DNA from: Escherichia phage vB_EcoM_ESCO8
Sequence record: OM386653.1
Direction: 5' to 3' (one strand)
Length of the DNA stretch: 64,000 bases
Numbering within the stretch: position 1 is the stretch's first letter; the number at the start of each line of letters is the position of its first letter. Shown here one piece after another: positions 1 to 64,000 of the stretch. A model generated the notes under the pieces. It saw nothing but the letters and a program-made list of their open reading frames with translations, did not search any database and was not told the DNA's origin. The position numbers and the translations under genes were made by a program.

Positions 1-330
1 ATTTGATAGTTTATTCCTTTGATGTTTTGTTGTTTGATAGTTATTAGCTATCAATATATAGCGGGATCTTCCGGTGATTATCTTCCCCTGTCCCCAGGTG
101 CCGCCCGTTCCATAATAATAATCAAAAGCAGGGTAAAAGGCAAGATAAAAAGCAAATTATTTCCTATGTGCTTTAAACGCTCTAGATAGCTTTATAACGG
201 CTTTTTCATCCTGGTAAGGTGATTAATCATCACTACCTTGTTTAAGCGGTTATAATCGGTTTTAGGCTGTTTTACGCCACCTTTACGCCTATTCTTTACG
301 TGTTGTTTCCATCGTGAAAAAAGAATACAA

Positions 331-360
331 AAAAGGGCGCTTAGTGCGCCCCTTTCTTTT
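331..360 (-). terminator. Rho-independent terminator-like hairpin (bidirectional)
   Basis: GGGCGC-ttagt-GCGCCC stem-loop at 335-351 flanked by A-run and T-rich tract, immediately 3' of minus-strand ORF 369..758. Confidence 0.55.
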
Positions 361-368
361 ACCGTGTA

Positions 369-758
369 TTAATATTCGTTATAATACATCGCTAATTTTT
401 CATCAAAAGCTGATTGACGATCCGCATACTCCCAGAACATTTCCTGATCCTGTTGTTCGTCATCATCCATCATGTTGAATTGCGCAACCTCCTGGTAAGT
501 GATCGCTATATTATAACGATAGGTGATCTCTTCTGCGATGTTTTCCGGTAAAGATGATTCTACACTGTCTAACAGCATATCTAACATCATTTCAGCCGCT
601 TTTTCATCATTATCAAAGCAGTAAGCAGACCATGCCGCATGATGTTTATTTTTCATCTTTGCAATCAAGCCGTTTACTAAAAAAGGCGCTACGTTGTTAA
701 CGATACCCTGTAAAGATTGGAATTTTTCAACGTTAGAAACAGAAACCAGGTTGCGCAT
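369..758 (-). CDS. hypothetical early protein, acidic C-terminus
   Basis: ORF track 129 aa; no domain recognised. Confidence 0.55.
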   Translation of the reverse strand: MRNLVSVSNVEKFQSLQGIVNNVAPFLVNGLIAKMKNKHHAAWSAYCFDNDEKAAEMMLDMLLDSVESSLPENIAEEITYRYNIAITYQEVAQFNMMDDDEQQDQEMFWEYADRQSAFDEKLAMYYNEY

Positions 759-813
759 AGTATTTACCTTTTTTGATTACCTGGCGGGAAACCATTTCCC
801 GCCTACGTGGTAA

Positions 814-841
814 ATAATACCATATTGGGGATCGGTGTCAA
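814..841 (-). promoter_or_regulatory. sigma70-like early promoter with 5' leader hairpin
   Basis: Minus strand reads TTGACA-16nt-TATTAT; conserved hairpin GGCGGGAAACCATTTCCCGCC (783-803) lies at predicted transcript 5' end upstream of ORF starting at 758. Confidence 0.5.
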
Positions 842-847
842 TACTTT

Positions 848-1234
848 TTATTCAATATAAATCAAATTATCTTCACCAATGTAAGCATGCACCGATGGCA
901 TTAATTTAGCTGCATTTGTTAGGCGGTTGGCGGTGTTAGTAGTGTATATTTCAGGGCGATCCCAAAAGCCTACGCCGTGACCGTTACGGGTGAAATGTAA
1001 GTCATTCCCGATCTGGTTTGCTGTTGCGCCGTCGCTCATTGCCTCAGAGATAGCAGCATCATTGGCATCACAATAAGCCGCTACGTCATGAATGATCCGC
1101 TGATGGGCTTGATCTGAAAAATCATAATCGTCTAAGTTATCAATAAAATAGCCTTCATGATCCCTGGCTGATTCAGCAAAAATAAAGGCTTCTTTATAAC
1201 CGTTGATGATTTCAATAATGATTTCAGTTTTCAT
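848..1234 (-). CDS. hypothetical protein
   Basis: ORF track 128 aa; no domain recognised. Confidence 0.55.
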   Translation of the reverse strand: MKTEIIIEIINGYKEAFIFAESARDHEGYFIDNLDDYDFSDQAHQRIIHDVAAYCDANDAAISEAMSDGATANQIGNDLHFTRNGHGVGFWDRPEIYTTNTANRLTNAAKLMPSVHAYIGEDNLIYIE

Positions 1235-1464
1235 GCTGTACGCTCGACAATAATAATGGTTTGCGGGATCTCGTTTTCTACTACTAACAAGGCTTTTTTC
1301 TGTGTGATAGATATTTTAACACGTTGTAAAGTAGCGGTAAAATCTTTCATTTCATTATGCGCGGATTTAGTGCAATGCCAGATCTCAGGTTTACCTATTT
1401 GCAAGCCGCGTAAAAATTCTGTTTTACCTGTCTTATTCGTGATCATTTGATTCACCTTATCCAA
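1231..1464 (-). CDS. hypothetical protein
   Basis: ORF track 77 aa; start overlaps upstream stop (ATGA). Confidence 0.5.
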   Translation of the reverse strand: MDKVNQMITNKTGKTEFLRGLQIGKPEIWHCTKSAHNEMKDFTATLQRVKISITQKKALLVVENEIPQTIIIVERTA

Positions 1465-1561
1465 TACCGTGGGAAGATAGGATCATGTTAGCCATAGTTG
1501 CAACCAATCCAACCGATAACGCCAGGCCAACTACTACAACCGTGAAAATTTTCTCTAACAT
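1457..1561 (-). CDS. small hydrophobic peptide (34 aa, putative membrane)
   Basis: Manually read ORF MLEKIFTVVVVGLALSVGLVATMANMILSSHGIG, below ORF-track cutoff; single predicted TM helix. Confidence 0.3.
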   Translation of the reverse strand: MLEKIFTVVVVGLALSVGLVATMANMILSSHGIG

Positions 1562-1642
1562 GATTCTACCCTCATTAATGGGCGTTGCCTTATTGCCCCG
1601 CCCTATGTCGTACACTTTACCAGATAACAGCATATTGTCAAA

Positions 1643-1867
1643 CTATTTTTTATAAGGGATCAGTAAACTTCTCGCTATTGCTTCACGTAAACCTTTACTT
1701 TTTATTAGATCTATTGTTGCAGGGTGGCAAGTAAAAGCCTTTGACCATTTTTGATCACCTGGTTTACGGGCGAAAATGTAAACTTCTCCGTCGATTTCAT
1801 CCCAACGAGTATTGCTTGTTAGTTTTTTAAGCGCCATGCTGATTTCTCTTTTAGTTGTGAGCGGCAC
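1643..1867 (-). CDS. hypothetical protein
   Basis: ORF track 74 aa; preceded by conserved leader hairpin 1859-1878. Confidence 0.5.
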   Translation of the reverse strand: MPLTTKREISMALKKLTSNTRWDEIDGEVYIFARKPGDQKWSKAFTCHPATIDLIKSKGLREAIARSLLIPYKK

Positions 1868-1917
1868 TATTGCCGCCCTACGAAATACATTCTACCCGAT
1901 TTATAATTGTTGTCAAA

Positions 1918-2187
1918 CTATTTTTTCAAGCTCGACCAGTCAAAACACGGGGCGATCTCGTTAAAACTTGTACCCTGTAAAGCACATAATTTTTTAGCAA
2001 TAGCCGCCGTAACCTGGCGTTGTACGCGAGGATCTGCTACTGATTGGAGAAAGTAGGCGGCTTTATATGTGATCATGCTTTCGCCTGTTTCCTTGTTAAC
2101 GTGGTGCACGGTTTTAGCCTTATCATCTTTTACCAGGGTGTAACCGGATTCGATGGCCTTGATTGCAACGTCCAAAGATATTTTCAT
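1918..2187 (-). CDS. hypothetical protein
   Basis: ORF track 89 aa. Confidence 0.5.
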   Translation of the reverse strand: MKISLDVAIKAIESGYTLVKDDKAKTVHHVNKETGESMITYKAAYFLQSVADPRVQRQVTAAIAKKLCALQGTSFNEIAPCFDWSSLKK

Positions 2188-2234
2188 GATTTACCTCTTT
2201 ATTGACGGCGGGGAATACTCCCCCGCCTTATTAA

Positions 2235-2435
2235 TTACTCTTCATCGTCGCCGTTATAGTATTCAATGCCGTTTTCATCGGTTACAGTAATGTTAACGCC
2301 ACCGATAGCAACACGATCACGGGCAAACGTCATGGCTTCATTTAAATCTTCAGACCAAAAAATATTGTGACCTTTGCGCGATACGTAAAACATAGTTGGG
2401 ATCATGATTTGTTTCTCTTCTGTTATGAGCGGCAC
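2235..2435 (-). CDS. hypothetical protein
   Basis: ORF track 66 aa; leader hairpin 2427-2446 upstream. Confidence 0.5.
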   Translation of the reverse strand: MPLITEEKQIMIPTMFYVSRKGHNIFWSEDLNEAMTFARDRVAIGGVNITVTDENGIEYYNGDDEE

Positions 2436-2486
2436 TATTGCCGCCCTATGTGATAAACTTTACTACGTTGTTTGCCTAGTGTCAAA

Positions 2487-2771
2487 TTATTTTTTAATGT
2501 TTTGCCCTACAAAATTAATCACTTCCTTAAGCTGTTTCTCAGTCATGATCGTGCCTGGCAATTCTTCTTTGATTTCTTCCGGTAGATAGATATTACCGCG
2601 CCAGGTTAATAAACAACCGTTTTGATCTTCGCAGATAGAATAAGAGAAGATCCACTCATTATCATTCTCAAGCTCCCAAAAGCACAAAAAATCTTCTTTC
2701 CCCAGGTTTTCAACGGTTAAACATAAGCCGCGACGTGCTGCATAGTTGGAAAGTGCTTTTGTGATCTTCAT
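2487..2771 (-). CDS. hypothetical protein
   Basis: ORF track 94 aa; leader hairpin 2791-2812 upstream. Confidence 0.5.
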   Translation of the reverse strand: MKITKALSNYAARRGLCLTVENLGKEDFLCFWELENDNEWIFSYSICEDQNGCLLTWRGNIYLPEEIKEELPGTIMTEKQLKEVINFVGQNIKK

Positions 2772-2825
2772 AGCTTATCTCTTCTTTTAAGGCGGGGGAA
2801 ACCATTTCCCCGCTCTATGAGATAC

Positions 2826-2854
2826 AATATACTACCCGTTCAGTGTGCTGTCAA
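2826..2854 (-). promoter_or_regulatory. sigma70-like early promoter with leader hairpin
   Basis: Minus strand TTGACA-17nt-TATATT followed by hairpin 2791-2812. Confidence 0.5.
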
Positions 2855-3178
2855 TCAATAATCTTCAATATTTTCTACATTGACAAAAGCATGTTTATTT
2901 TCTAAGTTTTCGCCGTACCATTGCCCCATGTTGATTTCTGCGGTGCGCAACCAGGACATGCCGCGTTCTATCTTTTTGCTCGCAATGTCGATCCGGCTTT
3001 TGCATAGTGATTTAGCTTGCAATGTAAAAACACTATTGCCCTGTAATGCTTCCAGGTCATCATGTGCAAGGCGATACTCTTTAAAGCCTGATTCTATCAT
3101 TTCAATCGCATCAAGGAAACGAGCGCGATGATAGAAAAAATCAGAGTTATCCAAATAAACACCGATCACAGATTTCAT
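2855..3178 (-). CDS. hypothetical protein
   Basis: ORF track frame; start moved to internal ATG (MKSVIGV) preceded by AAAGGG RBS. Confidence 0.5.
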   Translation of the reverse strand: MKSVIGVYLDNSDFFYHRARFLDAIEMIESGFKEYRLAHDDLEALQGNSVFTLQAKSLCKSRIDIASKKIERGMSWLRTAEINMGQWYGENLENKHAFVNVENIEDY

Positions 3179-3507
3179 AATTTTACCCTTTTGTTTGCGG
3201 CCTTTGCCGTTTTCAAGATATAGTTTAAAGCATAACAAAAAATTGTCAAGCCTTTAAAGCGTACAACTATAAAACCTATTAAAACACAATGTATAATAAC
3301 ATGGCTATAGTAGCAATACAACATAAAGCCATGCTTGTTTTCCTTCCTTCCTCGTATGCTGGATTTATTACGCTATATTGTACGGGAATAATTTTCATGC
3401 TGTTTCCTTAATGTCTTAAAACGTGGTTTACAATAGAAACAAGCATACAGAAGAAAAAAGATCCTGTCAATAAGATACCGAAAAATAAATGTAAATAGGG
3501 CATGGTT

Positions 3508-3810
3508 TTACTCCTTAAAAAAATCATTGACAATTAAACTGATAACGCCCAGCACCAGATCACCAGGTAGCGCCGCGCTTTCGTTGTTGCTTGTTTGCAC
3601 TTCCTCACTAGTACCAGCATGATAAATCGCATGGTAAGCAATAGTATAATAACCTTTCGTTATTTCTTTAAGATTAATGATTAGCACGTTATTTGTTTCA
3701 TCTTGAAACAATTTAGCGGTGATAGTATTGTTTTCTTTTACACTATCGACTTTTATTGATGGATCATTTACACCAGAAAAAAGAAAAAACGTTTTAGCTA
3801 TGCCGTTCAT
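3508..3810 (-). CDS. hypothetical protein
   Basis: ORF track 100 aa. Confidence 0.5.
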   Translation of the reverse strand: MNGIAKTFFLFSGVNDPSIKVDSVKENNTITAKLFQDETNNVLIINLKEITKGYYTIAYHAIYHAGTSEEVQTSNNESAALPGDLVLGVISLIVNDFFKE

Positions 3811-3857
3811 GTAGTTCTCCTTTGTTGTGTGTATCTTATAACGTGCTTTCTATGTTG

Positions 3858-4259
3858 TCAATCTTTTATCTCGGTGCATTTTGCTAGGGTATACGTTGCA
3901 AGTGCTGACACTAGTTTTTCATTGCTACGATCTGCGGCTGTACTGTGTACTTTTTGAATACTTTTTAACCACGGCGTAAAATTTTGAGTAGTGAGCACAC
4001 TGGTAATAATTTCACATGGCACATCTTCATTTAAGCCATTAACAATAGATTTATCTATTTTTGCCGTTAGTTGTGTAACAGCACCATAAGCGATCATGTG
4101 TGAATCCTCCATGATTTCATCGGGGATCGCATTATTAATAAGCATGACGTTTTCCATTGCATCAACGGCGCTTAATTCTGCTACTGTGGAGGATATCGCC
4201 GCGCTAGATGTTCCAACCATGCCAAAAGAGATTAAACCAGCGATCAATAATTTTTTCAT
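3858..4259 (-). CDS. hypothetical secreted protein (signal peptide)
   Basis: ORF track frame; start at MKKLLIAGLISFGMVGTSSA with GAGG RBS; N-terminal Sec-type signal. Confidence 0.5.
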   Translation of the reverse strand: MKKLLIAGLISFGMVGTSSAAISSTVAELSAVDAMENVMLINNAIPDEIMEDSHMIAYGAVTQLTAKIDKSIVNGLNEDVPCEIITSVLTTQNFTPWLKSIQKVHSTAADRSNEKLVSALATYTLAKCTEIKD

Positions 4260-4267
4260 TTCTTGCC

Positions 4268-4450
4268 TCATATATGTTTTATTGAGATTATATTGTCACT
4301 ATATACAACGTTTTTCAACGTGTCAATAAAAATCTTATTGCCTTCAATCCCCAGGATCACGCCGCTAGTTATGAAGCCATATTGATCACGATATCTGGCG
4401 CATAACCTTTGCCCCTGGGCTAGTGCCTTGCTTATTTCTTCTAATCTCAT
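4268..4450 (-). CDS. hypothetical protein
   Basis: ORF track 60 aa. Confidence 0.4.
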   Translation of the reverse strand: MRLEEISKALAQGQRLCARYRDQYGFITSGVILGIEGNKIFIDTLKNVVYSDNIISIKHI

Positions 4451-4720
4451 TTTAAAGCTCCTGTAAAGCCGTCTAACGTTGATTTATAGGCTTGCCCTGG
4501 CGTTACCATTGCCTATGGGTAACAAGCCTCTATATAAGCTAAAAGGGCGCTTATTGCGCCCTTTTTGTTATTCGTTCCAGTATCTTTTTGTGCTGCGATC
4601 TCTTTTTGTTTTGTTCCGCTTATCGCCTTTTTTGGTGATCTCTTCGTTCCAATTTTTACGCGCCTTGCTGCGGTTGAATTTTTCGATCTGCTGTGATGCG
4701 TTCATGTTTTTTCCTCTTAA

Positions 4721-5080
4721 TTACGCCACGTTATGCTGTTTTGCCAGGGTTACGATCATGCTTGCAATATATAACCAATAATTTTCCCGCTCACGGGTAA
4801 CGGTTGTTTCTTTACTTGTTTCTTTTATGTACTTCCATTCAATTAACAAGTGATCGATCTCGTTATAATCAAAAGCAATATTGATTTCTGACGGTAAACC
4901 TTGTAACCAGGAGGCTATCGCCTTGATCATGTTATGATTGTAACGTTTTTGATTATCGGGATACCAGTATTCAGATTTAAAACGGCGCATCAGTTCGGTG
5001 ATCTTTTCTTTTTCTGTTGTAGTACCATTAAAAGAAATAGCCGACACAATGTAAGTTTTAATTGCTTTTACTGATTTCAT
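4721..5080 (-). CDS. hypothetical protein
   Basis: ORF track 119 aa; leader hairpin 5101-5121 upstream. Confidence 0.55.
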   Translation of the reverse strand: MKSVKAIKTYIVSAISFNGTTTEKEKITELMRRFKSEYWYPDNQKRYNHNMIKAIASWLQGLPSEINIAFDYNEIDHLLIEWKYIKETSKETTVTRERENYWLYIASMIVTLAKQHNVA

Positions 5081-5130
5081 AATCTTATCTCTTTATTGAT
5101 GGCGGGAAACCATTTCCCGCCGTTGTTGTT

Positions 5131-5159
5131 ACTTTACTTATAAATCATGCTACTGTCAA
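5131..5159 (-). promoter_or_regulatory. sigma70-like early promoter with leader hairpin
   Basis: Minus strand TTGACA-17nt-TAAAGT then hairpin GGCGGGAAATGGTTTCCCGCC (5101-5121). Confidence 0.45.
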
Positions 5160-5169
5160 GCGGATATTA

Positions 5170-5337
5170 TTTATTTTTTAACGTTAATGTTCCCAGCTTA
5201 TCAGCGTGACGCAGACCAGGGAAGATCCATTTTCCTGATTCATCTTTTACCGGGGCTTTAAGCGTAGCGCCCAAGTTGGCGGCATTAACTTTACGTGCAA
5301 CGTTGCGAGCGGCTTCACGGGTGGCGAAAGTGATCAT
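5170..5337 (-). CDS. hypothetical small protein (55 aa)
   Basis: Manually read ORF MITFATREAARNVARKVNAANLGATLKAPVKDESGKWIFPGLRHADKLGTLTLKNK with GAGG-type RBS; below ORF-track cutoff. Confidence 0.4.
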
Positions 5338-5408
5338 GGTGTTTTCCTCTTCTCTTTGTTAGGCGGTTGGCTATTCCACCGCCTTGATGAATACAGTTTA
5401 CTCTATTT

Positions 5409-5567
5409 TTATTTCTTTGCAACTACTTTTATATTTTCTTTCTTTGCCTCTTCCACCTGATCCGCCCACTGCTTACCCCACGTTTGAGCGTTATAGTGAT
5501 ATTGACAAAGAGCAACGCCACGTTTTAAACCAGAGATAGACTTTTTACCACATTGGCAAGTTTTCAT
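5409..5567 (-). CDS. hypothetical small Cys-rich protein (52 aa, zinc-ribbon-like)
   Basis: Manually read ORF MKTCQCGKKSISGLKRGVALCQYHY...; CxC...CxxH pattern; AAGGG RBS. Confidence 0.4.
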   Translation of the reverse strand: MKTCQCGKKSISGLKRGVALCQYHYNAQTWGKQWADQVEEAKKENIKVVAKK

Positions 5568-5578
5568 TTTGTGATCCC

Positions 5579-5842
5579 TTAGTTGATAATTGTCAAAGTA
5601 AAATCATAATCTTTTGACAGTTTATATTGCACCTTGTTACCGTATATGTCACCTTTACGTAAAGATCCACGGATACCGATAACATCCTTCACGTCTTTTA
5701 AATTTTTCACGCCTGTAATGTCTTTGTTGAAATACTCGTCATCTGAAAATAAAACTTGACTTGCATTTTTTAACAGTGTGCGGATATTAGCCATTTTGAT
5801 AATCTCTCTTACTATGAGCGGCACTATTGCCGCCCTATGCAT
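5579..5842 (-). CDS. hypothetical protein
   Basis: ORF track 87 aa; hairpin 5806-5825 lies inside the 5' end of this ORF as tracked, so the true start may be an internal ATG. Confidence 0.5.
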   Translation of the reverse strand: MHRAAIVPLIVREIIKMANIRTLLKNASQVLFSDDEYFNKDITGVKNLKDVKDVIGIRGSLRKGDIYGNKVQYKLSKDYDFTLTIIN

Positions 5843-5881
5843 TACATTTTACTGATTTTAGTTATCTTGTCAAGATTATTT

Positions 5882-6109
5882 TTAGTTTAATCCATCCAGG
5901 CACAACAAGCGATCAACATTCAGATCGGTTAGGCTAATCGTTGGCACCTGGTAGGATTCGATGTACTCAACGCTCGACCATTGCCCGAAGTTAGCGACCG
6001 CCCAGCTATTCAAGGAAGAGTGAAGATCATCCCCTTTCTTCTCGGTGATAACTGCTACTACCTGGGAGCTTCCAACCGTACCGGATACGCGAACAATAAC
6101 GATAGCCAT
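5882..6109 (-). CDS. hypothetical protein
   Basis: ORF track 75 aa; leader hairpin 6123-6143 upstream. Confidence 0.5.
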   Translation of the reverse strand: MAIVIVRVSGTVGSSQVVAVITEKKGDDLHSSLNSWAVANFGQWSSVEYIESYQVPTISLTDLNVDRLLCLDGLN

Positions 6110-6154
6110 AATGATAACCTTTCTTTGATTTGGCGGGAAACCATTTCCCGCCCT

Positions 6155-6182
6155 ATGTGATATATCTTACACTAATTTAAAA
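6155..6182 (-). promoter_or_regulatory. sigma70-like early promoter with leader hairpin
   Basis: Minus strand TTGACA-16nt-TAAGAT followed by hairpin 6123-6143. Confidence 0.5.
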
Positions 6183-6286
6183 CGTTGTCAAATTATTTTC
6201 TATTTCTTCCGTAATAGCCTAATTTATGATCTAAGCTAAAACGTTTTGTGAGATAGGTCGAACGATGTTTCATTTTTATATCTCCT

Positions 6287-6526
6287 TTACATTCCAACCA
6301 TCGCGGCGCGGATTGCAGTTTTACTGAACTTGTAACCGTCTGGCGTTTTATCTTGATCCATACTTTCAAGAAATAACATCATATCACGCGCTGCGTCATT
6401 CTTATTGGTGTTAGCTGCGATAAATTCACGCGCAAGATTATAAAAACCTTCATCATTGTTGATCCAAAGGCTTACATTCCAATGAGTTTTGTTTTTGTGA
6501 CCTAAGAACATTTTTGATTTAGCCAT
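6287..6526 (-). CDS. hypothetical protein
   Basis: ORF track 79 aa; leader hairpin 6551-6567. Confidence 0.5.
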   Translation of the reverse strand: MAKSKMFLGHKNKTHWNVSLWINNDEGFYNLAREFIAANTNKNDAARDMMLFLESMDQDKTPDGYKFSKTAIRAAMVGM

Positions 6527-6614
6527 GATGTTAATCTCTTTTTCAGTGAGGCGGGAACTATTCCCGCTCTCTATGTAATACAGTTTACTCTTTTTATTCG
6601 TGCTGTCAATGCTT

Positions 6615-6980
6615 TTATAAATCTTTTTTACGTTTTACATCGCTTGCATGACTGTATACAGTGATCCCATTGTCACGGCAAAAACGGGAAAGGTAGGCAT
6701 AATTTGAAAACTCTTTACCTTCCAGGTTGATAACCTTGCTAAATTCTTCCATTGCTACAGTGTCAAAGTGATCCCCGTATCCATATTGGAACGGCACGTT
6801 TACTACTTCGATCAGTTTACCGCCGATCTCAACGTCAACCATCAAAGAGAAATAAGTATTACCATAAGACTTTTGAAACCAGCGACGGGCGCTAATATGT
6901 ACCGCTTCAATGCTGGATAGTTCAATTTTAGCAGTGTTAGCCAGGGTAGCATAAGCAGAAACATTGATATTTTTAGCCAT
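6615..6980 (-). CDS. hypothetical protein
   Basis: ORF track 121 aa. Confidence 0.55.
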   Translation of the reverse strand: MAKNINVSAYATLANTAKIELSSIEAVHISARRWFQKSYGNTYFSLMVDVEIGGKLIEVVNVPFQYGYGDHFDTVAMEEFSKVINLEGKEFSNYAYLSRFCRDNGITVYSHASDVKRKKDL

Positions 6981-7075
6981 AGTCTTTAATCTCTTTTGAT
7001 TAGTTAGGAGTATTCCCGATAAAAGTTATTATGCTTGTACTATCGTTCGTTGTCAATAGCACAAGACTAAAACTT

Positions 7076-7255
7076 TTAACGATAATCATCATAGGCTTTA
7101 TTGACCTGGCGAATATAGCATTCAAAAGCTAGATCAATAGATTTATATTCACGGATATAATCACCATAGGAAACCACATACATTTCTATAGCTTCCTCAT
7201 ATGCCAAGATGATAGAATCTAAACCTACGATCTCAGTCTTTGCAATAATAGCCAT
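7076..7255 (-). CDS. hypothetical small protein (59 aa)
   Basis: Manually read ORF MAIIAKTEIVGLDSIILAYEEAIEMYVVSYGDY...; just below ORF-track cutoff. Confidence 0.35.
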   Translation of the reverse strand: MAIIAKTEIVGLDSIILAYEEAIEMYVVSYGDYIREYKSIDLAFECYIRQVNKAYDDYR

Positions 7256-7401
7256 GCTTTTATTCCTTAGTAATGTTTCAATCTATATAAGCATTATAGC
7301 TTACTGATTTCAGGTGTCAAGTGATTTTTTATTTCACCTTATGGGGCGTTGCCCCGCTTTATGTGGTACATATTACGGGGCTTGTTTGCATATGTCAAGC
7401 C

Positions 7402-7947
7402 TTACACAATACAATTTTCATAATTTTTTAGGGCTTGTCTTTTTTCCTCTTCTGTCGGCATGTATGGCTGGATCTCTTCCTCTTCCAGGGTAGGCATGAT
7501 TTCTTCCTCTTCCTCCTGGTCTTCCTCTTGCGCTACGGCAACAAGTTTATTGATCTTCTCCTGGGCTTTAATCAATTTTGCATCTAGCACCATTTTAGCG
7601 GTGTTGTATACCGTCCATGCCATGCGTTTTTCTTCGTATGCTTTATCTAGTGCGGCTAATTTAGCGGGATACTCTTCTAACACCTTAAAAGCCGGATCAA
7701 TGCTATATAAGGGATTATTTTTAGCGTCATCGCTTGGATCTGCGGCGCTTGCAATGTCAGCGTTACCATTTGCCAGCCAACCAGGGCGAACGGATCGCGT
7801 CTTTGTGTGCCCGTTGCTCTTTGCCGCTCGATTCCCTATCTGCTCCCCGCTGTACCCTTCCATGTGATCGATCATGTCATCTGGTATTATGCGCGGATCA
7901 TTAGCGTCATGCTTTACCCATGACTGGATCACATATTCACGCCCCAT
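7402..7947 (-). CDS. hypothetical protein with highly acidic E-rich segment
   Basis: ORF track 181 aa; poly-Glu stretch; antisense ORF 7460..7867 judged shadow. Confidence 0.55.
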   Translation of the reverse strand: MGREYVIQSWVKHDANDPRIIPDDMIDHMEGYSGEQIGNRAAKSNGHTKTRSVRPGWLANGNADIASAADPSDDAKNNPLYSIDPAFKVLEEYPAKLAALDKAYEEKRMAWTVYNTAKMVLDAKLIKAQEKINKLVAVAQEEDQEEEEEIMPTLEEEEIQPYMPTEEEKRQALKNYENCIV

Positions 7948-8209
7948 GTTCGTTCGCCTCTTCTGTTAGTAGTTTACACACCTTAAACATGCTTGCCGCG
8001 TCTTTTGACGGTAGCCAGCCTATGCGATACACTCCAGGATCTGGATTCGTTATATCTGTTAATTGAGCGTTACGATGATTAAAGATAGTGTAACCGCCAC
8101 CAGCACGGGGATAAACATTATCTTTAAACCTGATAGCGTATCTCGCCAGGTTGAACGTTGTAGCATGTTCAAAAGCGATCACATTATCAAAAACTTTTAG
8201 AAAAAACAA
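7937..8209 (-). CDS. hypothetical protein
   Basis: ORF track 90 aa. Confidence 0.5.
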   Translation of the reverse strand: MFFLKVFDNVIAFEHATTFNLARYAIRFKDNVYPRAGGGYTIFNHRNAQLTDITNPDPGVYRIGWLPSKDAASMFKVCKLLTEEANEHGA

Positions 8210-8436
8210 GATTATCCTCCCCAGCGTTTAAAGCCCGTTGCACGGTTATTTTTTAACTCTCGTTTTAGTCTCTTGCAACGGTTTACAAGTGCAAACCGTG
8301 CCGGAGTTGTAACAGTAGCGCCGTTTTTGGTGTGAATACTCATTACATATTGTTTCATAAAGTTTTATCCTATGTAAGCGGGAATAGTTCCCGCTTTAAG
8401 ATAGCTTATCAGGTTTTAGTGCAATGTTAACCGTTT

Positions 8437-8799
8437 TTATTCGTAAATTTTACCGCTTTCTACCCATACCATAACACGGCGCATGTTATCCCATGCATCT
8501 TGTCGCAGATTTAAGGCATGCAATTCTTCGGTTGTGCTCATACCTGGTACGGGCTTGCTATATGTTACAAAGAGATCGCCAGCATATTCATAAGCCAGGG
8601 TAAGATCACATTGAATCATCTTTTTAAGCATAGCATTAAGCATCATATTAGCGGCATGTTGATCACGTTTTAGCGGTAGCGTTGCGATCTGTGAGCGATA
8701 GCTTTCGATCCGTGCATCCACTGCATCACGTGGAAGATTTTTCACGTCGTCGCGGAAAGATACCAGGTTTAACATGATAGTATTGATTTGCTTGCTCAT
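8437..8799 (-). CDS. hypothetical protein
   Basis: ORF track 120 aa; leader hairpin 8822-8843 upstream. Confidence 0.55.
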   Translation of the reverse strand: MSKQINTIMLNLVSFRDDVKNLPRDAVDARIESYRSQIATLPLKRDQHAANMMLNAMLKKMIQCDLTLAYEYAGDLFVTYSKPVPGMSTTEELHALNLRQDAWDNMRRVMVWVESGKIYE

Positions 8800-8885
8800 T
8801 GCATTACCCTTTCTTTGATTTGGCGGGAAACCATTTCCCCGCCTTATGTGGTATATATTACAAAATTATTTTTAAGTGTCAAGCC

Positions 8886-9158
8886 TTAAAGCAAAAACGC
8901 TACATCTTGCGCTTTTAGTGTAGTGTCGATCATTTTCGGGCTTTTATAATCCACAAAGCGCGCGGTTTTTTCAATAACGAAGCCGAGATAATCTTGTTTA
9001 TTGAAATTACATTCTTTTTTAAATGTTTCCCGTGCCACGGTGATCGCTGCATCCAGGGATAAACGCCCATCAATATTGATGTTAGCGAAAGATCCGCCAC
9101 CGCGCATAGGTTTACCAGTGATGCCAGCTACGATCATTGATGCGCTATATGATGCCAT
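8886..9158 (-). CDS. hypothetical protein
   Basis: ORF track 90 aa; leader hairpin 9181-9200 upstream. Confidence 0.55.
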   Translation of the reverse strand: MASYSASMIVAGITGKPMRGGGSFANINIDGRLSLDAAITVARETFKKECNFNKQDYLGFVIEKTARFVDYKSPKMIDTTLKAQDVAFLL

Positions 9159-9210
9159 GATTATTTCTCTCTTCTGTTATGAGCGGCACTATTGCCGCCC
9201 TATGTGATAC

Positions 9211-9238
9211 ATCTTATCAGATTAAAAAACGTTGTCAA
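9211..9238 (-). promoter_or_regulatory. sigma70-like early promoter with leader hairpin
   Basis: Minus strand TTGACA-16nt-TAAGAT followed by hairpin GGGCGGCAATAGTGCCGCTC (9181-9200). Confidence 0.5.
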
Positions 9239-9246
9239 GAATATTT

Positions 9247-9342
9247 TTAAAAGATAATAACCGCTACTACAATCCAAAATGGAACGGCTAGAATGATAGC
9301 GTTAATCGTTCCAACCGTCAAGCTGTTTTCTTTCTTGATCAT
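9247..9342 (-). CDS. small hydrophobic peptide (31 aa)
   Basis: Manually read ORF MIKKENSLTVGTINAIILAVPFWIVVAVIIF; first ORF downstream of promoter 9470-9498. Confidence 0.3.
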   Translation of the reverse strand: MIKKENSLTVGTINAIILAVPFWIVVAVIIF

Positions 9343-9469
9343 CGTTATCAACCTTTTATAAGTAATGTTATTGTGACGGTGGATTGTGGAGATCCTCACC
9401 TTTGCCCGTCCTGCATTGCGCCCTCCTTTTGTTTATTGTCGTTGTGCCTCGCCCCCCTCGACAAGATGA

Positions 9470-9498
9470 ATAATACGCTACCAGGTGAGGAACGTCAA
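9470..9498 (-). promoter_or_regulatory. near-consensus sigma70 promoter (leftward, head of early gene array)
   Basis: Minus strand TTGACG-17nt-TATTAT; GC-rich ~120-nt leader follows. Confidence 0.5.
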
Positions 9499-9532
9499 CC
9501 CCTTTTTTAATCTTTTTTCATTTCTTTTTTGC

Positions 9533-9562
9533 TTGCTATCTATAAAGGAAAGGGGCTATTAT
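9533..9562 (+). promoter_or_regulatory. sigma70-like promoter (rightward)
   Basis: TTGCTA-18nt-TATTAT upstream of ORF starting 9610. Confidence 0.4.
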
Positions 9563-9609
9563 CTTTCTACCGCGCCAACCAGGGCGCACATCAAAGAAAG
9601 GGCGATACC

Positions 9610-9876
9610 ATGACAAATACTACTTTACACCTCATGCACTCATTAGGCTGGCAAGGCGGCACGGTGCACCAGGTAGCAAGCGCAACGGGCTTAAAGGTTG
9701 AAACCGTTCTCAACCTGGGCGATCATAAGGTGGAAGAAATAGATCATTTTGATACGTTCGCAAATGGTTATCTATGGGCTTGCAGTGGCGGCGGGGAAAG
9801 CAAGATCCCGCCAGGGGCGCGGGGCGACATGTATTTTTGGCTAGGTGTCCTATCCTGGCAAGAAAACAAAAAATAA
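9610..9876 (+). CDS. hypothetical protein (88 aa) in GC-rich island
   Basis: ORF track frame 9529..9876 trimmed to ATG with AAGGG-type RBS; local GC content clearly above surrounding AT-rich genes. Confidence 0.4.
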   Translation: MTNTTLHLMHSLGWQGGTVHQVASATGLKVETVLNLGDHKVEEIDHFDTFANGYLWACSGGGESKIPPGARGDMYFWLGVLSWQENKK

Positions 9877-9878
9877 TC

Positions 9879-9907
9879 TTGACAAGCCCAGGGATCGGGC
9901 TTATACT
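9879..9907 (+). promoter_or_regulatory. near-consensus sigma70 promoter (rightward)
   Basis: TTGACA-17nt-TATACT; spacer contains inverted repeat AGCCC/GGGCT; no obvious CDS downstream before repeat region. Confidence 0.5.
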
Positions 9908-10140
9908 GTTTTACATACAGAAGAGGAAGCGCCACCCCCACGGCGTAAAGGCGGGGCTAACATACCAGGGCACTACTGGTTGGAAGGTTGATCGCCGGTA
10001 GCTCGTCTAAAATAAATTTGTAAAGAAATGTAAAGATAAAAATAATCGCTTGCTTTTGTTGTTGGTTATGCTATTCTTATTGTATGGCGAGGGGACACGG
10101 GAGCGCGAGACAAACACCGCCCCTGCGCGTTATTCTCTAA

Positions 10141-10250
10141 ATGAGAAAATTCTCATTTGCTAATGATTCTCATTCTCTTACTGAGAATGATTATCACTTA
10201 CATACTTAAATGATAATGATTCTCATTTACAAATGAAAATGATTATCATA
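10141..10250. repeat. Cluster of Fur-box-like / ATGAGAA-TTCTCAT palindromic repeats
   Basis: Repeated units AATGATTCTCATT, GAGAATGATTATCA, AATGATAATGATTCTCATT, AATGAAAATGATTATCA resembling GATAATGATAATCATTATC. Confidence 0.45.
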
Positions 10251-10269
10251 CGCACACCCATAAAAACAC

Positions 10270-10480
10270 GAAATTGAACTTTTCATTTTTGATTTTTCTA
10301 CGGAAAAAGGCAAAAAACTTTAAATAAACTGGGGAATTTTTAAAAAATTGAAGTTTTCATTTTCAAAATCTGGATAGAAATACGTACAAAAACTTTAAAT
10401 AATTTTGACCAAACTTGAACTTTTCATTTTCAAAATTTGTACCCAAAAATCTGTAAAAACTTTAAATAATTTTGTCCTTT
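10270..10480. repeat. Three tandem ~70-bp direct repeats (iteron-like)
   Basis: Unit TTGAAC/G-TTTTCATTTTCAAAAT...AACTTTAAATAA recurs at 10274, 10348, 10415 with 67-74 bp period. Confidence 0.6.
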
Positions 10481-10688
10481 TTATAAAAATGATTTTACTG
10501 TTCTGTTATAAGTAGTAGTTAAGAGATAGTATGCCTTTTAAAGATCAGATACCATAGTCAAACAAACAAATTAAATACTTTATTAACAGAGTACAGAATA
10601 ATATTTACTCTGGATATATTATTCAGAGGGTGGATTTCCGTACATGAAACCCACACCCCTTTTTATAAAAATAAAAATTTTCAAAATA

Positions 10689-11240
10689 TCAGGAAATATC
10701 AGATTGTGCTTTTAGATAAACAGCAAGGTCTGTATGCCATTTTCCTAAAAGATTTTGTCCTTTCCAACAGTCCTTATTTTCCACATCACGATCCCACATT
10801 CCCATTTTGATACCATAAATAGAATCATAAGGGCTTGCCTCTACGAACTCCTTATCTGCGTAAGCGATAAGTTTATTTTTGAGATCTTCATTTTGTGTGT
10901 ATTTAAGATACAAACCACGCTTGACAATCTTCTCCCGTAAAGAAGTCCAAGTAGCTTCATCGTAATCTTTAACTAATCTACCTAGTCGCTTATAATATGC
11001 CTGTTCTTTTTCTCCTGTATATCTTAGATCTCCGGTTAAAATAGAAGATGCAATGTTGTAATCATAAAACAAACATGCTTTTCTCCACATCATATATTGT
11101 TCCACACAAGTAAATTCAACAGAACTTGTAATAGAATTATTATACTTGGGAGCTAAAGGTTCAATAAAAGATGATAGATACCAGTTGCTAAATTCATCTT
11201 TTGCCGAGAAGAAGAACACATACTTATCAGTAATCCGCAT
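10689..11240 (-). CDS. NADAR-domain protein (YbiA-like)
   Basis: 183 aa; motifs FFFS..EFSNWY, VEQY..W.KA, and C-terminal GIKMGMW...G.N.LGK.H align with E. coli YbiA-type NADAR pattern. Confidence 0.65.
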   Translation of the reverse strand: MRITDKYVFFFSAKDEFSNWYLSSFIEPLAPKYNNSITSSVEFTCVEQYMMWRKACLFYDYNIASSILTGDLRYTGEKEQAYYKRLGRLVKDYDEATWTSLREKIVKRGLYLKYTQNEDLKNKLIAYADKEFVEASPYDSIYGIKMGMWDRDVENKDCWKGQNLLGKWHTDLAVYLKAQSDIS

Positions 11241-12413
11241 TTACATCTCCTTACTGTATACTAATTTGCCACCATATTGTGTAATAATTTTTTGAAGATT
11301 TTCCAAATCAGAAACACTTACTGTTTCTGTATAACCATCTTTCAACTCTCTTGCCGTTAAAATACCAGTTTTTAATTTTTTCTTTATAGCTCTTTCAGCA
11401 GCCCTACATTGTTTCACTGTGCTAAAATCATATAAACAAATACGCCCCATAAAAAACAGATTACGGCTCTTTTGACCGTTTAATCGTCTATCGCTATCTT
11501 TAGATATACCAAACTTAAGAGCAACTATAATATCATTATCTTTAACAATATTAATATATAATTGCTGTTGATTATGACCAGCACACTGTGGACAACCTTG
11601 ACCGAGGCTTAATAAATTACGAGCACTCCCTATCTGCTCACCATGCACAAGACAAAGATATTTAAACTTACCTATAGAAGAGGGTTTGGTAATCCAATCT
11701 ACCCAGACATACCCTTTCCCTTCTACTTCCTTTTTTACCCTATAGGTGATCTGGTCTTCTGTATACTGATAGTTCCCACAACGACACGGAATATACCCTT
11801 GTTTAAGGTTATGTCCTGCAGAGTAAAATTTACCATCACAAACACCTGCTTGAACATATTCATCATGGGAGCAAACAGGACACTCAACCATCCATACTGC
11901 ATCACGCTTGTTACGTTTCCCTGTATTGGTGAAGATAGTGCCTTCCTTAAATTCCCCTGTAGAAAAGAAATCTGCAATATGTTGATCGTCGGACATTGTT
12001 TGTCTCTCCCTCTTACATTGTGGACAACCGCTACCACGTTTAAAATTGTTAATACTTGTAGTATCCCATTTATTACCACAATGACACAACAAATCAAGTT
12101 TTGTTTTATTCCCTTTCCATTCTCCCACGTACCCTAACACCTGATACCCCCTCTTCTGTGCTATCTCTTCCAAGATCGGCAATTCTGTTTCCCATGTTAA
12201 CGGCTTCTTACCAGAACAGATAGGACAACCACGTCCCTTCTTAAAATCATTAATGTTCGTGGTGTTCCACTCTCCATGTTTAGGACAAGATAGCTTAAGT
12301 TTAGTCTTGTTCCCTTTCCATTCACCAACATAACCCAGGATTTGAATATTGCGATTTTTAGCAAGGGGTGTTAATTCTTCTTTATATTGTTCCCATGATT
12401 TTGGTGCTGTCAT
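11241..12413 (-). CDS. T5orf172 (GIY-YIG-like) domain protein with tandem zinc-ribbon modules
   Basis: 390 aa; three repeats of GYVGEWKGNKTKL..C..HG.W.TT.IN.FK.G.GCP.C followed by C-terminal LYINIV..GIS...RRL segment typical of T5orf172. Confidence 0.55.
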   Translation of the reverse strand: MTAPKSWEQYKEELTPLAKNRNIQILGYVGEWKGNKTKLKLSCPKHGEWNTTNINDFKKGRGCPICSGKKPLTWETELPILEEIAQKRGYQVLGYVGEWKGNKTKLDLLCHCGNKWDTTSINNFKRGSGCPQCKRERQTMSDDQHIADFFSTGEFKEGTIFTNTGKRNKRDAVWMVECPVCSHDEYVQAGVCDGKFYSAGHNLKQGYIPCRCGNYQYTEDQITYRVKKEVEGKGYVWVDWITKPSSIGKFKYLCLVHGEQIGSARNLLSLGQGCPQCAGHNQQQLYINIVKDNDIIVALKFGISKDSDRRLNGQKSRNLFFMGRICLYDFSTVKQCRAAERAIKKKLKTGILTARELKDGYTETVSVSDLENLQKIITQYGGKLVYSKEM

Positions 12414-12450
12414 CTATTACTCCTCTTATTAAATCTGGCATCAATACAAG

Positions 12451-12476
12451 AAAACCCGCCGGAGCGGGTTTTTATT
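12451..12476 (-). terminator. Rho-independent terminator (bidirectional)
   Basis: AAAACCCGC-cgga-GCGGGTTTT stem-loop with flanking T/A runs, 3' of ATPase gene. Confidence 0.65.
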
Positions 12477-12487
12477 TGCTGGCTTAC

Positions 12488-13615
12488 TTAAAACACGCTT
12501 GCCAAAGTTGCACCATTGGTGATAGTTGGTTCCAGAACAATACGGAAAGAATCTTCTGGATCATCACTAAACACAACGATTTTACCGCCTGTAATAAGAT
12601 CTGCTTTCATTTTTGTCGCATTCAATGGAATTCGAGCATCTCCTTCATCATCAAAAACCACGTAAGAGCTATTAGCAAGGGCTTCTTTAGAGTCTGCATC
12701 ACTTGGAGATGACAAGTACACGTCTAGTGTGCACGAGCCACCTAAAAAGATTGCAGGTGTGAAGTTATGCCAACTAGATACCCAGCTAACTTTCTGAAGT
12801 TTCCCATTAATAACAACGCTGCTGATATCCCACTTATTACCACCACCCAAAGAAACGCCCATCATAGAGATGCATTCTTTAAAGGATAAATCAGGGTAGA
12901 AATTAAGTTCTTCTACTATACCTTGGATCACATCAAAGGACAACTCTAAACTTACATCCCAAAGCCTTTGGAAATTATCAAAGTGTGCTTTGTTATCCAG
13001 GTTTTTATCTAAATAGTCAATCATAGTTTCTAGTGAGATTTTATCATAATTAAAATTATAAAACACACGACTAGGACGATTTAGAAAGAATTCAGAGATA
13101 AAGCCACTGTTTTTAGTTAGAATAAACAGTTTATTACCACTGCCAGTACCATCTAACAAAGTGAGAAGTGCTTCTTGATCTTGTTTCTTCTCATACACTT
13201 TATCAAACTCGTCAAAAATAATCACTGCTTTGTCGGTGATCTTGCTAATAAGTTCAATGAAATTAGCATCGCTGTAGGCTTGAGTAACCATAATAGTTGG
13301 AATACCTTCTTCTACAAGGTCACGACTAATGAGTTTGGCTAACATAGTTTTACCACTACCCTTAGTTCCTGTCAGAAGCAATCCTGTATTTTTACCTTGT
13401 GCACTCCGGCGATGGAATGTACGGATAACGTGATTTGCTCGTTTTTCTGTTTCACCATACAGAACATCCGGTACACCTGTCAGATTACCACGGCTTAAAA
13501 AATAATTGCCAAGGGGATCACGACTAACAGTATAGAATCCAGGTGGAAGATAGTTAGATTCCACGCCCATATCTTTATTTACACTTACAATATCACCATA
13601 AATCGTGTATTTCAT
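12488..13615 (-). CDS. AAA-type ATPase (paralog A)
   Basis: 375 aa; Walker A GTKGSGKT, Walker B IIFDEFDK; paralogous to 28181..29341. Confidence 0.7.
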   Translation of the reverse strand: MKYTIYGDIVSVNKDMGVESNYLPPGFYTVSRDPLGNYFLSRGNLTGVPDVLYGETEKRANHVIRTFHRRSAQGKNTGLLLTGTKGSGKTMLAKLISRDLVEEGIPTIMVTQAYSDANFIELISKITDKAVIIFDEFDKVYEKKQDQEALLTLLDGTGSGNKLFILTKNSGFISEFFLNRPSRVFYNFNYDKISLETMIDYLDKNLDNKAHFDNFQRLWDVSLELSFDVIQGIVEELNFYPDLSFKECISMMGVSLGGGNKWDISSVVINGKLQKVSWVSSWHNFTPAIFLGGSCTLDVYLSSPSDADSKEALANSSYVVFDDEGDARIPLNATKMKADLITGGKIVVFSDDPEDSFRIVLEPTITNGATLASVF

Positions 13616-13626
13616 TTTAACCCCTT

Positions 13627-14064
13627 TTATTTTTGTTGAGATGAACGAATTAAATCAGCAGCAAATTCAATCAGATACACTTTTGGTGCAATAATGATTT
13701 TTAGCCAATCAAAATTCGAAAAGAAAATAACAAATCCTAAAAAGAAAAAGAAAGCACAGACAACAAGGCCAACAATAGGTAAAGCAGATACTTCACCATA
13801 GCGATCTCGTGACCACAGGCATTCTTTATCTTTAATTGCTTTTACGAGGTTCCGCACAGCAATAAAAGTAATAAACATAAAGCAAATACTAAAAAGTTGC
13901 CATAAACCTGCGGATACTGCTTTCCACACTAATAGTTGATGGATTACTTCTGGAATTTGTTGTTTTCCAAACTCTACAACATCACTCATTGTTTGAATAG
14001 TGACGTTAACCATGTTCAGAAGTACATCCGTTGCTTTATCTGCGATTGCGTTTGTTTTACTCAT
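13627..14064 (-). CDS. hypothetical membrane protein
   Basis: ORF track 145 aa; multiple hydrophobic helices. Confidence 0.55.
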   Translation of the reverse strand: MSKTNAIADKATDVLLNMVNVTIQTMSDVVEFGKQQIPEVIHQLLVWKAVSAGLWQLFSICFMFITFIAVRNLVKAIKDKECLWSRDRYGEVSALPIVGLVVCAFFFFLGFVIFFSNFDWLKIIIAPKVYLIEFAADLIRSSQQK

Positions 14065-14078
14065 TCTTTATTCCTCAC

Positions 14079-14252
14079 TTACCTTTTAAGGAAACCAATC
14101 ATAATGAAGAACCACATCCAGGCAGGAGAGATAATAAAGCCAAAGAAACCGCAAATAACCGCTTTCTTAATCTCTTCCAGACAACCCACCAGGAAAAGAA
14201 CGAGTGAGACTACAATCCAGATAGCCATAAATACTGTAACAAAGAAACTCAT
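14079..14252 (-). CDS. small membrane protein (57 aa)
   Basis: Manually read ORF MSFFVTVFMAIWIVVSLVLFLVGCLEEIKKAVICGFFGFIISPAWMWFFIMIGFLKR; GGAGAAAGG RBS. Confidence 0.4.
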   Translation of the reverse strand: MSFFVTVFMAIWIVVSLVLFLVGCLEEIKKAVICGFFGFIISPAWMWFFIMIGFLKR

Positions 14253-14272
14253 ACCTTTCTCCCGTCTGTATT

Positions 14273-14524
14273 TTAAAATTCAACCACCACTTTATCGAGG
14301 TGCTCTGCTTCAACTTGATCTAATGTTAACACCTCAACTAAACCCTTGTCAATACCTAATTTAATAACATCAACATATTGTCCAAACAGATCCTGGATAG
14401 ATATCTTGTGTTCGACAACAACAACCACTTCATTCCCTTTTGTGAATTCTCTCCATACACGTCCACATTTGAAAATAAAGTCTGCTTCATCTGCTGTTAT
14501 CATTTTAGGTTTGATACTTAACAT
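14273..14524 (-). CDS. hypothetical protein
   Basis: ORF track 83 aa. Confidence 0.5.
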   Translation of the reverse strand: MLSIKPKMITADEADFIFKCGRVWREFTKGNEVVVVVEHKISIQDLFGQYVDVIKLGIDKGLVEVLTLDQVEAEHLDKVVVEF

Positions 14525-14862
14525 TATAAAACTCCGTACTCTGGTTCAATATTATGCTTACGACAAATGGCATCCCAACGCTCATTACCAAAACTTCTTC
14601 CATGTAGTGCATCGTATGCGAAATGTTCTGCCAACCACATTACTACACCATCTGGTTCAGTGTCAAGCGGAATTCGAAACTCTCGATCATAACGCATACG
14701 GAGAACAAACTCATTACCGTCTTCCAGCAGGTGCATATGACTTTTAGCTCGTGATGCCAAATCGAAGAAAGGAGGTTCATCGTTCCAAACGTGACGCTCA
14801 ACTTCAACACCATGATCAACTACCAAAGTGGCAATTACTTCTCTCATTTCTTTACTAAACAT
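14524..14862 (-). CDS. hypothetical protein
   Basis: ORF track 112 aa. Confidence 0.55.
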   Translation of the reverse strand: MFSKEMREVIATLVVDHGVEVERHVWNDEPPFFDLASRAKSHMHLLEDGNEFVLRMRYDREFRIPLDTEPDGVVMWLAEHFAYDALHGRSFGNERWDAICRKHNIEPEYGVL

Positions 14863-14960
14863 ATTAAAGCCCTCCTAATTTAATAGTCCACTCAACACCT
14901 GTTAGATAACTTCTTTACACAAGTATACTAAGAACATATAAGTGATTTTACCAGATATGT

Positions 14961-15314
14961 TTAGCTCCACAAATTATGGAAATACTTAGCAAACAAAATA
15001 CGACCTTCTAAACGCTCTTGCCGTTGTTTTTCATTAACTTCTTCAGGTGGAGTTGAATCCTTAAAAGAGGACTCCATTTTTTCAAGAATTTCTAACCAGT
15101 GTTCTGCTGCTCGTTCTTCCATATAAGGTAGATAGTCACCTTTAGCGTGTGGGTACATCCGACGAAGTAACCCGCTAGGAATTTTAACATTGTTTGTGGC
15201 TATCACTTTTGCACGATATGCAGAAAGTGCGTTGTAGATCAGTTTACTTAGTGTCACATCCAGATCAAGAAGATCACTCTCTTCAAATTGAATTTCATCG
15301 TGTACAATTTTCAT
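14961..15314 (-). CDS. hypothetical protein
   Basis: ORF track 117 aa. Confidence 0.55.
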   Translation of the reverse strand: MKIVHDEIQFEESDLLDLDVTLSKLIYNALSAYRAKVIATNNVKIPSGLLRRMYPHAKGDYLPYMEERAAEHWLEILEKMESSFKDSTPPEEVNEKQRQERLEGRILFAKYFHNLWS

Positions 15315-15325
15315 ATCACTCTCCT

Positions 15326-15616
15326 TTATAGTAAAACACGTTTTGCACTGCTTGGTGCATTGTCGAACATGTTTATCACTTTGTCAAGTTTGTGTATTAA
15401 CTCGTTCGTAATGTTCCACTCTTTGTATGATCTCCATTGTTTCTTATTCTCACCTACCTGGTGTAAAACTTTGATTGGTGCATTCAAACGTACATTGCGT
15501 TCTTTGTCCTCTTCAAAAGAGGCTAACCATTTTTCGTTATGCCCATGAACAGCAATAATAATGCCAAAACCATCAAAAGTTTCTGTAATATTCTTAGTTG
15601 CTAGTGTGATGTTCAT
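15326..15616 (-). CDS. hypothetical protein
   Basis: ORF track 96 aa; first gene of leftward block 10.7-15.6 kb. Confidence 0.55.
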   Translation of the reverse strand: MNITLATKNITETFDGFGIIIAVHGHNEKWLASFEEDKERNVRLNAPIKVLHQVGENKKQWRSYKEWNITNELIHKLDKVINMFDNAPSSAKRVLL

Positions 15617-15675
15617 ATCTAACCTCTTTTGTTACGATACCCACAGAGTACCAGAAACTAATTTCAAATCAAGTA

Positions 15676-15703
15676 TTGACATACATTTTTATTTTGTTAA
15701 GAT
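15676..15703 (+). promoter_or_regulatory. sigma70-like promoter (rightward block)
   Basis: TTGACA-16nt-TAAGAT with TGT immediately upstream, ahead of ORF at 15735. Confidence 0.5.
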
Positions 15704-15734
15704 TAGCGCATACCAAATGAAAGGAGAAAAACAA

Positions 15735-15881
15735 ATGCAAAACATCGAACTAACTTCTATCGAAGCTAAAGAAGCAATGAAGGAAGATAGACGTGTTGAA
15801 CATAACCGTTTTTGCGGTGGTGAGTGGTTTGAGATGGAATTCAGATCGGAAGTTTGGCAAGGGAGTGATGGGGGGGTGTAA
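15735..15881 (+). CDS. hypothetical small protein (48 aa)
   Basis: AAAGGAG RBS then ATG; C-terminal part of ORF-track entry 15561..15881. Confidence 0.4.
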   Translation: MQNIELTSIEAKEAMKEDRRVEHNRFCGGEWFEMEFRSEVWQGSDGGV

Positions 15882-15899
15882 TCAAAAAGGAAAGAAGAA

Positions 15900-16046
15900 A
15901 TGATCTACAAAAATAAGTTCACTGGCTGTCTGCGTAAATTTATTGACAAAAAAGGGTATGTTTCTGTTGACAATGGTGTTACGTGGGTGCAAAATGGCAC
16001 TTCAGAACAACTGATCAAGGCTTTACCTTACTATGAGGAGGTTTAA
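15900..16046 (+). CDS. hypothetical small protein (48 aa)
   Basis: Manually read ORF MIYKNKFTGCLRKFIDKKGYVSVDNGVTWVQNG... with RBS. Confidence 0.35.
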   Translation: MIYKNKFTGCLRKFIDKKGYVSVDNGVTWVQNGTSEQLIKALPYYEEV

Positions 16047-16370
16047 ATGTCAAACAGTCTGTTTAGCGTGTCAATTGCACCACGTGTCAATATCCGTTGT
16101 CAGTTTGTTACTTTACCTGGTGTAACGCATATCACATTAGAATACGATCCTCGCTCACGAGACAACCCAATCACAGGGAAAATTGATTGTGCTTATGGTG
16201 ATTTTGTTATGGATCACCAAACCATCTTATGCTGTGTGCAACGCTTACAGGCAGGATCTTTATACATCTTTAAGAAAACGGTGTTCCAAGAGATTGCTCA
16301 AGCAGTTGAAAGTGGTATGGAGACTCTTAACGCTATGATTGAAGCAGCCAACAAGAAGGAGGTTTTATGA
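16047..16370 (+). CDS. hypothetical protein
   Basis: ORF track 107 aa. Confidence 0.55.
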   Translation: MSNSLFSVSIAPRVNIRCQFVTLPGVTHITLEYDPRSRDNPITGKIDCAYGDFVMDHQTILCCVQRLQAGSLYIFKKTVFQEIAQAVESGMETLNAMIEAANKKEVL

Positions 16371-16624
16371 CACTTTATCACGTAACTACAGAAGGCGACT
16401 GTGAAGGCCGCACTACAAAAGATTTGGGGTATGTTGAAGCAGATTCACCTGAACATGCAATTAAGTATCTGCACTCTATTGGTAAGTATGCTTATTATGA
16501 ATATTATATTTATGAGGTTGAGGAAAATCCTATACAAGTAGCAACACCTATGGTAGAGTTGGAACCTCTTAAAGCAAAAGTTAAAACTGGCAGTACATCT
16601 GGATTTAAGGGGGTAGTACAATGA
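16367..16624 (+). CDS. hypothetical protein
   Basis: ORF track 85 aa; ATGA overlap with upstream gene. Confidence 0.5.
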   Translation: MTLYHVTTEGDCEGRTTKDLGYVEADSPEHAIKYLHSIGKYAYYEYYIYEVEENPIQVATPMVELEPLKAKVKTGSTSGFKGVVQ

Positions 16625-16890
16625 AAATTCGTGATAATATTGCAGACTACATTGTAACTTGTGAAGATGGTACAGATGTTTTGCTCCCGCAACCAATTGT
16701 TTGGGAGGATGGTGAAATGTACCGTGTAGCTACGGAACATTGTAAAGGTATTGACATTAAAGCTCTTTGTGCTATGCTTGTCGAAGATCAAGAATCTGAT
16801 CTCTCAGTTGTAACATACCAAGATGTGTATGAAATCTGTGAAACTTTACTACAAATGCATGAAGATGGACAAGAGGTATTTCCAAAATGA
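16621..16890 (+). CDS. hypothetical protein
   Basis: ORF track 89 aa. Confidence 0.5.
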   Translation: MKIRDNIADYIVTCEDGTDVLLPQPIVWEDGEMYRVATEHCKGIDIKALCAMLVEDQESDLSVVTYQDVYEICETLLQMHEDGQEVFPK

Positions 16891-17087
16891 CAGAATGGGT
16901 AAAAGTAGAAGATCCATACGATATCCCACTAGGTGAGTATGTGGTGGTAATGGAAGATGGTGAAAAAGGGTATTGTGAAGTGCATAAAAGTATGTCTGGT
17001 AAGATTATTGTGGTGAACCATCATTTTCACTTTGATTACCCTCCTATTGTGGCATATATGCCTTTACCTAAATATGAAGGGGATTAA
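16887..17087 (+). CDS. hypothetical protein
   Basis: ORF track 66 aa. Confidence 0.5.
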   Translation: MTEWVKVEDPYDIPLGEYVVVMEDGEKGYCEVHKSMSGKIIVVNHHFHFDYPPIVAYMPLPKYEGD

Positions 17088-17234
17088 ATGTTATTCTTTA
17101 GACTTAATATTGCTTTTTGTTTGTTTGCAAACATTGCATTCTGGGTATTGGGTAGTGTAAAATTAGGCTACTTCTTTATTGTACTACAAGCTATTTGTTT
17201 AGCTGGTCAAATAATCACTAAGGGGCGAGTATGA
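17088..17234 (+). CDS. small hydrophobic peptide (48 aa)
   Basis: Manually read ORF MLFFRLNIAFCLFANIAFWVLGSVKLGYFFIVLQAICLAGQIITKGRV. Confidence 0.3.
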   Translation: MLFFRLNIAFCLFANIAFWVLGSVKLGYFFIVLQAICLAGQIITKGRV

Positions 17235-17659
17235 CACAACAAATCCAAGATAAATTTAATGAACTCTATCCAGCAAGCGAAAGCGGCACTCATAACGTGC
17301 GTAAATCGCTCTATAACGTCTTTAAAGCAGGATGGGAGGCTTGCCTTCAGGCTCAAGAAAAACCAGCGTTAGGGACGCGTAACGGCTTTTATATCCCGAT
17401 TGTTGAAAGCGAGGAAGGATGGGGTAGCAAATATGATGGCTATATGGTAGGATTCACCATAGAAGATCTTGAAGAACGCCGTAAAGTCTTTGAGGCAGCT
17501 AATACAGAAAAGTATGGCTACTATTATGAACGACCTATTCGTTACACTCCTGTTGTGCTTAGTCCTAAAGCTGTTGAAACAATGTCTGCAACAGAAAAAG
17601 AAAGGACTCGCCATTGTGTATGGTTTGATGATATTGACGATTTTCGATTTGGAGAATAA
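17231..17659 (+). CDS. hypothetical protein
   Basis: ORF track 142 aa. Confidence 0.55.
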   Translation: MTQQIQDKFNELYPASESGTHNVRKSLYNVFKAGWEACLQAQEKPALGTRNGFYIPIVESEEGWGSKYDGYMVGFTIEDLEERRKVFEAANTEKYGYYYERPIRYTPVVLSPKAVETMSATEKERTRHCVWFDDIDDFRFGE

Positions 17660-17662
17660 TTT

Positions 17663-17935
17663 ATGAAAAATAAACACCCTTACTATCAACTATTGCATGT
17701 ACTGCGCCGATTGCGCAATAAGCAGATTGAAGATTTCCGTCACTTCAAGCGTGATCGTGTGAATCGTCAATGGATGGATCATCGTTTCTTCTCTTTAACT
17801 GTACGTAAGTTCCGTGAAGAGATTAAGAAGACAGACCAGGTAATTGCAGGTGCTAAACGTGCAATCTCTATGTCAAAAATCACAGGTGTAAATCATATGT
17901 ACGACTTCAAAACAGACTCTGTTGTACCTATGTAA
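17663..17935 (+). CDS. hypothetical basic protein
   Basis: ORF track 90 aa. Confidence 0.5.
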   Translation: MKNKHPYYQLLHVLRRLRNKQIEDFRHFKRDRVNRQWMDHRFFSLTVRKFREEIKKTDQVIAGAKRAISMSKITGVNHMYDFKTDSVVPM

Positions 17936-18099
17936 AAGTATTTTGTAAAGTTTTGTGGAGAGTATTGACTTTTTCAGAAAAACATGCTACCCTAAACCTG
18001 AAAGGTGACGAGCGAAGCGAGTTAGTATTCTCTATAGATATTGTTCCTGTCACTCATGGAGGGGCAGGAACAGAGTATATTACTGTATAGGAGAATACT

Positions 18100-18366
18100 A
18101 TGGATGTTACTACACTAAGGTTTATACTTCTCTTCTTACTTATAGTTATAGGATTAATTGTTATACCCTATCTATATGTCTACATGTTATCTCGTAAGTA
18201 TGGTTATGATCGTATACCATTTTACTATTTAATACCTGTCTTAGTTATCTATCTATTTCTCTTTTGTAGATATTGTCCTGAACTAGTTCCTGAACACTGG
18301 AAGTTAGAACCTGTTGAAGTTTACCATTGTGAATGGAAGACAGAGTACAGATCTAACAGTAATTAG
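18100..18366 (+). CDS. hypothetical membrane protein
   Basis: ORF track 88 aa; two hydrophobic helices. Confidence 0.5.
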   Translation: MDVTTLRFILLFLLIVIGLIVIPYLYVYMLSRKYGYDRIPFYYLIPVLVIYLFLFCRYCPELVPEHWKLEPVEVYHCEWKTEYRSNSN

Positions 18367-18426
18367 TTATTGACTCTACCTACTAAATAATCTAGATTCT
18401 ATGTAAAATTTACTAAGGAGACTACT

Positions 18427-18591
18427 ATGCAAAACATTTCTATCACTAAAACAAAAAGATCTGTACCTAAACTTACTCACTCTACCTACCCTGTTATCAT
18501 CCGAAAAGGAAAAGAATGGATTAAAGATGATCATGGTGGTTATGTAGAAGTGTCAAAGCTGAAAGAAGCAGAAGTTAACTTTGTACGCTAA
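18427..18591 (+). CDS. hypothetical small protein (54 aa)
   Basis: Manually read ORF MQNISITKTKRSVPKLTHSTYPVIIRKGKEW... with TAAGGAG RBS. Confidence 0.35.
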   Translation: MQNISITKTKRSVPKLTHSTYPVIIRKGKEWIKDDHGGYVEVSKLKEAEVNFVR

Positions 18592-18601
18592 GGAGTAGAT
18601 T

Positions 18602-18883
18602 ATGACTGAAGAGTTTAAGCAATGGTTTGATAAAAACTTTCTACCCCATCTGTGGCCTAATGAAGAAGAACGTCAAGAGATGATGATCTACACTTGGCTT
18701 GCCTGGCGGGATGGCATCCGTAGCAAAGAAGCACAGGAAGAGGAACCTATTGCTTACATCTTTAAACATCCGGCAGGTAAGTTGTTTTGGGCTTTAACAG
18801 ACGAAAGTAATAAAGATCACCATGATGTTATTCCTGTGTATGCCAAGAACAATGTGAAGGATCAATCAGATGACAATGTATAG
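18602..18883 (+). CDS. hypothetical protein
   Basis: ORF track 93 aa. Confidence 0.5.
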   Translation: MTEEFKQWFDKNFLPHLWPNEEERQEMMIYTWLAWRDGIRSKEAQEEEPIAYIFKHPAGKLFWALTDESNKDHHDVIPVYAKNNVKDQSDDNV

Positions 18884-19352
18884 CATATGGGGTAGAATGG
18901 GTGAAGACCATGACTACTATTGCTTGAAAAGTAACGTTGAACAGGTAGATGTTGATCAAATTATAAAGCACTACCTGAAAACATGGCGTGAGGTGGAGTT
19001 TAGAGAGTTCGCTATCCTCCATAGTCAAGAAGGAGAAAAGGAGATAGACATGAGTACACTAACTAAAGCAGTACAAACGCATAAAGAATATGAGGAAGCA
19101 GTTAAAGATGAAGTAAACCCTACTTCACTGACCTTCGAAAACCTTACCCCTTTGTTTTGGTCATATGATGGTAATGAAATCCTTACACATCATACACCAG
19201 AGGCTGTTAAAAATTGGGAAGGCTGTTGTAATTCCTATGAGGTACGGTATGTTGTAGAAGAAGATGATACGTACATTATGTTCCGCATAGATAACGGTTG
19301 TGGTGATCAATGGGATATTGTTCTTTCTAAACATTTGCAATTGGGTGGTTAA
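18870..19352 (+). CDS. hypothetical protein
   Basis: ORF track 160 aa. Confidence 0.55.
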   Translation: MTMYSIWGRMGEDHDYYCLKSNVEQVDVDQIIKHYLKTWREVEFREFAILHSQEGEKEIDMSTLTKAVQTHKEYEEAVKDEVNPTSLTFENLTPLFWSYDGNEILTHHTPEAVKNWEGCCNSYEVRYVVEEDDTYIMFRIDNGCGDQWDIVLSKHLQLGG

Positions 19353-19353
19353 A

Positions 19354-19716
19354 ATGCTAAAGTACCTGATGATTACTTGGTTATGTTTACTTTCATTTGC
19401 TGGACATGCAACAGAAGGTTTTAAACTTGGTGCTGACGGTACTAAATTCTTTACATATTGGGGTGGGAAAGCCTTATACCAAGAAGAAAAGAATAGCATA
19501 GAATGTACGGTTAGTAAGAAGATTAAATCAGTAGATCAATATGGGGATGCCTATACTGGTGTAGGTTTTAACTGTGGAAAAGATTTATTTCTATTTGTTA
19601 AAAAGTATTTAGATGTTAACCTTGTATTGCTTATTGTTGTAGATCCTGCTAAGTTTGAAGAGCGTAAAGCATATCGTGCAGATATGTTCCTAGAATATGA
19701 TGATAAGGAGAAATAA
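19354..19716 (+). CDS. hypothetical secreted protein
   Basis: ORF track frame trimmed to MLKYLMITWLCLLSFAGHA signal-peptide start. Confidence 0.5.
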   Translation: MLKYLMITWLCLLSFAGHATEGFKLGADGTKFFTYWGGKALYQEEKNSIECTVSKKIKSVDQYGDAYTGVGFNCGKDLFLFVKKYLDVNLVLLIVVDPAKFEERKAYRADMFLEYDDKEK

Positions 19717-20067
19717 ATGCTTGATGTAACTATTAATGGTGTTAAATATATTCCTTACGTAGAGAAAAGCAATCCTGATGCCCTGGATGTTATGTTTGAG
19801 GATTCAGATCTTGGTACTGTCACTGTACGGGAATATTTCCGACAACTACTCTCTACGTTATGGAGAGAAGAAGAGTGTTTTAATGGTAAACGTCCATTTG
19901 GTAACTCATGCTGGCAATTTGATATGATCCGCGCCTTAATTGAGGCAGGGTATATTGAAGGTACAGTTGTGTACGATGAAGATGGATATCCAGAAGAGAC
20001 TGACTACGACAGTAAAGAAGCTAATAAATTTATACAGGGCTTGATTGCACAGATGTGTTTGGGTTAA
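19717..20067 (+). CDS. hypothetical protein
   Basis: ORF track 116 aa. Confidence 0.55.
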   Translation: MLDVTINGVKYIPYVEKSNPDALDVMFEDSDLGTVTVREYFRQLLSTLWREEECFNGKRPFGNSCWQFDMIRALIEAGYIEGTVVYDEDGYPEETDYDSKEANKFIQGLIAQMCLG

Positions 20068-20068
20068 T

Positions 20069-20455
20069 ATGAAAGTATTAAATTTTTACCACTTAGGTAA
20101 AGTAATACCTGAAGGTGCAGTTTACATTGGCAGAGCTATGCCTCATATGGGGTTAAAAGCCTCAAAGTTTGCAAATCCTTTTAAGTTAAAGGATGATGAA
20201 CCACGAGGGTCAACTATACAAAGATATAAAGAGTGGTTGTGGGAACAAATTCGTTGTGGTAAAATCACTCTTGAGGATTTGTTAGAATTAGAAGGGAAAG
20301 ACTTAGTTTGCTTCTGCGCACCTCAACCTTGTCATGGTGATGTGTTGGTAGCAGCGGTTGCTTGGGCTAGAACAGAGTGGGATAAAAGGCATCCTACTTA
20401 CACAGATGATTATTGGATTTGGGAGGATATTTATGAAGACTACACAAGAAATTAA
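20069..20455 (+). CDS. hypothetical protein (DUF4326-like, tentative)
   Basis: ORF track frame trimmed to MKVLNF; G.A.P.......S.F.NPF and CFCAP.PCHGDV motifs. Confidence 0.45.
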   Translation: MKVLNFYHLGKVIPEGAVYIGRAMPHMGLKASKFANPFKLKDDEPRGSTIQRYKEWLWEQIRCGKITLEDLLELEGKDLVCFCAPQPCHGDVLVAAVAWARTEWDKRHPTYTDDYWIWEDIYEDYTRN

Positions 20456-20798
20456 CGTATTTGATCTGTCAGGTTTAGATATGGAAAAAGCAACCCTGTA
20501 TCATCACGATAAAGATAACATTACATACATCTACATCGGAGCAGATAAATATAACATTCCTGAAGACTCCCTGGCAGTAATGAAGGAAGGGGATATGCCT
20601 TTGCAAGAGAAGATGATTGGTTTTTCCTTTCGTCAAGATGTTAAGATGGATGGTGTTATTGCTATCTTCCAGGTGGACGAGTTTTATATGGTTACTTTTG
20701 TAACACCAAATTTCACCAATATCAATGGGGAAGAGGCAGCAAACGATGTTATTGTTCTAACGTTGGGTAATGCCTTAAAAGATTTAGAAAACGTTTAA
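20433..20798 (+). CDS. hypothetical protein
   Basis: ORF track frame trimmed to ATG after GGAGG RBS. Confidence 0.5.
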   Translation: MKTTQEINVFDLSGLDMEKATLYHHDKDNITYIYIGADKYNIPEDSLAVMKEGDMPLQEKMIGFSFRQDVKMDGVIAIFQVDEFYMVTFVTPNFTNINGEEAANDVIVLTLGNALKDLENV

Positions 20799-20819
20799 CA
20801 AACCAATAAGGAAAATATA

Positions 20820-21335
20820 ATGTTTTTTGATGCTCAATCTCCACTTGTTGACTCTGTAAGCAGAGCGGTAATATATCCAGACTTTGATGAAAGAGAAATA
20901 TGGCTTAAGGAACACCACTATGATCCAGAAAATGTCAACTGGTGCAATCTGGATGTTGGTAAGTATCCGCGAGATAAGGGCATCTTGAAATATTATGCTT
21001 GCTATACGGTGGATAACATCTATGAATACTACGTGTTTCGTAGTTTGATTATCCATCTAAATAAATTGGGTGCTCTAACAGGGGATTCTCAATTTACTCT
21101 AGGCCACTATAAACCATTTAAGAAAGGTGGAGAGCACTTTCCAAGCAATTGGATTATACAAACATTAAAAGATAATTCTCGTGCTAGTGATGTTATCCCA
21201 GACAAAAAAGAAAAGTGGACATGGCATGAGCAAATGGAGTATATTATACAACATATGCCACAACGTGTATTGTATGAGGAAAAGTTGGTCAACCGTTGTG
21301 CCGAGTTAATACAGATTGTTAAAGGGTTTTACTAG
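20820..21335 (+). CDS. hypothetical protein
   Basis: ORF track 171 aa. Confidence 0.55.
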   Translation: MFFDAQSPLVDSVSRAVIYPDFDEREIWLKEHHYDPENVNWCNLDVGKYPRDKGILKYYACYTVDNIYEYYVFRSLIIHLNKLGALTGDSQFTLGHYKPFKKGGEHFPSNWIIQTLKDNSRASDVIPDKKEKWTWHEQMEYIIQHMPQRVLYEEKLVNRCAELIQIVKGFY

Positions 21336-21343
21336 GGGGAAAT

Positions 21344-21820
21344 ATGTCTAAACGTTTTGGTCGTAATCAAAAAAGAAAGTTAAGTGCTCAACTAGCAACT
21401 TTGCAAAAAGAGGTTAACACTTTACAAAAAAGTGTTTGTGAACTTAAGGAACAAAACCAACTTGAAAAAGAGTGTATCCAGCTTACACAGGAAGTTATTG
21501 GTGAGTATTTTCCTTCACTAGTTCCTAAGAAGGTGGCTCTTAGGGAAAATCTACCTTTTACTTTATCCTTAATGCAAGCAAATGATAGATTCCAAACTGA
21601 AACTGATGATTTGATGTTTGCAATGCATCAATTACATGGTTTAGAATATACAGCACAAGTGGATAAACTTCGTAACATGTTATATGTGCGGGTAGAAACA
21701 CCTAAAGGTGAGACAGTAGCTTTTAATTATAATTTCCAACAGCTACCTGATCATATTATTGAACAAATTTTAAAACGAGATTTTGTTCCTATGCTTGTTA
21801 AACAAATTAAGAGAGGTTGA
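21344..21820 (+). CDS. hypothetical protein (coiled-coil N-terminus)
   Basis: ORF track 158 aa. Confidence 0.55.
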   Translation: MSKRFGRNQKRKLSAQLATLQKEVNTLQKSVCELKEQNQLEKECIQLTQEVIGEYFPSLVPKKVALRENLPFTLSLMQANDRFQTETDDLMFAMHQLHGLEYTAQVDKLRNMLYVRVETPKGETVAFNYNFQQLPDHIIEQILKRDFVPMLVKQIKRG

Positions 21821-21821
21821 A

Positions 21822-23558
21822 ATGGCTAAGAAAGAGTTGAGCTTCACTCCAACAGAAGAGCAAACAGCTATTAAGGAGGCTTTTCCAGACCATCGCTTTT
21901 TAACTATCCAAGCTAAATCTGGATCAGGCAAAACGTCAACACTTTATTTGCTGGCTAACAGTACAGAAGATCGCATTCTTTACTTAGCTTTCAATAAAAG
22001 CATGGCAGAAGAAGCACGACGTAAGATGCCACTAAATGTAGAATGCCGTACATTGCATTCTATTTGCTATCAATTCCTGGATCATCGTTTACGTGCAAAA
22101 CTGTCACGACCAGAAGGACAGTATGTTAACGTTGCAGGTACAGGTAGCGAGATAGCAAAGAAATTTAAGATTAATAATCTTATTGATAAACGAGGGAAAA
22201 CACTTTTAACTCGTGCTATGATCGGTTTAATGATCAAGCAAACCGTAGGTAAGTTTGAATTTTCGGATGATCCTTTTATCAGCCGTAAACATTTTCCTAG
22301 TGTACATCTTGCAGATATTAAAAGAAAAGGTATTAACGAACACAAACTAATTACAGAAGTAGTTAAGTATGCAAAACAACTGTGGCGAGAGCGCATCGAT
22401 CCTAACACAGATACTTTGATGACGCATGACACCTATGTAAAATTGTTTGAATTGTCTGGTGCTGATCTTGGTTATGATATTATTTTTGGTGATGAATTCC
22501 AGGATGTTAACCCTGCATTCTTGTCTATTCTGCGAAATGCTAAATCTGCAAAACAAGTAGTAGTGGTGGGTGACGAATATCAGAGCATCTACCAGTTCCG
22601 TGGAAGCCAAAATATGATGAAGGAAACCTCTACATATGGGGCAGAGCTTCCATTAACTGCTTGCTTCCGTTTTGGCCCCAAAGTGGCAAACATTGCCAAT
22701 ATGATTTTAAGCGATAAAGAACCTTTGCGTCATCCTTTGGTTGGTAAAGGCTTTGATACTGTAGTAGGTAGCTACAAATCAGATGTTGTAGACTATACAA
22801 AACCTTACACTATCATCTTTCGCAAGAATTTAACCTTGCTTATGGAGGCAATGGATCGTATTGCAGATGGGGAAGAAATTATTATTAACGTAGATACCAG
22901 AGATTTTATCTCTATGGTAGATAGTGTTAATGCTCTTCGGAGAGGAGATATTGAGAAAGTAAAACATGAAACTGTATTACCTTACGCAGACTGGAATGAA
23001 TTTGTTGAGTGTGCAGAGGCTGATCCAGATGCTAAACGCTTGTTAAACATCGTAGTTTCTGGTAAGGCGAACACTATAGCACATACACTTAGAACGCATA
23101 GAAATTCTCCTACAGCAAAAGTCACACTGACTACAGCACACAAGTCTAAAGGTTTGGAGTGGGATCAGGTTATTGTTGCTAATGATTTTCCTTCCAACTA
23201 TGATAAAAAGACTGGTGAATGGATAGGACTGGAAGAGGCAGAGCGAAACCTACTGTATGTAGCGCATACCCGTTGTGTTAAATGCTTACAATGGAACACA
23301 ACCGTACAGGAGATTATAGATATCAACCGTGTTGCAACAGAGAAAGTACCAACAAGCACCACTTTACCGATCAATGGTATTAAACTTGGTGTATTTGGCG
23401 CTGGCACATCTCGAAAAGCTGTAGAAAAATTTGTTGCAGATTCTTTTGATGGTAACTATAATCATGCACAAGCATATGAGAGTTGGTTAGAGGAAGGTGA
23501 AGGTGATTTTTTAGGTGAAATAAATCTTTTACCAGATATAAATAAACTGGTAAACTAA
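21822..23558 (+). CDS. SF1 (UvrD/Dda-like) DNA helicase
   Basis: Walker A AKSGSGKTS, motif II GDEFQDVN, later SF1-like motifs; start at ATG after GAGAGG RBS. Confidence 0.7.
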   Translation: MAKKELSFTPTEEQTAIKEAFPDHRFLTIQAKSGSGKTSTLYLLANSTEDRILYLAFNKSMAEEARRKMPLNVECRTLHSICYQFLDHRLRAKLSRPEGQYVNVAGTGSEIAKKFKINNLIDKRGKTLLTRAMIGLMIKQTVGKFEFSDDPFISRKHFPSVHLADIKRKGINEHKLITEVVKYAKQLWRERIDPNTDTLMTHDTYVKLFELSGADLGYDIIFGDEFQDVNPAFLSILRNAKSAKQVVVVGDEYQSIYQFRGSQNMMKETSTYGAELPLTACFRFGPKVANIANMILSDKEPLRHPLVGKGFDTVVGSYKSDVVDYTKPYTIIFRKNLTLLMEAMDRIADGEEIIINVDTRDFISMVDSVNALRRGDIEKVKHETVLPYADWNEFVECAEADPDAKRLLNIVVSGKANTIAHTLRTHRNSPTAKVTLTTAHKSKGLEWDQVIVANDFPSNYDKKTGEWIGLEEAERNLLYVAHTRCVKCLQWNTTVQEIIDINRVATEKVPTSTTLPINGIKLGVFGAGTSRKAVEKFVADSFDGNYNHAQAYESWLEEGEGDFLGEINLLPDINKLVN

Positions 23559-23568
23559 GGGGGTTAAA

Positions 23569-23820
23569 GTGGCAGGGTATCATTTGAAGGAGATTAGCAA
23601 AGAGGAATATGGTTCTATTGCTAAAATTCAAGAAGAGCTTTATGAACTTCAGGATGCTATTGATCAAGATTGCAAGCTGATGCAACTTATTGAGTTATCA
23701 GATATTGTAGGCGCTGTTGAAGGTGTTCTTGAACAGCATTTTCCTGATATGACGCTTCAAGATTTGATCACTATGTCGAACATTACTAAACGTGCATTCC
23801 GCAATGGAGGTCGCTCATGA
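23569..23820 (+). CDS. MazG-like nucleotide pyrophosphohydrolase domain protein (tentative)
   Basis: 83 aa, GTG start; IQEELYELQDAI ... ELSDIVGAV resembles the EExxE/D helix pair of small MazG proteins. Confidence 0.4.
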   Translation: MAGYHLKEISKEEYGSIAKIQEELYELQDAIDQDCKLMQLIELSDIVGAVEGVLEQHFPDMTLQDLITMSNITKRAFRNGGRS

Positions 23821-24389
23821 ATGTTGAAGTAATAGCCCAAGCTATTGATTACTATGGTCGGTTTGCACAAATGTTGGAAGTTCCATATCTCGTGGATGCT
23901 GATATACTGGTGTACACACTACCAGAAAATAAAGAGGATCGCCCATTAGGGCATCCTAACGGTAAATACTATGTAGCCAGTGCAGAACAATCTTTCCTGC
24001 AAATGGAGAAGGATGGTTTTGAATTTGCAGCAGGTAATCCTTATATGGCACTAACACCATGTTACCGTACAGAAGAAAATTTAGATGATACTCATTTCAA
24101 TATTTTCTTGAAATTGGAGTTGATTGAGTTCTATCCTGATGCTACAATTGAAGAGTATGCTAACTCTATGCGCTGTTTCTTCTCTACTTACTATGGAGTT
24201 AAAACATATTTAGTACCCACTAATATTGGGGTTGACGTAGAGGATGAATATGGTTTAGAATTAGGTTCATTCGGTATGAGGGAGTCTCCAAAAGGTCATC
24301 CTTATATCTATGCAACAGGTATTGCGGAGCCTAGGGCTTCACTGGCAATAAACCGTGTTGTAAATAAGATTCAAAGCATTAGCAAATAA
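23817..24389 (+). CDS. hypothetical protein
   Basis: ORF track 190 aa; weak class II aaRS-like motif (TPCYRTEE) not considered sufficient. Confidence 0.5.
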   Translation: MNVEVIAQAIDYYGRFAQMLEVPYLVDADILVYTLPENKEDRPLGHPNGKYYVASAEQSFLQMEKDGFEFAAGNPYMALTPCYRTEENLDDTHFNIFLKLELIEFYPDATIEEYANSMRCFFSTYYGVKTYLVPTNIGVDVEDEYGLELGSFGMRESPKGHPYIYATGIAEPRASLAINRVVNKIQSISK

Positions 24390-24401
24390 GAGGAGAATAG
24401 A

Positions 24402-24836
24402 ATGTCTATTGTGACACAAATGAAAGCAGATCGTATCTTAGCACGTACAACCGATAAGGGTGCTTTTGCTTTGTTAACTAATATTATTGGTGAGTTTGAC
24501 CTTGCTCGTACTCAAAAGGCAAATCTAAATAAATCAGAAGACGATATTATGATTAACATTGTTAAGATTGGTATTGCACACGCTAAAGAGGAGCTAGACT
24601 CACTTAAGAAAGTTAATGCTTCCCTTAGCAAATGTGAGCGAGCTATGCGTGATATCACCACTCTGGAAAAATATTTACCAGAAATGCTATCTGAAGATGA
24701 CCTTCGAGCGATTGCTGAAGAATTTGCCTTGACAGGCAAGAAAATGCCAGATATGATGAAACACCTTAAAGCAGAGTATCCGAATCAATATGATGGAAAA
24801 CTTGCTTCTACCATTGCAAAAGAAATTTTAAACTAA
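24402..24836 (+). CDS. hypothetical protein
   Basis: ORF track 144 aa. Confidence 0.5.
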   Translation: MSIVTQMKADRILARTTDKGAFALLTNIIGEFDLARTQKANLNKSEDDIMINIVKIGIAHAKEELDSLKKVNASLSKCERAMRDITTLEKYLPEMLSEDDLRAIAEEFALTGKKMPDMMKHLKAEYPNQYDGKLASTIAKEILN

Positions 24837-24853
24837 TTTAGAAGGAGAACATA

Positions 24854-25804
24854 ATGATTGCATTTTACGCTAATAAACTGGAAGTTAAAAAAGCAGCAGA
24901 AGAGATGGGTATCCTGCATATTCTTAACGAAGCAATTCACAAAAGTTTTGGTTACACGTCTGAAGCAGAAATCAATGATCTGATTCACAGTGTTAATGAC
25001 TTGTTCTTCTACCCTAACTTTCTACAGCAATTAGATGGTTGTGGATTTGAATATATGGAGCTTCATCCTGAATATACATTTATGGAAGTAACACCTGAAG
25101 GTTTTCTGGAGATTATTCGTACTGAATATCTTGCTAAAGAGGATAAAGAAAAAGATATGGCTGAAAAAGTACAACTGACTGTGCATAATACGTGTTTCCT
25201 GGATACTGAGGCCACGGAAGAAAATATTAATTACTTGCTTTCCGTTTGTAATCCTCATTGTCCACAACCACATTGGAAAAATGCAGATCATTATCTAATG
25301 TATTCAACTGAAGAAAACATTACTTTCTTCGATGAAAATAGTGGTATTAATGGTGCACATAAGAATTCTCCATATAGGAAAGATCGGTTTGTAGTTGATG
25401 TAAAAACATTTACTAAACTGTTTGAGGAGTATTATTCAAAAAATGAAAGTAAGACTGAATCTTCACCAAAACCACGTTTTCGCCGACCGCGTAAACCTGT
25501 GCCTACTCGTTCTGTAAGTTATGTTCGTATCATTTACACTACGCAGCAGGTATATACTCTTAAGAACGTAAGTACCCTTTCTGTACAAGAAGATGTAATT
25601 AATATTGTGCGTAATAATGTTATTACAGAGGGTATTGAGGAAAAGATTATGTCTGTTATCGATCCTAAACTTGTTATGGCAATCATTATTAATGAACCAA
25701 AAGGTGTAACAACATTGTTCCGAAATATTCATGGCACTTGGGAAACTCAAGTTGACGGTTTGACTTCTGATGGTTGTACACGTATTACCAAAAACCTTGA
25801 CTAA
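24854..25804 (+). CDS. hypothetical protein
   Basis: ORF track 316 aa. Confidence 0.55.
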   Translation: MIAFYANKLEVKKAAEEMGILHILNEAIHKSFGYTSEAEINDLIHSVNDLFFYPNFLQQLDGCGFEYMELHPEYTFMEVTPEGFLEIIRTEYLAKEDKEKDMAEKVQLTVHNTCFLDTEATEENINYLLSVCNPHCPQPHWKNADHYLMYSTEENITFFDENSGINGAHKNSPYRKDRFVVDVKTFTKLFEEYYSKNESKTESSPKPRFRRPRKPVPTRSVSYVRIIYTTQQVYTLKNVSTLSVQEDVINIVRNNVITEGIEEKIMSVIDPKLVMAIIINEPKGVTTLFRNIHGTWETQVDGLTSDGCTRITKNLD

Positions 25805-25852
25805 GATCAAGGACAATCTTACGAAAAAGATTTAAAATAAAGATCCACCCTA

Positions 25853-25880
25853 AAGCCAGCTTAATGCTGGCTTTTATTTT
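25853..25880 (+). terminator. Rho-independent terminator
   Basis: AAGCCAGC-ttaat-GCTGGCTT followed by TTATTTT. Confidence 0.65.
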
Positions 25881-25893
25881 CCACGGAGGATTA

Positions 25894-27693
25894 ATGACCC
25901 AAAAACTATATGAGGATGTAATCGGATTCCTCGAACAAACATCCGAAGAATTTACTCGTGAAAATGCAAACAAACCTGCAATGATTGTTAATACTCACCG
26001 AGACTTACTAGCAGGTATCCTAAGCAAGCACATGGCAATGACCCATATTTTACCGGAAGATCTGGCAGAATGGCATAAAAGTGGGTATGGTCACATTCAC
26101 GATTTAGATTATTTACTCTCACCTTTAACTAATTGTTGCCTGGTAAATTACCAAGATATGCTTGAGAACGGTTTCCGTATTGGTAATGCACATATTGAAA
26201 AACCAAAATCTATCGGTGTAGCGACTACTGTCCTAACTCAAATTATTCAAGCAGTAGCTTCTAGCCAATATGGTGGACAAACTTGTGCACATGTTGATAC
26301 TGGGCTTAGTCAATACGTTAAAGCAAGTTTTAATAAAATATATGCCGATGTTGGCGATTATGATATTGCTATGCGTATGGTAGATAAACAGGTCTATGAT
26401 GCAATGCAAACTTTAATCTACCAGGTGAACACTCTAATGAGTGTAAATGGTCAGTCACCTTTTATAACAATTAGTTTAGGTTTGGATACCTCTGCTTTTG
26501 GTAGAATGATCACTAAAAACTACCTAATGGTGCACAAACAAGGATTGGGAAAAGATAGGGTAACTCCTGTGTTTCCTAAAGTTATCTTCTTCTTGGAAGA
26601 TGGTGTTAACATGAAAGCTGGCGATCCAAATTATGATTTGAAGCAACTGGCAATGGAGTGTTGTGCTGAACGCATTTATCCTGATTTTATCTCTGTACCT
26701 TTAAACAAAGAAGTTACAGGATCTTCAGATGGTCGCGTCACAAGCATGGGTTGCCGTAGCTTCTTGTCATACTATGCAACAGAGCAAGGTGAAAAATATG
26801 ATGGTCGTTTCAACTTAGGCGTAGTTTCTTTAAACTTACCTATCATTGCAGCAGAGTCCCGTGAAAAGGGCATCTTATTTACTGAACTGTTGGAACAACA
26901 TATGGAGATGGCGTATAAGGCACATATGCTACGTGTTAACCGTATTAGACATACCAAAGCATCTCAAAACCCTACATTGTTTATGGAAGGGGCTTTAGCT
27001 CGACTAGAAGCTAATGAAGAGATTGGTAAGCTATTTGAAGGTGGTTATGCCTCTATTAGTATCGGTTATGTAGGTTTAGCAGAAGCTATGGAGATTTTAT
27101 ACCCAGGTAACACCAATCCAAAAGCAATGGGTAAAAACATCCTTCAATATATGAAGGATATCTGTGGCACATTTAAAGAACGTTCTGGTTTAGCTTTTAG
27201 TTTGTATGGAACACCAGCAGAATCCTTGTGCTATAAATTTGCCAAAGCATTAAATGATCGCTATCCTGGTTCTATTGATCGTGACTACTTGACAAACTCT
27301 TTCCATCAACCTGTGTGGATGCACACTACCCCGTTCCAAAAGTGGGATTATGAGGAAGGTTTTGCACAAATCAGTAATGGTGGGAACATAGGCTATGTAG
27401 AAACACCAAACCTTAAAAATAACTTGCAAGCACTGGAAACCCTTGTAGATTATGCCTACAACAAAATTCCTTATTTTGGCGTGAACCAACCTGTAGATCA
27501 GTGTTTCAAATGTGGTTTTCATGGTGAATTTAAGGCAACAGCTAAAGGCTTCGAGTGTCCAAGTTGTGGCAATCATGAGGAAGAATCTATATCTGTAATC
27601 AGAAGAGTGTCAGGATACCTGTCTGCCCCTAACTCTCGCCCTTATAATAAAGGTAAAATGCAAGAGGTATTAGAAAGGGAGAAACATTTTTGA
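25894..27693 (+). CDS. nrdD: Anaerobic ribonucleoside-triphosphate reductase (class III RNR)
   Basis: 600 aa; C-terminal Zn site CFKCGFHGEF...CPSCGN and glycyl-radical motif RRVSGYL; followed by nrdG. Confidence 0.85.
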   Translation: MTQKLYEDVIGFLEQTSEEFTRENANKPAMIVNTHRDLLAGILSKHMAMTHILPEDLAEWHKSGYGHIHDLDYLLSPLTNCCLVNYQDMLENGFRIGNAHIEKPKSIGVATTVLTQIIQAVASSQYGGQTCAHVDTGLSQYVKASFNKIYADVGDYDIAMRMVDKQVYDAMQTLIYQVNTLMSVNGQSPFITISLGLDTSAFGRMITKNYLMVHKQGLGKDRVTPVFPKVIFFLEDGVNMKAGDPNYDLKQLAMECCAERIYPDFISVPLNKEVTGSSDGRVTSMGCRSFLSYYATEQGEKYDGRFNLGVVSLNLPIIAAESREKGILFTELLEQHMEMAYKAHMLRVNRIRHTKASQNPTLFMEGALARLEANEEIGKLFEGGYASISIGYVGLAEAMEILYPGNTNPKAMGKNILQYMKDICGTFKERSGLAFSLYGTPAESLCYKFAKALNDRYPGSIDRDYLTNSFHQPVWMHTTPFQKWDYEEGFAQISNGGNIGYVETPNLKNNLQALETLVDYAYNKIPYFGVNQPVDQCFKCGFHGEFKATAKGFECPSCGNHEEESISVIRRVSGYLSAPNSRPYNKGKMQEVLEREKHF

Positions 27694-28160
27694 ATTACGC
27701 CGGATATGAACCTGTTGACATGCTCAACGGTGATGGTGTAAGATGCTCTTTGTGGGTGAGCGGTTGTAGCCACGGTTGCCGTGGCTGCTTTAACCAGAAA
27801 GCCTGGTCGTATAACTACGGACAAGAGTTCACTACTGAAACATTAGATCTTATCTTGAAAGATTTATCTCGACCTTTCATTAAAGGATTAACAGTTTTAG
27901 GTGGTGAACCTCTTGACAAAGAGAACATTGACACTGTAGAGTATGTTCTTGAGAAGGTAAGAGATTGTTTTGGAAACAAAAAAGATATTGTCTTATATAC
28001 AGGATATCTTTTTGAAGAAATTCCAGAGAAAATTAAAAAACTGGTTGACATAGTAATAGATGGTAAGTATGATATGACTCAACCAACAACGAAACGTTAT
28101 AGAGGTTCAGATAATCAACGAATGTGGGTTAAGAAAGACAACATTTGGGAATCTGACTAA
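27690..28160 (+). CDS. nrdG: Anaerobic RNR activating protein (radical SAM)
   Basis: TTG start; N-terminus MNYAGYEPVDMLNGDGVRCSLWVSGCSHGCRGCFN closely parallels E. coli NrdG N-terminus as recalled. Confidence 0.85.
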   Translation: MNYAGYEPVDMLNGDGVRCSLWVSGCSHGCRGCFNQKAWSYNYGQEFTTETLDLILKDLSRPFIKGLTVLGGEPLDKENIDTVEYVLEKVRDCFGNKKDIVLYTGYLFEEIPEKIKKLVDIVIDGKYDMTQPTTKRYRGSDNQRMWVKKDNIWESD

Positions 28161-28180
28161 ATTAAATAGAGGAGAAAACT

Positions 28181-29341
28181 ATGTTTACAGTATTCGGCAA
28201 TCAAATCTTCCTGCGTCAGAAGTCTGGTACAGATATTGAAGAAATTCCAGCAGGAACTTTTGGTGTAGGTGTTACTCAAAGTGGCGAGTTCTTCCTGTAT
28301 CCTAAAAACGATATGGAAGTCCCTTCAGTAACATACGGTGATACTGATGATAAATCAGAACGTATTATCAAGACGTTCCTTAGCCGCAAAGGTAAAAACA
28401 CAGGTGTTCTCCTTGAGGGTACGAAGGGTAGCGGTAAAACTTTGCAAGCTAAAATGCTGTCTTCTGCTCTTCGTGAAATGGGTATTCCTACTATTTCTAT
28501 CGGTAGTGCTTTTAATGGTGAAGGCTTTATCAATTTTATGTCTAAAATCACACAACCTGTGATGATTATGATCGATGAATTTGATAAACTGTATGCTGAA
28601 AAAGATGCACAGGATGGTTTGCTTACCCTGCTGGATGGTGTTGGTGGCTATGACAAGCTGTTTGTATTGACTAAAAATGATGGTTATGTATCAGAATTTT
28701 TGCGTAATCGCCCTAGCCGTATTTTCTACAGCTTTAACTATAAGAAACTACCTAAAGCTACTATGGATGATTATCTGGCTAAAAATCTGGAGAACAAAGC
28801 CTTTTTACCAGATTTTGAAACGCTTTATAATCTGTCCGTGGACTTGAACTTTGATATTGTTCAGTCATTAGTAGAAGAACTTAACCGTTACCCTAATGAC
28901 AAATTCTCTGATGCACTTGCATTAATGGGTATCAGTATTACTGAACACCGCTATGCTGCAAAAGAAGTTAAACTTCTGAAAGTTAACGGTGTAGATCGTA
29001 CAGGAGATGTTTCGGCAGATACCGATATTGACGGTATGACAGCACAGGGTTTGTTTAGCGGTAATCGTTATGTTGTAGCTGTAGACCATAAGCTAGGAGA
29101 AGAGCATCTTCCTGAAATGGAAGGAGTCGTTACCGTAGAAGATAAAGACGAAGAAGGTGACTACTACTGGGGTGTAGACCGTATCTTGCTGACGTATGAT
29201 GAAAAACACATCCGTACAATGGGCGGTGACGGTTATCACTTTATGTTCACCGATGATAAAGGTAACAACATTGAAGTTGTTATTAAAAACAAAGAACGTA
29301 AAAACTACACAGAGTATGTGTTTGGTGGTCGTTCTTACTAA
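28181..29341 (+). CDS. AAA-type ATPase (paralog B)
   Basis: 386 aa; GTKGSGKT, IMIDEFDK, RPSRIFYSFNY; N-terminal ~250 aa similar to 12488..13615. Confidence 0.7.
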   Translation: MFTVFGNQIFLRQKSGTDIEEIPAGTFGVGVTQSGEFFLYPKNDMEVPSVTYGDTDDKSERIIKTFLSRKGKNTGVLLEGTKGSGKTLQAKMLSSALREMGIPTISIGSAFNGEGFINFMSKITQPVMIMIDEFDKLYAEKDAQDGLLTLLDGVGGYDKLFVLTKNDGYVSEFLRNRPSRIFYSFNYKKLPKATMDDYLAKNLENKAFLPDFETLYNLSVDLNFDIVQSLVEELNRYPNDKFSDALALMGISITEHRYAAKEVKLLKVNGVDRTGDVSADTDIDGMTAQGLFSGNRYVVAVDHKLGEEHLPEMEGVVTVEDKDEEGDYYWGVDRILLTYDEKHIRTMGGDGYHFMFTDDKGNNIEVVIKNKERKNYTEYVFGGRSY

Positions 29342-29348
29342 GTGATAA

Positions 29349-29375
29349 AAGGAGGCGAAAGCCTCCTTTATTTGT
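29349..29375 (+). terminator. Rho-independent terminator
   Basis: AAGGAGGC-gaaa-GCCTCCTT followed by TATTTG. Confidence 0.6.
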
Positions 29376-29387
29376 ATGGAGGGTATT

Positions 29388-29579
29388 ATGGATCATTATT
29401 TTGTTTTTAAAGATAAAGTTGATACCGCAGGTGGTCACGTTGCTAAAAATGATCGTGACATTAAAGAAGTATTAGGAGATCTGATTAACATTTTAGAACA
29501 AAAAGAGTTGCTTTTAGATAAGGATATTGCTAGACTTCTTGGTGTGGGGATAAGTGACATACAAAGATTACCATTCTAA
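29388..29579 (+). CDS. hypothetical protein
   Basis: GGAGGG RBS then ATG; 63 aa. Confidence 0.4.
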   Translation: MDHYFVFKDKVDTAGGHVAKNDRDIKEVLGDLINILEQKELLLDKDIARLLGVGISDIQRLPF

Positions 29580-29590
29580 AGGGGAAGAAA

Positions 29591-29746
29591 ATGCTTACAG
29601 ATGATGAATATAAAGCTATCCAAGAAAAACTAACGGAACTTGAAATTCTTGCTGTCAATATTAAAGATCAATCACATGCTGGAAAGTTACTACATCAAGA
29701 GATCAATAAAATTAAGCAGATGATATTCTTTTGGACGGAGGATTAA
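29591..29746 (+). CDS. hypothetical small protein (51 aa)
   Basis: Manually read ORF MLTDDEYKAIQEKLTELEILAVNIKDQSHAGKLL...; RBS AAAGGGGAAG. Confidence 0.35.
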   Translation: MLTDDEYKAIQEKLTELEILAVNIKDQSHAGKLLHQEINKIKQMIFFWTED

Positions 29747-29748
29747 AA

Positions 29749-30405
29749 ATGACTGTTAAGCATATTTCTTTTGATGTATGGAATACTCTTATTACTGCTA
29801 ATCCTTTGTATGCAGAAGAACGCAACAAGGTTATTGCCGAGTATGCCTCTTGTTCTGAGGTAGAAGCAGCTACCGTATATAAAGAGGTAAAAACTCTCCT
29901 GGATTTAAAAGCAGAAAAAGGCATTTGTGGAACATCTAGAAATGCTTGGGAAACACTTTCTGCTCGTTTGAACATTGATCTTGATAAAGTAGATGGGTTA
30001 AAAAGAGACTGTTTAGCAATGTTTATAAAACATCCTCCAACATTAAACCCTGAACTTTGCAAGAAGTTGGAAGAGCTAAGTTCAACCTATTCTTTGAGTA
30101 TTAAAAGCAATACTAATTTTGTACCTGGTAGTTTTTTAGCTGTATATTCTGGCTTGACAAAATTACCATTCGACTTTATGCATTTTTCTGACGAGTTTTG
30201 CTTGTGTAAACCAGATCCTAGGTTTTTTAAACTCTCTTTTGATGAAATGGTAACGTTTGATCTCGCACCAGAGGAGATCTTACACGTTGGAGATAGTTTG
30301 ATCTATGATGGAAAAGCTGTTGACATAGGGATGAAGTTCTGTCATATTATTAATCCAGAAGACTTGTTGGCTAAACTTAAAAAAGAGGAACTTATTAATG
30401 CGTAA
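29749..30405 (+). CDS. HAD-superfamily hydrolase (phosphatase-like)
   Basis: Motif I FDVWNTL near N-terminus, motif IV VGDSLIYDGK near C-terminus; 8-nt overlap with next gene. Confidence 0.55.
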   Translation: MTVKHISFDVWNTLITANPLYAEERNKVIAEYASCSEVEAATVYKEVKTLLDLKAEKGICGTSRNAWETLSARLNIDLDKVDGLKRDCLAMFIKHPPTLNPELCKKLEELSSTYSLSIKSNTNFVPGSFLAVYSGLTKLPFDFMHFSDEFCLCKPDPRFFKLSFDEMVTFDLAPEEILHVGDSLIYDGKAVDIGMKFCHIINPEDLLAKLKKEELINA

Positions 30406-31255
30406 TCAAATTCAACATTTTGCTAATACTTTTACTAACCTGAAGGAAGCAAAATTTAACATTGCAGATTATTCCAAGCTAAAGTTTGGTAGTAACCAGG
30501 CAGCAAAAAGAATGGGGCGCATTCTGGCTGAAAGTTTCTTTTCCAAGTATGAAGAACGACTGGTAAATGAAAGTTTTGTTGTTATTCCATCTCCATATAA
30601 CTATGTGAAAAATGCAGCTACAGTGTTATCTGAACATTTTGTAGATCACCTCAACTACCTAATCTCTATCAAAGGAGGTAAAGCAGTGGAGTGGGATATC
30701 GTTCATCGTAAAGTGAGCTATATCAATGATTATGGATTTCTTAGCAAAGAAGATCGTAAGGCTTTGATCGATGGTGACACTTTCTCTATCAATCGTGATT
30801 TCTGGGGTAATAAAACTCTGATTTTCATTGATGATGTTAATATTACAGGAACGCACGAAGAAAAACTTATTGAAATTTTAGACAAAGAAGGTGTTGAAAA
30901 CGATACGTTTTTCCTGTACTTTGCAAAGTATGAAGGTACAGAAGCCAATACCGAAGCTGCACTTAACTTCAACTATATCAATAACCTGGCAGCTTTTATT
31001 AAAATGATTAAACAAGAAACTGATGCTAAATGTTTGGTTCGTCCTATTAAGTATCTAATGAGTCAAAGCGAAGTTGATTTTAAAATTGCACTTTCACAGC
31101 TTCCTTTGTATTATGTAGAACAACTGTTCTTTGGTTGCCTTGCAGAAGGCTACAATAACATTGAAAAATATAAAGAGAACTTTGATTTCCTACGTCAATT
31201 TTTTGAAAGCAACATTATCAACAAATCTAATGTTAAAGGGGATTATTATGTCTAA
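30398..31255 (+). CDS. Phosphoribosyltransferase-like protein (divergent type I PRTase)
   Basis: 285 aa; LIFIDDVNITGTHEE resembles PRPP-binding loop of type I PRTases; translationally coupled to HAD and macro genes. Confidence 0.45.
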   Translation: MRNQIQHFANTFTNLKEAKFNIADYSKLKFGSNQAAKRMGRILAESFFSKYEERLVNESFVVIPSPYNYVKNAATVLSEHFVDHLNYLISIKGGKAVEWDIVHRKVSYINDYGFLSKEDRKALIDGDTFSINRDFWGNKTLIFIDDVNITGTHEEKLIEILDKEGVENDTFFLYFAKYEGTEANTEAALNFNYINNLAAFIKMIKQETDAKCLVRPIKYLMSQSEVDFKIALSQLPLYYVEQLFFGCLAEGYNNIEKYKENFDFLRQFFESNIINKSNVKGDYYV

Positions 31256-31964
31256 TAAAGTAATGACTTTCGGAGATCCTATCACCAATATTACAGAAAA
31301 AGATTTTGGGCGTGTAGCAACAGATAAAGATGGTGTCTTAAGAATTCGTGTACAAGGTATTACAGCACAGGATGAATATGCTGTGTATGTTTCAGGTCTT
31401 AACTATATTGATGATCGCATTACACAAAACTTTGCACTGATCGGTGGTGTAGAGAAAATGTATTGGGAAGATGAAATTGTAACAAGTTATCCGGCAGGTA
31501 TCATTGAGGTATACGGTGATCTTTTAGCAGCAGCCGAGAGAGGCGATATAGACGCTATAGCACACTGCTGTAACTGTTTTTGCACTATGGGTAGTGGTAT
31601 TGCACCAAAAATTAAAAGCAAGTGGCCTGGTGCGTTTAAAGCAGATTGTGCCACTAAACATGGTGATTATAAAAAATTAGGTACGTTTACCAAATATATA
31701 GAAAACAATTTGACAATTTATAATTTATATGGACAATATGGTTATAGTCGTCGTGAGGAAGGTAAGCGTGACCTGAATTATGAAGCTATCTACAATGCGT
31801 TAGATAGTATGGGAGACGATGTTGTATCTTCAGGCGGTAAAATTGTAGGTTTACCAATGCTTGGTTGTGGTTTGGCTGGAGGTTCTTGGAGTATTGTAAA
31901 ACTTATGATCGAAGAAACTCTAGTAAACAAAGGTTTAAATGTAATTGTTTACAAACTGAAATAA
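31248..31964 (+). CDS. Macro-domain protein with unknown N-terminal domain
   Basis: ATG preceded by AAAGGGG; C-terminal half has macro-like IDAIAHCCNCFCTMGSGIA and LPMLGCGLAGGS motifs; ORF-track start 31131 rejected. Confidence 0.55.
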   Translation: MSNKVMTFGDPITNITEKDFGRVATDKDGVLRIRVQGITAQDEYAVYVSGLNYIDDRITQNFALIGGVEKMYWEDEIVTSYPAGIIEVYGDLLAAAERGDIDAIAHCCNCFCTMGSGIAPKIKSKWPGAFKADCATKHGDYKKLGTFTKYIENNLTIYNLYGQYGYSRREEGKRDLNYEAIYNALDSMGDDVVSSGGKIVGLPMLGCGLAGGSWSIVKLMIEETLVNKGLNVIVYKLK

Positions 31965-31973
31965 GGAGAAAGT

Positions 31974-32180
31974 ATGGCAGGTGTTTTAGCAGTATTAGGT
32001 TGTTTTATTGTTGTGTTTTTGATTGTGTTAATCCCTAGTTGGCTACTGCTTTTAGCATACAACTATATGATTGACATTATCGGCTTAGACTGGCATCATG
32101 TTCCTGTAACGTTTTGGAGTGTAGTCTGTGTGACGTTCATTCTTGCGGTACTTCGTGGTATCTTTCAATCTAACAAATAA
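31974..32180 (+). CDS. hypothetical small membrane protein
   Basis: ORF track 68 aa; two TM helices. Confidence 0.45.
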   Translation: MAGVLAVLGCFIVVFLIVLIPSWLLLLAYNYMIDIIGLDWHHVPVTFWSVVCVTFILAVLRGIFQSNK

Positions 32181-32194
32181 GAGAGGATTTTTAT

Positions 32195-32443
32195 ATGCGT
32201 AAAGTAAATGTTGAAGTGCTTGAAAAATTTAGAAACACTCGTGATTGTACTATCGGCAAGGTTTACGAGGCTATTCTCCTTGAAGATGGAGATCAAGTTC
32301 CTGCCCCGTATCACGCCTTTAATGGTCAAATCAGCAAAGTGGAAGGTGGTCTTGCTATTTGCTTTATTGATGACGTAGGTGATGCTGTAGCTTTCCCTGT
32401 CATTAACAAAGAAGATAAACTTAAAATTACAGAACTGAACTAG
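32195..32443 (+). CDS. hypothetical protein
   Basis: ORF track 82 aa. Confidence 0.5.
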   Translation: MRKVNVEVLEKFRNTRDCTIGKVYEAILLEDGDQVPAPYHAFNGQISKVEGGLAICFIDDVGDAVAFPVINKEDKLKITELN

Positions 32444-32471
32444 TTGACTTTCTTTAAAAACAGTTTATAGT
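32444..32471 (+). promoter_or_regulatory. sigma70-like promoter with leader hairpin ahead of TerC gene
   Basis: TTGACT-16nt-TATAGT followed by CATAGAG and hairpin GCGGAGGA-ttgt-CCTCCGC (32484-32502), same architecture as early-array promoters. Confidence 0.5.
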
Positions 32472-32520
32472 ATAAGACATAGAGCGGAGGATTGTCCTCC
32501 GCATTAAAGAGGAGAAAAGA

Positions 32521-33498
32521 ATGCAACTGGGTTTCCCAATTATTGATGTGGTTGTTTTAGTGGGTATTTTAGTCTTGTCGATTTGTATTGACTTCTTTGG
32601 ACACAGAGAAAACAAAGAAATTTCATTTAAATCTGCAATTGGCTGGTCAATTTTCTGGATTGGGGTATCATTAGCCTACTATGGTTTTGTATACTTCCAA
32701 CACGGTGCTGATTTTGCGAGCTTGTTCTTGAGTGGGTATGTGTTGGAGAAATCTCTTTCTGTAGATAACTTAGTAGTATTTGTAGCAGTATTCGCAAGTT
32801 TTGGTATTAAAAGCACACACTTGCAGCACAAGATTCTACTTTGGGGTATTGCAGGTGCGATTGTCTTCCGAGGTGTGTTTGTAGCAGTAGGTACTTACTT
32901 GTTGAGTTTGGGCTGGTATGTTAATATCTTCTTCGGTGCTGTCATCCTTTTCTGTGCGGCTAAAATGGTATTCGCTGGAGATAATGATGCAGAAGTTGAT
33001 TACTCTAAACACTGGGCTACTCGCATTGTTCGTAAGCTGTTCCCTGTATCTGATCAGATGGATGGTGAGAAGTTCTTCACAATCAAAAATGGTGTTCGTG
33101 TAGCAACTCCGGCTCTGGTTTGTGTGTTTGTAATGGAAATGGTTGACGTAATCTTTGCAGTAGACTCTGTTCCAGCAGTAATTGCAGTGACACAAGAACC
33201 TCTGCTGGTGTTCTCTTCGATGCTCTGTGCAATCTTAGGTTTACGTGCTCTGTTCTTTGTTCTTAGTGTTGCACTGAAGTATTTGGTTCATCTGGAGAAA
33301 GCAGTTATCGTAGTCCTGGTGTTTGTGGGTGTAAAACTGATGTATCACCCGTTTGCAGAAACTCTGCACGCAAAAGTGAGTTTCCTGCCAGCACACATTG
33401 ACCCGACGATCAGTATGTATATTGTGTTAGGTACTCTTGGGCTGGGTGTTCTTGCAAGTTTAATCTTCCCTGAAAAAGAAGACCAGGCTGTTGCTTAA
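32521..33498 (+). CDS. TerC-family integral membrane protein
   Basis: 325 aa, multi-TM; conserved EKSLSVDNLVVF and DVIFAVDSVPAV motifs. Confidence 0.75.
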   Translation: MQLGFPIIDVVVLVGILVLSICIDFFGHRENKEISFKSAIGWSIFWIGVSLAYYGFVYFQHGADFASLFLSGYVLEKSLSVDNLVVFVAVFASFGIKSTHLQHKILLWGIAGAIVFRGVFVAVGTYLLSLGWYVNIFFGAVILFCAAKMVFAGDNDAEVDYSKHWATRIVRKLFPVSDQMDGEKFFTIKNGVRVATPALVCVFVMEMVDVIFAVDSVPAVIAVTQEPLLVFSSMLCAILGLRALFFVLSVALKYLVHLEKAVIVVLVFVGVKLMYHPFAETLHAKVSFLPAHIDPTISMYIVLGTLGLGVLASLIFPEKEDQAVA

Positions 33499-33504
33499 TT
33501 CATT

Positions 33505-33528
33505 AAGCCCCTTCGGGGGCTTTATTGA
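33505..33528 (+). terminator. Rho-independent terminator
   Basis: AAGCCCC-ttcg-GGGGCTT followed by TATTGA. Confidence 0.55.
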
Positions 33529-33537
33529 GGTGATCTG

Positions 33538-33744
33538 ATGGTGGTTTTACGTGTTCTTTGGATTCTGTTTGAAAATATTTGTTTTGCTCTAGGTTTGTTT
33601 TGTTTGATTTTTATCTTGACAACATATATTGATAACCATACAATTACTATCAACAGGAACGGAGAACAGATGTATTGTTTCTCTAGGGATTTTAAAAATT
33701 GTGTTGAGATTTTAAATGAGAGGGTTACAAATGAAAAACATTAA
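33538..33744 (+). CDS. hypothetical small membrane protein
   Basis: ORF track 68 aa. Confidence 0.35.
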   Translation: MVVLRVLWILFENICFALGLFCLIFILTTYIDNHTITINRNGEQMYCFSRDFKNCVEILNERVTNEKH

Positions 33745-34321
33745 ATCTTTTATTGTTGCAGTTGTTTTAGGTAGTGCATTGCTGGTAGGTTGTGATGATT
33801 CTGAAAATGTACAAAATCAACGTTACCAACAAACACCAAATCAGATGGTAGATGAACAATATGTAAATCAGCCTGCACCTCAAGTTGTTCAAGCAGCACC
33901 TGCACAACCTTCAACAGTTGTTGTGCAAGGAGGCGGCAGTGGTTCTTCTGGCGTAGGTGAGTTTGCTACAGGTATGCTTCTTGGTCATATGTTGAGTGGT
34001 AATAGTGGCGGTGGTGGTTATAGAGATGGCGGTAGCAATACAACAATTATCAATAACAACGCTGCTCCTACAACTAATAGTAAAGCATATACAACACAAA
34101 AGCATAGGTTTTATGATAAACAAGGGAATACATATACAACCACTAAACAAAACACAATTAAGCAGCAAAGTGTACAAACGTATTCACGCCCATCAACAAC
34201 AAAAGTGAATAGTGATTACTCTGCTCGTAAGTCTTACTCAAGTCCTATTAGCTCTTATAGTAAGTCTTCGAAAAGTTATTCTTCGTCGAAACGTAGTTTT
34301 AGTAGCTCACGTCGTCGTTAA
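33731..34321 (+). CDS. Putative lipoprotein with Ser/Tyr-rich low-complexity tail
   Basis: Start MKNIKSFIVAVVLGSALLVGC (lipobox LVGC) after GAGAGGG RBS; G-rich and S/Y/K-rich C-terminus. Confidence 0.5.
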   Translation: MKNIKSFIVAVVLGSALLVGCDDSENVQNQRYQQTPNQMVDEQYVNQPAPQVVQAAPAQPSTVVVQGGGSGSSGVGEFATGMLLGHMLSGNSGGGGYRDGGSNTTIINNNAAPTTNSKAYTTQKHRFYDKQGNTYTTTKQNTIKQQSVQTYSRPSTTKVNSDYSARKSYSSPISSYSKSSKSYSSSKRSFSSSRRR

Positions 34322-34356
34322 TAATTTAATACAGATTAAATAAGAAGGAGAAACAG

Positions 34357-35208
34357 ATGAAACTAGAAGTTGGTAAAGTGTATCGCCTGGAAGGTTGGAT
34401 CTTTAATCAAGAAATTCTTGAGAAGAATAAAGATGGTTTTGAGTTTGTTGGTACTACCAAGGAAAGTATGCACAATGACGAATACTGTAAATTCGTTGGT
34501 AAAAATACAGGTCAAGAACAATTTTGCTTTAAGAGCGCAATCGGTGATTATGCTTCTGTAATGCCAACACCAGAAAAGACTTCGAAGCAATATACTGTCT
34601 TTGGTGTAAAACTTGAAGAACTTGTAGAACACCCACGTTTTGAAGAGTTCAAGGTTGCTGCAATGCGCAAGCATTCTGAAATTAAAATACATAATTTGTT
34701 TGATTTAGAAGATCGGTTTGATATCTTTATGTATGATCGCAGGGAAAAGCATTTTGATGCAACGACTTCAAAATTTGCTGCAACAGAGGATATTAAAATC
34801 CTTGATGTTGATACCTTTCTTGAGAGTGTATCGTTTGTATTCATTCCTAAATACAAAAAACGTAGTGATCATAAACGTGTGAAAGGAACTCCTCGTAAAA
34901 AACGTACTGTAAACAAAGCAACTTTGCACTTCACTTCTGGTGATAAATATACTCTCAAAGGGTTTGAAAGTGTTTTGTATGATGCTGGAACGGGTAATAT
35001 CAAGTTTATCATTAAGGCAACCTACAAAGGTACGGTATTGCACGAAGAGGCTGTTACACTACCTGTATTCGATATCTCTCGTGTTGAGGTACGGGGTGTT
35101 AAAGAGTCCTTCGATCTGGATTTCTTAACTGCTAATACCACGGGTTATGTTAATCTGGAAGCAGATGGAGCATTTATTACTACAAATTATTTAGATATGT
35201 TTGTTTAA
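34357..35208 (+). CDS. hypothetical protein
   Basis: ORF track 283 aa. Confidence 0.55.
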   Translation: MKLEVGKVYRLEGWIFNQEILEKNKDGFEFVGTTKESMHNDEYCKFVGKNTGQEQFCFKSAIGDYASVMPTPEKTSKQYTVFGVKLEELVEHPRFEEFKVAAMRKHSEIKIHNLFDLEDRFDIFMYDRREKHFDATTSKFAATEDIKILDVDTFLESVSFVFIPKYKKRSDHKRVKGTPRKKRTVNKATLHFTSGDKYTLKGFESVLYDAGTGNIKFIIKATYKGTVLHEEAVTLPVFDISRVEVRGVKESFDLDFLTANTTGYVNLEADGAFITTNYLDMFV

Positions 35209-35276
35209 TACTTAACTTGTGTTATGATGGTGGTATAGAAGTATCACCATCTACTAAAGAATATGGAGGAAATTGA

Positions 35277-36380
35277 ATGTCCAGTCCTTTTATCAGTGCC
35301 GTAAAAAGCAAACCGTCTGAAATGAGTGTATTCACGGCAACAACAGAAAAAAGTAAGTCTTTGTTTGCTCCAACTGCTATGGATGCAAGTCCTGTATATG
35401 CCCCTGCTGTTGCACGACCTGTACAAATGCTGCCTCCAATGTCTCGTGAAGAGATTGAACAGGTTGGTGCTGATGCAGGACTTACTCTTCGTAACCTTAA
35501 TGCTGAAGTGCTTAAACACCAGCGTTCATCTCAGGGAGATGAAATGAGTGAACGTTTAACTGCGCTTATTAAGCAAGCAAAGCAACTTGATCCTAACTCT
35601 ATTAAACAATCTAAAGGTTTAGGTAAACTAGTTAAGAAAGTTTTAGGTATGAAAGAAGATTTGTTTGGAGAATTTGACACCATCAATAACCGTATTGAAG
35701 GTTTGGTAAAGACACTCCAAACAGACTTGAAAAAAGAAGAAGATTCTTTACGATATCTGCAACGTTTAGAAGAGGCTATTGCAAAATATGCCCTTAGTTT
35801 AAACAGGGATATAGAGCTTCTAACAGCTACTTATGAAAAAGAAGAAATTCGCCTTAATACACTGCCTGAAAATGAGGTAGAAGAGCGTCAACGTACTCGT
35901 GATACTATGGATCTGCTTGAAATTCGTATTGCAGACCTGAAAGCCTTACGCTTACTATGTGTTCAGATGGGGCCACGTGTACAAAGTATGCAGAAAGTAT
36001 CTGCAAGTTTGATGCGATCAGCCCGTAATATTGTGAATAATGTTATCCCTGCTTACTCTGCAAACTTTTCTATGCATATTGAAAGTCTACGCCAGAAGAA
36101 AGCAGCCGATACACAGAACAATGTACTAAATGAATTTAATGCTGCTATTGCAATGGGTAGTGATTTGGCTGCACAAAACCAAATTGAAGCTACACAACTT
36201 GCTAATCGTCAAGTATTGGATATTGAAACATTACGTCGTGATCAAGAAAACTTGGTTAAAATGTTGGAAGAAACTAACCGAATCAACACTGAAGCCCGTG
36301 CTGCTCGTATTGATTACATTCAAGAAGTGCAATCTCTTGAAGATGGTATGATTCAAACTGTTAAACGTGGTCTACTTTAA
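35277..36380 (+). CDS. TelA-like (toxic anion resistance family) protein, tentative
   Basis: 367 aa, predominantly coiled-coil, size and context (between TerC and TerD/vWA) fit TelA/KlaA family; not confirmed by motif. Confidence 0.4.
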   Translation: MSSPFISAVKSKPSEMSVFTATTEKSKSLFAPTAMDASPVYAPAVARPVQMLPPMSREEIEQVGADAGLTLRNLNAEVLKHQRSSQGDEMSERLTALIKQAKQLDPNSIKQSKGLGKLVKKVLGMKEDLFGEFDTINNRIEGLVKTLQTDLKKEEDSLRYLQRLEEAIAKYALSLNRDIELLTATYEKEEIRLNTLPENEVEERQRTRDTMDLLEIRIADLKALRLLCVQMGPRVQSMQKVSASLMRSARNIVNNVIPAYSANFSMHIESLRQKKAADTQNNVLNEFNAAIAMGSDLAAQNQIEATQLANRQVLDIETLRRDQENLVKMLEETNRINTEARAARIDYIQEVQSLEDGMIQTVKRGLL

Positions 36381-36393
36381 GGAGAAATATATT

Positions 36394-36600
36394 ATGAATA
36401 TTAAAATTTACAAACTGTCTGGTTCTATGATTGCTGTTCAGTATGATAATGAAGATCGTTATGTTCTCCTCCAGGATGCTTGGTTAGATGATCCTAATGT
36501 ATTCACTGTCCTGCGAGAACTACGTTCTGTCTATACCTATTCTTCTAAAGATGGTTTTGACAATTCAACGATGGAATTGGTAAAAGAGGAGAATGTGTAA
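36394..36600 (+). CDS. hypothetical protein
   Basis: ORF track frame trimmed to ATG after GGAG RBS. Confidence 0.45.
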   Translation: MNIKIYKLSGSMIAVQYDNEDRYVLLQDAWLDDPNVFTVLRELRSVYTYSSKDGFDNSTMELVKEENV

Positions 36601-36800
36601 TGAGTAAAGATATTCACTTAACTCGTGAAGAATTGCAAACCATTATGGAAGATGCTTTCATTGATGGTTGGAAACAAGGTCAAGAATCAGATTGGTATGA
36701 TGCCGAAGATTTTTTGTATTATCATATGACTGCACCTGTAGACGAGCAAACACACTCTGAAACAACTTTGGCTTTAATTGATCTTAAGGCTGGTGTATAA
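36600..36800 (+). CDS. hypothetical protein sharing motif with C-terminus of next gene
   Basis: 66 aa; LTREELQTIMEDAFIDGWKQG matches ISLNELQKITREAFYLGWKVG in 36800..37363. Confidence 0.45.
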   Translation: MSKDIHLTREELQTIMEDAFIDGWKQGQESDWYDAEDFLYYHMTAPVDEQTHSETTLALIDLKAGV

Positions 36801-37363
36801 TGGGGTGTTTTAGTTTCTTGTGCAAAGAGTCTGGTAATGCTGCTCTTTCTACCTCTTTTGATGGCTCTCCTTGCTACCTATTTCTTTTGAAAGGTGGTAA
36901 GGTTGTCGAAGAGATGTATGGGAATTATGATAGCTATGGTAGTGTTTTCTCTAACGAAGAAGATAAACATGGCAATCGTAAAAGATTTAAGTGGTCTATG
37001 CCTTGGGAAGAAGTTTGTAATTTGATGTTCTCTTCCGATCTTGGAGATGGGATTGCTCTGGTATTAGAAGAGCACTTTACAGGTGAGATCCCAACAGAAA
37101 GATCTGAAGAAGATCCTAACCAGGGTTGGGGTGATGGAGAAGAAGATCCAGATTGCTTCTTCAACACTGAAAATAATAAATTTAAACGTGTTGACAATCC
37201 TTACCACAAAGTGCATAATACTTGCATTGAGACAGAAGAAGACTCAAAGCTAGAAATTGAAGATGATTTAGTTGTAACTATCTCTTTAAACGAGTTGCAA
37301 AAAATCACTAGAGAGGCTTTCTATTTAGGTTGGAAAGTAGGTAAAGGAGGAGATAGTGCTTAA
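36800..37363 (+). CDS. hypothetical protein
   Basis: ORF track 187 aa. Confidence 0.5.
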   Translation: MGCFSFLCKESGNAALSTSFDGSPCYLFLLKGGKVVEEMYGNYDSYGSVFSNEEDKHGNRKRFKWSMPWEEVCNLMFSSDLGDGIALVLEEHFTGEIPTERSEEDPNQGWGDGEEDPDCFFNTENNKFKRVDNPYHKVHNTCIETEEDSKLEIEDDLVVTISLNELQKITREAFYLGWKVGKGGDSA

Positions 37364-37625
37364 ATTTAATATCAAAGACGACAAATCAGATGAACCTAAA
37401 TGTTTTGGAGAACTTGACGTAGGTGATACATTTGTATATTATGTTGCCTATCAAGATTCTGGTTTAGATACGTTCAGAAACTTAGTGTTTATTAAAGTTA
37501 ATACAAACCAAGCAATGTGTCTGAACGGTTCGCAAAGAGGTCAACTTAGCTGTATTTCGTATGATACAGAAATGGTAGAAGTGGATTTAGAAGTTACTAA
37601 CATTACACTCAGAAAGGAGAAATAA
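37356..37625 (+). CDS. hypothetical protein
   Basis: ORF track 89 aa; GTG start. Confidence 0.4.
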   Translation: MLKFNIKDDKSDEPKCFGELDVGDTFVYYVAYQDSGLDTFRNLVFIKVNTNQAMCLNGSQRGQLSCISYDTEMVEVDLEVTNITLRKEK

Positions 37626-37626
37626 T

Positions 37627-38421
37627 ATGTCCAATAAAATCAGTCTTAAAAAACGTCAAGAAACTCTTACCGTATCTCTGCGTAAGAAAAAGATTAACGA
37701 TGTTGTTCTTCGTGTCGGTAGCGCCTTAGATATTTCGGGTAGTATGTGTGAGCTGTATCGTGATGGCACTGTTAGTGATTTTGTAGGTAAGCTACTGCCG
37801 TTTGGTATGAAGTTTGATGATAATGCACAGATTGACATGTGGGCTTTCAATAGTTCTTCTTTTGAACTGCCTCCTGCAACGGCTGATGTATATGATGATT
37901 ATGTCGGCTCTTGTATGTCTAATGTTTGCATCAATGGTGGTACAGCTTATGCTCCAGTAATGCAAGAGATCTATGATACATACTTCGGTAGTGTACCTAT
38001 GAAAAATATTACACGCGAAGTCGTTGAGTATGAAGAAGTTCCGGCTAAGGGTTTCCTTGCTAAACTAACTGGTAAAAAAGAACGTGTAGAAGTTACACGT
38101 ACTGTTGTAGAACAGGTTGTAGATACTGATGCACAAGTTGATCGTACTCCTGCAATGATTTTCTTCCAAACTGACGGGGAGAACATGGATACTTCAGCAG
38201 TACGTAGTTTGCTGAACAAACACCGCAACACTCCTGTTTACTGGTTTATGGTTGGTGTAGGTAATGCAAACTTTAAATTCCTGAAAGACTTGGCAAAAGA
38301 ATACGATAACGTTGATTTTATCGGTATTGCAGATTTGTCCTTGTCTGACGAAGAACTTTACGATAAACTGCTATCCGAAGAGTTTGGCGAGTGGGTTAAA
38401 AAATTTGGAGCAAAAGCGTAA
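37627..38421 (+). CDS. von Willebrand factor A (vWA) domain protein (TerY-like)
   Basis: 264 aa; MIDAS motif LDISGSM near N-terminus, later FFQTDGEN; adjacent to TerD. Confidence 0.6.
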   Translation: MSNKISLKKRQETLTVSLRKKKINDVVLRVGSALDISGSMCELYRDGTVSDFVGKLLPFGMKFDDNAQIDMWAFNSSSFELPPATADVYDDYVGSCMSNVCINGGTAYAPVMQEIYDTYFGSVPMKNITREVVEYEEVPAKGFLAKLTGKKERVEVTRTVVEQVVDTDAQVDRTPAMIFFQTDGENMDTSAVRSLLNKHRNTPVYWFMVGVGNANFKFLKDLAKEYDNVDFIGIADLSLSDEELYDKLLSEEFGEWVKKFGAKA

Positions 38422-38493
38422 AAAACGCTTGACTTTGTAGAAAAGATTAGTAAAATAGACAACGTAAATTAACAACAAAGGAGATAATAAATT

Positions 38494-39090
38494 ATGACTC
38501 AGAAAATTTCCCTGAAAAAAGGTTCTAGCGAAAAAGTTTCTCTGAAAAAGATTGCACCAGCACTGAAACGCATTCGTCTGGAATTCTCTTGGAAATCTAA
38601 CGAAAAACTGGATCTGGATGTTAGTGCTCTGATTTGCCGACACAATGCATCTGGTCTGCCGGAACTGTTGTCTCCTCGCCACCTGGTATGCTACGCACAG
38701 AAATTTGATCCTGAACGTTCTACTTTTGCAGGTGAAGATGTTCGTGACGGTGTAGGACAAATGGAGCAGATTGATGTTACACTGGATAATATCTCTGCTG
38801 AAGCACAGGAAATTGCATTCGTAATCACTATTGATGACGAAACGGGTAAGAAACGCCTTGGTCACGCTACCGAAGGTTTCCTTAAAATCTTCGATGATGA
38901 ACGTAACGTTGAACTGCTGGATTTTGACTTCTTGGCTCCAGAACTTGCAGGTAATACCATTTGCCACGTTGCCTCCCTGGTGCGGGAAGATAGCGAATGG
39001 AAACTGAAAGCATATGGTGTAGGTAAAGCTGGACTTGACATTTATGATGTAGTTAAAGCGTTTGGCGCTGGCGACGATTGGTTCGAGTAA
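38494..39090 (+). CDS. TerD-family protein
   Basis: 198 aa; ISLKKGSSEKVSLKK, DLDVSAL, ITIDD, EWKLKAYGVG pattern matches TerD/TerE/TerZ family as recalled. Confidence 0.75.
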   Translation: MTQKISLKKGSSEKVSLKKIAPALKRIRLEFSWKSNEKLDLDVSALICRHNASGLPELLSPRHLVCYAQKFDPERSTFAGEDVRDGVGQMEQIDVTLDNISAEAQEIAFVITIDDETGKKRLGHATEGFLKIFDDERNVELLDFDFLAPELAGNTICHVASLVREDSEWKLKAYGVGKAGLDIYDVVKAFGAGDDWFE

Positions 39091-39099
39091 TAAATCATA

Positions 39100-39124
39100 G
39101 CGCCCTTCGGGGCGCATATTTTAA
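39100..39124 (+). terminator. Rho-independent terminator
   Basis: GCGCCC-ttcg-GGGCGC followed by ATATTTT. Confidence 0.6.
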
Positions 39125-39142
39125 ATAGAAGAGGAGAAAACA

Positions 39143-39745
39143 ATGGGTATTACTTTAGAAGGTCAAAAACTTATTCGCAGCGGTAATTTTCTTGTGGATA
39201 TTGACAACAATGAAGATTATGCTTTAGAAGTTAGTGATGTACTGTTTAATGCTTTGCAGTCTGGTTTCAATTTTGAAGTTTATGAAGTAATCCGTGGAAC
39301 TAAACTCAGAGAAACCCTTGGATCAACTAGTGATGTTTATTCTGCGATCTGGCAATATTTCGGGTTAATGGATGGTAAGACATACCTTACTGATAGTTAT
39401 TCTGAAGATGTTGTTTATCTTGATATGGAAGAGTTTCGTCGTCTGTTCAAAAGTGAAGAAAATGAAGAAGAGGGTGAACTTTTTGAAGGAATTACTCTCG
39501 AAGGTAATGTTGAAATTGTGTATAAAGCAGGAAAAACATTCCACTTGCGTGAAAACGGTAAAGCAAAAGTTGATTTTGTAAACAAGACAGTAACAACTGA
39601 ACATAATTATCTTAAAGATGGTCAACCAGCTTTTGAACGTGTAACAATTAAATTTAAAGTATTGTCTGCACTAGTTACGGATCAAGAACGTATTGATTTT
39701 GTAGAAGATGGTGTAGTAACTCATACAAAGGTTTACAACATCTAA
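39143..39745 (+). CDS. hypothetical protein
   Basis: ORF track 200 aa. Confidence 0.55.
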   Translation: MGITLEGQKLIRSGNFLVDIDNNEDYALEVSDVLFNALQSGFNFEVYEVIRGTKLRETLGSTSDVYSAIWQYFGLMDGKTYLTDSYSEDVVYLDMEEFRRLFKSEENEEEGELFEGITLEGNVEIVYKAGKTFHLRENGKAKVDFVNKTVTTEHNYLKDGQPAFERVTIKFKVLSALVTDQERIDFVEDGVVTHTKVYNI

Positions 39746-39777
39746 CAGGGTGTAAGAGGGGGATAATCCCCCTCCAC

Positions 39778-39806
39778 TTGCAAAACAGCCTCTTCTGTGT
39801 TACAAT
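39778..39806 (+). promoter_or_regulatory. sigma70-like promoter
   Basis: TTGCAA-17nt-TACAAT; preceded by hairpin GAGGGGG-ataat-CCCCCTC (39759-39777). Confidence 0.45.
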
Positions 39807-39837
39807 AAAAGTTCGTTTAACAAAATAGGAGGCAAGT

Positions 39838-40347
39838 TTGTCAATAAAAACCTTTGTCGCAATTGCGTTACTATCCTTAACTGCTTTTACATTTACACCT
39901 GTTGTGGCGCAAGCCGAAGCTGCAAACGTAAAAACTGCTAAAGTAGTTCACAAGTGTACAAAGCGTGATAGTAAAGAAAATCTATTAGCTTGTGCAATCT
40001 ATGCAGAAAGTCGTAATCAAGGAAAGCGAGGTATGTCTGCTGTTGGTAATGTAGTATTGAATAGGGCTAGAGATTCATATTTCCCTGATACTATAAAAGA
40101 AGTTTTGTTTCAAAAAGGACAATTCTCTTACACAAAGACATTCAACGTTATGGAACGTGATAAGTGGAAGGAAGCTAAGACTATAGCAGAACGTCTACGT
40201 TATCTCGATACGCATTTTCCAGAATTACGAATTGCATTAGATATTACAAAAGGAGCATTATACTTTAAAAAATCTACAATAAGAGCACACTGGGAAAAAG
40301 ATATGGTTCTAGTGTACCGCTACAAAGAACATCAATTCTATCGCTAA
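39838..40347 (+). CDS. Cell-wall hydrolase (SleB/Hydrolase_2-like) with signal peptide
   Basis: TTG start after AGGAGG RBS; signal peptide ending AQA; LACAIYAESRNQG...GNVVLNRAR motif. Confidence 0.55.
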   Translation: MSIKTFVAIALLSLTAFTFTPVVAQAEAANVKTAKVVHKCTKRDSKENLLACAIYAESRNQGKRGMSAVGNVVLNRARDSYFPDTIKEVLFQKGQFSYTKTFNVMERDKWKEAKTIAERLRYLDTHFPELRIALDITKGALYFKKSTIRAHWEKDMVLVYRYKEHQFYR

Positions 40348-40357
40348 GGAGATATAG

Positions 40358-40636
40358 ATGAAAGATGGCGTTATCGTTGCAAGTTATCTTGTTATTGGTC
40401 TTACAGAAGAGGATGTACATTACATTAGGAAACATTTAGAACAGTTTGCAATGATGTTCATCGAAGACGAAGACAATATGGATGTTTATTCAATTGAAAT
40501 GATCAATGATAACGTCTATCCTTGTATAGCTTTACGAGTCGATGAAGATGTTTGGGAACGTTTTTCACGTAGTCACGATAATGTTGAATGTTCTATGGTT
40601 ATGTCACAAAGCAACATACTGGGAGTGTTACACTGA
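40358..40636 (+). CDS. hypothetical protein
   Basis: ORF track 92 aa. Confidence 0.5.
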   Translation: MKDGVIVASYLVIGLTEEDVHYIRKHLEQFAMMFIEDEDNMDVYSIEMINDNVYPCIALRVDEDVWERFSRSHDNVECSMVMSQSNILGVLH

Positions 40637-40866
40637 TGGCTGATGTTATTGAAGTTAACTTTAAAACAAAAAAGAAAGTTGATAAGTATACAATCTTAAA
40701 AAATATTTGCGTTGTGTGCTTCAATTCTGTAATATATGACTCACGTAAGGGCGAAAATGAAAATGAACCTTACATCCAGATTTCTAAAGGTAAAGGGCAG
40801 TGTATCTGCAAAAACTGTGCTGTAGCAATTAAGGAGGTTGTAGATGAAAACCATTGGGATCAATGA
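40636..40866 (+). CDS. hypothetical small Cys-rich protein
   Basis: ORF track frame trimmed to MADVIEV; CVVCF...CICKNC. Confidence 0.4.
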   Translation: MADVIEVNFKTKKKVDKYTILKNICVVCFNSVIYDSRKGENENEPYIQISKGKGQCICKNCAVAIKEVVDENHWDQ

Positions 40867-41038
40867 TACTGGCGAAGTTGTAAAATCTTGGGATGATCTT
40901 AGTGGTATCCCTACAGATAAATTGATTAAACTGCGTGATGTTTGTCGTGATCATCTTAATGAAACGTATAAAGAGTATATGGAAGCACGAGATCACAGTT
41001 TAGCTATCCAAATGGAACTCGCAAAACGTAATCAATAG
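40844..41038 (+). CDS. hypothetical protein
   Basis: ORF track 64 aa. Confidence 0.4.
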   Translation: MKTIGINDTGEVVKSWDDLSGIPTDKLIKLRDVCRDHLNETYKEYMEARDHSLAIQMELAKRNQ

Positions 41039-41095
41039 GTAAAACCATTTAGACTTTTTAGTCTAAAAATGCTAAAGTAATAATACGGAGGGAGT

Positions 41096-41659
41096 ATGAT
41101 ATTTCACATAACTCCCTATCTTTCTGGAGATATTGGAAAAGGTATCAATGACACAATAAGTGTCTTACCAGAAGATAGTTGGATTTGCCTAAGAGACATT
41201 GATACAATGTTTCTTCTTCCAGAACAACCTGCTTGGCTGGAATCAATAGTCCGTTCAAATCCTGATTTTGATGTTCTTGGTGCATCTTGTAATAGATTGG
41301 GATCAACATATCAATTATTTAATAATGAAAGAAGTGAAGATCCGAATATACTACACCACATTGAGATTGCAAAAAGAGCACATCTAGAATGGGGAAACTC
41401 AATAGAGGAAGTACCTACAGATGCTATCTTAGCAGGATTCTTTCTTCTCTTTCGTAAGAGTCTGTGGAATGAAATCCCTTTTGAGGAAAGATCAATACAG
41501 TTTGATATAATTTTCTCTAAAGCATTGCACGCTAACAATAAAAGGCTAGGTTTACTACGTGGGTTATATTTATTTCACACATACCGTTTAGGTAATGATG
41601 ATCCTAGAAAAGCTATTTCACACCTTTTACATTGTCAAGACATGAATAAAATTATTTAA
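41096..41659 (+). CDS. hypothetical protein (possible nucleotide-sugar transferase fold)
   Basis: ORF track 187 aa; DxD-like LRDIDTMF; assignment weak. Confidence 0.45.
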   Translation: MIFHITPYLSGDIGKGINDTISVLPEDSWICLRDIDTMFLLPEQPAWLESIVRSNPDFDVLGASCNRLGSTYQLFNNERSEDPNILHHIEIAKRAHLEWGNSIEEVPTDAILAGFFLLFRKSLWNEIPFEERSIQFDIIFSKALHANNKRLGLLRGLYLFHTYRLGNDDPRKAISHLLHCQDMNKII

Positions 41660-41668
41660 GGAGTTATT

Positions 41669-42355
41669 TTGGAAAATACAAAAATTGGTGTTGGTGTTAT
41701 TACTGTAGGTAAGCGTCCTCTTAAAGATTATCTTGTGACTGATCCTAATGCTACTTTTGTTGTACAGTATGATCGGGAGCGAAAAGGTGTTGCATATGCT
41801 CGTAATGAACTGATGAAAAAGTTTTATGATGAAGGGTATGATTACTGGTTTATTTTTGATGATGATTGCTATCCTGTTGTTCAAGGTTGGGAAACATATT
41901 TTGTAAAACAGGCGAAGGAAAATGGTTGGGATTTCTTTGGTATGCCTGAATACTTTAAAGATAAAGTAAAAGGTATTGAAGGGGAAGTGGTTATTTGGGA
42001 ACTAGGTATGTGCCAGTTTGGTATGTATTCCCGTGCAGTTATTGAGAAAGCTGGCTATTTCCGCTCATACACCCACGGTTATGGATATGAAGATGCAGAG
42101 TGGATTCATCGCGTTCCACTGGCAGGTTTGAACCGAGGTATTCAAGGCGTGCCATGTCCTATTCGAATTATGGCGTTTATCCATCCTGATGATGTATTTG
42201 GAGACAATCCTTTACCTTTTGCGAATCTGTCAAAAGAAGAGAAAGAACAGGGGATTGGTGTAAACTGGGAACAATATAAACAATCCTTGGAGGATCTTCG
42301 CAATGGTAAAACTTTTATCTCTTATGAGGAGGCTCAAAAATATGGTAAATCCTAA
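41669..42355 (+). CDS. Putative glycosyltransferase (GT-A-like)
   Basis: 228 aa, TTG start; Rossmann-like N-terminus and FIFDDDCYP DxD-type motif. Confidence 0.45.
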   Translation: MENTKIGVGVITVGKRPLKDYLVTDPNATFVVQYDRERKGVAYARNELMKKFYDEGYDYWFIFDDDCYPVVQGWETYFVKQAKENGWDFFGMPEYFKDKVKGIEGEVVIWELGMCQFGMYSRAVIEKAGYFRSYTHGYGYEDAEWIHRVPLAGLNRGIQGVPCPIRIMAFIHPDDVFGDNPLPFANLSKEEKEQGIGVNWEQYKQSLEDLRNGKTFISYEEAQKYGKS

Positions 42356-43316
42356 TACTCCTGTACTTAAGTGTGATAATAAGTTAGGCAGTGGTTGTGA
42401 TTACCATCGTATTGTAATGCCATTTGCTGGAAATACGTTTAAACCTAAGAAAGACGTTTTAGTTTTTAATAGAGTGTATTCTCGTGGAGCAGACGAGGTT
42501 AAACGCCTGAAGGCACAAGGTGTTAAGATTATTGTTGATTTAGATGACTTTTATTCACTTAATCCTGAACATTATATGGCTGGCGTATTTACTAATCATT
42601 CAAAGACTATTGTAGAGATGGTTAAGTTAGCAGATGTTGTTACTGTAACAACAGAATACCTAGCTTACAAAATTCGTCATTTAAATCGTAATGTTGTCGT
42701 AATTAGAAACGCACTACCTTACGACGAAGGTCAATTTACTTTGACAAAAGACCGTAATTCTGACACGCCTATTATCTGGGCTGGAGGAGCAAGCCACGAG
42801 CCTGATTTATCTCTTGTAGCTAATACATTTGATGATACACTATTGACAATTGCAGGGTATGAAGTGTATCCTTCTGCACCTGTTGGAAATAACAGTCAGT
42901 ATCTAACTACTGCGGAGTGGGTTAAAATAAAACGTAAAATTCCAAATGCACAGTATAAACCAGCTATTAAAAATTTAGGTGAGTATATGTCTGTGTATGA
43001 CGGTCACAGCATTGCAATTGCTCCCCTGGTAGATAATGACTTCAACAACTGTAAAAGCAATTTGAAGATTTTGGAAGCAGGTGCAAAGGGTCTTCCTATT
43101 ATCTGTTCTCCTGTGCTGCCGTACTTCAATCCGGTAGATGCAAAGGCTGTTATCTATGCAGACTCTAAAGCATCTTGGCATTATGAAGTTGTCAAGCTAA
43201 TGAGGAACCCTAGATACACAGAAGATCGTGGTATGATGCTTGCAGAACACGTTCGTCTTAATTATAATCTTGCAGATGCCAATGAACTGCGTCGTCAAGT
43301 TATTGAAAGTCTTTAA
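42342..43316 (+). CDS. Putative glycosyltransferase (GT-B-like), paralog 1
   Basis: Start ATG after AGGAGG; LKILEAGAKGLPIICSP motif; paralog of 43328..44272. Confidence 0.5.
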   Translation: MVNPNTPVLKCDNKLGSGCDYHRIVMPFAGNTFKPKKDVLVFNRVYSRGADEVKRLKAQGVKIIVDLDDFYSLNPEHYMAGVFTNHSKTIVEMVKLADVVTVTTEYLAYKIRHLNRNVVVIRNALPYDEGQFTLTKDRNSDTPIIWAGGASHEPDLSLVANTFDDTLLTIAGYEVYPSAPVGNNSQYLTTAEWVKIKRKIPNAQYKPAIKNLGEYMSVYDGHSIAIAPLVDNDFNNCKSNLKILEAGAKGLPIICSPVLPYFNPVDAKAVIYADSKASWHYEVVKLMRNPRYTEDRGMMLAEHVRLNYNLADANELRRQVIESL

Positions 43317-43327
43317 CAAGGAGTTAT

Positions 43328-44272
43328 ATGCCTAATATTATTCTTGACACACGCGGAAATGAAAAGTATAGTGTATGTGATTTTCATAGAATCATTTTGC
43401 CATATAAACGCAAACTGACCATTAATCCTAAGCATAATATTTTTGTGTTCAATGGTGTACCAACACGTGGAAAGCCAGGTTTCCTGGCTCTTAAACAACT
43501 TGGGTTTAAATTGGTAATGGATCTGGATGATTCTTTAATTATTCCTGAAGGACATATGCTTGAAGGACTATTTGAAAATCAAATCCGAGATGACCTAAAA
43601 TGGTTTCTTGAAAGAAGCGATCTTGTAACTACAACAACTCCGGCATTAAAGGTTGAATTAAGCCAATACAATGATAATGTACATATTGTGCCTAACGGAC
43701 TACCTTTTGATGAAGGACAGTTTGTTCTTACTAAAGATCGTTATTCTAAAAGTCCACTGGTTTGGGCGGGAAGTGAAACCCATAAACATGATTTAGCAAT
43801 TCTTCCTGATTTTGGTAAAGATTTAACTTTATGTGGATTTCGTAGAGATCACGAAGAGTTAAGTAGTGCTCAATGGTTGCAAATTAAAGAAGATATTCAA
43901 CCAGATTGTGTTTATGAAGGTATTCGTCCTTATGAGTGTTATATGGAAGCATACGATGGTCATCAAATCTCCATAGCTCCATTAGTAAATAATCATTTTA
44001 ATAATGCCAAAAGTAATTTAAAAATTCTTGAAGCTGGTGCTAAAGGTTTGCCACTCGTTTGTTCGCCACGAGAGAACTATTATACTGAAGAATTTAAAGA
44101 TCTAATCTTCTTTGCTGATTCAGTTAAAGAGTGGAAAGATATTGTAGAATACTTAATCGAATCTCCTGATGTTTGTATTGAGAAAGGATTGGCTCTTGCT
44201 AAGTATGTAAGAGATAACTACAATATTGATGATTTAAATGAAACCCGCAGACTGCTTATCGAGGATTTATAA
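43328..44272 (+). CDS. Putative glycosyltransferase (GT-B-like), paralog 2
   Basis: 314 aa; shares GQF.LTKDR, ISIAPLV.N.FNN.KSNLKILEAGAKGLP blocks with 42342..43316. Confidence 0.5.
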   Translation: MPNIILDTRGNEKYSVCDFHRIILPYKRKLTINPKHNIFVFNGVPTRGKPGFLALKQLGFKLVMDLDDSLIIPEGHMLEGLFENQIRDDLKWFLERSDLVTTTTPALKVELSQYNDNVHIVPNGLPFDEGQFVLTKDRYSKSPLVWAGSETHKHDLAILPDFGKDLTLCGFRRDHEELSSAQWLQIKEDIQPDCVYEGIRPYECYMEAYDGHQISIAPLVNNHFNNAKSNLKILEAGAKGLPLVCSPRENYYTEEFKDLIFFADSVKEWKDIVEYLIESPDVCIEKGLALAKYVRDNYNIDDLNETRRLLIEDL

Positions 44273-44541
44273 TGAACACTTTTGATTTTGAGTATAAACA
44301 AGATAATAAAGAACCTATTATTGTTGAAGTAGATTACTATTATGAAGAACCTAACCCTTTCTCACGAGAAAGTGATTGGGATTATTATGGTGGTCTTATT
44401 GTTGATGGTATTAGGTTTTATTCTGGTACAAAAGAACTTTTTGATATAGATATTTCCCCATCGGAAATTGTTTACCAATTTAAGAAACATATGGAAGATT
44501 TGGAAATGCAATATATTATGGAGACAAACGAATCATTTTAG
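44272..44541 (+). CDS. hypothetical protein
   Basis: ORF track 89 aa. Confidence 0.5.
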   Translation: MNTFDFEYKQDNKEPIIVEVDYYYEEPNPFSRESDWDYYGGLIVDGIRFYSGTKELFDIDISPSEIVYQFKKHMEDLEMQYIMETNESF

Positions 44542-44553
44542 TAGGAGAATCCT

Positions 44554-46326
44554 GTGTCTTATGTTGTAAATAAATATGGGTATAACATTGATCTAAGTCA
44601 AGAAGGACATACTGGGTGTCCTCGTTGTATGAAAGGAGGGCGTGATCGATCACAAAACAATTTGATGGTATATGGCTTAGATGCCGATGAAGACCATCGA
44701 GGCGCACATTGTTTTTCTTGTGGCTTTACTATCCCTGATCAAAAATGGTTAAATGCACACGGCGAAGAAATTGAAGAGGAGGATATCTTGGGTAGTGAGT
44801 TTAATCCAGAAGTACATGATAAACTAAAAGCCAGCACTGGAACTAATCCAAAAGGTTATCGCGGTATTCGTGAAGATATCTCTAAGCCTTTCGGTGTACG
44901 TTATATGTACGATGAAGCTACTGGCGAAGTAATTTCAACACTATACCCTACAACTAAAGATTACAATATTGCTGGGTATAAACAACGTATCGATCCAAAA
45001 GATTTCTCGCATCCTATCGGTGAAACAGGAAAGGATTGTGATCTTTTTGGGGAGTTTAAATATCGTAACCACAGCGGTACTATTCTAATCGTTGGTGGTG
45101 AACACGATATGCTGGCTGCAACACAGATGCTAAAAGATTATAACAAGGGTGGTAAATATCCTGTTCCTGCTGTAGTATCTGGTACTTGTGGCGAAACATC
45201 TCTGCATAAGCAGCTTCAACATCGTTATAAATTCTTAGATCAATTTAAAAAGATTGTTCTATGTATGGATAATGATGAAGCTGGACGTGCAGCAGTTGAG
45301 AAATGTGTTAAAATCTTACCACGTAATAAAGTTTACGTGATGGAACTAACGGATGTTAAAGATCCTAACCAGGCACTAGTAGAAGGAAAAATTGATCATT
45401 TTATTGATCGCTTTTTCAAAGCTAAATTGTACACACCTGCTGGTGTTTACGCTTCTAACGTACTGTATGAAGCAGCCTTGGAATGCCTGGAAGCTAAAAT
45501 GATCACCCTTCCTCCATTCATGCGTGTTGCTTCTAATATGTTAGGTGGAGGCTTGGTAGAAGAAGAAATTACTGTTATACTTGCAAAAACAAGTATCGGT
45601 AAGACACTGTTGGTTAACGAGATTACAAAGCACATTATTCTTGCACATCCAGAACATACTCTTGGTATTTTATCTTTGGAGGCAACGTATAAGAAGTATT
45701 CTCGTAACTTACTGTCTTCATTCTTGCATATCCCTCTTCACCGTAAAACGAAAGAAGAGAAGGAAAAGATTTTAAAAGATAATGAAGAAAAGATTCGTGA
45801 TTTTTACGAACGAGAAGATGGAACACCACGTTTCTATGTTTGTGATGATCGTGGAGCTAACGTAGATGTGATTAAAGAGAAGGTTCTGGAAATGATTATT
45901 TATTTCGGAGTAACCATTCTTGTTATCGACCCTTATTCTGATTTGCTTTCTGGTATGGACGTGTCACAACAAGAGGAACTTGCGACGTGGCTGAAACGCA
46001 TTATGAAAGAGTATGCAATAACCATTGTTGTAATTTCACACGTTAAAAAGTCTTCTAACAATAGTAATGAACATATTGTAGAAGATGATGCAATGGGTAG
46101 TAGCTTCCTTGCTAAAGGTGCTGGTATCACAATTGCGCTGGAGCGTGATAAACAAGCTGAAGATCCTATGGAACGTAACCGCACATATTGCTACATTCTA
46201 AAGAACCGTGAGTTCTCAGAGACTGGTGCAGCAGGTAGTTTCTTCTATGAGATTAAAACAGCTACACTTCACGATTACGATCAATACACAAGTAACCCAG
46301 AGAACATCTCTGCTGGTTCTTATTAA
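44554..46326 (+). CDS. Bifunctional DNA primase-helicase (T7 gp4-like)
   Basis: GTG start; N-terminal Zn ribbon CPRC...CFSCGF, TOPRIM-like GGEHDM and CMDNDEAGR, C-terminal helicase Walker A KTSIGKT and Walker B VIDPY. Confidence 0.8.
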   Translation: MSYVVNKYGYNIDLSQEGHTGCPRCMKGGRDRSQNNLMVYGLDADEDHRGAHCFSCGFTIPDQKWLNAHGEEIEEEDILGSEFNPEVHDKLKASTGTNPKGYRGIREDISKPFGVRYMYDEATGEVISTLYPTTKDYNIAGYKQRIDPKDFSHPIGETGKDCDLFGEFKYRNHSGTILIVGGEHDMLAATQMLKDYNKGGKYPVPAVVSGTCGETSLHKQLQHRYKFLDQFKKIVLCMDNDEAGRAAVEKCVKILPRNKVYVMELTDVKDPNQALVEGKIDHFIDRFFKAKLYTPAGVYASNVLYEAALECLEAKMITLPPFMRVASNMLGGGLVEEEITVILAKTSIGKTLLVNEITKHIILAHPEHTLGILSLEATYKKYSRNLLSSFLHIPLHRKTKEEKEKILKDNEEKIRDFYEREDGTPRFYVCDDRGANVDVIKEKVLEMIIYFGVTILVIDPYSDLLSGMDVSQQEELATWLKRIMKEYAITIVVISHVKKSSNNSNEHIVEDDAMGSSFLAKGAGITIALERDKQAEDPMERNRTYCYILKNREFSETGAAGSFFYEIKTATLHDYDQYTSNPENISAGSY

Positions 46327-46336
46327 GGAGAAAAAT

Positions 46337-46732
46337 ATGAAAGACAACGAAAACATCCTCTATGGGGTATGCCCTTCTGCTTTAGCGTATGATTATACGA
46401 AAACTATTGCTAAGTTTAAATTTCAAGACGGATCAGAATTAGAACCATACGGTTATGCTTATGGTGAACATTTGTGGTTTGAGGATGGTTGTCTATACCT
46501 TCTCATTCAAACTACCAGTGGTTTTGTGGGAGAGCTTGTAGATCGTATGTTGAAAAATGTCAGTGATAAAGTTATTCTTGATATCACTAGTAAGGATGAA
46601 AACATTAATAACATTGTTTCCACTTTTAATGGTTTGACAGGCACTGTTAAAATTGAACGTGTAGGCTTGAGAAATACCAATGGTGTCCCTAATTGCCTTA
46701 TTAAAGTACAACTAAGTGCTGACAATAAATAA
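46337..46732 (+). CDS. hypothetical protein
   Basis: ORF track frame trimmed to ATG after AAGGAG RBS. Confidence 0.5.
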   Translation: MKDNENILYGVCPSALAYDYTKTIAKFKFQDGSELEPYGYAYGEHLWFEDGCLYLLIQTTSGFVGELVDRMLKNVSDKVILDITSKDENINNIVSTFNGLTGTVKIERVGLRNTNGVPNCLIKVQLSADNK

Positions 46733-46736
46733 CAAG

Positions 46737-46754
46737 AAGGGGCGAAAGCCCCTT
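46737..46754 (+). terminator. Hairpin, weak terminator
   Basis: AAGGGGC-gaaa-GCCCCTT; weak T tract. Confidence 0.35.
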
Positions 46755-46781
46755 TACAAAACAATTAATTTGTGGTACAGT
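46753..46781 (+). promoter_or_regulatory. sigma70-like promoter ahead of DNA polymerase gene
   Basis: TTTACA-17nt-TACAGT. Confidence 0.4.
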
Positions 46782-46822
46782 ATTAACAAATTAAGACTTT
46801 AGAAATATTTTAAGGAGGGAGA

Positions 46823-49402
46823 ATGGGAGCTTTTACTTTCGACATTGAAAGTAACAACTTGCTTAATGACGAAAGTGTAGATTACTTGGCAAGTCCATAT
46901 CGTTTAAAAGATAGTTTTGCAATGCACTGTATTGTGTGCGAAAGTCATGATACTGGAGAGATTATTGCTTTCCATGATGGTGATAAATATCTTTTCGATG
47001 GTCGTCCGTATGTTGAGACTGACGGAAAGTATGAATACCGACTGGAGGAATATGAGCATTTAGAATATACCCATTTCCCTCTTAAAGATTTTCCTGATTT
47101 TGTAAATGGAACAGGTAAATTTAAAGGTAATTCAAACTATAAAATTACCAAAGTAGTTGGACATAACATCATTAACTTTGACTTACTGGCAATTAAATTA
47201 TTTTTTAAACTCAACTACAGTATTAAGTACAATACTTGGGGTAATAGTAACATTGAAATTTGTGATACTATGATCTTAAGTAAGACACTAAACCCTGATC
47301 GCTTCGGTGGTCATAGTCTGGCAGAGTTATCTAAGAAAGCTGGAGGGGATGTTAAAATTGATTTTAGAAAAAACATTCCTGAAACTGAAAGATTTAAAAC
47401 ATTTGCAGCAGATATGCTGTATTACTGTATTTACGATAACAAAGCTAACACCGCAGTGTTCCGTTATTTGATGGAAGAGTGGGGTGATTATAACAAGTGG
47501 TCTGAACCATTTAACTTAGAACAACGTGTAGCTGATATTATTACACGTCAAGAGCACCGTGGCTTTGCTTTCAATATGAAACAAGCAGAAGATAATATTC
47601 GTGATCTGGATGCTCGAATGGAAGCATGTCGTTTAGAGGCAGAACCTGTGCTACCTCCTAAACCTGCTACTAAAGGTTATTTGAAATCATTCATTCCACC
47701 TAAACTACAGTTTAAAAAGAATGGTGAACCTTCAAGTAACATGATAAAGTTTGCAGAGAAACATTCTGGTGAACTTGTACAAAAAGAAGATGGTTGGTGG
47801 CTATTTGCATTAGGTAAAGAGTTTAAACTACCTATTCCAGCAGAAGAACCTATTTGTGATCCTACAGTACCTGCTACTTTAGACGACACTACACATATTA
47901 AAAACTGGTTAGTTGGTTTAGGTTGGAGTCCATCTGAATATAAAGATAAAGATATCACTCTTAAATCTGGCACTAAGATTAAGAAAGATGAAGCACAAAT
48001 GGAGAAAGCTATTCGTGACTATGTTGATCAAACATTAGCATCTAACTTCTGCCAGGACAGATGTGATCATCTGGAGTGCACACCAGAAACTTTGGAATGG
48101 AAACTAAGAGATCGTATTGCTAAAGCTAAAGGTCGTGGTGTTAAAGTGCTTACGAACCCTTCCTTTACAAAAGGGCAAGAGAAAGATATTTGTCCTAACT
48201 TGGAAGCACTAGGTGAAAAGTTTCCTTATGCTACGCAGATTGTGCAGTATCTTACGTATAAACACCGTAGGAACTCTATTCTAGGGGGTGGTGCTGATTG
48301 GGAAGAAGATGAAGAGGATTACGATAAAGGTTATCTGGCAGCAGTAAGGGCTGATGGTCGTATACCAACTCCTGCTGCAACGTGTGATGCAGCTACGTCT
48401 CGTATGAAACATAGGCTAGTAGCAAATATCCCACGTGTAACATCTCTGTACGGATATGAAATGCGTAACTTATTTGGTGTAGAAGTTCCAAAATACTTCC
48501 AAATTGGTTATGACTTTGATTCTCTTGAGGCAAAAATAGAATCACACTACTGTTGGCGGTACGAGCAGGAACCACACGAATATTGTAATGCTCTGTTATT
48601 GGAAAAACCTAATGACGTTCATACAATGATGGCTCGACGTATTTCTGACACTATTGGTCGTAAGTTTGAACGAAGCCCTGCTAAATCTGTTAAGTATGGT
48701 ATTACTTATGGTGCTCAAGCTGCAAAAGTAGCAAAAACTATAGGTAGTGATATGTATACAGGACAGCTTGTATACGATGCTTTCTGGGAAGCTGCAAAAC
48801 CTCTTGCGCTTCTTAAAGAACGTCTGCATGACTTTTGGGTTAAAACAGGTAAGAAATACATTCTGGGTATTGATGGTAGGAAAGTACCTACACGATCTGC
48901 ACACGCAATACTTAACTCTCTGTTCCAGAGTGGTGGTGTTATTTGTGCAAAAAGAGCAATGGTTATCTACGACGATCTTATCGAAGAAGAAGGATTAGCT
49001 GTTGACTTTTTTGTTGATGACTGGAAAAATAAGTCATTCGTTCAACAAATGATTGCATATCACGATGAAGCACAGCTTGAAGTAACTCGTGATCTGGTGC
49101 ATTTTAAATGGTTCTCTAAAGAATCTTTAGGTTGGACTCAAGTTGATGATCCAGAAGAACAAAAGAAAATTGATAAAGAATGTTTGGATAAAGTTAATGC
49201 CTGGAAAGAAGAGGAAGAGAAACGTACTGGCAAGATTTGGGCTAACGTACATGAATCTCCGAAAGGTGGTTGGTTTACAGCCTACAGTCGTGCTGGAGAA
49301 TTAGCATCTATCGCTGTTAATAAAGCTGGTGAGTATTACAATCTTAATGTACCTCTCACTGCTGGTTACGATGTTGGTAACTCATGGGCGTCTTGTCACT
49401 GA
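46823..49402 (+). CDS. DNA polymerase, family A, with 3'-5' exonuclease domain
   Basis: 859 aa; exo I FDIESNNL; pol motif A GYDFDSLEAKI, motif B RSPAKSVKYGITYG, motif C AYHDEAQLEV. Confidence 0.85.
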   Translation: MGAFTFDIESNNLLNDESVDYLASPYRLKDSFAMHCIVCESHDTGEIIAFHDGDKYLFDGRPYVETDGKYEYRLEEYEHLEYTHFPLKDFPDFVNGTGKFKGNSNYKITKVVGHNIINFDLLAIKLFFKLNYSIKYNTWGNSNIEICDTMILSKTLNPDRFGGHSLAELSKKAGGDVKIDFRKNIPETERFKTFAADMLYYCIYDNKANTAVFRYLMEEWGDYNKWSEPFNLEQRVADIITRQEHRGFAFNMKQAEDNIRDLDARMEACRLEAEPVLPPKPATKGYLKSFIPPKLQFKKNGEPSSNMIKFAEKHSGELVQKEDGWWLFALGKEFKLPIPAEEPICDPTVPATLDDTTHIKNWLVGLGWSPSEYKDKDITLKSGTKIKKDEAQMEKAIRDYVDQTLASNFCQDRCDHLECTPETLEWKLRDRIAKAKGRGVKVLTNPSFTKGQEKDICPNLEALGEKFPYATQIVQYLTYKHRRNSILGGGADWEEDEEDYDKGYLAAVRADGRIPTPAATCDAATSRMKHRLVANIPRVTSLYGYEMRNLFGVEVPKYFQIGYDFDSLEAKIESHYCWRYEQEPHEYCNALLLEKPNDVHTMMARRISDTIGRKFERSPAKSVKYGITYGAQAAKVAKTIGSDMYTGQLVYDAFWEAAKPLALLKERLHDFWVKTGKKYILGIDGRKVPTRSAHAILNSLFQSGGVICAKRAMVIYDDLIEEEGLAVDFFVDDWKNKSFVQQMIAYHDEAQLEVTRDLVHFKWFSKESLGWTQVDDPEEQKKIDKECLDKVNAWKEEEEKRTGKIWANVHESPKGGWFTAYSRAGELASIAVNKAGEYYNLNVPLTAGYDVGNSWASCH

Positions 49403-49429
49403 CATCTCTTTGATTTTAAAGGAGTTTTT

Positions 49430-50026
49430 ATGCTTACCGTATATGGTGAAGGTATTAATGATTTGGAAGGCGAGAGTACGCTACCTGGTAGTAAGAAACT
49501 AACGCCGCATTATATGAAATGGATGGCTATGTTGGGGAGGTGTTACTCCCCTTGTCAACAAGAACGTGATCCTTGTTATAATGGGGTGACGGTTTGTGAA
49601 GAATGGAAACTGTTCTCCAATTTCTACTCCTGGTTGCAAACTTGGGATAACTGGGAAAACTTAGAACTTGATAAAGATATTATAGGAGGGAGAGTTTACT
49701 CTCCCGATACCTGTCTTTTAGTAACAGGAGATCTTAACAAGTTCTTAGCTTATAGAGTAAGTAAAAGATCTCATGGGACTATGGTAGGATGTAGTTACGA
49801 AAAAGATCGTAAAAAGTATAAAGCCCATATTCAACGTGATGGACGTATTATAACGCTGGGACGTTTTAATACTGAAATTGAAGCGCATCTTTGCTGGTTG
49901 AAAGCTAAGGCAGAGCAGCTTACAAAATTCTTTGAAACTGAAGATGAAAGAGTTGTTCCACATCTTAAAGCACTATATAATGAAATGCTTGAGTATGTAG
50001 AACAACACAAAGAGTGGACACGATAG
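49430..50026 (+). CDS. AP2-domain DNA-binding protein (homing-endonuclease-associated type)
   Basis: 198 aa; GCSYEKDRKKYKAHIQRDGRIITLGRFNTEIEAH matches AP2/HNH-associated DNA-binding module; catalytic HNH motif not identified. Confidence 0.45.
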   Translation: MLTVYGEGINDLEGESTLPGSKKLTPHYMKWMAMLGRCYSPCQQERDPCYNGVTVCEEWKLFSNFYSWLQTWDNWENLELDKDIIGGRVYSPDTCLLVTGDLNKFLAYRVSKRSHGTMVGCSYEKDRKKYKAHIQRDGRIITLGRFNTEIEAHLCWLKAKAEQLTKFFETEDERVVPHLKALYNEMLEYVEQHKEWTR

Positions 50027-50034
50027 GAGAAAAT

Positions 50035-50628
50035 ATGAATATTGAAGATCAAAAAGTACGAGCTTTAGAAGTATTACGTATGTGCCAACTGGTAGATCCG
50101 TTTGCAATTGTAGCTGGCGGCGCTGTACGTGATTGGCGATTAGAGAAACCTGCGCAAGATATTGACATTTACTTGCGTATGCCTAACCACAATACACTCG
50201 TACTAGTAGAGAAATTTTTGATGTTGGGTGTTGGTGCACGTAATGTTAAACAACTTACTAAGCAAACAGAACACACTTATGCCGAACTACCACATTTGAA
50301 ATGGGTATTTGAAGCATACTATAAAGATCTTAAGTTTAACTTTATGATCATGGAAGAGGGTGTACGCAGTGAAATCGTATGGAACTTTGATGTGGCTATT
50401 TGCCTGTGTTACTGGGATGGTCAAAATTATGTATATCATCCAGACTTTGAATTTGCACTGAAAACTAATATTTGTACTATTAATCACCGATACACAGGTA
50501 AGGAAGCACACGTCCGTAAAATGGCAGAACGTTTCCCTATGTTCCGCTTTGTAAAAGACGTTTTCATTCCCAAAGAACCAGAAGTACGTACACTGGATTC
50601 ATTTAACAACGAAGAATTTAAGATTTAA
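50035..50628 (+). CDS. Nucleotidyltransferase, CCA-adding-enzyme head-domain-like
   Basis: Start ATG after AGGAG; AIVAGGAVRDWRL...DIDIY parallels GGAVRD...D.D motif of tRNA nucleotidyltransferases; only ~197 aa. Confidence 0.5.
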   Translation: MNIEDQKVRALEVLRMCQLVDPFAIVAGGAVRDWRLEKPAQDIDIYLRMPNHNTLVLVEKFLMLGVGARNVKQLTKQTEHTYAELPHLKWVFEAYYKDLKFNFMIMEEGVRSEIVWNFDVAICLCYWDGQNYVYHPDFEFALKTNICTINHRYTGKEAHVRKMAERFPMFRFVKDVFIPKEPEVRTLDSFNNEEFKI

Positions 50629-50671
50629 GTGTTGACAAACATTATAATTATGTGTTATTATGAGGACTTGA

Positions 50672-51070
50672 ATGACAGATAATCGTTCTAAAATCTTAGT
50701 CGAGACGTTCTACAGTAGAGAAACTAACCGTCTTGAGCTAACTAAAAAAGATGTTGAACCTCAAGATAATACCTTTTTTATTCAAATACTATGTCTCTTT
50801 GGTGGATACAACCGTTTAACAGTGCGGGTAGAAAACAAAGAGATATCTGAAACCACTATCACAAAACGTGAGCTTATGTTACTACAGGATACAATACGAG
50901 ATGTTTTGGATAATCCTGGAAAAGCAAAAGTAATTAACCTTGGTGGAGAAAAGATACAAATCCTCCATTTCGAAAGTGGTGAAATAGGATTTGGTATTGG
51001 TCTTGGTAAATACCTGTTGGAAGAAACTGACGCTACTCTTTTACGAGAGTTTTGTGTTAAAGTAATGTAA
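50672..51070 (+). CDS. hypothetical protein
   Basis: ORF track 132 aa. Confidence 0.5.
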   Translation: MTDNRSKILVETFYSRETNRLELTKKDVEPQDNTFFIQILCLFGGYNRLTVRVENKEISETTITKRELMLLQDTIRDVLDNPGKAKVINLGGEKIQILHFESGEIGFGIGLGKYLLEETDATLLREFCVKVM

Positions 51071-51086
51071 TTATAGAGGAGAATTT

Positions 51087-52034
51087 ATGCCAGTAATTAA
51101 TTCTGAAATCGACCGTCGTACTAAAAAAGAAGCATTCTGGGCTGAAGGTATCGTTGAATATGTCAAACTGGATAAGTTTGATGAAATGAAAGTCTCTTAT
51201 ATTAAGGTTGCAGGTCAGCCAGATAAGAAAATTGAATCAACTCACAAAGCATCTCTGCTTATTAAAGAGAAAGGTGCTAGTGCTGATGATAAAGGTGTTT
51301 GGGTTAGCCTAGGTGAAGTTAAACTGCATCCAGAACATGAAAACCTGCAAGTTAAAGATGGTGACAAGTGGGTTACTATCGAAAAAGGTGTAGAACTAAC
51401 TATGGATGTTAAACCTTCTGAATGGAATGGCAAAACATACTACAATTCCTCTAAAGGTAAAATCACTATTCTTTCAACAGAAGGTGTTCAGCAAGCACAA
51501 TCTTCTTCAAAAGGTGGAAATAAGCCATCTAATAACGAAGGTAGCAAGCCTAACTACAAAAAACGTGATACCGTAGGGATTGAAACAGGACACGCTGTAA
51601 ACGGCGCTCTGGAGCTTCTACGTGCTGGTGTGAAAGGTGATGCTTTCGACTTGGCTGGTGTGGTACAATCTGCAACTGTTACTCTGAAAGCAGAAATTGC
51701 TAAAGATCGTGGCGTTGATGTGACTGACTATGATCTTGGTGCTTCAGTTGGACACGCAATTCTTAACGCTTGTCGTGATCATACAGGTAAAACTGTAACG
51801 GCAGAAGAGATTATTGAAGCTGCTCGTGAAGTTCTTGCTTTGTCTGATAAAGTAGCTGCTGCTATCCGTGGAATGTCTACCCCAGTACAAGAAGTTAAGA
51901 AAGAAACTAAAAAAGTAGAGAAGAAAGAGCCAGCACCGAAAGAACCAGAACCTGTTGTTCAAGATTTCGATGATGATATCCCATTTGCTCCTATTGGTTT
52001 GCAGTATGGTCGAAACTTCCTGCACTGTTTCTAA
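51087..52034 (+). CDS. SSB-like protein with internal DFDDDIPF motif
   Basis: 315 aa; DFDDDIPF (E. coli SSB C-terminal tip) located 15 residues before C-terminus; context among replication genes. Confidence 0.45.
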   Translation: MPVINSEIDRRTKKEAFWAEGIVEYVKLDKFDEMKVSYIKVAGQPDKKIESTHKASLLIKEKGASADDKGVWVSLGEVKLHPEHENLQVKDGDKWVTIEKGVELTMDVKPSEWNGKTYYNSSKGKITILSTEGVQQAQSSSKGGNKPSNNEGSKPNYKKRDTVGIETGHAVNGALELLRAGVKGDAFDLAGVVQSATVTLKAEIAKDRGVDVTDYDLGASVGHAILNACRDHTGKTVTAEEIIEAAREVLALSDKVAAAIRGMSTPVQEVKKETKKVEKKEPAPKEPEPVVQDFDDDIPFAPIGLQYGRNFLHCF

Positions 52035-52056
52035 TAGTTAAATATTGTGTAAATAT

Positions 52057-52083
52057 AAGGAGCCTAACGGCTCCTTTTCTTTG
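52057..52083 (+). terminator. Rho-independent terminator
   Basis: AAGGAGCC-taac-GGCTCCTT followed by TTCTTTG. Confidence 0.6.
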
Positions 52084-52094
52084 AAGGAGATATA

Positions 52095-52826
52095 ATGAGC
52101 GAATTTGTAAACAACACCGCGTTAAACTACCTGCAAACCCTCGAAAGCAATAGTGTAGATTTGATTCTTACTGACCCACCATATGCTATTTCTCGTGACA
52201 CAAATTTTCAATCTGGAGAGCCTACTGGAAAAGATACAGATAGATTCCGTGTATCTTACAACTTTGGGGATTGGGATGTTGTAGATATTCCTTACTTTAA
52301 AGAAGTATTCAAAGAAGCCTATAGGGTGCTTAGAAAAGGTGGTACTTGCATAGTTTGGTATGATATCTGGAAGATCCAGGAGCTACGTGAAATCCTTGAA
52401 CCGCTTGGTTTTCGTATGTTCCGTACTATTGAATGGATTAAAACAAACCCTGTACCCATCAACAGTGGTGTTAACTACCTTAGTAACGCTAAAGAGATGG
52501 CTATTGTTTGTGTTAAAGGTTCTAAGCCAACCTTCAATGCCTCCTACCACAAGGGTGTGTTTGAGTATCCTATCTATCAAGGAGCAGATCGTTTTCATCC
52601 GACACAAAAACACTTGACTTTGTTTTGTGACCTTATTAATATACATACCAACGAAGGAGATGTAGTCTTAGACTTCTTCTCTGGAAGTGCAACAACACAA
52701 GTTGCGGCACTTTTAACAGGTAGAGAATACTTAGGCTGTGAAGCCGATGTAAATATTTTTAAGCAAGCGGAGGAACGACTAAATGAGTACACTGAACAGC
52801 AAAATCACCCTGAAAGCACTGATTAA
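52095..52826 (+). CDS. DNA methyltransferase, beta-class amino-MTase (N6A or N4C)
   Basis: 243 aa; motif IV LILTDPPYAI near N-terminus, motif I DFFSGSATT near C-terminus (beta-class order). Confidence 0.7.
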   Translation: MSEFVNNTALNYLQTLESNSVDLILTDPPYAISRDTNFQSGEPTGKDTDRFRVSYNFGDWDVVDIPYFKEVFKEAYRVLRKGGTCIVWYDIWKIQELREILEPLGFRMFRTIEWIKTNPVPINSGVNYLSNAKEMAIVCVKGSKPTFNASYHKGVFEYPIYQGADRFHPTQKHLTLFCDLINIHTNEGDVVLDFFSGSATTQVAALLTGREYLGCEADVNIFKQAEERLNEYTEQQNHPESTD

Positions 52827-53214
52827 CAACGGTATGAACCTGGACTCTGGTCTGTCTCCAAAGATTTCTATGGCACGACTAGAACAAGTTACTGGTCTTC
52901 GTCAAGTAAGTAATGGCGGTAAGATTATTCGTGATGACGCTGTACCTTTTAATAAATTTCAGATTGAACGTCATTACGATCCTGTAACTGCAAGTCTCAC
53001 TGGTGTAACTTTCTCAGGTTATCGTACTGCCGGATACCAACGTAAGGTTGTAGCTGAACGTATTAAAAATCGCAAACAGAAAATTGCAACATTGAAGAAA
53101 CTAGTAGAGAAAGATGTTTCAGAACTTCTTAACCTGTATGAAACTCTTGAGACAAAAGGTGAAGATCATAAACTCTTCTCTAAAGAAGATGTGAGCGTAA
53201 TTTTCACTGATTAA
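52783..53214 (+). CDS. hypothetical protein (start uncertain)
   Basis: ORF track 143 aa; overlaps MTase 3' end by 44 nt, later ATG possible. Confidence 0.4.
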   Translation: MSTLNSKITLKALINNGMNLDSGLSPKISMARLEQVTGLRQVSNGGKIIRDDAVPFNKFQIERHYDPVTASLTGVTFSGYRTAGYQRKVVAERIKNRKQKIATLKKLVEKDVSELLNLYETLETKGEDHKLFSKEDVSVIFTD

Positions 53215-53223
53215 GATAAAAGA

Positions 53224-53248
53224 AAAGGAGCCTATTGGCTCCTTTTTG
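53224..53248. terminator. Bidirectional terminator between convergent genes
   Basis: AAAAGGAGCC-tatt-GGCTCCTTTT with T/A runs both sides. Confidence 0.65.
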
Positions 53249-53249
53249 T

Positions 53250-55136
53250 TTATGTAACATTGACTGTAAATCTGACAAGAGGTGATAACACGTCATTATC
53301 AGCATCATAGTGTGCAACATCAAACACTGCTGTACCTGCTGCAAACCCGTATTGTTCAACCTGATCTGCATAAGTAAATGTGTAAGTGTTAGTATCAAGA
53401 GTTTGTTCTGTAAGAATTGCTGCTGTGAGGACGTTTACATTTCGGAAGTAATGTTTGGTATATCCTGCTGGTTCCCAAGAAATAATTGCATCTTGGTTAG
53501 CTTGTCTTACAGCGGCTCCTCCTGTTGGAACAGACATATCAACCCAAACAGGTGGTGTTGATGTTAAATCTGTACCGTCTGCTGCTGATTTAGCAAGTTT
53601 TGTAGCTGCTGTTTGATATACAGAAGAAATATAATGGATACGACCATCAATACCTTCTTCATAAACATAACCACTGTAACGTTCAGCACCATCTACCCAA
53701 GAACCAATGATAACATCATCACGTGCTGTAGAGATGGTTCTTTGTACATTTCTGTACTTCTGCCAATCCACACCATTAACTTCTACACCATATAAATAAG
53801 AACGTCCTAGGATCTGCCAAACAATTTTTGCTTGAGAAGCAGGAACTATTGTACGCATCTTATCAAAGATAGCTATCGTAGCATCATGGTAACGTGTAGT
53901 GTTACTGTACCTACCTGCAACAGTCGAAGATGCTGATACAGCATCATTTTCACCTTGTCCCCAAATAATTGCTTTAACCTTACTTGCATAAGGTGTGACT
54001 TTAGTGATAAAGTTAGTTAAGCATGGCCCATCTGCTGTGTTATCCAGATCATACCAGTAGTTGTCTGGTGTACCTGTTCCAGCTTTATCGTCAGCATATT
54101 TATCTGCTGCTGATGATCCAGAAGCTGTATTTAACGGAAGAACTTCAGCATTTGCTAAACCACGTTGCGTAGCATATGCATTACGGGTTGTTGTGCTACT
54201 CATTACTGCTTTATTTGCACCAGATAATTCTGTAAAGTGTGCATTTACGTTATCTTGTCCAGCAAAGACAATAACTTCTTTAATGAACGAATCATCTGTA
54301 GCTATTGAGTTATTAAAGATAACGGCTGCTGCTTTGGTGCTCTTAACGCTAATTTTAAGGTATGTTGGAGCAAACCCATAAAGAGGAATAGAGTCAGAGA
54401 TATCAAAGTAAGCGTAAGTATTCGTGGTTGTTGTAGTCCACTGAACACTATTATCACTTAAATCTAATACTTCTACAGTATAAGTATCACCGTCTAGTGG
54501 ATCAGTTACATCCCAAGCAACACGAACGTCTCCATAACTGTTTGCCACGGCTGTTACATTAGAAATAACAGGAATAGCATTAACACCTAAATAAGAACTA
54601 TCAGAGGCCACAACTGTTCCTTGATACGTTGCAGTACAACCTATACGGCAATTGCCATCTTTAAGAGCAGTTATTAATCCTGTAGGGCTTACAGTAGCTA
54701 CTTCTGGATCTGTTGTGGTGTATGTAATTACCATATCTGGAAGGTCTTTAGCACCTTCTGGACTGATTGTAGCAACCAACTGTTGAGTAGTGCCTACATC
54801 CATAGCCGATAGACTTTCAGTGTACACACTTAATTCTGAAGCATAACCACCAGATTGATCAGTTAAGACAGCACCTAAATTATTTTTAGCTGTCATTATT
54901 GCATCAAAACCACCTTCAGCAACAAACTCCATCATACCATTATTATCTATAACCATTTTGGTATTATCTGAAGATGAAAAAGCTATATCAAATAACGCAC
55001 CATCTTCGGGTGTAACTGTATATGTCAGTTGTTTTTTACTACCAACTATTGCAATGCCAATAGAGGAAGTGGTTATAGATGTAGCTGTTACTACTGAAGC
55101 TGATGTTGTTGACATAAATAAAGGAATAGGATACAT
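53250..55136 (-). CDS. Tail fiber / receptor-binding protein with Ig-like (Big_2) domains and SASA-type carbohydrate esterase domain
   Basis: 628 aa; Big_2-like ATVSPTGLITALKDGNCRIGCTA; esterase-like motifs IVFAGQDNVNAH and IIWGQGENDA. Confidence 0.55.
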   Translation of the reverse strand: MYPIPLFMSTTSASVVTATSITTSSIGIAIVGSKKQLTYTVTPEDGALFDIAFSSSDNTKMVIDNNGMMEFVAEGGFDAIMTAKNNLGAVLTDQSGGYASELSVYTESLSAMDVGTTQQLVATISPEGAKDLPDMVITYTTTDPEVATVSPTGLITALKDGNCRIGCTATYQGTVVASDSSYLGVNAIPVISNVTAVANSYGDVRVAWDVTDPLDGDTYTVEVLDLSDNSVQWTTTTTNTYAYFDISDSIPLYGFAPTYLKISVKSTKAAAVIFNNSIATDDSFIKEVIVFAGQDNVNAHFTELSGANKAVMSSTTTRNAYATQRGLANAEVLPLNTASGSSAADKYADDKAGTGTPDNYWYDLDNTADGPCLTNFITKVTPYASKVKAIIWGQGENDAVSASSTVAGRYSNTTRYHDATIAIFDKMRTIVPASQAKIVWQILGRSYLYGVEVNGVDWQKYRNVQRTISTARDDVIIGSWVDGAERYSGYVYEEGIDGRIHYISSVYQTAATKLAKSAADGTDLTSTPPVWVDMSVPTGGAAVRQANQDAIISWEPAGYTKHYFRNVNVLTAAILTEQTLDTNTYTFTYADQVEQYGFAAGTAVFDVAHYDADNDVLSPLVRFTVNVT

Positions 55137-55154
55137 TTAATCTCCTTAAACAAT

Positions 55155-55172
55155 AAGCCCCCGAAGGGGCTT
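55155..55172 (-). terminator. Hairpin terminator
   Basis: AAGCCCC-cgaa-GGGGCTT 3' of minus gene 55176..57137. Confidence 0.5.
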
Positions 55173-55175
55173 TGA

Positions 55176-57137
55176 TTATGTGCGTTTAGCAACAATAGCA
55201 TCCACGTAATCACCAACACCACAATATGTTAGTTGTAGTATTGTTACTCCGTTAGGATCTGTATTAATATCACTAGAACCAATTACTTTATAAGATGGAT
55301 CTAAAGTAACAGTACGACCTCCAGTGGCATCTTGGATAAGATAAACTATTGCAGAGAATGGTTTAGGTTTTGTGCTATCTTCGACACCAGGCCATGCTTT
55401 TATAGTAGAGTTACCAGTAAGATTCAACACATTCATGTTATGTGTTCCTGGAGGTGTCCAGTCACCTGTAACAGAGTTGTTGGTATATGCTGTAACCTCT
55501 ATAAAATTAGTTGTTACTTTTGTTGGAACTATATCTTGACCATCTACAGAACTGGTGAGTTCTTCCCATGCTCCATCTTTACGAGCATAGATCTTACCGT
55601 CACTAGGTGCATCTGTAATGCTAGGTAGTGTACCTTGAGAAGTCCAGACAGTTGCAGATGTTTTTAAGAACACCTCGCCAGTGGAGATATTAAAGGCATA
55701 ATCCCCTTGTTTACCATCACTAGAGATTGGATCTGTTGTTTTAACAATCCAAGTTGCACCGTCTGTACCGTTAGTACCAGCGTCACCTTTCTCACCCTTA
55801 TCACCTTTCAAACTGCCCATATCTACATATTCAGCAGTTTGAGTTTGTTCATCATAGGTGTAAATGTAAAGATGACCTGTGTCTTCCGTTAGATAAGCAT
55901 CACCGTAATTGGATGTAGGAGGAAGTGCACTTGCAGACGCAACGTGTCCTTTTGCAGTGATTGGAGTACCAGCTAAACGACCAACATTTGTCCACTGTGT
56001 GGCTCCTTGCAACCAAACCCAAAGTTCATTATTGATCAGATAACCATCACCATCTTCTCCAGTTTGTGGTAGTTCAGAAGTGTCAGTCAGAATATCAATA
56101 ATGGTCAACCCTGCACCAGTTGGCCCCGTCAAGCCTTGTATACCCTGCTCACCTTGATCACCCTTGTCTCCCTTATCACCTTTTTCTCCTTTCAGAGAGG
56201 CAATATATTCGTCAATAGTACCAACGTTACCAGCGTTTAACCAGACTTGATAAGCTGAATCACCAGTGTTACCCTTATCTCCTTTGTCGCCTTTATCTCC
56301 TTTTGGCCCCACTATAGCACCCATATTGATCCATTCTACACCGTTTGACACGTATAGATATGTACCAATACTCCATGCTTGAGATGTGTTTCCAGGAGAT
56401 GCAGAAGGAAGATCTGAAACGGAATTAGCTGCACCTTGGTAATCAAAACCATTAGCATTGTTACCTGGTACACCTTGTGGCCCCTCTGGGCCAGGCTCCC
56501 CTTTATCACCTTTAATTGAAGCAAGATAATCTAGTTCTGTACCTTGGTTTCCTGCTGCAAGCCAAACTTGATAAGCTGATTTACCTTCTGGCCCCTGTGA
56601 GTTTACTTTTCTCCAAGCAGTACCATCCCAAGCATACATATTCTCGCCTACAATCCATGCATCTCCTGCATTGTTTCCAGTTGTAGGTAATTGGTTGGTA
56701 TTAGATAGCGTCCCTAGCAGCTTTAATGGAGCACCTGGATCACCTTTTAAAGAAGCCAACCACTCTGTCTCAGTACCTTGGAAACCATTGTCTACGGCAA
56801 TCTGGTAAGCTGATTTACCAGCTTCTGGAATGGATTCTCTAAGATCTTCAATTTCAGCTTCAATAGCATCTAATTCTGATTCTATTTGAGCAATGTCATC
56901 TGCATTACCCACATTTTTCCAAGCTGTATCTGAAATACCTCCAGTAGATGTAGGAGTAGAGTTAGCAGGTACAACTTTAGGTAGAGAACCTTTCCACTGA
57001 TAGTAGTTACCGTCAGTTTCAAAGAGCAATGCTTCACGAGCATCTCTTAAGGTAAAACCACTTGCAAAACTTCTACGCTTTCTATAGCGAGACTCTACCA
57101 TGTCTGCAATGGCACTATTTGGACGTGTTAAAATCAC
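55176..57137 (-). CDS. Tail fiber protein with collagen-like Gly-X-Y repeats
   Basis: 653 aa; runs GDKGDKGDKGNTG and GEKGDKGDKGDQGEQGIQGLTGPTG. Confidence 0.65.
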   Translation of the reverse strand: MILTRPNSAIADMVESRYRKRRSFASGFTLRDAREALLFETDGNYYQWKGSLPKVVPANSTPTSTGGISDTAWKNVGNADDIAQIESELDAIEAEIEDLRESIPEAGKSAYQIAVDNGFQGTETEWLASLKGDPGAPLKLLGTLSNTNQLPTTGNNAGDAWIVGENMYAWDGTAWRKVNSQGPEGKSAYQVWLAAGNQGTELDYLASIKGDKGEPGPEGPQGVPGNNANGFDYQGAANSVSDLPSASPGNTSQAWSIGTYLYVSNGVEWINMGAIVGPKGDKGDKGDKGNTGDSAYQVWLNAGNVGTIDEYIASLKGEKGDKGDKGDQGEQGIQGLTGPTGAGLTIIDILTDTSELPQTGEDGDGYLINNELWVWLQGATQWTNVGRLAGTPITAKGHVASASALPPTSNYGDAYLTEDTGHLYIYTYDEQTQTAEYVDMGSLKGDKGEKGDAGTNGTDGATWIVKTTDPISSDGKQGDYAFNISTGEVFLKTSATVWTSQGTLPSITDAPSDGKIYARKDGAWEELTSSVDGQDIVPTKVTTNFIEVTAYTNNSVTGDWTPPGTHNMNVLNLTGNSTIKAWPGVEDSTKPKPFSAIVYLIQDATGGRTVTLDPSYKVIGSSDINTDPNGVTILQLTYCGVGDYVDAIVAKRT

Positions 57138-57154
57138 TTTACTACTCCTTTTAT

Positions 57155-57176
57155 AAAGGGGCTTTCGCCCCTTTTT
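57155..57176 (-). terminator. Rho-independent terminator
   Basis: AAAGGGGC-tttc-GCCCCTTT with flanking T run, 3' of tailspike gene. Confidence 0.6.
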
Positions 57177-57178
57177 AA

Positions 57179-59593
57179 TTAAGCATTATTGACAGTAACA
57201 AAAGTAACAGGATTCAGAGCTTTAATTTGTGTATTCTCTGCTGTAGGTGTTACAATTGGATCTGCAATATCTATTGTGTACAAACTATTTGTCACGTATG
57301 TAGCACGTGCTATAGTTGTCACAAGATCGCCGCCATTTGCACCTGCACCTGGAATAACAATCTTAGTACCTGCTGCTTTAGCGTAGCCATTACTAGCCCA
57401 GTTTAAAGCATTAGACTGTAGATAGGTTTGACCTGTAACAGTTGCTTTTATTTTCTCGTTGGCACTAAAGAAAGCACCACCTACTGTAACAACATGTTTT
57501 TTACCGCTTGCACAATGAATAACTGTTCCAGTAGGGAATTCACGCCCACCTGGGAATTCATCATAAGCTGTAAAATATTGTTCAGAAATAGTAGTTAAAA
57601 CTGGCCCACGATGACCTGTACCATCAACAGCAGTTGGAACACCAAAGTTATTTCCAACCTGATCGCAACGATCAGTGTAGATTTTAGCAAAAGAAACTGT
57701 TGTTTCATCTCCGCTAAGTGCTGTACATCCTACCCACTTCATATACGTGAATTGGCTGCGAGTATAGAAACCGCCACCACTTCCTTCTCCGCTTCCGTGT
57801 TGACCAATAAAGTCAATACTACGGCAACGAATATTATTAAAGGTAGAGCTAGATGGTAGCCCACGCCATTTAAAAACATTACAATTGATGTTACTAACAA
57901 TTGTAGAGTTTTCCCAGGCATCTGATCCAGCCGTTGCAATCTCAATTGAAGATTCTGGAATATCCAAATTCTTAATTGTAAAGTTAATTGGTGGCCCCGC
58001 ATATCTTCCACTGTTAACACCCCAGTCAATAAAGACCATGCGTGTTGAAACAGACGGATCATTAAGCAGATAACCAGTTAAACCATCAACTTCAAAATCT
58101 TGGCATCCGTATAATGCAACACCACAAGTAGTTAAACCTGTACCTGTTGAAACTGCTGTGTTAGGATAAACTTCGTTATCACGTATTGTGAAGTTTTTAC
58201 CCATTTCAACGTGTAGACATTGACGGCAATTGTAAACCCTATTCCCAACGATACTGAAATTACGTACATATTGTGAGTCAGGAACATCAACACCATATGG
58301 GCCACTACCTGCTACACCAATACCAATACCCCAGTTTGCCCCTTGTCCAGAAGCATCTACGTTAGCAATGTGGTTATTCTCGATAATCAAACCTTCAGTG
58401 TAGTGTTTTTGAACTACGTTAAGTTCAATAGCATCACCTTTAATATCGTGAATATAGTTGTTAGAGTAACGCCCGTAGGTCATTACTTCTCCAGTACCTT
58501 GTTGCAGGATCGCATATTTACAACCATACATTTCGTTGTAACTGAAGTCCAACGTACCTTCACTTGTCATTGCTTGCATTAAGAATGCTGCTGTAGATGT
58601 TGCGTTGGAGAAGATATTACGATAGAATCGGCAATCACCACCTAACATCTTAACATAACATTTTTCAAAGCGAACGTTTTCCATCCAACAGGACACAGTA
58701 GAAATCATTGTTCCACCGTTACCAGTGAATGTACCACCATACCAACGAATACCAGACATAGCAATTGAGCTTGTGAATCTATAATTCTTATCTGCACGTA
58801 CTTGAATGTTATTCGTGTTAGCGAAAGTAATAGTTTTTAAAATTGCTTGAGTATCATCGGTAACTCCATCACCAATTGCACCAAACTGCTCAGGCGTTAC
58901 AAAGTATTGAGCTTGTAACAGGTTGCCTCCAGATGGAAGACCAACCATTGCTGCACCAGTGGTAGATGACAAAAGGTTTTTCTCTACGTAAGAAGTAGAG
59001 GCTGTTGTTTTACCAATAAAAGCAAACAATTTGTTAGGTAGACCAGTAGACGGATCTAAACCTAATGGTTCTGCCAGAATAATTTTACTATCTCTGATAG
59101 TAAATGCTTCACCTTGAATCTGAATTACACCGTTAATGGTGACAATAGCATTATCAAAGATATAAGGAGGACTGATTTCTGTTTCATATCCTGTAGCACC
59201 TTTAAAATACCAAGGATACACATCTGAAGCTAACTGTTCAGTTTTAAGAGCGTATAGAGTCCAGTTACTGTCTCCTACAGGTGTACCCTGCATAGGTACA
59301 GGGTTCGCAGTAGTGGCAGATGGGGCATAATAGTACCCACTCAAGATACCGTTTTCAAAATAACGTAACTGGTTAAATACAGTTTCAGTTGATCCTGCTG
59401 ACCAAGCAACAGGACTCTTAAAGAAGAAGTTATCAACAAGTGCTTTACGCAGTGTAGGTATTAAACCTGTTTCGGTTTCTACAGTTGCTGTAGCATCTCC
59501 ATTAATAACATCATGCATCTGGTTAGACGAGAATATAACAAGATCAACACCTTGTTCTAGTGTCGTAGCAGGATATGTTGGAAAATTCGCCAT
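57179..59593 (-). CDS. Tailspike protein (pectate-lyase-like beta-helix)
   Basis: 804 aa; GAIGDGVTDDTQAIL motif typical of beta-helix depolymerases; G/N/S-rich repeats. Confidence 0.65.
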   Translation of the reverse strand: MANFPTYPATTLEQGVDLVIFSSNQMHDVINGDATATVETETGLIPTLRKALVDNFFFKSPVAWSAGSTETVFNQLRYFENGILSGYYYAPSATTANPVPMQGTPVGDSNWTLYALKTEQLASDVYPWYFKGATGYETEISPPYIFDNAIVTINGVIQIQGEAFTIRDSKIILAEPLGLDPSTGLPNKLFAFIGKTTASTSYVEKNLLSSTTGAAMVGLPSGGNLLQAQYFVTPEQFGAIGDGVTDDTQAILKTITFANTNNIQVRADKNYRFTSSIAMSGIRWYGGTFTGNGGTMISTVSCWMENVRFEKCYVKMLGGDCRFYRNIFSNATSTAAFLMQAMTSEGTLDFSYNEMYGCKYAILQQGTGEVMTYGRYSNNYIHDIKGDAIELNVVQKHYTEGLIIENNHIANVDASGQGANWGIGIGVAGSGPYGVDVPDSQYVRNFSIVGNRVYNCRQCLHVEMGKNFTIRDNEVYPNTAVSTGTGLTTCGVALYGCQDFEVDGLTGYLLNDPSVSTRMVFIDWGVNSGRYAGPPINFTIKNLDIPESSIEIATAGSDAWENSTIVSNINCNVFKWRGLPSSSTFNNIRCRSIDFIGQHGSGEGSGGGFYTRSQFTYMKWVGCTALSGDETTVSFAKIYTDRCDQVGNNFGVPTAVDGTGHRGPVLTTISEQYFTAYDEFPGGREFPTGTVIHCASGKKHVVTVGGAFFSANEKIKATVTGQTYLQSNALNWASNGYAKAAGTKIVIPGAGANGGDLVTTIARATYVTNSLYTIDIADPIVTPTAENTQIKALNPVTFVTVNNA

Positions 59594-59934
59594 TAATTTT
59601 TGTCCTTACTTTGTGTGCGCTTTGTAATCTCCTCTAGCATTAATTGAACAGGAGCATTTTTTAAATCCATTATTTTTTCAATCTTCTGTTCTAAGGCAGT
59701 ATTATTTGCCATTAATGTAGAGTTGATCTGGTTAAGCATTTGAGCAAGTTCTGCTTTGGTAGCATAAGTGGATTCAACAAACACCAACTTCTTTTCTAGT
59801 TCGCGGTATTTGTCTTCCATTTTATCCAAATCACTTGCCATATCATCTATCTTCTGTTTGAAGACCACCCAGATTACGCCAATAAGAGGGATAATCGCCT
59901 CTTTAGCGATATCCCATACTTCTGTTAGCTCCAT
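59593..59934 (-). CDS. hypothetical membrane/coiled-coil protein
   Basis: ORF track 113 aa; one TM helix then coiled coil. Confidence 0.5.
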   Translation of the reverse strand: MELTEVWDIAKEAIIPLIGVIWVVFKQKIDDMASDLDKMEDKYRELEKKLVFVESTYATKAELAQMLNQINSTLMANNTALEQKIEKIMDLKNAPVQLMLEEITKRTQSKDKN

Positions 59935-59943
59935 ACATTGCCC

Positions 59944-60495
59944 CTATTTCTTAGGTCTTGTAGGCCAAGTTATATTAGGTGCATCTTCAACGTTAATTTG
60001 AATTAATGTTGCACGATAGAGTTTAACTTTTCCTAACCAATCTTTTTGTTCTTCAGATAAACCTTGTAATTCCTCTAAATCTTGAATCGCAGACACTTGA
60101 TTCGTAGCCCAAGTTAGCTCCTTTTCTAACTTAAGAGTAGCATCTTCAATAGCAAGATTATTGTGAGGAACAAACTTACCTTCAACATATTGCCAAGAGC
60201 CAATGTTACTTTCATCTTCTATTTTATCTGGTACATTATATGTAACTAAAATAGATTGTCCGGCAGGGAAATAGGTAGTAACATCTTTAGTAGCACCACG
60301 TACAATATTATTATCATCTAAGGTAATAAAATAAGCGTCGGGATATTCTACCATCAAAGTTTTTTGAAGCTGATACCAGTCGTTACCATCTTTGTCTTGC
60401 AAAAAACCACCACCAACAGAAAGATAAAGAATATTTTCTTCTGTTAACTCTGGTTCATACAATTCAAAACCTGTAAAAATAACGTCTTTTTTCAT
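59944..60495 (-). CDS. hypothetical tail-associated protein
   Basis: ORF track 183 aa; in tail gene block. Confidence 0.5.
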   Translation of the reverse strand: MKKDVIFTGFELYEPELTEENILYLSVGGGFLQDKDGNDWYQLQKTLMVEYPDAYFITLDDNNIVRGATKDVTTYFPAGQSILVTYNVPDKIEDESNIGSWQYVEGKFVPHNNLAIEDATLKLEKELTWATNQVSAIQDLEELQGLSEEQKDWLGKVKLYRATLIQINVEDAPNITWPTRPKK

Positions 60496-60504
60496 AGACT
60501 CTCC

Positions 60505-61488
60505 TTACGAAACGTTGGTTACTGTTATCCAGCTACCATTAATATAATATTGTAGCGGGGCTGACCAATACCAAGCACCACGAAGTTCTTTCTTGTCACC
60601 AAAACCCCAACCTGTGATCACGTGACCAGCATAGAAACGAGACTCAGATACACCAGCTTGGATACGTGTTCCAAGACGGATAGCAGACACAACAGAAGAA
60701 ACTCTATTGTTAATGCTATTAATTTGGCCTTGCAAGTTACTATTAACGTTGTTAATATTATTTTGCAGTGTGCTTTGCAATGAGTTTAGTCTGGAGTTAA
60801 GATAATCTAATCTTACAAGAGCATTACCATTGCCAGTATCTTGACCAGAATTAGAACGAGGATTGTCTATTAAAACATAACCTGCATCATACAAACGGAC
60901 TCCACAAGATGTTCCTCCAGTAGATGGATTTATTCTATAAATATAGAGTTGACCACCTGCACCTGGTTCAGAAGACATATTGCCTACTGTTTGTCCATTA
61001 TAGTTTCTAAAAAATAATGTTGCAGGATCTGTAGCACCTGTACCACAAGTGTAAATATCACCTGCATAGATAGCACCACCATTATCACGCTTAACAAGGA
61101 CATTCCCTACAACTTGGTTTGATGTTGCGTCTGTAATGTTAGCTGATAAGTGATTATGGCTGTTATCTACTACTTGAATAGATAATGTTACAGCAGCATT
61201 ACCATTCCATGTGACTTCACCTGTAGCATCACCTGCCATTGTAATTTTAGTACCGACTATAGGAAGATATGTAGTAGGCAATGTTGGGAAGAATTCATCT
61301 TGCATATAGCGAATCCAAGACCCAATATTGTTTAAGATCCAGTTCATTTCTTCACAAGTCATAATCTGACCAAAGTCCATACCAACATTACGGATGGTTT
61401 CTTTTGGTCTAATCTTGTTTGTGTTTCCCGTTCCTGGGAGGGTTACTGTTTGTGTCGCCCAGTCAGGGTAGTATTGTGGCTTTGCCAT
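60505..61488 (-). CDS. Putative tail fiber protein
   Basis: 327 aa; G/N/T-rich repeats and C-terminal coiled coil. Confidence 0.45.
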   Translation of the reverse strand: MAKPQYYPDWATQTVTLPGTGNTNKIRPKETIRNVGMDFGQIMTCEEMNWILNNIGSWIRYMQDEFFPTLPTTYLPIVGTKITMAGDATGEVTWNGNAAVTLSIQVVDNSHNHLSANITDATSNQVVGNVLVKRDNGGAIYAGDIYTCGTGATDPATLFFRNYNGQTVGNMSSEPGAGGQLYIYRINPSTGGTSCGVRLYDAGYVLIDNPRSNSGQDTGNGNALVRLDYLNSRLNSLQSTLQNNINNVNSNLQGQINSINNRVSSVVSAIRLGTRIQAGVSESRFYAGHVITGWGFGDKKELRGAWYWSAPLQYYINGSWITVTNVS

Positions 61489-61501
61489 TAAGAGTAACTC
61501 C

Positions 61502-62131
61502 TTATTCTATTTGAGCTATCAGCATAGTCATTCGCCCTGTATCATCTCCTTCAGCCTCGGTGTAAAGAGAACCTAAACCACCTATACCATGAGGTGGAGT
61601 TGTGGCATAATAGGAAGTGAAACCAAAGGCTGCACCCGCTTTCGCACCTAAGCGATAACTACTTAGGATCGGGAAAACGTTAAGTAACTGTGCTACTGCC
61701 TGATCGGATTGTAGACACAAATTATAAAAGAATACGTCGAATGTTTTATTTAATCCAACGTATGTATTGATCGTTTCTTTTTCTGTTCCTGTAAAACGAG
61801 CGAACATATCAATGATATCATCTCGCGTACCAGAAGACGCAACACGATAAGCCCTGATTTTTAATATTGTACGATACTCTTCATCTGTAGCACCATTTCT
61901 TTCCATTCCCATCTCTTCACCAATAAGATCTAAATACTTACCAGTTGCAGTAGAGATTAAGCGGTGTTTGGCAAGATAGATCATTGCCTGATCTATCTTT
62001 TGTTTTTCGCTAGAAATGATATAGAGTAGTTTGACAATGTTCGGAGAAGATTTAAAATCTTCAATCAGTAGGTCTTTAACATCTTCATTGATACTATCCC
62101 ACGTTGTCACATGGTCAACACTCACTGCCAT
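61502..62131 (-). CDS. hypothetical baseplate/tail protein
   Basis: ORF track 209 aa; adjacent to baseplate J-like gene. Confidence 0.45.
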   Translation of the reverse strand: MAVSVDHVTTWDSINEDVKDLLIEDFKSSPNIVKLLYIISSEKQKIDQAMIYLAKHRLISTATGKYLDLIGEEMGMERNGATDEEYRTILKIRAYRVASSGTRDDIIDMFARFTGTEKETINTYVGLNKTFDVFFYNLCLQSDQAVAQLLNVFPILSSYRLGAKAGAAFGFTSYYATTPPHGIGGLGSLYTEAEGDDTGRMTMLIAQIE

Positions 62132-62133
62132 TT

Positions 62134-63621
62134 TTAGACTCCGTACTCGTAGGAAATATTATCAAGGTCAAAGGATGGTACAACATTGTACGCTGGAGTG
62201 ATATCTCCCTCATTATATTTACTGTCATCCTCAGTATTAAGTTTAACATAAACACGGAGAGAAGTCAAGCGTCCGAACGCAAGTGCAGAATAAATTACAC
62301 CTTTTATCTGATCGTTAGTTACTGTTGACCCTAGCTCAAAATAAGCCTGTAAGTTTGCAAGAGCAGAAACAATATTTTCCCTTTCTGTTGTACTTAGCAC
62401 ACTACCATTGCCAGTTTGATACACCAGTTTAAGTGAATATTCAGCATTGTCACCAGGAGAAAAACGAATTACTTCTTGACCGCCATCTTCTGTTACGATA
62501 GTAATTGCTGTTGTACCATAGGTTAAGGTGTTAATAGGCTTAGTATTATAAATAACCTGTGCAACTTCTTCTGCTGTACCACCATACACAATAGTCTGGA
62601 ATGTCATAGCTGGAGCATGTTCCTGATCATGTAATGTAGGGTTATCATAAATCTTAACCTTTGTCACACCATCTGTCAGTAGCAGAGCTTTAACAATAGC
62701 AGCACGAGTAGCAGCATTAGCTTCATCCATATTATCATTGAAACGAGAACGGAATTCTGCATCTGTTTCAACATCTGTACCTGGAGAGAATGGATAGAAG
62801 TTACCTGTATCTAAAAAGCCTGTAAACGTTGAAGAAATACCTGTGATACTTTCTGTACCTACTGGATTATAACCAACGTCTGAACACGTAACTGGAATTT
62901 CACTCCATTTTGTACCAATTGCAATAGATGCGTAAAATTTCACTGGTGTTACTAGACCTATTGGGTTAACATTATCTTCTGGATTATAACCCATATAAAC
63001 ATTACTAGCATCATTCCATACTAAAGCACGATCTGTTGTTGATACGTTAGCTTTAATGAAATTCGTGAGATCTAAAATAAAGTTTGTATTGCTAGGACTT
63101 AATGTTTTACTGTTAAGACCACCATCAATAGCACTTTGAATGTAGAAAGTAATAGAAGTTTCACCAGAAGCTGTTGCGTTTGCTTTAGAAATGGTGTATG
63201 CTCCAATCTTAGCATTCAACATTGTTGGTGCACTGATATAATATGTCAAATCGTTATCGGCATTAAAATAAACATCTGTGCTTAGTTCATAAGTCCAAGC
63301 TGCCTTATTGTTAGATTTAACATAAGCATAACCACTACCAGCAGAAGCAGCTTTACGATAAAAACCTCTTTTAGAGAAGATTTCATCAAGGTAAATACCT
63401 TCTGCACCATCTAAGGTTTGGGTATTGTAAACACCTTGCATACCTTCCCAAAGGGTGTAATCTGTATATGCAATAATACGAAACAGTTGACCAAAGACAG
63501 TATCTTCAGATGTAGCTGTATCTGCACCGAAAGTGTTTTTCAATGCTGTCATATAATTATTTAAAATATCATCAAACGTTGGAATTACAAAACCAGCATC
63601 TGTTAAACCATAATCTGCCAT
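62134..63621 (-). CDS. Baseplate J-like protein (tentative)
   Basis: 495 aa; size, position and N-terminal pattern consistent with baseplate J family; not motif-verified. Confidence 0.4.
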   Translation of the reverse strand: MADYGLTDAGFVIPTFDDILNNYMTALKNTFGADTATSEDTVFGQLFRIIAYTDYTLWEGMQGVYNTQTLDGAEGIYLDEIFSKRGFYRKAASAGSGYAYVKSNNKAAWTYELSTDVYFNADNDLTYYISAPTMLNAKIGAYTISKANATASGETSITFYIQSAIDGGLNSKTLSPSNTNFILDLTNFIKANVSTTDRALVWNDASNVYMGYNPEDNVNPIGLVTPVKFYASIAIGTKWSEIPVTCSDVGYNPVGTESITGISSTFTGFLDTGNFYPFSPGTDVETDAEFRSRFNDNMDEANAATRAAIVKALLLTDGVTKVKIYDNPTLHDQEHAPAMTFQTIVYGGTAEEVAQVIYNTKPINTLTYGTTAITIVTEDGGQEVIRFSPGDNAEYSLKLVYQTGNGSVLSTTERENIVSALANLQAYFELGSTVTNDQIKGVIYSALAFGRLTSLRVYVKLNTEDDSKYNEGDITPAYNVVPSFDLDNISYEYGV

Positions 63622-63866
63622 TAATTATCCTCCTTATCAGGGGCAGGTGATCTGCCCCAACGTAAATCTATTAAATTCTTCATTAGTCTGGATGGTGTGA
63701 TCATAAAAACAAAAGCCCAGCCCATCCATTCAGGAATTTCTTTATCAATTCCCAAATAAATAAACATACTGGACATAACAATCATACCAATAGCATTCCA
63801 AACTTTAGTAGAACTGACTTTATTATCAGGATATGTACAGAACATACCTATTAAAAATTTTCTCAT
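63621..63866 (-). CDS. hypothetical small membrane protein
   Basis: ORF track 81 aa; two hydrophobic helices. Confidence 0.4.
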   Translation of the reverse strand: MRKFLIGMFCTYPDNKVSSTKVWNAIGMIVMSSMFIYLGIDKEIPEWMGWAFVFMITPSRLMKNLIDLRWGRSPAPDKEDN

Positions 63867-64000
63867 GGTGCGTTCTCATTACTTTTTAAATCACGATATA
63901 CAGCTAATTCCCCAAGGTCTACAGAACCCGCTGAATGCACAAGTACAGCAGCACTAAGACTAAAAGCAGTTCACCTGATTCATTCATAATATTACCGTAA

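Follow-up and report, generated by a model that had tools for sequence, protein, structure and literature searches.

Introduction

Gad2 (Gabija anti-defence protein 2) of Bacillus phage SPbetaL7 is a predicted nucleotidyltransferase of 400 aa. Knockout of gad2 renders SPbetaL7 sensitive to Gabija, the protein is toxic when expressed, and a 394-aa homologue from Brevibacillus also inhibits Gabija (Yirmiya et al., bioRxiv 10.1101/2023.05.01.538930 / Nature 2024). Gad2 is one of few anti-defence proteins predicted to act enzymatically, and as of February 2026 its mechanism was still described as 'yet to be elucidated' (PMC12904381). Gabija has been described as a nucleotide-sensing nuclease (PMC12904381) and also as acting on RecBCD-free DNA ends, the latter in a 2025 preprint that makes no mention of Gad2 (bioRxiv 10.1101/2025.08.30.673261). 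The BASEL papers contain no Gabija data for phi92-like phages.

The gene considered here lies in a 64,000-nucleotide stretch of DNA from Escherichia phage vB_EcoM_ESCO8 (OM386653.1), referred to below as the window. The source phage is a phi92-like E. coli myovirus of the genus Justusliebigvirus and is 99% identical to phage alia. A preliminary description of the window had pointed to an open reading frame among replication genes with GGAVRD and DIDIY near the N-terminus of its product, and had put the length of the product at about 197 aa, or roughly half that of cellular CCA-adding enzymes. These features were all confirmed. The ORF list and the sequence agree on a real reading frame on the plus strand with an ATG start that encodes 197 aa; GGAVRD occupies residues 28-33 and DIDIY residues 42-46 (DID, 42-44); the full-length phage and E. 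coli CCA enzymes have 397-422 aa; and genes for a primase-helicase and a family-A DNA polymerase are nearby. The 197-aa protein, hereafter the short NTase, is 100% identical in several deposited phages, is named 'nucleotidyltransferase' in RefSeq and was found in hundreds of public sequencing samples.

Sequence features of the short NTase

A homologue search with the single sequence returned only 2 clusters, and a seed alignment built from tblastn matches in phage genomes was needed to obtain the family alignment of 79 sequences from which conservation was read. The features of the gene, its product and its immediate surroundings are listed in Table 1.

Table 1. Coordinates of the short NTase gene, of features of its product and of neighbouring elements in the window.
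Feature	Coordinates	Strand	Remarks
DnaB/Toprim primase-helicase	44554-46326		replication gene upstream
Family-A DNA polymerase	46823-49402		PF00476
HNH endonuclease	49430-50026		phrog_953
Ribosome-binding site AGGAG	50025..50029	+	5 nt 5' of ATG; read from the sequence
CDS, Gad2-family nucleotidyltransferase, 197 aa, including stop codon	50035..50628	+	ORF list, sequence, phrog_1614, PF26128 tag
Motif A, A27-G-G-A-V-R-D-W34 ... D42-I-D44-I-Y46	50113..50172	+	glycine turn and two metal-binding aspartates
E93, candidate third acidic active-site residue, strand 88-96	50311..50313	+	E in 74/79; strand from model
N102-F-M104-I-M106 strand, family consensus Q-x-M-x-M	50338..50352	+	family alignment
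F118-D119, counterpart of Gad2 F-D(-F-T), positional counterpart of class II motif B (RRDFT)	50386..50391	+	
Helix 158-166 and P168 (A-H-V-R-K162-M-A-E-R-F-P168)	50506..50538	+	helix from model
Variable, low-confidence C-terminal tail, residues 176-197	50560..50625	+	pLDDT ~60 at 181-197; tails of relatives vary widely
Sigma-70-like promoter, TTGACA-18-TATTAT, extended -10 TG	50632..50661	+	promoter scan, 11/12 matches; consensus match only

Motif A was present in 76 of the 79 family members, and its residues A27, G28, G29, W34, D42, D44 and Y46 were invariant in the alignment. With G28, G29, D42 and D44 invariant and E93 conserved as noted in Table 1, the short NTase is a stand-alone nucleotidyltransferase that is predicted from its sequence to be catalytically competent; by the usual Pol-beta pattern, E93 would have a catalytic role. 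Further into the protein, M104 was invariant, while M106 was kept in 76 members and Q or N at position 102 in 77. F118 was found in 72/79, whereas D119 was confined to nine members, the Stephanstirmvirinae subgroup, and was replaced by G in 49. H or Y occupied position 159 in every member, and K162 and P168 were present in 77 and 73 members, respectively. The helix that carries K162 is probably the positional counterpart of the first neck helix of CCA enzymes, on which those enzymes bear an EDxxR motif that is itself missing here. The correspondences drawn to motifs B and D rest on the order of secondary structure elements and on a weak alignment between Gad2 and class II enzymes.

Relationship to Gad2

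There is little doubt that the short NTase belongs to the phage Gad2 family (PF26128, PHROG 1614), of which it is a new short member, already annotated publicly and included in the curated Pfam family. The exact 197-aa sequence carries a precomputed, unmarked PF26128 'Gad2' tag at E<=1e-5, as does its 99%-identical cluster, and authentic Gad2 proteins all carry this tag. The match to phrog_1614 ('nucleotidyltransferase') extended over residues 7-193 with an E value of 2e-34; SPbetaL7 Gad2 matches the same PHROG over residues 26-118. Gad2 sequences for closer comparison were taken from Supplementary Table 10 of bioRxiv 10.1101/2023.05.01.538930 and from the SPbetaL7 record (WIT28108.1). Against nine homologues from the Gad2 list of Yirmiya et al., hhalign gave the family a probability of 96.8% and an E value of 2.3e-10 over 154 columns, residues 11-187 of the short NTase being paired with Gad2 residues 16-173. 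The corresponding values were 88.6% (E 2.6e-6, 133 columns) for SPbetaL7 Gad2 and 84.6% (E 6.8e-6) for the verified Brevibacillus Gad2, which was also matched by BLASTP (E 1e-5, 24% identity over 117 aa).

The likeness between the short NTase and SPbetaL7 Gad2 (ORF159, WIT28108.1) includes, besides the PF26128 tag, a significant profile-profile match that spans the entire NTase core and a phage origin, the motif AGG...(N)DxDxY/F, a Q-containing strand ('iQlIhF') and F-D-x-(T/A)-x-C. The Gad2 core residues present in the short NTase are AGG at 27-29, D42 and D44, and F118-D119-V-A, in which A replaces the T of F-D-x-T. Comparison of two AlphaFold models indicated the same order of secondary structure elements up to a beta-hairpin; in the model of a 400-aa B. 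subtilis Gad2, the shared order covers about the first 125 residues.

The differences are also considerable. Identity is about 21-24% and is confined to the N-terminal 150-170 residues, and the two proteins fall into different PHROGs, 1614 for the short NTase and 18122/4400 for Gad2. With 197 as opposed to 400 aa, the short NTase lacks about 230 C-terminal residues of validated Gad2, including the extended helical region and the beta-rich domain that occupies residues ~250-400 in the AlphaFold model of the latter. The third acidic candidate differs as well, E93 being conserved in the short NTase family but not in Gad2, and the invariant D of Gad2 (FDFT) being G in most members of the family. 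Finally, the short NTase is encoded in the replication module of a Gram-negative myovirus and Gad2 in the anti-Gabija locus of SPbeta. The homologue list of Yirmiya et al. does, however, include short forms of 214, 228 and 278 aa, so that the C-terminal domain is not universal among the homologues listed.

Similarity between Gad2 and class II enzymes was barely detectable (E 0.01). The alignment nevertheless placed FDFTV of Gad2 against RRDFTIN and YPIxSxLRVxKY against EDPLRxLRxxRF, and because so weak an alignment is still a sensible one, the Gad2 clade appears to be a divergent offshoot of the class II fold.

Predicted structure

The AlphaFold2 model of the short NTase, computed from the 79-sequence alignment (pLDDT 89.5, pTM 0.83), has a single neck helix and then a short strand as its last elements. 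When the model was compared with the PDB by Foldseek, the top 45 matches, with E values down to 6e-6, were all class II CCA-adding or A-adding enzymes or bacterial poly(A) polymerase. As modelled, the protein is the head domain, together with the first neck elements, of the class II CCA-adding enzyme/poly(A) polymerase fold. The structural idea of the preliminary description, a truncated nucleotidyltransferase resembling CCA-adding enzymes, was therefore right as regards the class II head fold, the top matches being without exception class II enzymes, and as regards motif A; the likeness did not extend to motifs B and D or to the body and tail domains, which are missing.

Proteins of similar size and fold occur elsewhere. 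Many small phage proteins in the BFVD have the same fold, among them ORF223 of ICP1 and proteins of T7-like Pectobacterium and Dickeya phages. The T7-like 'tRNA nucleotidyltransferases' (Pectobacterium phages PP2, PP47 and DU_PP_II, Dickeya phage Ninurta and gp22 of Pseudomonas phage Emajogi) have 167-190 aa and matched the short NTase by Foldseek at E values of 3e-8 to 2e-7. They are encoded beside primase/helicase and DNA polymerase genes, and some phages have homologues of Emajogi gp22 with a Gad2-family annotation. They differ from the short NTase in having no tblastn match to it at E<=1e-5 and a structure-based identity of only about 16-19%. A bacterial counterpart is the stand-alone 191-aa 'CCA-adding enzyme head domain' protein NP_344798.1 of S. 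pneumoniae (PDB 2LA3), which has 9% identity to the short NTase and was not retrieved when sequences were searched with the profile of the family or with that of Gad2.

Comparison with CCA-adding enzymes

In the preliminary description it was also suggested that the product might repair tRNA 3' ends, as would a minimal CCA-adding enzyme that restored CCA ends damaged by host nucleases. The structural matches noted above and the conservation of motif A speak for such a role, as does the annotation of Phapecoctavirus homologues as 'putative tRNA nucleotidyl transferase / poly(A) polymerase'. The results of profile searches and the motifs beyond motif A speak against it. The search with the PolyA_pol HMM (PF01743) that had been proposed as a check gave 19.1 bits for the short NTase, below the gathering score of 23, over residues 26-81 only, and the threshold of this model was reached by none of the 79 family members. 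NCBIfam CCA models gave 14-15 bits against cut-offs above 280. Local searches of Pfam (a copy without PF26128), NCBIfam, PADLOC and PDB sequences returned nothing significant; the sub-threshold PolyA_pol and CCA matches in these scans were limited to motif A. By hhalign, the alignment of the family with a profile of six class II sequences (32% probability) comprised 26 columns and was limited to motif A; that with E. coli Cca alone was again confined to motif A, opposite Cca residues 4-26.

The six reference enzymes were E. coli Cca, three full-length phage enzymes (PVP-SE1 gp159, 417 aa; FIfi106, 422 aa; Myrna gp28, 397 aa) and two truncated ones (phi4:1 gp032, 244 aa; Racecar gp185, 250 aa). 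All six, including the truncated enzymes of 244-250 aa, keep GGxxR...DxD, DLxRRDFTxNA and EDPLRxLRxxRF, and four of them keep the ERxxxE pattern. In contrast, the RRD of motif B, which serves ribose recognition, was found in 0/79 family members compared with 6/6 references; the positional counterpart of RRD(F/L)T(I/V)NA in the short NTase reads W-N-F-D-V-A-I-C. Motif D (EDxxR), whose residues serve as the template for CTP and ATP and which is again present in 6/6 references, occurred in eight of the 79 members at scattered, non-aligned places, and the helix at residues 158-166 reads AHVRKMAER. Motif E is not present in the short NTase, and the tRNA-binding body and tail domains are missing, as judged from the model and the length. 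Compared with class II CCA-adding enzymes and PAP I (PF01743; PDB 3AQL, 4WBY and 1MIV), the protein is thus without motifs B, D and E, body and tail at about half the length. Given the absence of RRD, EDxxR, body and tail, canonical protein-templated synthesis of CCA on tRNA is not expected; judged from the sequence, the missing RRD and EDxxR in particular speak against a templated synthesis of CCA.

Genuine phage CCA enzymes form a distinct group. A tblastn search with residues 1-240 of E. coli Cca matched 492 phage records at 30-56% identity; these enzymes belong to separate PHROGs (phrog_2244/24229) and touch phrog_1614 through motif A only. Three phages, Klebsiella KpS11, Erwinia pEa_SNUABM_50 and Yersinia fHe-Yen9-04, have a Gad2-type gene and, at another locus, a gene for a genuine tRNA nucleotidyltransferase, which indicates that the two are not redundant and counts further against tRNA repair by the former.

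Other evidence on tRNA repair came from gene content. No tRNA genes were found in the 64-kb window. Phage alia (NC_052655.1) has 15 tRNA genes which, together with a pair of RNA ligase and phosphoesterase genes, amount to an investment in tRNA biology, and one distant family member lies 3 kb from genes for an Rnl1-type RNA ligase and a kinase/HD protein. However, all 15 alia tRNA genes encode the 3' CCA; no other Cca homologue was found in this phage; and the 8-kb stretches examined around the family members of ICP1 and of a 46.9-kb Vibrio podovirus contain no annotated tRNA gene. On balance, we consider tRNA 3'-end repair very unlikely.

Several other genes of alia were noted. The RNA ligase gene adjoins the phosphoesterase gene; ribose-phosphate pyrophosphokinase and nicotinamide phosphoribosyltransferase genes form a candidate NAD+-salvage pair; and genes for a Sir2-like protein and four consecutive glycosyltransferases are present. 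In a study of Erwinia phages, gad2 and NARP2 were in perfect co-occurrence (PMC13480210).

Distribution of the family

A HMMER scan of 1.84 billion representative sequences gave 2,372 matches at E<=1e-3, of which 207 reached E<=1e-30. Almost all are stand-alone proteins of 175-230 aa, and a few have N-terminal extensions. The family is phage-borne and very widespread, and its members are encoded in early or replication regions, together with other anti-defence genes.

Some variation was seen among members. The homologue in Vibrio phage ICP1, gp223 (L004:3959-4375), has 139 aa and ends after the core beta-sheet, and in several ICP1 and JSF records the NTase-matching stretch falls on two annotated ORFs; the ICP1 lineage may have a truncated or split form of the gene. 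C-terminal tips were found to be of several kinds. Several relatives (L002:3974-4564, L003:3923-4603, L009:3995-4615) end in acidic, proline-aromatic tips (EEDDIPW, DEDIPW, PKDIPW), other NTase subgroups end in SLPFWFG, and some Gad2 homologues end in KPIF, VPIF or PYPWF; these tips are similar to docking peptides of the SSB-tip kind. Mimicry of the SSB tip, with docking to the replisome through the C-terminus, was considered as a general feature of the family and rejected: tails are variable, such tips are limited to subgroups and the short NTase is without one.

Possible function in counter-defence

The best overall explanation of these findings is that the Gad2-family NTase is a counter-defence enzyme, a reading for and against which we see the balance as about even. 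By analogy, the short NTase itself may be an anti-defence enzyme like its distant relative Gad2, to which we assign a likelihood of one half or somewhat less, and its target would then be Gabija or a related system. Counter-defence is likelier than tRNA repair because the founding member of the Gad2 family blocks Gabija, and the nearest characterised relative, anti-Gabija Gad2, is in keeping both with counter-defence and with the second possibility raised in the preliminary description, an action on some other end of RNA or DNA. Counting against counter-defence are the lengths of the two validated Gad2 proteins, both about 400 aa, and the local context, which is a replication module and not an anti-defence island. 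If Gabija is recognised through the C-terminal domain of Gad2, the short form may have a different activity.

As a counter-defence enzyme, the short NTase would be expressed at the middle stage and would act catalytically to disarm a nuclease-helicase system of the host, for instance Gabija. Its GG...DxD centre, with two Mg2+ ions, would take a nucleotide from an NTP (or perhaps a dNTP) and attach it to an acceptor hydroxyl, a Mg2+-dependent reaction for which the most likely acceptor, given the fold, would be a nucleic-acid 3' end. Speculatively, such a reaction could interfere with the nucleotide-sensing or the DNA-end mode of Gabija. Since the mechanism of Gad2 itself is unsolved, the statement that the short NTase works like Gad2 does not yet specify a chemistry. 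A more particular version, which seems to us unlikely, is that the 197-aa core is a self-sufficient anti-defence enzyme that blinds nuclease-helicase systems such as Gabija, whether they sense DNA ends or nucleotides, either by adding untemplated (deoxy)nucleotides to phage DNA 3' ends or by making a nucleotide product. The ribose-discriminating RRD and the base-templating EDxxR would then have been lost, and the C-terminal domain of Bacillus Gad2 would be accessory.

Toxin-like shutoff of the host, in which the enzyme would nucleotidylate host tRNA or other RNA and arrest translation by a MenT-like logic, was also weighed and appears highly unlikely. Membership of the defence or toxin NTases (MNT, MenT, CD-NTase) was indicated neither by a PADLOC model match nor by close structural similarity, the similarity to MenT being much weaker than that to class II enzymes, and toxicity on over-expression, as reported for Gad2, is common and non-specific.

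The finding is otherwise ordinary, and its value, which is modest, lies mainly in a potential minimal model for the mechanism of Gad2. Should the short form prove active against Gabija, its 197 aa would be convenient for the study of Gad2 chemistry, the protein being small, of high-confidence predicted fold and from a cultivable E. coli phage. The labels 'tRNA nucleotidyltransferase' and 'poly(A) polymerase' on phage proteins of about 170-230 aa rest on motif A and fold alone, and the 79 family members examined are without the motifs that define CCA enzymes. If the reading based on untemplated addition were true, the annotation 'tRNA nucleotidyltransferase' would be wrong for thousands of small phage proteins.

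Genome setting and neighbouring genes

The short NTase gene is situated between the genes for family-A DNA polymerase and HNH endonuclease on one side and a DNA methyltransferase gene on the other. Downstream are ORFs assigned to phrog_16560 and phrog_4477, neither with an assigned function, followed by the N6/N4 DNA methyltransferase gene. The order DNA polymerase, NTase, 132-aa ORF and 315-aa ORF is kept in Stephanstirmvirinae and in one Pseudomonas phage; elsewhere the neighbours vary and include genes for methyltransferase, DNA ligase, NAPRTase, RNA ligase and nrdB. No conserved functional partner was found in the gene neighbourhoods of distant family members and, the linkage breaking down outside Stephanstirmvirinae, there is no universal partner gene. 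The promoter-like site listed in Table 1, the best in 7 kb, lies directly 3' of the stop codon of the NTase gene, and 10 nt separate it from the start region of the next ORF. From this position of the strongest promoter, it would appear that the NTase gene closes the polymerase transcription unit and that the next ORF opens another.

The setting bears on the possibility that the enzyme is an accessory of replication or transcription unrelated to defence, which would, without a template, tail RNA (poly(A)-like, as a mark on transcripts of the host or the phage) or, in the course of phage DNA metabolism, the 3' ends of DNA (in the manner of terminal transferase). The location of the gene beside that of the polymerase is in keeping with such a function, but the linkage to replication genes is lost outside Stephanstirmvirinae, the strong promoter separates the NTase gene from those downstream, and the only experimental phenotype in PF26128 is anti-defence. 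We therefore regard a role of this kind as rather unlikely. T7-like replication modules also hold known anti-defence genes, so that genomic position alone does not discriminate between an accessory of replication and the counter-defence enzyme that we favour.

A part in a DNA or nucleotide modification pathway, in which the enzyme would activate or attach a nucleotide-linked moiety, may be considered from the same neighbourhoods. Methyltransferase genes flank the NTase gene here and in one Vibrio-type contig, the four glycosyltransferase genes of alia lie beyond the primase-helicase gene, and the BASEL authors speculated on a modification role for a Gordonclarkvirinae nucleotidyltransferase encoded with a dCTP deaminase among replication genes (PMC11990801). 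Against this, no modification enzyme co-occurs with the NTase in a conserved manner across the family, and the fold is that of polynucleotide 3'-end NTases and not of sugar-nucleotidyl or HIGH-type transferases. Participation in DNA modification is accordingly judged highly improbable.

Further observations were made on individual neighbours. The HNH endonuclease gene between the polymerase and NTase genes is present also in alia but is missing from a collinear contig (L026), in which the polymerase gene ends at 2863 and the NTase gene starts at 3001; in Klebsiella phage FKP3, an HNH endonuclease gene is found upstream of the polymerase gene instead. The gene in the window looks like that of a mobile homing endonuclease. 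The 315-aa ORF at 51087-52034 (phrog_4477), for which no Pfam match was obtained, encodes the sequence DFDDDIPF some 20 residues from the C-terminus of its product; this sequence copies the C-terminal tip of bacterial SSB. A single-stranded DNA-binding protein, plausibly the product of this ORF, is annotated within the matched 3-kb stretch of ESCO9, and the 315-aa protein may be a phage SSB or an SSB-tip mimic. A 143-aa ORF on the plus strand (52783-53214, phrog_20244) shares 44 nt with the 3' end of the DNA methyltransferase gene, which is read in a different frame. Between this ORF and the convergent gene for a 628-aa Big_2-type tail protein (53250-55136, minus strand), a GC-rich hairpin at 53222-53247 with T-runs on both strands forms a bidirectional terminator-like site.

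What the first reader, a model, noticed from the sequence alone, without database searches (positions are those of the whole stretch)
51087..52034. SSB-like protein carrying the E. coli SSB tip motif DFDDDIPF internally rather than at the C-terminus
The motif that host SSB uses at its extreme C-terminus to recruit partner proteins is present but followed by 15 more residues. This could be a mimic that competes for SSB-interacting host proteins, or an SSB whose tip is exposed after processing.
Basis: seen in the sequence. Interest (0 to 1): 0.5.

Follow-up and report, generated by a model that had tools for sequence, protein, structure and literature searches.

The report
Phage SSB with capped tip motif
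This coliphage's replication-fork DNA-binding protein carries the bacterial SSB "tip" peptide followed by a 15-residue cap; the cap is a conserved, portable module found on many unrelated phage DNA-binding proteins, I found no description of it, and its partner is unknown.

Summary
ORF 51087-52034 (+) encodes 315 aa, with DFDDDIPF at aa 293-300 followed by APIGLQYGRNFLHCF and a stop.

The protein is a non-Pfam, SSB-like protein (PHROG 4477). It is predicted to have an N-terminal OB fold, a four-helix domain and a disordered tail. It lies in a T7-like replication module of a Justusliebigvirus-type myophage. A Vequintavirus homologue, Bas52_0087, is the published trigger of the DRT10 defence system.

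About 80% of homologues, including Bas52_0087, end exactly at ...IPF. The 15 extra residues are not a readthrough accident. They form a conserved module (A-P-[IV]-G-L-Q-Y, then 7-10 residues ending hydrophobic, 14-17 aa in all).

- **Selection:** 5 synonymous and 0 non-synonymous codon changes against a 63%-identical orthologue.
- **Carriers:** at least eight sequence families of phage ssDNA-binding proteins and one primase-helicase, in phages and prophages of Gammaproteobacteria.
- **Turnover:** gained or lost at least 15 times within this family, by recombination breaking exactly after the Phe codon.

Canonical SSB partners grip the terminal Phe carboxylate, so a capped tip cannot be a plain SSB mimic. 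My best inference is an extended docking peptide for an unidentified partner, probably a host protein. Processing and masking remain untested rivals. I found no description of the cap in the literature I searched.

The parts
51076..51081 (+). Shine-Dalgarno-like GAGGAG, 5 nt upstream of the ATG
   Evidence: read directly from the sequence
51087..52034 (+). CDS of the SSB-like protein (315 aa plus stop), PHROG 4477
   Evidence: PHROG 4477 E=2.5e-101; 100% aa identity to annotated genes in phages JLBYU50, Eryne, ESCO32 and BME3, some labelled single-stranded DNA-binding protein
51087..51476 (+). N-terminal OB-fold domain (aa 1-130)
51477..51566 (+). disordered linker 1 (aa 131-160)
   Evidence: pLDDT 47-68
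51567..51866 (+). four-helix domain (aa 161-260) opening with the near-invariant D161-x2-G-x-ETGHA-x-N motif
   Evidence: helices 163-179, 186-208, 215-230 and 239-260, pLDDT above 90; conserved columns; D161 aligns with D252 of Bas52_0087, a DRT10 escape site; no significant PDB fold match
51867..51962 (+). disordered K/E/P-rich linker 2 (aa 261-292)
   Evidence: pLDDT 57-66; the most divergent segment against the ECO340P2 orthologue (18 of 32 codons non-synonymous)
51963..51986 (+). SSB-Ct-like tip DFDDDIPF (aa 293-300), internal in this protein
   Evidence: matches the C-termini of E. coli SSB chains in the PDB (1eqq_A, 7f2n_A)
51987..52031 (+). 15-aa cap module APIGLQYGRNFLHCF (aa 301-315)
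   Evidence: the same module is on unrelated proteins; 10 identical, 5 synonymous and 0 non-synonymous codons against ECO340P2; consensus from 99 distinct tails
52057..52086 (+). intrinsic-terminator-like hairpin and T-run after the gene
   Evidence: a similar hairpin follows the long-form gene of ECO340P2 but not the short-form gene of ESCO25

Best explanation
The ORF encodes the phage's replisome-associated ssDNA-binding protein. It has an OB fold, a four-helix domain and a flexible tail. The C-terminal end is an extended version of the bacterial SSB C-terminal tip. The acidic D-I-P-F core is kept, but it is followed by a conserved 14-17-residue cap (A-P-[IV]-G-L-Q-Y, a variable stretch, then a hydrophobic C-terminus).

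Shown: the cap is a discrete module under purifying selection. It is carried by many unrelated phage ssDNA-binding scaffolds and by one primase-helicase, and it is swapped in and out by recombination that breaks right after the Phe codon.

Inferred: the cap removes the free Phe carboxylate that canonical SSB-interacting proteins need. The whole roughly 20-residue peptide (D-I-P-F-A-P-I-G-L-Q-Y...hydrophobic C-terminus) therefore probably acts as one docking motif that tethers a different, or a narrower, partner to phage ssDNA or to the fork.

The same peptide sits on scaffolds from 37-kb lambdoid prophages to 150-kb lytic myophages, which have unrelated replication and recombination genes. The partner is therefore most parsimoniously a host component of Gammaproteobacteria rather than a phage protein.
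For: - **SSB-like identity:** OB fold. Position next to a Toprim+DnaB_C primase-helicase and a family A polymerase. Homology to Bas52_0087 in both domains (E=2e-15 and 8e-15; D252 and Y351 confirmed).
- **The cap is a module:** tblastn of tip plus cap finds 194 phage records with at least 80% coverage. Carriers are canonical PF00436 SSBs, phrog_44, phrog_7364, phrog_9002/DUF669, phrog_2544/32668, phrog_3284, this family, and the KpS8 primase-helicase (DnaB_C).
- **Conservation:** in 99 distinct tails, +1 is A in 93, +2 is P in 91, +4 is G in 94, +5 is L in 95, +6 is Q in 80 and +7 is Y in 81. Length is 14-15 aa in 85 of 99, and the last residue is hydrophobic.
- **Selection:** against the 63%-identical orthologue of ECO340P2, the cap shows 5 synonymous and 0 non-synonymous codon changes, while the OB domain has 53 non-synonymous changes in 124 aligned codons.
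- **Swapping:** at least 15 state changes on a tree of 99 family members, and cap subtypes do not follow the core phylogeny. Similarity between sister genomes breaks just after the Phe codon.
- **Split arrangement:** in KpS8 the SSB-like protein has a bare tip and the primase-helicase carries tip plus cap.
- **Host link:** true genomic hits are all in Gammaproteobacteria apart from one Parasphingorhabdus MAG contig. Full matches to the '...QYPALLMCM' subtype among cultured phages are confined to Vibrio and Aeromonas phages of very different types.
- **Carboxylate requirement:** the terminal Phe carboxylate is needed in known complexes (PMC6393309, and my own knowledge of the ExoI, RecQ, chi and PriA complexes).
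- **No self-docking:** the tail has pLDDT 49-59 and is not predicted to dock on the protein's own domains.
Against: - No partner was identified, and no binding was tested.
- Neighbourhood analysis of 48 loci found no universally co-occurring gene. This fits a host partner but is negative evidence only.
- The tracking of cap subtypes by host clade could reflect gene flow limited by host range. It is also not strict: Vibrio phage K433 has a type I-like cap.
- Sister phages do well with a bare tip (Bas48, 52, 53, 56, 58), so the cap is dispensable in some settings.
- The gain/loss count rests on a quick neighbour-joining tree.
Confidence: 0.5

Rival explanations
1. Pro-form. The cap is removed by a host or phage protease after Phe300, releasing a canonical ...DDDIPF-COOH tip at a chosen time or place.
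For: The tip stays as conserved in capped proteins as in bare-tip ones. The F|A-P junction is almost invariant, and the cap has a tightly fixed length and a hydrophobic C-terminus, as protease tags often do. Bare-tip and capped orthologues are interchangeable in sister phages.
Against: No cleavage evidence exists and no candidate protease is known. ATP-dependent proteases that read C-terminal tags degrade processively and would not stop exactly at Phe (established knowledge). Seven contiguous near-invariant residues exceed what a simple cleavage site needs. The primase-helicase of KpS8 also carries the module.
Confidence: 0.15
2. Mask or counter-defence. The cap blocks the tip, so the phage protein does not recruit or titrate host SSB partners such as ExoI, or is not read by defence systems tuned to that axis such as DRT10. 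Presence or absence is toggled in an arms race.
For: The bare-tip homologue Bas52_0087 is required to trigger DRT10, and ExoI dosage modulates that defence. DRT10 also restricts Stephanstirmvirinae. There are at least 15 gains or losses in one family. Closely related BASEL phages differ only in this feature.
Against: Any extension would mask the carboxylate, so masking alone does not explain the strong sequence and length conservation of the cap, nor the retention of DDDIPF upstream. No phenotype data compare capped and bare-tip phages.
Confidence: 0.2
3. Plain competitive mimic of host SSB. The internal DFDDDIPF binds the usual SSB-interacting proteins despite the trailing residues.
For: The eight tip residues are identical to the E. 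coli SSB C-terminus. The tail is disordered and accessible.
Against: Known partner pockets use the free carboxylate of the terminal Phe (PMC6393309). The idea does not explain the conservation of the cap.
Confidence: 0.1
4. Neutral by-product. The extra codons are a passenger of 3'-end cassette exchange (tail-fibre swaps, homing-endonuclease co-conversion) and have no function of their own.
For: In Phapecoctavirus the swapped block runs from the cap through the distal tail-fibre gene. In Vequintavirus a putative homing endonuclease ORF overlaps the cap codons, and such ORFs abut the gene in several genera.
Against: There are 0 non-synonymous against 5 synonymous changes in the cap. Near-invariant residues recur across 99 distinct tails on unrelated proteins with different codons and different downstream genes. 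In the window the cap is followed by a terminator and a methyltransferase gene, not an endonuclease.
Confidence: 0.05

Closest known systems
Bas52_0087 of Escherichia phage RudolfGeigy (Vequintavirus), the SSB-like trigger of the DRT10/UG17 defence system (bioRxiv 10.64898/2026.04.29.721553)
   Same: Same protein family: OB domain 42% identical and helical domain 33% identical. The acidic disordered tail carries the FDDDIPF motif. The escape residue D252 corresponds to the near-invariant D161 here. The position in a comparable replication region is similar.
   Different: Bas52_0087 is 408 aa, has an extra inserted beta domain, and ends exactly at ...DDDIPF. The window protein lacks the insert and carries the 15-aa cap. 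No experiment has been done on a capped member.
E. coli SSB C-terminal tip (SSB-Ct, DDDIPF) and its interactome
   Same: The eight-residue motif is identical. It sits at the end of a disordered linker attached to an OB-fold ssDNA binder.
   Different: There is no PF00436 match. The motif is not at the C-terminus, so the Phe carboxylate used by known partners is absent. A four-helix domain is present.
T7 gp2.5 / gp4 C-terminal tails (both acidic, both ending in Phe, both binding T7 DNA polymerase; own knowledge of the Richardson-lab literature)
   Same: The replisome is T7-like, with a Toprim+DnaB_C primase-helicase and a family A polymerase. One shared tail peptide is used by both an SSB-type protein and a primase-helicase within the wider phage group (KpS8). 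The last residue here is also Phe.
   Different: No sequence or fold match to gp2.5 was found. The cap is hydrophobic rather than acidic. The same cap also occurs in temperate phages that encode no polymerase.
Prophage and phage canonical SSBs annotated simply as 'ssb' (for example mEp235 gp31, Vibrio phage Val-yong3 SSB)
   Same: They carry the same tip-plus-cap module. The mEp235-type 3' end is present at full length in 169 of 5426 complete E. coli genomes.
   Different: Their DNA-binding domain is the classical PF00436 fold, unrelated in sequence to the window protein.

Membership tests
Bacterial SSB family (Pfam PF00436) | Match to the PF00436 profile | tested here: not met
   No Pfam family at E<=1; no PDB sequence match at E<=10
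Bacterial SSB family (Pfam PF00436) | OB-fold DNA-binding domain | tested here: met
Bacterial SSB family (Pfam PF00436) | Acidic tip ending in Pro-Phe at the extreme C-terminus | tested here: not met
   The tip is present at aa 293-300, but 15 residues follow it
Bacterial SSB family (Pfam PF00436) | Binds ssDNA; forms a homotetramer | not testable with these tools
   Needs EMSA or fluorescence titration, and SEC-MALS
PHROG 4477 / Bas52_0087-like SSB-like proteins | Profile match over the whole protein | tested here: met
   phrog_4477 E=2.5e-101; the profile ends at aa 300, which is the tip
PHROG 4477 / Bas52_0087-like SSB-like proteins | OB domain plus helical domain with the D-x2-G-x-ETGH motif; homology to Bas52_0087 | tested here: met
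   blastp E=8e-15 (OB) and 2e-15 (helical); conserved columns
PHROG 4477 / Bas52_0087-like SSB-like proteins | Triggers DRT10 | not testable with these tools
   Shown only for Bas52_0087. DRT10 restricts Stephanstirmvirinae, but the trigger in those phages is not mapped
Tip-plus-cap tail module (grouping defined here) | D-[IVT]-P-F directly followed by A-P-[IV]-G-L-Q-Y | tested here: met
   DDDIPF-APIGLQY in the window; consensus from 99 distinct tails
   15 residues ending ...LHCF; length distribution 14:40, 15:45, 16-17:14
T7 gp2.5-type phage SSB | Sequence or fold homology to gp2.5 | tested here: not met
T7 gp2.5-type phage SSB | Tail binds the phage polymerase or helicase | not testable with these tools
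   Needs pull-down or SPR with the window's polymerase (46823-49402) and primase-helicase (44554-46326)

The most novel reading that the evidence does not exclude
The tip-plus-cap peptide is a second, so far unrecognised docking code alongside the classical SSB-Ct. Phages of Gammaproteobacteria attach it to whatever ssDNA-binding or fork protein they have, in order to recruit or neutralise one specific host factor. Switching between capped and bare tips is a fast evolutionary lever on replication, recombination and defence sensing, including the DRT10/ExoI axis.
Probability: 0.35. Interest if true: 0.75.

Novelty: new variant of a known kind. Interest (0 to 1): 0.6.

Why it matters
- **Rule it bends:** the SSB C-terminal tip is the textbook hub that brings more than a dozen genome-maintenance enzymes to ssDNA. 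Its recognition is understood to depend on the terminal Phe carboxylate. A conserved, selected cap on that tip, spread over many phage SSB families and a primase-helicase, would be a new way of using or disabling the hub.
- **Prevalence:** capped ssb genes are present in 169 of 5426 complete E. coli genomes, where they are annotated as ordinary ssb.
- **Ready test material:** sister phages of the BASEL collection differ almost only in having the cap or not. A bare-tip member of this family is already a mapped trigger of the DRT10 defence system, whose proposed mechanism rests on the tip binding ExoI.
- **Practical use:** recombineering and phage engineering increasingly rely on SSB-tail compatibility.

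Tried and rejected
- **Sequence homology:** Pfam and PDB sequence searches of the whole protein returned nothing.
- **Literature:** literal-motif and keyword searches found no description of the cap.
- **Bas52_0087:** I first assumed it carried the cap because Bas49/50/54 do. Fetching MZ501102 showed that it ends at the tip, so the published 'C-terminal tip' description is correct for that protein.
- **Beta-clamp-binding motif (QL[SD]LF / QLxLxL):** considered for the cap and rejected, because the hydrophobic positions after Gln do not line up across cap subtypes. PIP-box and CaaX readings were rejected for the same reason.
- **Degron readings:** resemblance of some caps to ssrA (...YALYA) or to the SulA C-terminus was noted, but it is not general across the 99 tails.
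- **Phage-encoded partner by gene neighbourhood:** no universal neighbour was found. The methyltransferase adjacency seen in several loci is probably ordinary early-region synteny.
- **Vestige of cap codons after the stop in bare-tip genes:** seen only in Phapecoctavirus (9 of 11 nt) and not in four other genera, so it is too weak to polarise the change.
- **Genome contigs pattern scan:** about 9 chance hits were expected, and 4 of the 12 hits were indeed spurious.
- **Other copies in the window:** the window's own primase-helicase and other ORFs do not carry the module.

Full report
**1. The observation**

The window has one ORF at 51087..52034 on the + strand (ATG start, 315 aa). A GAGGAG sits 5 nt upstream of the ATG, and a hairpin with a T-run lies at 52057-52086. 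DFDDDIPF occupies aa 293-300 (nt 51963-51986). It is followed by APIGLQYGRNFLHCF and TAA. The degenerate DNA pattern for the eight residues occurs once in 64 kb, against an expectation of 0.00 from shuffles.

**2. What the protein is**

- **The phage.** The window comes from a Justusliebigvirus-like coliphage of about 147 kb. The protein is 100% identical to genes of phages JLBYU50, Eryne, outra and 'alia', some of which are annotated as single-stranded DNA-binding protein.
- **Sequence searches.** The protein has no Pfam match and no sequence relative in the PDB. It matches PHROG 4477 ('unknown function') at E=2.5e-101, and that profile ends at residue 300, the tip.
- **Predicted structure.** AlphaFold2 with a 65-sequence alignment gives a confident beta domain (aa 1-130), a disordered linker (131-160), a confident four-helix domain (163-260) and a disordered tail (261-315, pLDDT 49-66).
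- **Gene context.** The gene lies downstream of a Toprim+DnaB_C primase-helicase and a family A DNA polymerase, and upstream of an N6/N4 DNA methyltransferase. This is a T7-like replication module.

**3. Link to published work**

A 2026 preprint (10.64898/2026.04.29.721553) identified Bas52_0087 of a Vequintavirus as the phage factor needed to trigger the DRT10 (UG17) reverse-transcriptase defence. It described the protein as SSB-like with a C-terminal FDDDIPF tip and proposed interplay with ExoI/SbcB. The same system restricts Stephanstirmvirinae, the subfamily of this window's phage.

I fetched the gene (MZ501102). It is a homologue of the window protein in both domains (blastp E=8e-15 and 2e-15). 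It has D252 and Y351, as the paper states; D252 aligns with the near-invariant D161 here. It ends exactly at ...YSFDDDIPF. So the family is partly known, and the published member has a true terminal tip.

**4. The 15 extra residues are a module**

Among 99 family members retrieved, 78 end at ...[IVL]PF (P0089 has one extra residue, S) and 21 carry a 14-17-residue extension of one recognisable type. The same extension, always directly after a D-[IVT]-P-F tip, occurs on proteins that are unrelated in sequence:

- the canonical PF00436 SSB of lambdoid phage mEp235;
- many 40-56-kb viral contigs and Vibrio phages;
- phrog_44-type, phrog_7364-type and phrog_9002/DUF669-type SSBs;
- the phrog_2544/32668 and phrog_3284 families;
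- the DnaB-like primase-helicase of Klebsiella phage KpS8.

In KpS8 the SSB-like protein has the bare tip and the helicase has tip plus cap.

From 99 distinct tails the cap consensus is A(93)-P(91)-[IV](88)-G(94)-L(95)-Q(80)-Y(81), followed by a variable stretch ending in a hydrophobic residue. Length is 14 or 15 aa in 85 of 99. There are two subtypes:

- **Type I:** '...QY-x3-[FA]-[IL]-[HY]-x-[ILFV]'. This is the window's type, found in enterobacterial phages and some Vibrio phages.
- **Type II:** '...QY-[PR]-x-[LI]-L-x-[CAV]-[MIC]'. Among cultured phages, full matches were confined to Vibrio and Aeromonas phages of very different genome types.

In bacterial genomes (one per species), 8 true hits were found. 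They are canonical SSBs, seven in Gammaproteobacteria (Vibrio, Pseudoalteromonas, Oceanisphaera, Glaciecola, Providencia) and one on a Parasphingorhabdus MAG contig. The other 4 hits were chance matches, in line with the roughly 9 I estimated by chance for this degenerate pattern. The mEp235-type capped ssb 3' end is present at full length in 169 of 5426 complete E. coli genomes, annotated plainly as ssb. No PDB chain matches the cap part of the tail profile. Literal-motif and keyword searches of the paper library found no description of it.

**5. Selection and turnover**

Against the syntenic orthologue of Phapecoctavirus ECO340P2 (63% aa identity), codon changes by segment are as follows:

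| Segment | Identical codons | Synonymous | Non-synonymous |
|---|---|---|---|
| Cap | 10 | 5 | 0 |
| Tip | 6 | 2 | 0 |
| OB domain | 50 | 21 | 53 |
| Adjacent linker | 8 | 6 | 18 |

The cap is therefore translated and under purifying selection at the protein level.

On a neighbour-joining tree of the core regions, Fitch parsimony needs at least 15 changes of state. Identical cap subtypes sit on cores that are only 34-63% identical. This is a rough tree, so the number is indicative.

The mechanism of turnover is visible in sister genomes:

- ESCO25 (bare tip) and ECO340P2 (capped) are 99.2% identical up to about 10 nt past the Phe codon. About 1 kb is then unrelated, covering the cap, the terminator and the distal part of the convergent tail-fibre gene. 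Identity then returns to 94%.
- In Vequintavirus, megablast similarity stops at nt 1224 of 1272, which is the Phe codon, in the bare-tip relatives.
- BASEL phages Bas48/52/53/56/58 have the bare tip. Bas49/50/54 have the cap, with a putative homing-endonuclease ORF overlapping the cap codons.
- HNH/EndoVII-like ORFs also abut the gene in Bas58, Ro1 and ChuuTotoro.

The conserved tip-coding DNA thus acts as a recombination junction, and endonuclease-driven co-conversion may add to the turnover. That last point is an inference.

**6. How it most likely works**

Shown: the protein is an SSB-like protein of the replication module; the tip is internal; and the cap is a conserved, selected, portable module.

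Inferred: in the solved complexes of SSB-Ct with its partners, the terminal Phe binds through its ring and its free carboxylate (PMC6393309; ExoI, RecQ, chi and PriA from my own knowledge). A capped Phe cannot do that. Yet D-I-P-F is as conserved in capped as in bare tails, and it is contiguous with seven near-invariant cap residues.

The simplest reading is one extended docking peptive-like unit, with its own hydrophobic C-terminus, that selects a different or narrower partner than the classical tip. The same peptide is attached to many unrelated scaffolds in phages with unrelated replication and recombination genes. No neighbouring gene co-occurs universally, and the tail is not predicted to dock on its own protein. 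A host partner is therefore more parsimonious than a phage partner. The rough tracking of cap subtype with host clade points the same way, but it could also reflect gene flow limited by host range. I put this explanation at about 0.5.

**7. Rival explanations**

- **Pro-form cleaved after Phe (0.15).** Compatible with the invariant F|AP junction and the fixed length, but there is no evidence of cleavage and no plausible precise protease.
- **Mask or counter-defence toggle (0.2).** Attractive because a bare-tip homologue triggers DRT10 through an ExoI-related route and the feature flips often. Masking alone, however, does not explain why the cap sequence and the upstream tip are conserved.
- **Plain SSB mimic (0.1).** Disfavoured by the carboxylate requirement.
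- **Neutral passenger of cassette exchange (0.05).** Contradicted by the synonymous-only divergence and by conservation across families.

**8. Novelty and verdict**

The protein family and its SSB-like nature are already in the literature and in some annotations. The internal position of the tip in this phage is real. The new point is that the cap is a widespread, selected module that has gone unremarked and is annotated away as plain 'ssb'. I class it as a new variant of a known kind (an extended SSB-Ct), with interest 0.6. The function of the cap is not established here. The decisive experiments are simple and the natural test material (BASEL sister phages) exists.

Noticed in passing
window 49430-50026 (+): A 198-aa HNH-endonuclease-like ORF (phrog_953, E=2.5e-73) lies between the DNA polymerase and the nucleotidyltransferase genes. 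The otherwise collinear phage Eryne has only a 96-nt ORF there, so this looks like a free-standing homing-endonuclease insertion.
   Followed up: partly
window 51567-51602 (aa 161-172 of the SSB-like protein): A near-invariant motif, D-x2-G-x-E-T-G-H-A-x-N, opens the four-helix domain. D161 corresponds to D252 of Bas52_0087, whose D252V change lets the phage escape DRT10. The domain has no fold match and its role is unknown.
   Followed up: partly
window 50672-51070 (+): A 132-aa ORF (phrog_16560, unknown function) sits directly upstream of the SSB-like gene. A small ORF also occupies this position in Eryne and Phapecoctavirus (about 130 aa) and in rV5 (about 121 aa); homology between them was not tested. 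It may be a functional partner.
   Followed up: no
window 52095-52826 and 52783-53214 (+): An N6/N4 DNA methyltransferase gene lies immediately downstream, overlapped by 44 nt by a 143-aa ORF (phrog_20244). Methyltransferase genes also flank tail-bearing genes in KpS8, Vibrio phage K433 and 10 IMG/VR loci. This is probably ordinary early-region synteny; no control comparison was made.
   Followed up: no
P0147 (340 aa; metagenomic protein): The protein contains three internal copies of ERFDDD[IV]PFS, that is, repeated internal SSB-tip-like motifs in one polypeptide. It could be a multivalent decoy for tip-binding proteins.
   Followed up: no
L056-L058 (Bas50/54/49) 1544-1869; L080 (Bas58) 1636-2006; L074, L075: Putative homing-endonuclease (EndoVII/HNH-like) ORFs start within, or a few nucleotides after, the 3' end of the SSB-like gene in several Vequintavirinae genera. 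This suggests the conserved tip-coding DNA is a homing or recombination hotspot.
   Followed up: partly
phage records MG0656xx ('Campylobacter phage' A135, C2, D1 and others): These records are about 97% identical at the DNA level to the rV5-like coliphage gene. They are probably mislabelled or contaminant genomes rather than Campylobacter phages.
   Followed up: no
L044 2030-3934: A 634-aa ORF joins a portal-like protein to a Q-rich SSB tail with the cap. It is most likely an assembly or circular-permutation artefact of a short viral contig.
   Followed up: no
L054 2537-2555 and L072 (Phapecoctavirus bare-tip genes): After the stop codon the sequence TGATCTTATTG resembles the first cap codons T-GCT-CCT-ATT-G (9 of 11 nt). 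It may be a vestige of a lost cap. It was not seen in four other genera.
   Followed up: yes

Follow-up and report, generated by a model that had tools for sequence, protein, structure and literature searches.

The gene described here lies in a 64,000-nucleotide stretch of phage DNA (the window, 64 kb), which is 100% identical to a Justusliebigvirus. An N4-like phage, first suggested by the PDB match to gp65, was rejected on account of this identity. It is the final gene of a minus-strand tail-fibre operon, and the same operon position is found in Av-05. Pfam and PHROG searches identified its neighbours as a collagen-repeat fibre with a gp66-type N-terminal domain, located upstream, and a colanidase-type tailspike. 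The initial annotation of this locus had proposed a multivalent adsorption apparatus in which the protein stands alongside a beta-helix tailspike and a collagen-like fibre, and this was right: the apparatus is of the phi92 type. The ORF is the ortholog of VEcB gp208, a 'tail protein', and of the broken phi92 gene gp152+gp153. The GenBank record of phage ALITA names the ortholog a 'tail carbohydrate esterase', and NCBIfam has no model for the ORF protein or for two of its relatives. The features of the locus are collected in Table 1.

Table 1. Coordinates of the ORF, its flanking signals, its domains and its catalytic-block residues in the window
Feature	Position	Strand	Remarks
Shine-Dalgarno AAGGAG	55142..55147	minus	5 nt upstream of the ATG at 55136; same AGGAG RBS annotated in phi92
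Whole ORF	53250..55136	minus	628 aa, ATG start; PHROG 32204 'tail protein' matches across full length
N-terminal Ig-like stalk, aa 1-187, two Big_2 domains	54576..55136	minus	Pfam; phrog_11922, 215, 28902; tblastn
Beta-sandwich domain 1, aa 188-280	54297..54575	minus	AF2 full-length model pLDDT about 85-94; segment deleted in phi92
SASA/CE6-type SGNH-fold domain, aa 281-525	53562..54296	minus	
Asp295, codon GAT, block I (G293-Q-D295-N296)	54252..54254	minus	nucleophile Ser position in relatives (GQSN to GQDN)
Block III W392-GQGEND-398, including the SGNH 'GxND' Asn397	53943..53963	minus	retained
Block V D497-GRIHY-502, including His501	53631..53648	minus	retained
C-terminal beta-sandwich domain 2, aa 535-628	53253..53534	minus	AF2 pLDDT above 90; homologous to gp65 1082-1171 and 1206-1276
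Bidirectional intrinsic-terminator-like hairpin	53222..53247	both	separates the ORF from the convergent gene 52783-53214

The protein had been proposed to carry Ig-like domains ahead of a SASA-type domain, and both parts of this arrangement were borne out. Pfam Big_2 (PF02368) matched the N-terminal region in two stretches with E = 1.9e-13 and 50.6 bits, against a gathering score of 22.8, and phrog_11922 matched aa 2-292 with E = 4.6e-97. Searches with tblastn showed that this stalk is common to tail proteins of Phapecoctavirus, 4MG, PVP-SE1-like and other myoviruses, at 45-67% identity; in the AF2 model it is all-beta and of low confidence. The SGNH domain was modelled with a pLDDT of 94.6 as an alpha/beta/alpha flavodoxin-like fold closest to SASA-family structures, which together with homology supports the SASA-type SGNH assignment. 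The two beta-sandwich domains that flank it are weakly similar to each other. The C-terminal end of the protein is prone to recombination, and some relatives add a 311-aa tip (the tail-protein tip domain in the long variant).

The description of the protein as a tail fibre stood only in part. A tail protein is what the PHROG match indicates, but Pfam and PHROG searches of the ORF detected no trimerisation element (coiled coil, beta-helix, collagen or intramolecular chaperone) and no known N-terminal anchor. The AF2 monomer model is a chain of globular domains and its nearest solved relative is N4 gp65, which suggests that 'tail fibre' is a loose label for what is probably a string of globular domains.

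We then considered whether the SGNH domain belongs to the SASA family. A word-indexed protein search with this domain returned only 2 near-identical fragments, and relatives were instead gathered by an exhaustive representative search. Pfam SASA (PF03629) has a gathering score of 24.8 bits. The ORF itself stayed below it, scoring 15.1 bits as a whole protein and 17.0 bits when the domain was searched in isolation, whereas most relatives did match. SASA matches were found in 14 of the 24 aligned domain relatives (best E = 2.9e-9), the gathering score was passed by seven of eight more distant relatives, whose profile matches span block V, and the Avunavirus-type ortholog (P0004) lies just above it at 25.0 bits. 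Judged from these sequence comparisons, the similarity of the ORF domain to SASA is far beyond chance, despite its own sub-threshold score.

The catalytic blocks of the domain were partly retained. A motif resembling GQSN had been reported; GQSN itself is absent, as block I reads GQDN and the position of the catalytic Ser is occupied by Asp295, which in the AF2 model lies where strand 1 meets helix 1. No Ser codon can be reached from the GAT codon of this residue by fewer than 2 nt changes. Asp295 is identical in VEcB, in phi92 and in two IMG/VR relatives (L004 and L005). The Avunavirus-type ortholog, which is 41% identical and forms a sister branch in the tree, has GGDN in block I and therefore likewise Asp. 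Since the residue is common to the ORF and this sister branch, Asp at this position is old and maintained. GQSN is the block I sequence in most of the roughly 90 domains aligned, and the close relatives P0007 and P0008 keep Ser. The second signature that had been noted, W.QGE.N/D, was read correctly and is found in block III, where alignment A2 shows almost no variation at G395, E396 and D398. Block II is also retained (S339-G-S-S, including Gly340), so that the oxyanion-hole residues, the block II Gly and the block III Asn, are present in the ORF domain. In block V, H501 and Y502 are nearly invariant or invariant in alignment A2, and the acid is located at His-4 (DGRIH) rather than at His-3 as in the classical DxxH. 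The missing His-3 Asp is not diagnostic, because many GQSN relatives also have no Asp at this position (GWIHY).

These results bear directly on the de-O-acetylating, receptor-modifying function that had been suggested for the protein. This suggestion rested on the misread motif, and with the nucleophile Ser replaced it is disfavoured. The initial annotation had also stated what would count against an esterase, namely no esterase profile match and catalytic Ser and His that are not conserved, and on these terms the outcome was mixed, with Ser lost, His kept and the ORF's own profile match sub-threshold. Annotations as 'tail carbohydrate esterase' are probably functionally wrong, because the protein has the esterase fold without Ser.

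Loss of catalytic residues is recurrent elsewhere in the family, with Ser replaced by A, M, V or E and His by N, A or T, and nearly all catalytic residues are lost in the clade of gp65 copy 2. The recurrent losses, together with an entire clade of this kind, suggest that the scaffold has been reused non-catalytically. In the gp65-type proteins of Achromobacter, Delftia and Phobos phages the stretches examined were all copy-2-type, and are uninformative on Ser retention in relation to host.

The gene was intact in 53 of 57 phage records. The SGNH domain is under purifying selection, with a dN/dS of about 0.05 compared with 0.09-0.15 over the whole gene. The phi92 copy carries a 218-nt deletion (gene nt 591-808) and two frameshifts, and is split into gp152 and gp153. 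Since phi92 is viable with this broken copy, the ORF protein is likely to be accessory. The broken state of the copy in the reference phi92 genome is also the main reason that the ORF has been overlooked; gp152 and gp153 are unmentioned in the 2026 phi92 cryo-EM paper.

Our preferred explanation, which we hold with about even confidence, is that the ORF encodes an accessory, virion-associated, non-catalytic glycan-binding adhesin, a pseudo-esterase. We infer its presence in the virion, its glycan binding and its lack of esterase activity. The protein would be built as beads on a string, with two Big_2 Ig domains, a beta-sandwich, the SASA-type SGNH domain and a second beta-sandwich. The SGNH and beta-sandwich module may have been inherited from sheath/receptor-binding proteins like N4 gp65 and grafted onto the Ig stalk common to many myovirus tail proteins. 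In the lineage of the ORF the esterase nucleophile Ser has become Asp295, while purifying selection has kept the remainder of the acetyl-binding pocket (the block II Gly, the GEND Asn and the block V His). As Ser is lost and the rest of the pocket is kept, the former active site is most likely a non-hydrolysing binding pocket. It would act as a lectin for an acetylated host surface glycan without stripping acetyl groups, and the pocket and the Ig domains could together provide reversible adhesion beside the colanidase tailspike and the collagen-like fibre. NGR, or some other acetylated polysaccharide, can be named as the ligand only by guesswork.

A mainly structural or adaptor role appears unlikely. 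On this reading the SGNH and beta-sandwich domains, like the sheath domains of N4 gp65, would bind no ligand and would pack against other proteins in the baseplate and fibre network, where they might anchor or space neighbours such as the gp151-like fibre or the gp150-like tailspike. Such a role is consistent with the nearest solved homolog, a structural sheath subunit that binds the tail plug through its C-terminal domains, and with the almost complete catalytic loss in the gp65 copy-2 clade. In addition, phi92 fibre II and the gp150/gp151 attachment scheme are unresolved, and the upstream neighbour of the ORF carries the gp66-type N-terminal attachment domain. However, N296, G395, E396, D398 and H501 are nearly invariant over about 60% divergence, which a pure structure would not need, and phi92 makes infectious particles with a broken gene, so that the protein is not a required scaffold. 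Big_2 Ig domains and a recombining C-terminal end are, moreover, typical of exposed adhesins.

We regard it as improbable that the protein is an active carbohydrate de-O-acetylase that modifies the receptor in the manner of G7C gp63.1, with Asp295 acting with His501 as general base or unusual nucleophile, or with another residue as the nucleophile. The SASA-type fold would suit such an enzyme, as would the conservation under purifying selection of the block II Gly, the block III GEND and the block V His, and the replacing residue is not a random one but specifically an acidic Asp that is maintained in two genera. SGNH deacetylase fibres are also common among phages, and the ALITA ortholog bears an esterase annotation. 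Against this, the defining Ser nucleophile is missing although P0007, P0008 and most of the family (GQSN) keep it. To our knowledge no SGNH hydrolase uses Asp as its nucleophile, and Ser substitution in SGNH hydrolases normally abolishes activity. The many clearly dead copies in the family make catalytic loss a common fate, and the ORF's own SASA score lies under the Pfam threshold.

It is similarly doubtful that the ORF protein forms the second half of an N4-type receptor device, in which it and the TIM-barrel fibre homologous to phi92 gp142 would rebuild the gp64-gp65 module on a myovirus and recognise NGR or its exporter NfrA. Justusliebigvirus phages depend on NGR (wecB, nfrB, nfrA), as published, and both N4 sheath modules are encoded, the gp65-like SGNH and beta-sandwich module in the ORF and the TIM barrel in a gene about 10.5 kb away, just outside the window. 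Both modules are fused in a single chain in most relatives. However, rV5-type Vequintavirus phages are NGR-dependent and have no homolog of the SGNH domain, and the phi92 copy is broken; for these same reasons we downgraded the candidate identification of the ORF as the NGR receptor-binding protein itself. The published NGR-binding protein of phi92-like phages is phi92 gp142, and its NGR determinant motif, GMSHY, is absent from the 64-kb window. We also rejected the identification of the ORF with the BASEL/Sellner 'glycan deacetylase fibre' homologous to N4 Gp64, as that fibre is the separate TIM-barrel gene.

A further observation is a counter-point to the pseudo-esterase reading: retention of His and of the Asn in GEND, with an acidic residue at the nucleophile position, could mean residual or altered catalysis. 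Taken furthest, Asp295, His501 and the intact oxyanion hole (Gly340, Asn397) could form a D-G-N-H site still able to hydrolyse an acetylated or de-N-acetylated sugar or to trap it covalently, a catalytic SGNH variant with an acidic residue for the Ser nucleophile maintained in two phage genera, which we consider a very long shot.

A non-catalytic adhesin of the kind we favour would matter mainly for the phi92-like phages, which are therapy candidates with a very broad host range and a fibre set that is only partly assigned (phi92 fibre II has no assigned protein). The similarity between these myoviruses and podovirus N4 is not confined to the published TIM-barrel domain and includes a second module, derived from gp65. 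The conserved natural Ser-to-Asp SGNH domain would also offer a clean test case for the conversion of an esterase scaffold to a lectin. The general understanding of phage adsorption is unchanged by these findings.

Among known systems, the closest to the ORF protein is N4 gp65 (PDB 9lc0, 9yf4, 9yf5), a non-contractile tail sheath and receptor-binding protein with the Pfam NCTSP architecture. It gave the top Foldseek matches (TM 0.76-0.79) and was matched in the PDB by phmmer (E = 2.1e-25) and by profile hmmsearch (E = 2.4e-69). Residues 273-618 of the ORF align to gp65 719-1067 (SGNH-like copy 2 and a beta-sandwich) and residues 278-438 to gp65 429-592 (copy 1), and the C-terminal beta-sandwich of the ORF recurs again within gp65. 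Both proteins string globular domains together and place a gp65-type beta-sandwich after a SASA-like domain. However, gp65 has NCTSP_N (PF23844) and TIM-barrel_NCTSP (PF23845), which are both also present in P0005, P0006, P0008, P0012 and P0013, whereas the ORF matches neither and has the Big_2 Ig stalk. The ORF protein has 628 aa and belongs to a contractile-tailed phage, compared with 1382 aa for gp65, and gp65 copy 1 retains Ser (GESQ) while copy 2 lacks block I entirely.

The TIM-barrel 'poly-GlcNAc deacetylase' fibre of the phi92 gp142 type shares the fibre locus with the ORF in these phages and, like the ORF protein, has homology to part of the N4 sheath proteins. It is a separate protein with another fold (TIM barrel, PF23845). 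Compared with SASA/CE6-type SGNH esterases (PF03629: 1zmb, 2apj, NanS 3pt5, SIAE 8f9r), the ORF has Asp295 in place of Ser, no Asp at His-3 and a Pfam score below the gathering threshold. Like the SGNH deacetylase fibres and tailspikes of phages (G7C gp63.1, PDB 4qnl; Pectobacterium phage Possum; PPWS4), it carries an SGNH fold on a host-recognition protein, and in those phages as here the domain stands beside other fibres in a branched apparatus. The structural matches also include a precedent for the binding pocket we propose, the CE2 esterase PDB 2w9x, which by the title of its entry uses its SGNH active site for non-catalytic binding as well.

The product of the last gene in the tail-fibre operon is most economically read as a pseudo-esterase, a putative non-catalytic accessory adhesin. 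The gene is an ATG-initiated ORF lying exactly at 53250-55136 on the minus strand (ORF listing) and encodes 628 aa, which the full-length AF2 model divides into four regions. The initial annotation described a tail fibre with Ig-like domains and, in its C-terminal half, a SASA-type esterase that would de-O-acetylate the receptor. Pfam confirmed the Ig-like part, with Big_2 domains in two stretches (E = 1.9e-13), and this Ig stalk is common to Phapecoctavirus, 4MG, PVP-SE1-like and other myovirus 'tail proteins' at 45-67% identity. Similarity between the two predicted beta-sandwiches is weak; the C-terminal sandwich matches domains that are repeated at the C-terminus of phage N4 gp65. The protein lacks coiled-coil, beta-helix and collagen elements as well as any known anchor, and seems to be a monomer of globular domains in a row, not a classical trimeric fibre.

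Features of the gene, its product and its surroundings (window positions unless marked aa; region boundaries from the AF2 model)
Feature	Position	Strand	Description
Shine-Dalgarno AAGGAG	5 nt upstream of ATG	-	
Bidirectional terminator hairpin	53222-53247		GC-rich; between stop codon and convergent gene
Neighbouring fibre, 653 aa	55176-57137	-	G7C-gp66/CBA120-TSP1-type N-terminal attachment domain, several collagen (GXY) stretches
Region 1	aa 1-187		all-beta, low confidence
Region 2	aa 188-280		beta-sandwich, high confidence
Region 3	aa 281-525		alpha/beta/alpha domain, high confidence
Region 4	aa 535-628		beta-sandwich, high confidence
Block I (nucleophile)	G293-Q-D295-N296		family GQSN
Block II (oxyanion hole)	S339-G-S-S		family Gly-rich (GSSAAD)
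Block III (oxyanion hole)	W392-GQGEND-398		family W.QGE.D
Block V (His block)	D497-GRIHY-502		family (G)x(I/V)HY

The protein itself scored 15.1 bits over its whole length and 17.0 bits with the domain taken alone, both short of the Pfam gathering score for SASA (24.8 bits). Exhaustive phmmer comparison with 1.84 billion representatives gave only 79 relatives at E <= 1e-3. Individual SASA matches were found in 14 of 24 aligned domains (best E = 2.9e-9) and in all eight more distant relatives, seven of which exceeded the gathering score with matches extending through the C-terminal His block. The full-length Avunavirus-type ortholog P0004, 41% identical, scored 25.0 bits. Together with a confident AF2 model of the domain (pLDDT 94.6, pTM 0.91), these matches make the predicted SASA-type fold of the central domain a sound assignment, and to this extent the initial annotation was right.

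The best solved match by both sequence and structure was N4 gp65 (E = 2.1e-25, profile E = 2.4e-69, TM 0.76-0.79), a non-contractile tail sheath and receptor-binding protein of 1382 aa, which has two copies of our central domain and after them the beta-sandwich that our protein also has. NCTSP_N, TIM-barrel_NCTSP and the target-type domain are combined in most of the closest representatives (P0005, P0006, P0008, P0009, P0012, P0013); the N-terminal NCTSP parts are missing from our protein, P0004 and P0007, and ours carries the Ig stalk instead. In N4, gp65 (3720-7868) and gp64 (7901-9154) form the sheath heterodimer. A SASA-like profile matched blocks I-III at gp65 437-604, with the Ser in 'GESQ', and the His block 'GIGQIHF' at gp64 14-77; Pfam TIM-barrel_NCTSP matched gp65 374-416 (profile 4-46) and gp64 109-407 (profile 60-347). 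Both domains are whole in single-chain relatives, and the heterodimer looks like two domains divided over two chains, so that an esterase site could be assembled at the gp64-gp65 interface.

Approximately 90 domain instances were aligned to the query to compare the catalytic blocks. Within the S-G-N-H signature the serine alone is altered: the W.QGE.N/D motif of the initial annotation is real, but its GQSN is in fact GQDN, with Asp295 in place of the nucleophile. The Asp295 codon, GAT, is at least two substitutions from every Ser codon. VEcB, phi92 and two IMG/VR contigs all have this residue too, which rules out a sequencing error. A neighbour-joining tree pairs the protein with the Avunavirus-type ortholog (GGDN), and the sister group of this pair holds GQSN (P0007, P0008) and GQAN (P0006). 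It follows from this tree position that the Ser-to-Asp change arose before the two phage genera separated, and that the Asp has been kept through approximately 55-60% divergence. Alignment and tree further showed several independent losses of catalytic residues elsewhere in the family: in P0014 (S to M, H to N), P0047 (S to V, H to A), P0019 (S to E, His lost), P0030 (S to A, H to T) and the entire N4 gp65 'copy 2' clade, where block I is gone. Residues N296, G395, E396, D398 and H501 are near-invariant across 16 full-length relatives. With dN/dS of 0.09-0.15 for the whole gene and approximately 0.05 for the SGNH domain, the gene is clearly under purifying selection.

A pocket that has lost its Ser would not form an acyl-enzyme, but with the conserved oxyanion-hole Gly and Asn and the His it would still recognise an acetylated sugar, and the Ig-like domains would mount this putative sugar-binding pocket on the multivalent phi92-type baseplate. 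Viral haemagglutinin-esterases with a Ser-to-Ala change are used as O-acetyl-sialic-acid lectins and provide an experimental analogy. One of the structural matches, PDB 2w9x, is titled as a carbohydrate-esterase active site with a catalytic as well as a non-catalytic binding function. A mainly structural or adaptor role, as for the sheath domains of the related gp65, is unlikely. An active esterase with a non-canonical mechanism, which would preserve the de-O-acetylating fibre first proposed, is distinctly unlikely: the SASA-type fold speaks for it and the replacement of Ser by Asp295 against it, which leaves the first proposal supported only in part.

At the DNA level, Escherichia phages outra and ESCO32 have exactly the same gene (100% identity), and approximately 50 other phi92-like myoviruses (Stephanstirmvirinae, Justusliebigvirus) have it at 94-99.5% identity. 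The phi92 reference copy (FR775895, 2411-4073), which corresponds to the complete gene, is degraded: approximately 218 nt are absent (gene nt 591-808), 1 nt is deleted at codon 272 and 2 nt are inserted at codon 334. It is consequently annotated as two pieces, gp152 ('lambda V-like fold') and gp153 ('no RBS, weak prodigal statistics'), while 53 of 57 other records cover the gene in one piece. This break is the probable reason for the absence of a gp152/153-type protein from the 2026 phi92 cryo-EM paper (PMC13450770), in which all phi92 proteins were screened for fibre candidates. Four records labelled as Campylobacter jejuni phages (A150, C3, A110a and A145; MG065639, MG065656, MG065689, MG065645) match E. 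coli phi92-like phages over this gene at approximately 98% identity, and are probably mislabelled or from contaminated preparations.

A 939-aa variant, found in phage alia (BFVD A0A6B9X4H6), P0003 and an IMG/VR locus (L005, 6001-7887 and beyond), has no stop at residue 628 and reads on into a tip of 311 aa with a match to the phrog_11922 C-terminus. In this variant aa 526-628 are strongly diverged (dS approximately 1.1), a sign of recombination at this end of the gene; such a mosaic C-terminus is typical of exposed host-recognition proteins.

The neighbourhood was correctly described at the outset, with a collagen-repeat fibre (653 aa) and a tailspike (804 aa) upstream on the same strand. The N-terminal domain of the fibre is PF18668 (E = 3.6e-21), with a weak fibritin-C, foldon-like Pfam match at aa 502-529; its phi92 homolog, gp151, could not be located in the cryo-EM density (PMC13450770). 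The tailspike is a homolog of phi92 gp150 and a member of the colanic-acid-degrading PHROG 6117. RefSeq VEcB lists our gene as gp208 'tail protein', the final gene of the tail-fibre operon, and the ortholog in Avunavirus Av-05 is also terminal. Between the fibre stop codon and the ribosome-binding site lies a GC-rich hairpin, AAGCCCCTTCGGGGGCTT, with a weak T tract (55155-55172, minus strand), which could attenuate read-through into this last gene. Elsewhere, an HNH endonuclease ORF (49430-50026, plus strand) immediately follows the DNA polymerase I gene, and VEcB has four glycosyltransferase genes in a row upstream of its helicase and polymerase genes.

Vequintavirinae, phi92-like phages and N4 have been reported to share a 'glycan deacetylase' fibre domain and to depend on the NGR glycan (wecB, nfrB) (Maffei et al., bioRxiv 10.1101/2021.03.08.434280; Sellner et al., PMC8669472), and phi92 Gp142, with the motif GMSHY, has been named as the NGR-binding protein (2026 preprint, 10.64898/2026.04.02.716166). 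We rejected our protein as this published fibre, which is a different protein, a TIM barrel. The TIM barrel PF23845 is carried by N4 gp64 and part of gp65, and the phi92-like homolog of the N4 protein lies approximately 10.5 kb from our gene, just beyond the window end (approximately 64.1-64.9 kb by extrapolation). The gp142-type fibre of vB_EcoM_ESCO8 should thus be just outside the window, all six frames of which lack GMSHY. The phi92-like phage literature examined does not mention a gp152/153-type protein. A part in an N4-like NGR/NfrA device with the gp142 homolog is as improbable as catalysis, for although phi92-like phages carry homologs of both N4 sheath modules (TIM barrel and SGNH/beta-sandwich), our search found no SGNH domain homolog in the rV5-type Vequintavirus phages, which are also NGR-dependent, and the phi92 copy is broken. 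For these two reasons we do not claim the protein as an NGR receptor-binding protein.

Databases already list the gene family under the name 'tail protein' and, in one case, 'tail carbohydrate esterase'. Phage fibres are well known to carry SGNH domains, and the multivalent apparatus of phi92 has likewise been published. What appears to be unreported in the literature searched is the conserved Ser-to-Asp substitution, the degraded phi92 reference copy and the derivation of the module from sheath proteins of the N4 gp65 type.
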